This document shows positions 1 to 12,973 of a stretch of DNA of 12,973 bases, in pieces. Made by a program: the position numbers and the translations under genes. This DNA is from Myxococcota bacterium (GTDB lineage: Bacteria > Myxococcota > SpSt-1050), in assembly GCA_049969675.1 (NCBI GenBank), contig JBMFOP010000085.1, positions 1 to 12,973 of the forward strand. Direction: 5' to 3'. Positions within the stretch are counted from its first letter, which is position 1. Every line of letters begins with the position of its first letter. Under the pieces are notes generated by a model. It saw only the letters and a program-made list of their open reading frames with translations, did no database searches and was not told the DNA's origin.

Positions 1-516
1 AGGTCAACCAGAATTTATTATATTGTGGACTGTTGATTGTAAAAATATCTCATATGGGTATGGATAAGTCAATTTCATAAACTGCTTCTTAATCCCATTA
101 TTTATACATAACTATTTCTCAATGAAGGTTATCTTACAAAGGATTTCAGCGAAATTGGGCATATACACAGATCAGGTGATACAAATCAAAAATTGGTTCT
201 TTGATAATTCCACTTCATATATATGGATGACAATATAAGGATAGAGTAATTGAAAACACCATAACCACTCTTAAAGAGGCAAAAGAAGAAACACCTCATC
301 TTTTCTGGACATCCATCTAATATATGGGAATTTATCTGCATATTTAGAATTGTTAAAACCATAATCTTAAACATAACTTACATAGAAATTAGACCTATAT
401 AGAAAACCTCCATTTTAAAAATTCAATATCTTCGTGAATTCAATGAAAATTTATTTTTTACAGATATACTACCAACATACTTCTTCAAAACTGGGGAGTC
501 AGGGTCTAAATATAGA

Positions 517-1284
517 CTATTTTCTTACCCTATCAGGATTTGTAGAAGTAACTCTTGAGGGGGTTCTTGTTCTTACATAGGCATATAATCTTTTGACCTC
601 TTTGGGAGAGAGTTCTCTATATGCCCCTACCGGCATATCATCTACTCTGAGTCCGGCAAACTCCACCCTCTTGAGCCTTATTACATCATATCCGATATAT
701 TCAAAGAGCCTCTTTACCTCGTGATATTTTCCCTCATTCAGGACTATCTCTACCCAGCTATTTATCCCTGTAGATTTAATAACTTTCACAGAAGCAGGTT
801 TGATAAAACCATCTCTCAAATGAATACCCTTCTTCAATTCCATAAGCTTCAATGGACTCATTACCCCCTTAATCTTCACATGATAGACCCTCTCAACCCT
901 ATAACGAGGATGGGTTAACATATTCGCCAGTTCTCCATCATTGGTGAGAAGTAATACACCCTCAGCATCATAATCCAATCTACCGACATTAAATACCCTC
1001 ACCCTTGAATTGACAAGGTCAATTACGGTCCTTCTTCCTTTATCATCATAGCTTGAACATATTGTTTTGGGGGGCTTATTTAAGAGTATATATACCTTCT
1101 CTTTCTCCTCTGATATCACCTCGCCATCTATTGTCACAATATCAACTTCGGGGTCAATCATTATGCCCGGCTCCAGCACAGGCTTACCATTTACCTTTAT
1201 CCTTCCCTCAATTATCAATTCATCCACTCTTCTTCTACTCGCATAACCTGCACCTGCAACAAATTTATTTATCCTTATTTTCAT
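517..1284 (-). CDS. rluB: rRNA pseudouridine synthase, RsuA/RluB/E/F family (RluB-like), 255 aa
   Basis: N-terminal S4 domain (IRINKFVAGAGYASRRRVDELIIEGRIKVNG), LLNKP motif, catalytic VGRLD motif, EGKYHEVKRLF and RLKRVEFAGL C-terminal motifs. Start overlaps the pdxJ stop (ATGA, 1281-1284). The family is secure; the exact paralog is less so. Confidence 0.85.
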   Translation of the reverse strand: MKIRINKFVAGAGYASRRRVDELIIEGRIKVNGKPVLEPGIMIDPEVDIVTIDGEVISEEKEKVYILLNKPPKTICSSYDDKGRRTVIDLVNSRVRVFNVGRLDYDAEGVLLLTNDGELANMLTHPRYRVERVYHVKIKGVMSPLKLMELKKGIHLRDGFIKPASVKVIKSTGINSWVEIVLNEGKYHEVKRLFEYIGYDVIRLKRVEFAGLRVDDMPVGAYRELSPKEVKRLYAYVRTRTPSRVTSTNPDRVRK

Positions 1285-2015
1285 TTAATCCCTCTTGAGT
1301 ACCTCAAAAGTTCAACCATCTCTCTAACTGCATTTTCAAGACCTACATAGACAGCCCTCGCAACTATAGAATGTCCAATATTAAACTCCTCAATCTCGGG
1401 TATTGCTACTACATCAAAGATGTTCTGGTAATTCAAGCCATGTCCAGCATTTACCTTTATACCCATCTTACTGGCAGCCTTTGCCGCATCAATAATGCGT
1501 GAAAGCTCCAACTCCCTATGCTTCTTATCGGGGGCATCACAGTACTTGCCGGTATGCAGTTCAATAGCATCAGTATCACACCTCTTTGCCATTGATATCT
1601 GGTCAATGTCTGGATCAATAAATATACTTACCTCAATCCCGGCATTTTTCAATGCCCTTACAACATTCCTGATGACTTCTGAGGATTCAATCACATTTAA
1701 ACCACCCTCCGTGGTAAGCTCCGCCCTCTTCTCTGGCACCAGACAGACCGAGTCTGGCCTTATATCAAGTGCAATCTCTACCATCTCCTTTGTGGGAGCC
1801 ATCTCAAGATTCAACCTGGTCTTTAATATCTGTCGCAGTATCCTTACATCTCTGTCCTGAATATGCCTCCTGTCCTCTCTCAGATGAACTGTAATCCCAT
1901 CCGCACCCCCCAATTCACACAGGACAGCAGCGTATATAGGGTCTGGGTAGATGGCCTGTCTTACCTGCCTCAATGTCGCTATATGGTCAATATTTACTCC
2001 AAGCTTTGGTCTCAT
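1281..2015 (-). CDS. pdxJ: Pyridoxine 5'-phosphate synthase, 244 aa
   Basis: Signature motifs LGVNIDHIATLRQ, GITVHLREDRRHI, LVPEKRAELTTEGGL, NAGHGL, EFNIGHSI. SD AGGAGG at 2020-2025 (minus strand). Confidence 0.98.
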   Translation of the reverse strand: MRPKLGVNIDHIATLRQVRQAIYPDPIYAAVLCELGGADGITVHLREDRRHIQDRDVRILRQILKTRLNLEMAPTKEMVEIALDIRPDSVCLVPEKRAELTTEGGLNVIESSEVIRNVVRALKNAGIEVSIFIDPDIDQISMAKRCDTDAIELHTGKYCDAPDKKHRELELSRIIDAAKAASKMGIKVNAGHGLNYQNIFDVVAIPEIEEFNIGHSIVARAVYVGLENAVREMVELLRYSRGIK

Positions 2016-2026
2016 ATAGCCTCCTC

Positions 2027-3376
2027 TTATGATACATATTTCTTGATAATTGCAGAGATCTCATCAGCTATCTTCTCTATCTTTCCCTTATCTTCCCCCT
2101 CAACCATCACCCTTGCCTTGAGCTCTGTACCAGAATATCTTACCAGAACTCTCCCCTTTCCTTTAAGAGTCTTCTCTGCATTCTTAATCGCCTTCGTTAC
2201 TTCGGGGATAGTGCTCAAATCCTTCTTCTTGCTCACCTTAAAATTGACAAGCACCTGTGGAAACTTTTTTATAATCTTTCCAAGTTCTGAGAGTGGTTTA
2301 TCCTCTTTCTTCATAACAGAAAGAGTCTGCAGTGCAGCAAGTATACCATCACCCGTTGTAAGATAATCCATAAATATGATGTGTCCCGATTGCTCTCCTC
2401 CAAAATTTAGACCATTATTCCTCATATACTCAACCACATATCTATCTCCAACCTGTGTCCTCACAAGCCTCATACCATTCTCTTTCAGGAATAACTCCAG
2501 CCCCATATTACTCATAACAGTAGCAACAACTGTATTCCCTCTGAGCCTTCCGCTCTTACTCATATTAAGGGCATTTATAGCCATTATCTGGTCTCCATCC
2601 ACAATCTTACCTTCTTCATCACAGATAATTACCCTATCCGCATCCCCATCAAGGGCGATACCTATATCAGCCTTATGCCTCTTCACAAGTCCCGAGATAT
2701 GCTCGGGATGGAGTGCCCCTACACCTTTATTGATATTTACACCGTCGGGTTCAATTCCGGTACTAATTACATTGGCACCTAACTCCTCAAAGACAACAGG
2801 TGCCACCTTATATGCCGCTCCGTTTGCACAATCCACCACAATCTTCAATCCATCAAGAGTCATCTCCTGAGGGAATGTATTTTTTAAATGCTGGATATAT
2901 CTTCCAGAGGCATCATCAATTCTAAATGCCTTCCCGATGCTCTCCGGACTGGGCCTTAAGGAGTCCATTGTCGCAGCAAATACCAGTTCTTCAATCTTCT
3001 CCTCTATATCATCGGGGAGTTTAAACCCATCCCTTGAAAAGATCTTTATACCATTATCCTGATAAGGATTGTGCGACGCTGAGATTACTATGCCAGCATC
3101 TGCCCTCATACTCTGCGTAATAAATGCAATGGCTGGTGTTGGCAGAGGTCCTACCAGCATTATATCCACTCCCATTGAACATATACCACTTGAAAGGGAT
3201 GTCTCAAACATATATCCGGATATCCTTGTATCCTTCCCTATTATAATCCTGTGCCTGTGATTACCTCTCTTACAGAGGACAGCTATCGCCCTCCCTATCT
3301 GCATAGCCATCTCTGCGGTCATTGGATACTCATTTGCAATACCTCTTACACCATCAGTACCGAATAACCTTCTCAT
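2027..3376 (-). CDS. glmM: Phosphoglucosamine mutase, 449 aa
   Basis: [10 protein letters not shown]-terminus, GKDTRISGY, phosphoserine loop ISASHNP, metal loop DGDADR, GGEQSGH, RYSGTE. AGAGG SD upstream of the ATG. Confidence 0.98.
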
Positions 3377-3451
3377 AGAAACCTCTAAAAAATTGAATAT
3401 TATTGAACATCTTAAAGCTTCTATTGTTTAGATTCAGATTCAGGCAAAAAA

Positions 3452-3721
3452 TTAAAATGTTGATTGTAATATTTCCTTTTTGGTCTTGCATCTATTAATT
3501 GATTCTCTATAAATATCAATATCTTTCTCAGCAAGTGAAGCATTAATTGCCTTCTTATAATAGTCTATCGCCTTTAAGTAATCCCCTCTCAATTCATACA
3601 TAATCCCAAATTCGTTGTAGATCTTATCTTTTGCCTCAACAATCTGACCATTTCTGATCTTTTCATCTGCGTCAAAAAACATCTCATCAGCCCTGGAAAG
3701 AATACTCTCAATTCTGGACAT
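3452..3721 (-). CDS. Small TPR-containing protein, 89 aa (possibly an internally deleted remnant of a longer TPR protein)
   Basis: Strong SD GAGAGGAGG (3727-3735, minus) lies 5 nt before the ATG at 3721, preferred over GTG 3724. One clear TPR (KIYNEFGIMYELRGDYLKAIDYYKKAINAS) plus a capping helix. Confidence 0.75.
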   Translation of the reverse strand: MSRIESILSRADEMFFDADEKIRNGQIVEAKDKIYNEFGIMYELRGDYLKAIDYYKKAINASLAEKDIDIYRESINRCKTKKEILQSTF

Positions 3722-3823
3722 CACAACCTCCTCTCAAAAACCAGATAACATCCTTAAACAGGGGAGCAACATTTCTTCAATTTCTTTTATAGAATAAAAT
3801 TCCAAAATGCAAGCAAATATATC

Positions 3824-5371
3824 CTACCTGATTGACTCAAGAGCCTTAAGCATCTTGGAGGCACGCTCAACCCTCCACTTTGCCTTATCCTGAGATGGTG
3901 AGTTGAGAAATAGCTTATAGTATTGTATTGCCATATCAGCCTTCGCCAGAAGTCTATATGACTCTGCCATACCAAATAGAGGATCTGCCAGTTGAGGATT
4001 TAGTGCAAGTGCCTTCTTATATTCGTTGATTGCGTCCAGATATCTTGCCATCCCCAGGAGTGCATCTCCTCTGACGACATAAGCCTCCGCGACATCCTTC
4101 TTTATAACCATCAATTCATCAATATACTTTATTGCACCTGCATAGTCACCCACACTATTTGCCTTATTCGCCTTTGCAAGCAGGTCATTTACTGGCGATG
4201 ATTGTTGTGGTGCCGGTTGAGACGACTGTGAGGTTTGTGCCGCAACCTGTGAACTCTGATCAGGTGACGGAGAAGATTTCCCGGAGAGCCTTGCCTTAGC
4301 ACGGTTTATATTCTCCTTTGCACCTGAATTATTTGGGTCCAGTTGTAATACCTTTTCCCATTCTGATATCGCCTGTTCCAACCTATCAATCTTTGCAAGC
4401 GCAATTCCAAGGTTGTAATGTGCCTGAATGCTATTCGGATTTCTTATCAGGGCATCTCTATAAGTAGAAATTGCAAGTCTATAATTACCATTTGCCAGAT
4501 GCCCATCCGCCTCCTTGACTATCTCATAAGCCGGGTCATTTGCAAGCGTTGCTGTCTTCATAGTTGATGTATCAGAAGTATTCGCATTATTTGTAGTAGA
4601 TTGAGTTGGTTGTCTATCCGGCTTTATGTTTTCTGTTGGTGGAGTAGTATTCGTAGATTGTTTTGCAAAAGAGGTGACAGGAGATGGAGCCGTTGCAGGT
4701 GCCGGCACTGATGGGGTTACGACTGAAGGGGCAGATATTGATGGAGTTGATAGAGCAGGGGTCGATGTGGTTGCTGGTTGAGAGGTTGAAGGGATTGGCG
4801 CAACTACCACTGCTGGATTCTGCTTTGACGAACCCTTTAATTCATTTAGTTTTGCCTTTGCATCATCAATCTTGCTCTGTTTTACATCTTTATTTGCCAT
4901 TGATAAAAACTTCTCGTAATTCTTAATAGCATTCTCCTTCTCACCTACTGAATAATAGGCCTCGGCAAGTCTATAAACCCCATCCGGGTCATCACTTTTT
5001 AGACTTATATATTTTTCCAGATACTTGATAGCCTCGTTAAATAACCCTGCCTTAAGATAGGAATACCCAATATTGTAATATGCAGAGACGAGCTGCGGGT
5101 TATAGCCGAGTGCCTCAGCATAACTTGCCGCTGCCTCAGGATATCTCTTCGCCTTAAAATAGGCGTTCCCCAATGATTCATGAACTCTCCAATTCTTCCC
5201 ATTTATCTTAAGGCTCGCCTTATATAACTCTATCGCCTTATCATAGTTTTTCTCCGCATAAGCGGCATCCCCCTGCTGAGCCAGATTATCAGCAGTATCC
5301 TGAGCAGACCCGATTCCATTAAAAGAGAACAAAATCAAAAAGATTACTAAAAAAACCAGTTTGAATCTCAT
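3824..5371 (-). CDS. Exported TPR-repeat protein, 515 aa: signal peptide and three TPR modules separated by P/S/T-rich and Q/S-rich linkers
   Basis: Sec-type signal MRFKLVFLVIFLILFSFNGIGSA|QD with no lipobox Cys. Many TPR consensus repeats (VHESLGNAYFKAKRYPEAAASYAEAL, AYYNIGYSYLKAG, AHYNLGIALAKIDRLEQAISEWEKVL, AYVVRGDALLGMARYLDAINEYKKAL). Start overlaps the upstream ATPase stop (ATGA, 5368-5371). Confidence 0.92.
   Translation of the reverse strand: MRFKLVFLVIFLILFSFNGIGSAQDTADNLAQQGDAAYAEKNYDKAIELYKASLKINGKNWRVHESLGNAYFKAKRYPEAAASYAEALGYNPQLVSAYYNIGYSYLKAGLFNEAIKYLEKYISLKSDDPDGVYRLAEAYYSVGEKENAIKNYEKFLSMANKDVKQSKIDDAKAKLNELKGSSKQNPAVVVAPIPSTSQPATTSTPALSTPSISAPSVVTPSVPAPATAPSPVTSFAKQSTNTTPPTENIKPDRQPTQSTTNNANTSDTSTMKTATLANDPAYEIVKEADGHLANGNYRLAISTYRDALIRNPNSIQAHYNLGIALAKIDRLEQAISEWEKVLQLDPNNSGAKENINRAKARLSGKSSPSPDQSSQVAAQTSQSSQPAPQQSSPVNDLLAKANKANSVGDYAGAIKYIDELMVIKKDVAEAYVVRGDALLGMARYLDAINEYKKALALNPQLADPLFGMAESYRLLAKADMAIQYYKLFLNSPSQDKAKWRVERASKMLKALESIR
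4688..4762 (-). repeat. Degenerate 15-bp coding tandem repeat, 5 units (TPALS/TPSIS/APSVV/TPSVP/APATA)
   Basis: Plus-strand 9-mers tgcaggtgc (4694), tgatggggt (4709), tgaaggggc (4724), tgatggagt (4739) and agcaggggt (4754) recur at an exact 15-nt period. Confidence 0.55.
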
Positions 5372-6477
5372 ATTCTAAAACCTCCTCTTAATATATCTCC
5401 CAGATGTAATAATTGTCCAAGACTATAAATATCCGAATATAGATCCGGCAATATCACCTTCTCTCCTTTGAAGGTCTCGTCCAGTCCTTTTATATCTCTC
5501 TTAATAGATTCCAGCATCTCCTTCTCAAGTGCCAATATAAATTCAAGATTCAATCTTATATCACTATTTTTACAATTTGTCATCAATATATTTAATTCCT
5601 CCATCAACTCTTCTCTGCCATAAAAATAAGGCGCCCTATTGATAATTGTTGTAATCTTAGAGATGCCACGTTGCCTCAGACCCTTCATAAGATGAGAGAG
5701 CTCTCCAAGTGAAATTTTCTGGGGAGAGCCTATAATAAAATACTTTACATTTTCAGATAGATAAAGCGCACTCAATTCATAAGCGCGATTTAATAAATTG
5801 TCATACATAGAAGATAGACTATTCAAGAACTCCTTCATATCTGAGATAAATTCAAGTCCAAATATCACCCCAAGAATCTTATATAAGAAATCTCCAGTCT
5901 TCTTAAAAAATATCCCTGTCAGGGATCCTGAATCCTCTATATCAGCGAAAAATCGTATTACCCGTTTATCCAGAAAATCCACCATCTTATGAGCCCCATC
6001 TATAAATTCAAAGGCATTTTTAGAGGGGGCTGTGTCAACAATTATTATATCATACTCCTTTTTAAGAAAGATATCATATATCTTCTCAGCGGCGAAATAC
6101 TCCTGGGCACCAATCATTGATTCCGAGAGAAATTTGAATATCCTGTTTGCAACTATCTTTGAAATTACACTTTCCTCAGGGATATATCTTTTGAGTAGAT
6201 TTAGAAAGGCATCTTTTGAATCCACCATCATCGCATCCATCTTACCCAAAAGCACCTCTCCACTCTCCTCTCTGAAATAGTCATTTATACATACAGGTTC
6301 AAATCCAATATCTTTAAGTCGCAATACATCTTTTAATCTCCTGGCAGGGTCCACCGTTATCACAAGAACATCAAGTCCAGTTGCCGCAAAGGACAGTCCG
6401 AGTGCAGAGGAGAGAGTTGTCTTCCCGACACCACCGGGACCAAACATAAATAATATCTGTGTACTTTTTGAATTCAT
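5368..6477 (-). CDS. ArsA/Get3-family (SIMIBI) ATPase, BagB/Rv3680-like subunit, 369 aa
   Basis: P-loop GPGGVGKTT (signature Lys replaced by Pro), switch I TVDPARRL, IGAQEY, switch II YDIIIVDTAPSKNA, IINR. Single ATPase domain with no CXXC. Start overlaps the partner's stop (ATGA, 6474-6477). Confidence 0.9.
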   Translation of the reverse strand: MNSKSTQILFMFGPGGVGKTTLSSALGLSFAATGLDVLVITVDPARRLKDVLRLKDIGFEPVCINDYFREESGEVLLGKMDAMMVDSKDAFLNLLKRYIPEESVISKIVANRIFKFLSESMIGAQEYFAAEKIYDIFLKKEYDIIIVDTAPSKNAFEFIDGAHKMVDFLDKRVIRFFADIEDSGSLTGIFFKKTGDFLYKILGVIFGLEFISDMKEFLNSLSSMYDNLLNRAYELSALYLSENVKYFIIGSPQKISLGELSHLMKGLRQRGISKITTIINRAPYFYGREELMEELNILMTNCKNSDIRLNLEFILALEKEMLESIKRDIKGLDETFKGEKVILPDLYSDIYSLGQLLHLGDILRGGFRI

Positions 6478-7352
6478 AAATTACAAATATATTCAAATAT
6501 CCTCTGTGATTGGTTATTATCAGGGAAGAATGGCACTTCAAATACATTATCTGATGTACTACTTTTTAAGTCACATATAAGTCTCTGCTGCTCCTGATAT
6601 CTCGACAGATAGTAATTGTACAGCTCAAGAATCTCTCTCTTAATCTGGTTTTCACTACAATCCAGCCTGATATCCTTCATATCATATTTTTTATTCACGA
6701 TGATACATAACACCTTTATATTCTCAATTACATTAAAGCGATGGAAGAATTCAATAGTCTCAGATATGACCACCCCATCCGGCAGTGAAATCTGTATTAC
6801 ACCCGAATTTTCAGAAGAATACAACCATCGGTTCATCTCTCTAATTATGTTGATTACCGGACCTCTCTGAAATATCCCTTTTGCGGCATATGGTATCTTC
6901 AGAAAGAGTTCTGCATGTCCGGAGGCTGGCATATCAATAAATATCTTCTGAAAGTCATAATCCTTCACAAGGTGCAACAAAAAATAGGTTATAAGCATCT
7001 CTTTTGCAGAAGGGAGTGCACGATAAAAAGACTTGAGAGGCTTTAGATTTAGTGCCAGATTTATCAAAAATTCGCTTTTTAAATAATCTACCAGATAGAA
7101 TTTTAAGGCGTCCTCGGGCTCTATATGTGAAAAGAAGAGATTTTCATCAACCTTAACGGGTTCAGTGGAGATGTTGCTGAACCTCAATATCTCTCTCAGA
7201 GTAGACCTCTTATTGTCAAAATCCACAATCAGGGTCTTATATCTCAATGCCGATTTCTTTCCCAATGAGACCGTATATGTGCTCTTGCCAGTCCCGCCTT
7301 TACCCGTAATAAAGAATATCCTTCTACTTTTAATTATGTCATCAAGTCCCAT
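6474..7352 (-). CDS. ArsA/Get3-family (SIMIBI) ATPase, BagA/Rv3679-like subunit, about 292 aa
   Basis: Deviant Walker A TGKGGTGKST, degenerate switch I (VDFDNKRS), LPSAKE, switch II IDMPASGH, VISETIE, IVNK. Start reassigned from TTG 7388 to ATG 7352 because the extra 12 codons coincide with a promoter-like element. Confidence 0.88.
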   Translation of the reverse strand: MGLDDIIKSRRIFFITGKGGTGKSTYTVSLGKKSALRYKTLIVDFDNKRSTLREILRFSNISTEPVKVDENLFFSHIEPEDALKFYLVDYLKSEFLINLALNLKPLKSFYRALPSAKEMLITYFLLHLVKDYDFQKIFIDMPASGHAELFLKIPYAAKGIFQRGPVINIIREMNRWLYSSENSGVIQISLPDGVVISETIEFFHRFNVIENIKVLCIIVNKKYDMKDIRLDCSENQIKREILELYNYYLSRYQEQQRLICDLKSSTSDNVFEVPFFPDNNQSQRIFEYICNL

Positions 7353-7360
7353 ACAGGCAG

Positions 7361-7388
7361 AGAATACCACAAAGAAAATCAAATACAA
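7361..7388 (-). promoter_or_regulatory. Putative sigma70-type promoter for the ATPase pair operon (TTGTAT-N16-TATTCT, extended -10 TG)
   Basis: -35 at 7383-7388. TGG-TATTCT at 7361-7369 ends 8 nt before ATG 7352. No SD is present. Confidence 0.45.
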
Positions 7389-7655
7389 TAAATTTAAGAC
7401 GACTCACCGAACAAATAGAGAAAGACTTACTTAATACATTTGTGCAATCTCCCCCTATCCTCATTTCTGGCTCTATAAGAGAGATTTTTTGGTTCAACGA
7501 CGCACAGACCCTGCCCTAACACAGAATGCTATTATTTGAAAATTTCCCATTAATGCAAAGAGCCACTCAATCCAGGAAAAAGTAAGAGGCAAATAGGTGA
7601 TAAATATTTTTATTACGGACCAGTGCCCTTATAGGATTGTGTCAAAGATGATAAC

Positions 7656-7670
7656 AATTGAGTCTCAATT
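7656..7670. promoter_or_regulatory. Perfect 7-1-7 dyad AATTGAG-T-CTCAATT, candidate transcription factor site
   Basis: Exact inverted repeat ending 5 nt upstream of the putative cdnL -35 element. Confidence 0.45.
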
Positions 7671-7675
7671 TTTTC

Positions 7676-7705
7676 TTGCTTTTTTAAAAAAATAAGGTAT
7701 ATAAT
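7676..7705 (+). promoter_or_regulatory. Putative sigma70 promoter of cdnL-ispDF (TTGCTT-N18-TATAAT)
   Basis: TTGCTT at 7676-7681 and a perfect TATAAT at 7700-7705, followed by a short leader and SD AAGGAGGT at 7731-7738. Confidence 0.65.
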
Positions 7706-7743
7706 ATCATCGCTCCATAGTTTGGAGACAAAGGAGGTCTTTG

Positions 7744-8238
7744 ATGAACATCAATTTTAAGGTTGGAGAAAAGGCCGTTTATCCAGCACAGGGGGTGGGC
7801 GAGATTGTTGCAATAGAGACGAGAGAAATCAATGGGAATAAAGAGACATTCTATGTGATGAAGATTCTAAAGACGGAGAGCAAGATCTTGATTCCGACCA
7901 AGAAGGCTCAGGAAGAGGGCCTAAGAAAGATTATCTCAAAGGATAAACTCAAAGATATTTATTCAATATTAAAGTCAAAGGAGATCTCACCCACATCCAG
8001 AAAGACATGGAACAGGAGATACAGAGAATATATGGATAAGATAAAGACGGGCTCTGTCTTTGAGGTAGCAGAAGTAATAAGAGACCTCTCAAGACTGAAG
8101 AGTCAGAAGGACCTCTCTTTTGGAGAGAGAAAGATGCTGGATACAGCCCAGAGTCTTTTGATAAATGAACTCTCCATAGTAAAGAATACAAACGAAGAGT
8201 CTATAGTTCAGGAGATAAAATCAATCTTTAATGCATAA
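7744..8238 (+). CDS. cdnL: CarD/CdnL-family RNA polymerase-binding transcription factor (CdnL type, no HMGA domain), 164 aa
   Basis: FKVGEKAVYPAQGVGEI N-terminal RNAP-interaction domain, conserved Trp in TWNRRYREYMDKIKTGSVFEVAEVIRDL, KDLSFGERKMLDTA. SD spacing favours ATG 7744 over TTG 7741. Linkage to ispDF is the known conserved context. Confidence 0.95.
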   Translation: MNINFKVGEKAVYPAQGVGEIVAIETREINGNKETFYVMKILKTESKILIPTKKAQEEGLRKIISKDKLKDIYSILKSKEISPTSRKTWNRRYREYMDKIKTGSVFEVAEVIRDLSRLKSQKDLSFGERKMLDTAQSLLINELSIVKNTNEESIVQEIKSIFNA

Positions 8239-9388
8239 TATAACCTTTGACCTCATTCTCCTTGCTGCGGGACGGGGGAGAAGATTCGGAGGAGAAAATA
8301 AGGCTTTATTAAAAATTGGCAGGAAGAGTCTAATAGAGTATCAACTTGATATCTTCTCCAGTATTTCGGGTCTGGGCAAAATAATTGTTACATATCATCC
8401 ATCAAATAAGGCGGAAATCAGGGATTCAATAAAAGTCCATCCACTCTATAATAAAGTCATTTTTACAAAGGGAGGAAGAGAACGTGCGTATAGTGTATAT
8501 AATGCACTTCGTGCCCTAAACTATAGTAGTTCTGAACTGGTCGCTATTCAGGATGTGGCAAGACCAAACATTACAGAGGAATTGATAGTCAATGGTTTAA
8601 ATACAGCGGCAAAATATGGTTCAGCCATTCCAGCCATACCGCTCGTAGATACTATAAAAGTTGTTAAAAATGGCAGAATTGTAAGTACAATCCCGAGAGA
8701 GGATATCTATCAGATTCAGACCCCACAGATATTTAATAAGGAGTTAATCTCTTATGCATATTCTAAATGGATAAATAATAAAGATGGATTCCTCCCAACA
8801 GATGATTCATCACTAATTCAAAATCTTGGTATCTCTCCCATTATATACGAAGGGAGTAGAAAGAATATTAAAATTACATACAGGGATGATATTGATATGA
8901 TAGATGAAAACCCGGAATATAGAGTAGGATATGGATATGATATCCATAGGTTAAAGAAAGGTGGAGAGTTATTTTTAGGTGGTGTAATGGTAGAGAAAGG
9001 AATTTCGGCAATCGCCCATTCAGATGGGGATGTATTGATACACTCCATTTGTGATGCATTGCTTGGGGGATGTGGGCTGAGAGATATTGGATACTACTTT
9101 CCAGACTCTGACAGACGATTTAAGGGTGTAAGGAGTCTAAAAATACTGAAAGAGACTTTTAATATTATTTCAGAGAAGGGATTTAAGGTAGTAAATATTG
9201 ATTCAACCATACTACTTGAAAGACCAAAGATAGGTAAGTTCATCTGCGATATGAAGAAAAATATCTCCGACATACTATGTATTTCAGAATCTGCAGTAGG
9301 TATTAAAGCTACAACACAGGAAGGTACAGGTGACATAGGTAAAGGTAGGGCATTTGCTGCCTATTCTGTTGCCCTCCTCTCTCTATAG
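8231..9388 (+). CDS. ispDF: Bifunctional IspD/IspF (MEP cytidylyltransferase / MEcPP synthase), 385 aa
   Basis: IspD motifs: LLAAGRGRRFGGENK, GGRERAYSV, QDVARP, DTIK, QTPQIF, TDD, NIKITY. IspF motifs: RVGYGYDIHRL, HSDGDVLIHSICDALLG, DIGYYFPD, NIDSTI, KATTQEG. 8-nt overlap with cdnL. Confidence 0.96.
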   Translation: MHNITFDLILLAAGRGRRFGGENKALLKIGRKSLIEYQLDIFSSISGLGKIIVTYHPSNKAEIRDSIKVHPLYNKVIFTKGGRERAYSVYNALRALNYSSSELVAIQDVARPNITEELIVNGLNTAAKYGSAIPAIPLVDTIKVVKNGRIVSTIPREDIYQIQTPQIFNKELISYAYSKWINNKDGFLPTDDSSLIQNLGISPIIYEGSRKNIKITYRDDIDMIDENPEYRVGYGYDIHRLKKGGELFLGGVMVEKGISAIAHSDGDVLIHSICDALLGGCGLRDIGYYFPDSDRRFKGVRSLKILKETFNIISEKGFKVVNIDSTILLERPKIGKFICDMKKNISDILCISESAVGIKATTQEGTGDIGKGRAFAAYSVALLSL

Positions 9389-9391
9389 TAT

Positions 9392-10048
9392 CTAATCATA
9401 CATCCCAATAGCAATATACATAACGACATTGGATAACCAATGCAGAATTATAGATGGATATATGCTACCACTCCTCTCTCTCAAAAATCCAAAGAGCAGT
9501 GATGGGAAGAAGACCGCTATTCTCCCCAGATTGGGGTTTATAAAAAAATGTCCGAGTGAAAATAGTATAGAGGTTAGAAGATTTGAATAACTTAAGACCC
9601 GGAAAATCTTCTTTGAATTATAAGCCCTCATTAGCTCTTGCTGAATATAACCTCTAAAGAAGACCTCCTCAGGTATGGCTACAAGCAGGAGATTAATCAG
9701 TGCATTAAAAGGTATATTGTCTCTGAAAATAAACTGAAACTGATGCCCGAGGAGAATAGTCTGATAGAGGTGATTGAAAAAGAAGAATATAGGAAAGACA
9801 ATTAAAATTACGATTGCAGAGAGAGATAATTCTTTTATAAATGATTCTGTGTAAATCCCAAGGATGTAAATATCAAGCCCTTCCCTCCTGGCTAATATAA
9901 GTGTTGCTAATAAAAAAATCGCCCCGCCAATCGCCATCACCCAGAACCTACCTATCAGAGGTTTTAGAAAAGGCAAAGGTATCAATATCAGATTCACTAT
10001 GATAAATACAAGGAGTACACTATTTAATATTTTTCTTTGATAATTCAT
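9392..10048 (-). CDS. CPBP (Abi/type II CAAX) family glutamic intramembrane protease, myxosortase MrtX-like, 218 aa
   Basis: Multi-pass hydrophobic protein with intact motifs PEEVFFRGYIQ (EExxxR), FSLGH (FxxxH) and HWLSN (HxxxN). The RIAVFFPSLLFGFLRERSGS segment resembles my recollection of the myxosortase subfamily. CPBP membership is secure; the subfamily is tentative. Confidence 0.9.
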   Translation of the reverse strand: MNYQRKILNSVLLVFIIVNLILIPLPFLKPLIGRFWVMAIGGAIFLLATLILARREGLDIYILGIYTESFIKELSLSAIVILIVFPIFFFFNHLYQTILLGHQFQFIFRDNIPFNALINLLLVAIPEEVFFRGYIQQELMRAYNSKKIFRVLSYSNLLTSILFSLGHFFINPNLGRIAVFFPSLLFGFLRERSGSIYPSIILHWLSNVVMYIAIGMYD

Positions 10049-10086
10049 AAAAATGTTAGTATATTAAATACGAGTTGTGTATGCAA
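10037..10086. promoter_or_regulatory. Overlapping divergent sigma70-like promoters (minus: TTGCAT-N17-TATACT; plus: TTGATA-N17-TATATT)
   Basis: Minus strand: -35 at 10081-10086, -10 at 10058-10063. Plus strand: -35 at 10037-10042, -10 at 10060-10065. Both spacers are 17 nt. Confidence 0.5.
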
Positions 10087-10114
10087 GAAGTTATTGCAAG
10101 GAAAGGAATTTTTT

Positions 10115-11023
10115 ATGAGATTTATAAAGATGCTTCTTATTCTGCTTATCCCCGCAATCCTGATAGCAGAAGAGGGACCGGTAGTAAAACTTCAAAAGAA
10201 GTTAAGCAGAGGTAAGACAGGTAAGAGGGAGATAATAAAGAAGGTGGAAAGATGTTCCCAGAAGAAGATTCAGAAGATTGCAATCCCATATTCAGATAAT
10301 GAATTACTCTATTATATAGTAGCATTGAAAGACATCCCTATTGGCAAGGTATATCTCAAGATTATTAAAGAGGAGAATAGGGAGGAGAAAGGCAACTTTA
10401 AGATCCTTGCAAAGGCAAAGACCAATTCATTCTTTTCAAAGATATATAAGGTTAATGCATACTTCAAGGATGAATTTTCGCTCCCAAACTTTACAAACAT
10501 CAGTTTTTATGAAGATGTAACAGAGAAGGAGTTAAGAAGGAAGACCACATATCAATTTGAGACAAACGGGACAGTAATTACAGATACAGAAAAAGATGGA
10601 GAGAAGGAGAAGAAGAGATATTCTGGCGGTGAAAATACAATGGATTTTTTAACATTGCTCTATATGATAAGAGGTCTGCCGCTTGATAAAGGTAATACTT
10701 ACTGCTTTGAGGTATTTTATCATAAATATTTCTGGAATGTATCTGGCTCTGTGAAAGGGAAGGAACGTATACAGACACCCGCTGGTTTCTTCAATGCCAT
10801 TTATGTGGAAGGAGTTGCGCAGAGGAAGGACAAACCGTCTGTTATGAAGCGGCTCAAACTATGGATATCTGATGATGATAAAAGGGTTCTACTCAAAGGT
10901 GAGACTATGATGAATATGGGAGAGGTAACAGGTTATCTCGCCTATATAAAATCTGGTAAACAGATAACGAATGAGGAAGTCATAATTGAAGATGAAGACG
11001 ATAATACAGAAGAAAATAAGTAA
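10115..11023 (+). CDS. Exported DUF3108-like beta-rich protein, about 302 aa
   Basis: SD-like GAAAGGA (10101-10107) before ATG 10115. Signal peptide MRFIKMLLILLIPAILIA|EE. DUF3108-type motifs: LYYIVALKDIPIGKV, AKTNSFFSKIYKV, MDFLTLLYMIRGLPL, ERIQTPAGFFNA, LWISDDDKRVLLK. Confidence 0.82.
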   Translation: MRFIKMLLILLIPAILIAEEGPVVKLQKKLSRGKTGKREIIKKVERCSQKKIQKIAIPYSDNELLYYIVALKDIPIGKVYLKIIKEENREEKGNFKILAKAKTNSFFSKIYKVNAYFKDEFSLPNFTNISFYEDVTEKELRRKTTYQFETNGTVITDTEKDGEKEKKRYSGGENTMDFLTLLYMIRGLPLDKGNTYCFEVFYHKYFWNVSGSVKGKERIQTPAGFFNAIYVEGVAQRKDKPSVMKRLKLWISDDDKRVLLKGETMMNMGEVTGYLAYIKSGKQITNEEVIIEDEDDNTEENK

Positions 11024-12797
11024 AATACTATTTTTCATATTAATATTTCTTCCTCCTCTTATAGTATCAGCAGAGCAGAAATCTGAATTTCTCAGCCCCT
11101 CTGCCATCAATTACTACATCACAGGCAAGATTTATGAAAATAGCGGCAATTATGAGAAGGCTCTTGAAAATTACAAACAGGCTCTGGTCTTTGACCCCTT
11201 TTCATCCTTTTTACGATACAATATTGCATCAGTCCTGCTTAGAAAGAATGACATCAATGGTGCAATTAAACAACTCTCGTCAGCAACCGAATCAGATAAT
11301 GAGGATTACGATTCAAGATTATTGCTTGCCACCCTATTATTTTCAAAAGGTGAGATTGAGGAATCCAAAAGAATTCTAATTGATGCAAAGAGAATCTCAC
11401 CCAAAAGGATTGATGCATATCTCAAACTATCTGATATCTATCTCTTTTTGCGCGACGAAAAATCAGCCCTTGATACCTTAAATGAGATATTAAAAAATTC
11501 TGATGATAAATCCGGTGCCTATTTAAAAATGGGTAATATCTATCTCAACCGCAGAAATATTAAAACCGCTATCCAATACTTTACAAATGCACTTATGATT
11601 GACCCAGCCAATAGAGATGCCGCAGTAATGTTATCTATTGCATATGAACTTGAAGAGAAATATGACAACGCTATTGAAGTACTCAAAAAGGCACAGAGAT
11701 ATGTAGCGGATGATACTGAGGTAATGCTCCTTATAGGAAAGTTATATCTGAGAAAAGAAGATTTTAAATCCGCAAAGTTATACTTTGATTATGCAATTAG
11801 AAATTCGCCTGATATCGTCCAGACATCTATCGCTGTCGGGAATACCTTCTCTCAAGAGGGTTATTATGAAGAGGCAGAGAAGATATATAAACCTCTTATT
11901 GCTGAATATAAAAAAAATGACGAGCTCAAATATTATCTCGGGAAACTTTTAATTACAATGAAGAGATATGACGAAGGGATAGCAATACTTGAAAGACTTC
12001 AGGACCCAAAAATGATTGAATATACGCAGCCTCTAATCTGCGCAGCATATCTCGAGAGGAAGAATTATGAGAAGGCATACCAGTGCACAACAGAGAGAGA
12101 TCTTGATAATGAAAATATCTTCTTTATTAAAGCCGAATCCCTGATAGGACTCAAAAGATATGAGGATGCAAGGAGGCTTCTGGAGGGCGCACTCAAGAAA
12201 AGGGAACTCTGGTGTGATGCCATCATCTATCTGGCAAGGGTCTATGAGAAGATAATCTCAAAGGATGCCGCACTTTCGCTCCTCAGGGAGGCTACAAACA
12301 GATATGATATACTGATAGATGAAAAGATAAAAATACTTTATGAAATAGGTATGATTTTTGAACGAGATTCAAAGATCAATGAAGCCATTGAAATTATGAA
12401 GATGATACTAAAAATCAATCCAGAAAATCCAGAGGCACTCAATTTTATAGGATATACATACATTGATAATAACATAAATCTTGAACAGGCAAAAGATATG
12501 ATTCTCAAGGCATATATGTATAGTTCAAGGAGTGGAGCCATTATAGATTCAGTTGGATGGATGTATTACAAACTTGAAGATTATCAGACAGCCCTGAGAT
12601 ATCTTAAAAAGGCGTACAGGCTCATACCAGAAGAACCGATTATAGCTGACCATCTGGCTGACACTTACATAAAATTGAATAATATTAAAGAGGCAAGAGA
12701 GATATATGAAAAGATTCTAAAGATGGAGAATCTTGAAGAGAGGCTAAAGGATTCGGTTACAAAGAAGTTAAAAGAACTCCAGAGACTCAAACCTTGA
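10992..12797 (+). CDS. Large exported TPR-repeat protein (LbcA/PA4667-like C-terminal region), about 601 aa
   Basis: Basic N-region, hydrophobic stretch and VSA|EQ cleavage site, then continuous TPRs. C-terminal signature PENPEALNFIGYTYID...AIIDSVGWMYYK...PEEPIIADHLADTY. Start is ATG 10992 or TTG 10986, overlapping the upstream gene's tail. Confidence 0.9.
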   Translation: MKTIIQKKISKILFFILIFLPPLIVSAEQKSEFLSPSAINYYITGKIYENSGNYEKALENYKQALVFDPFSSFLRYNIASVLLRKNDINGAIKQLSSATESDNEDYDSRLLLATLLFSKGEIEESKRILIDAKRISPKRIDAYLKLSDIYLFLRDEKSALDTLNEILKNSDDKSGAYLKMGNIYLNRRNIKTAIQYFTNALMIDPANRDAAVMLSIAYELEEKYDNAIEVLKKAQRYVADDTEVMLLIGKLYLRKEDFKSAKLYFDYAIRNSPDIVQTSIAVGNTFSQEGYYEEAEKIYKPLIAEYKKNDELKYYLGKLLITMKRYDEGIAILERLQDPKMIEYTQPLICAAYLERKNYEKAYQCTTERDLDNENIFFIKAESLIGLKRYEDARRLLEGALKKRELWCDAIIYLARVYEKIISKDAALSLLREATNRYDILIDEKIKILYEIGMIFERDSKINEAIEIMKMILKINPENPEALNFIGYTYIDNNINLEQAKDMILKAYMYSSRSGAIIDSVGWMYYKLEDYQTALRYLKKAYRLIPEEPIIADHLADTYIKLNNIKEAREIYEKILKMENLEERLKDSVTKKLKELQRLKP

Positions 12798-12973
12798 CAG
12801 GTTGTTTATTTAATTGGATTGAAATATTTAAAAACGGATTTCCCTGCTGAATTTATTATTAACTGATAGAATTGAAAGAATACTTTAAATCACATCCCGT
12901 CCAAAATAAACTTTAATGGAGGTATATCCTACGAGGATTTAGGCTATCGCCACGAGCCCTTACGGGGATCAGC

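Follow-up and report, generated by a model that had tools for sequence, protein, structure and literature searches.

The locus studied here raises two questions: what its two ATPases of the ArsA/Get3 family are, and whether the exported TPR protein encoded behind them is their dedicated partner, as an earlier note on this DNA had proposed. The window, that is, the whole 12,973-nt stretch that was analysed (contig JBMFOP010000085.1 of the Myxococcota assembly GCA_049969675.1), contains three consecutive minus-strand open reading frames, as read from the sequence (Table 1). They are joined, as noted earlier, by two ATGA stop/start overlaps (6477–6474 and 5371–5368).

Table 1. Features of the three-gene locus, in window positions.
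Feature	Position	Strand	Evidence or description
P0001, BagA-type ATPase, 292 aa	6474..7352	-	PF02374, 66.9 bits; A-type clade; fold of 6bs3_A; motifs
P0002, BagB-type ATPase, 369 aa	5368..6477	-	PF02374, 82.2 bits; B-type clade; sequence and fold of 6bs3_B; motifs
P0003, three-block TPR protein, 515 aa	3824..5371	-	Pfam TPR matches; alignment of 20 orthologues
Putative sigma-70-type promoter	7361..7388	-	TTGTAT (7388-7383), 16-nt spacer, TG + TATTCT (7366-7361)
AGGAGG ribosome-binding site of the TPR gene	5381..5386	-	Within the 3' end of the BagB-type gene; read from sequence

The overlaps themselves are ordinary, since 270 of the 1739 co-directional neighbours of the source genome (15.5%) could have a 4-nt overlap. 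They are present in 6/6 genus-level loci; the class's other family has gaps of 10 and 31 nt at the two junctions. The putative promoter ends 8 nt before the first ATG, which suggests a leaderless transcript. Of the single promoter-like element claimed earlier, the −10 part stands: a TG-n-TATTCT-like element directly 5' of the first ATG is kept in 5/5 aligned upstream regions and lies 7–9 nt 5' of an ATG in four of these five. In contrast, a consensus promoter scan returned 21 sites against 15.5 ± 4.0 by chance, which is not clearly in excess. The AGGAGG hexamer is found 5' of the TPR start in 5/5 genus-level relatives; the class's other family has none in the displayed sequence. An operon of the three genes is plausible.

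Both ATPases lie above the gathering cut-off of PF02374 (ArsA_ATPase; 24.3), each as a single domain, in agreement with the earlier reading. In NCBIfam, the top match of P0001 is NF053622 (BagA; 37.8 versus a cut-off of 400), and P0002 matches NF053621 (BagB) with an E-value of 1e-48 and 166.4 versus a cut-off of 521. Because both proteins fall well under these cut-offs, we call them BagAB-type and not strict BagA/BagB. The BagB cut-off of NF053621 is reached in 0/201 genomes of the phylum, and the source genome carries two BagAB-type pairs. A quick tree of 138 rows was built with the Tsukamurella and Nonomuraea pairs as references and the M. tuberculosis proteins left out. In this tree, an A-type clade (61 rows, support 95) and a B-type clade (66 rows, support 99) are sisters joined at 96; together they take in the two actinobacterial pairs, and the ArsA, archaeal Get3, and Get3d references remain outside. 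The genus-level B proteins sit on a flagged long-branch join when the tree is built from the single gene, and the window pair is firmly placed in the concatenated mixture tree only. The structure model of P0001 (pLDDT 93.8) has a TM-score of 0.83 to 6bs3_A, the highest among the listed matches and rank 13 by E-value. For P0002, 6bs3_B is the top PDB match by both sequence and fold. Entries 6BS3–6BS5 are BagA/BagB (Rv3679/Rv3680), which, like the window pair, are single Get3-fold domains encoded by an A gene and then an adjacent B gene; identity to the 6BS3 chains in the fold alignments is approximately 25% for B and 16% for A. Collectively, the tree, fold, and motifs support the assignment of P0001 and P0002 to BagA/BagB-type Get3-fold proteins that are no arsenite pump, and thus bear out this part of the earlier note.

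The motifs are divided between the two subunits. P0001 has the signature lysine (Lys18), the switch II DMPASGH, and a groove region of 44 aa, and it lacks the switch-I Asp-Pro. P0002 has a P-loop without the signature lysine, the switch I D43-P44..R47-L48, and a helical groove region of 97 aa. The same split runs through the tree: the trans-acting signature lysine is present in 61/61 A-type and 0/66 B-type rows, the switch-I Asp-Pro is present in 66/66 B-type rows and not kept in the A-type, and the switch-II glycine is present in 61/61 A-type rows. The groove region is 38–45 aa long in A, 86–100 aa in B, and 76–81 aa in the Get3-type references. The Tsukamurella and Nonomuraea pairs have this pattern of adjacent A and B genes, complementary motifs, and an asymmetric groove in common with the window pair, with the same lopsided motifs.

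The complementary motifs therefore predict a heterodimer with a single complete ATP site, which is a testable proposal. Lys18 of subunit A would reach across the dimer to subunit B, the holder of the switch-I Asp43, and hydrolysis would therefore require both subunits. The A site, to which B gives no lysine, would be weak or regulatory; however, it is perhaps not wholly dead because the switch-I position of P0001 is also an aspartate (D46), as in 11/61 A rows. The long insert of B together with the short one of A would create an asymmetric hydrophobic pocket, and a symmetric groove as in Get3 is not expected. For the cargo, the most likely candidates would be lipids and amphipathic, membrane-bound clients that serve the upkeep of lipids or the envelope; no other step of the mechanism is as weak, since this one is proposed from the genes neighbouring the paralogous pair.

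Two further members of the family were weighed against this assignment. That the pair is a split ArsA, the ATPase of an arsenite pump, is extremely improbable. ArsA belongs to the same Pfam family, whose cut-off both window proteins pass, and likewise has two nucleotide-binding domains in total; moreover, acr3 is present in the genome. However, the window has two genes for single-domain proteins, which group apart from ArsA in the tree. Where two reference ArsA proteins share two metal-binding cysteines, the window proteins align Ser/Gly and gap/Phe, and thus lack these residues. There is also no ars operon: a Pfam scan found 0 ars genes among the 12 genes of the window, as stated earlier, acr3 is on another contig, and one query gave no ArsD match in the genome. 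A true counterpart of Get3, which would insert tail-anchored membrane proteins and to which the TPR gene would be irrelevant, is distinctly unlikely as well. The window pair resembles Get3/TRC40 in its fold, its deviant P-loop, and the long hydrophobic insert of subunit B, and archaeal TRC40/Get3 proteins head the Foldseek matches of P0001 when ranked by E-value. In contrast to Get3/TRC40, a homodimer with full motifs, CxxC, and an insert in each subunit, the window pair has split motifs and no CxxC in either protein, and A, with 44 aa in its groove region against 76–81 aa in the references, lacks the insert, so a two-fold groove could not form. Furthermore, the insert alone is no predictor of tail-anchor targeting, according to excerpts of PMC6593721.

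The third protein, P0003, contains TPR blocks at approximately residues 27–180, 281–364, and 396–515, separated by low-complexity linkers rich in Pro, Ser, Thr, Gln, and Ala (70% and 84%). A cleavable signal peptide (approximately residues 1–23) and no further membrane segment are predicted from hydropathy and the orthologue alignment, in which all 20 sequences have an N-terminal hydrophobic stretch and which also contains family-specific motifs; the export claimed earlier is thus upheld as a prediction. Because of this signal peptide, P0003 would not meet the cytoplasmic ATPases. A protein search with P0003 returned 10 close full-length or near relatives followed by generic TPR proteins, and missed the wider family; profile searches caught it in at least 79 of the 201 phylum genomes, a lower bound as seven candidates were scored per genome. 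Among the 61 loci listed in a genome-collection scan with the TPR alignment, three were full-length and the others generic TPRs; these three may be class genomes already included and were left uncounted. In family f10, TPR orthologues and carD lie approximately 6 kb apart; carD is not upstream in the relatives G001 or G002. The PDB matches of block 1 are generic TPRs, with Sgt2/SGTA absent from the best 60 of 104. The analogy to Sgt2 drawn earlier does not hold, since Sgt2/SGTA is cytosolic, whereas P0003 is predicted to be exported. Moreover, Sgt2 acts upstream of Get3 as a donor, passing cargo to it after ribosome release (excerpts of PMC6593721).

To judge whether the TPR gene is a partner, its linkage to the pair was surveyed. 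The triplet is intact in 5/5 class genomes and in two further metagenome loci, with varying flanking genes. This retention equals the background of the class, in which retention is equal for 39 of the 56 gene neighbours sampled (21 of 32 on contigs not picked for TPR clusters), and linkage of the triplet does not exceed it. Outside the class, the TPR gene adjoins 0/52 chosen BagB-like loci in 24 other families of the phylum, either TPR family occurs at 0/14 loci of the window's own paralogue, and 0/20 loci of TPR orthologues have either ATPase within about 6 kb. In families f6, f15, and f17, the ATPase is found in 20/20, 15/16, and 11/11, respectively, with no TPR match. In 8/8 complete or near-complete genomes of one family with all BagB matches listed, BagB and the TPR gene are at least 1.1 Mb apart. 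By the earlier note's own terms, a TPR gene not conserved beside the pair in related genomes would speak against the proposal; this is the case elsewhere in the phylum, and within the class the gene is conserved there, at background level. The idea of a dedicated partner is not sustained by these counts. The TPR protein, predicted to be exported, is likely a gene-order neighbour only, because the genes adjoin in one small class and are separate in the other relatives that were surveyed. A rearrangement in the class ancestor likely put the TPR gene behind the pair. There it would have retained a strong ribosome-binding site of its own, and its co-transcription with the pair is likely.

A different TPR protein accompanies the paralogous pair. 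In 26/37 loci from 13 families, that pair is followed by a TPR lipoprotein with a lipobox and a conserved C-terminal domain. The myxobacterial cluster of the paralogous pair reads PhaR-N / phasin-like / BagA / BagB / YjbQ / TPR lipoprotein / RuvX-MltG. This cluster resembles the window in that an exported TPR protein follows a BagAB-type pair, but it involves the other paralogue and another TPR family and is much more widely conserved. The three-block TPR and the lipoprotein have only generic repeats in common (143 columns, 18% identity). The lipoprotein is retained elsewhere in 5/5 class genomes, in 4/5 of them beside yjbQ and not near either pair. In the source genome, the parts of the cluster are dispersed over separate contigs. 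The idea that the three-block TPR substitutes for a lost lipoprotein was rejected, as the latter is kept in all five genomes and tied to the other paralogue. A PHA-granule role in the source genome is not supported: the genome, 99.9% complete, gave no match in a search for one family, the N-terminal domain of PHA synthase (PhaC_N), and neither its PhaR-N nor its phasin-like gene lies on the contig of the window.

We consider it probable that the BagA/BagB-type pair forms a cytoplasmic, lopsided heterodimer that has a single complete ATP site and binds hydrophobic cargo, and that the TPR protein, predicted to be periplasmic, is no partner but an operon neighbour specific to this lineage. The earlier note suggested a trans-envelope module, in which the heterodimer moves hydrophobic cargo and the exported TPR protein receives it; the class would then have recruited the three-block TPR independently of the lipoprotein. 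This appears unlikely. The persistence of the triplet despite changing flanks and the non-orthologous lipoprotein behind the paralogous pair speak for it; given how often that lipoprotein trails the pair, repeated recruitment of exported TPR partners by BagAB-type pairs retains a low probability. However, neither TPR family is present at the 14 loci surveyed outside the class for the paralogue to which the window pair belongs, the two families are alike in generic repeats alone, and the position of the lipoprotein in four class genomes indicates that its link is breakable. Furthermore, the three genes encode no membrane-spanning component that could link the two sides. The source genome also has at least 28 TPR-bearing reading frames (approximately 1% of the 2389 genes called), and a TPR neighbour turning up once across many lineages is therefore not unusual. 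There is similarly little probability that BagAB-type pairs in myxobacteria-like predators power a trans-envelope lipid or lipoprotein pathway that needs an exported TPR adaptor, each paralogue with its own. If true, the trans-envelope reading would provide the orphan BagAB ATPases with a partner and with a function open to testing in a harmless host that is genetically tractable. It is decidedly improbable, too, that the genes are co-regulated without contact, through one promoter and a shared task in envelope upkeep, with glmM in some genomes. Consistent with this are the conserved promoter-like element and ribosome-binding site and the same-strand genes downstream (a small TPR gene, glmM, and pdxJ) in the window, G002, L209, and L211. 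Nevertheless, the genes 3' of the triplet differ in G001, and retention is no higher than the class background.

Regarding the known pairs, mycobacterial BagA/BagB have been linked to tolerance of glycerol and nitric oxide and with drug-survival screens in excerpts of PMC10597346 and PMC12216072; the ArsA of PMC12678847 is unrelated. Among the literature matches listed, neither a TPR partner of BagAB nor a myxobacterial BagAB pair was found. The Tsukamurella pair adjoins whiB and a transglycosylase gene, with no TPR gene there. The primary BagAB papers are Hu 2019 and Whitaker 2020. The ATPases of the present locus are distant relatives of mycobacterial BagA/BagB, and the locus does not provide the partner missing for BagA/BagB-type proteins. 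The better-conserved neighbourhood, with the TPR lipoprotein, PhaR-N, and phasin-like genes, is that of the other paralogue and is the better lead. Since the pair is near-universal in the phylum, with BagB-like genes in 183/201 genomes, myxobacteria, which are harmless, are a ready model for BagAB.

The earlier note had described P0001 and P0002 as proteins with one ArsA_ATPase domain each and P0003 as a TPR protein, and both assignments were confirmed, together with the BagAB-like identity of the ATPases. For P0002 (BagB-type), the top PDB match is 6bs3_B, both by sequence (E 9.5e-35) and by fold (rank 1). P0001 (BagA-type) is more diverged; its top PDB sequence matches are Get3 proteins, with 6bs3_A in fourth place, and the TM-score of its model to 6bs3_A (0.83) is the highest among the matches listed and 13th by E-value. 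Additionally, BagA and BagB rank first in NCBIfam for the two proteins, yet with scores far under the cut-offs. Phylogenetic analysis of 138 rows (61 A-type, 66 B-type and 11 references, with one partial row left out) placed the A-type and B-type proteins in sister clades. The Tsukamurella and Nonomuraea pairs fall inside these clades, while the ArsA halves, archaeal Get3, cyanobacterial Get3d-like proteins and a tandem Nitrospira protein lie outside. In the alignment, the cysteines common to two reference ArsA proteins are absent from the window ATPases, and CxxC occurs in neither P0001 nor P0002. The arsenite-pump reading, already disfavored in the note, was rejected based on the tree position apart from ArsA and the missing shared cysteines. 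Collectively, the results indicate that the window pair is probably a new, distant member of the BagA/BagB type outside the strict NCBIfam equivalogs, with the TPR gene as an incidental neighbor.

The P-loop and switch motifs are divided between the subunits. All 61 A rows and none of the 66 B rows carry the signature lysine of the deviant P-loop, and the switch-II glycine is likewise kept in 61/61 A rows and lost from B; switch-I Asp-Pro-x-x-Arg-Leu is found in all 66 B rows and is not retained in A. In ATPases of this class, the P-loop signature lysine works across the dimer. Because the motifs are split, the lysine is trans-acting and the switch-I Asp lies in B, the A+B dimer would contain one complete ATP site, located on B. 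In PMC10248533, the role given to the switch-I aspartate is to position the attacking water. P0001 retains this residue (D46), as do 11/61 A rows in total, and its own site may thus keep some activity, judging from the sequence. The stretch corresponding to the Get3 client groove spans 38–45 aa in A, 86–100 aa in B and 76–81 aa in Get3-type references, and these unequal lengths are predicted to form an asymmetric pocket for a putative lipid or amphipathic client. Such a cargo is a best guess that draws on the pocket and on neighbors of the paralogous pair (PhaR-N, phasin-like and hydrolase genes).

The three ORFs and the two ATGA stop/start overlaps (P0001/P0002 and P0002/P0003) were verified on the sequence of the window, which is the entire contig C85 of the 3.05-Mb genome G000. 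Since a 4-nt overlap is possible at 270/1739 co-directional neighbors in the ORF-based gene calls of this genome, the overlaps are an ordinary operon sign. P0003 is preceded by an AGGAGG of its own. Upstream of P0001, 8 nt separate the ATG from the end of a TG-extended -10 element that is conserved across 5/5 aligned upstream regions; the abutting position of the element suggests a candidate leaderless transcript for the P0001-led operon.

Inside the class, which comprises only five genomes, a P0003-type TPR gene directly follows the pair in 5/5 genomes of two families, and the same triplet occurs at two further metagenome loci (L210 was left out as an apparent repeat of the class relative G002). 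As a neighbor control, 545 kb sampled from G004, a class genome of the other family, was compared with G000. Here, 39/56 co-directional neighbor pairs with clear orthologues are also neighbors in G000, and 21/32 are kept on contigs not chosen for TPR clusters; therefore, the pair–TPR linkage is no more than most neighbors show. Across the phylum, 183/201 genomes have BagB-like genes and at least 79/201 have the three-block TPR family; one unpublished genome (G195) was part of these counts, and no claim depends on it alone. Outside the class, 52 BagB-like loci from 24 other families, selected for their score and to spread across families, each with 2.9 kb or more of downstream sequence, contain no three-block TPR gene (0/52), and 20 TPR-orthologue loci, for every one of which P0003 is the best match within G000, contain neither ATPase gene (0/20). 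The TPR-to-BagB distance is at least 1.1 Mb in all eight complete or near-complete genomes (one family) with all BagB matches listed, families f6, f15 and f17 have the ATPase and no TPR match in the whole family, and in f10 the TPR gene mostly lies behind purA. The proposal of a dedicated TPR partner was thus not supported, given 0/52 and 0/20 outside the class and background-level linkage within it. That the exported protein is nevertheless the partner of the ATPase pair is improbable, and keeps a small probability because exported TPR genes are found repeatedly behind BagAB-type pairs. The papers listed in a literature search, which did not cover two primary BagAB papers, included no description of a TPR partner.

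The analogy with Sgt2 also failed. As stated in PMC6593721, Sgt2 and Get4/Get5 take the client after ribosome release and hand it over to Get3. Sgt2 is there a client donor ahead of Get3, whereas P0003 is predicted to be exported, with the membrane between it and the ATPases. P0003 and 19 aligned relatives have an N-terminal hydrophobic stretch, and hydropathy reveals no further membrane segment in them, save one linker window at 1.7. On this basis, P0003 and the ATPases would be on opposite sides of the inner membrane, with no membrane bridge encoded by any of the three genes.

The second BagA/BagB-type pair of G000, on contig C9, immediately precedes waaA-, heptosyltransferase-, lpxK- and acyltransferase-like genes (lipid A/Kdo-pathway-like; named from translations), and the layout is similar in the class relatives G001 and G002. 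The B subunit of the C9-type pair carries CxxC in 5/5 class genomes. The other, paralogous pair is followed by a TPR lipoprotein in 26/37 loci (13 families). This distinct exported protein, whose profile was built from 16 of those 26 loci, has only generic repeats in common with the three-block family. A concatenated mixture-model tree built on 34 pairs places the window pair within a 12-row clade (100*), and TPR genes of either kind are absent beside its nine non-class members. With five more loci assigned to this clade by the B tree alone, a single-gene tree in which the genus-level B proteins sit on a flagged long-branch join, neither kind is found at any of 14 non-class loci. The TPR lipoprotein is retained in 5/5 class genomes, apart from both pairs, and adjoins yjbQ in 4/5; in G000, the remainder of its cluster is scattered across other contigs. 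The simplest history is that an old cluster broke up and one pair gained a new neighbor.

The paralogous-pair cluster (L194, L198, L207, L044, L170, L195, L200 and others; 26/37 loci) comprises BagA, BagB, YjbQ, the TPR lipoprotein with its strongly conserved C-terminal domain, an M48 peptidase and RuvX-MltG; the opposite strand carries genes for a PhaR-N regulator and for ParA-like and phasin-like proteins. This cluster is a better lead on BagAB function than the window.

Coordinates of features in the window and at other loci
Feature	Location	Strand	Remarks
Candidate promoter, extended -10 abutting start codon	7361-7388	-	no Shine-Dalgarno sequence; conserved
Small TPR gene	3452-3721	-	89 aa
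Short CarD/CdnL-type gene	7741-8238	+	
Fused ispD-ispF gene	8231-9388	+	
Second BagA/BagB-type pair	G000:C9:11153-13199	-	without TPR
Long reading frame	G000:C16:26084-36583	-	~3500 aa; several TPR matches
Paralogous-pair cluster	L194:64-6808		
BagB-type gene	L049:8691-9815		
BagB-type gene	L201:5358-6473		

BagB-type genes without a detected A-type neighbor occur at L049, L201, L177 and L183, possible exceptions to the obligate-pair rule; at L049 and L201, a Gate-domain membrane gene lies upstream. The three-block exported TPR proteins (L149–L168) form an unnamed family with its own motifs, and the f10 gene also lies behind addAB-like genes, ~6 kb before comEC and carD. In the window, the fused ispD-ispF gene behind the CarD/CdnL-type gene is ordinary. 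The product of the small TPR gene has 168–169 aa in three relatives; ~83 codons are missing in-frame between two similar short motifs, through either a genuine deletion or a collapse during assembly.
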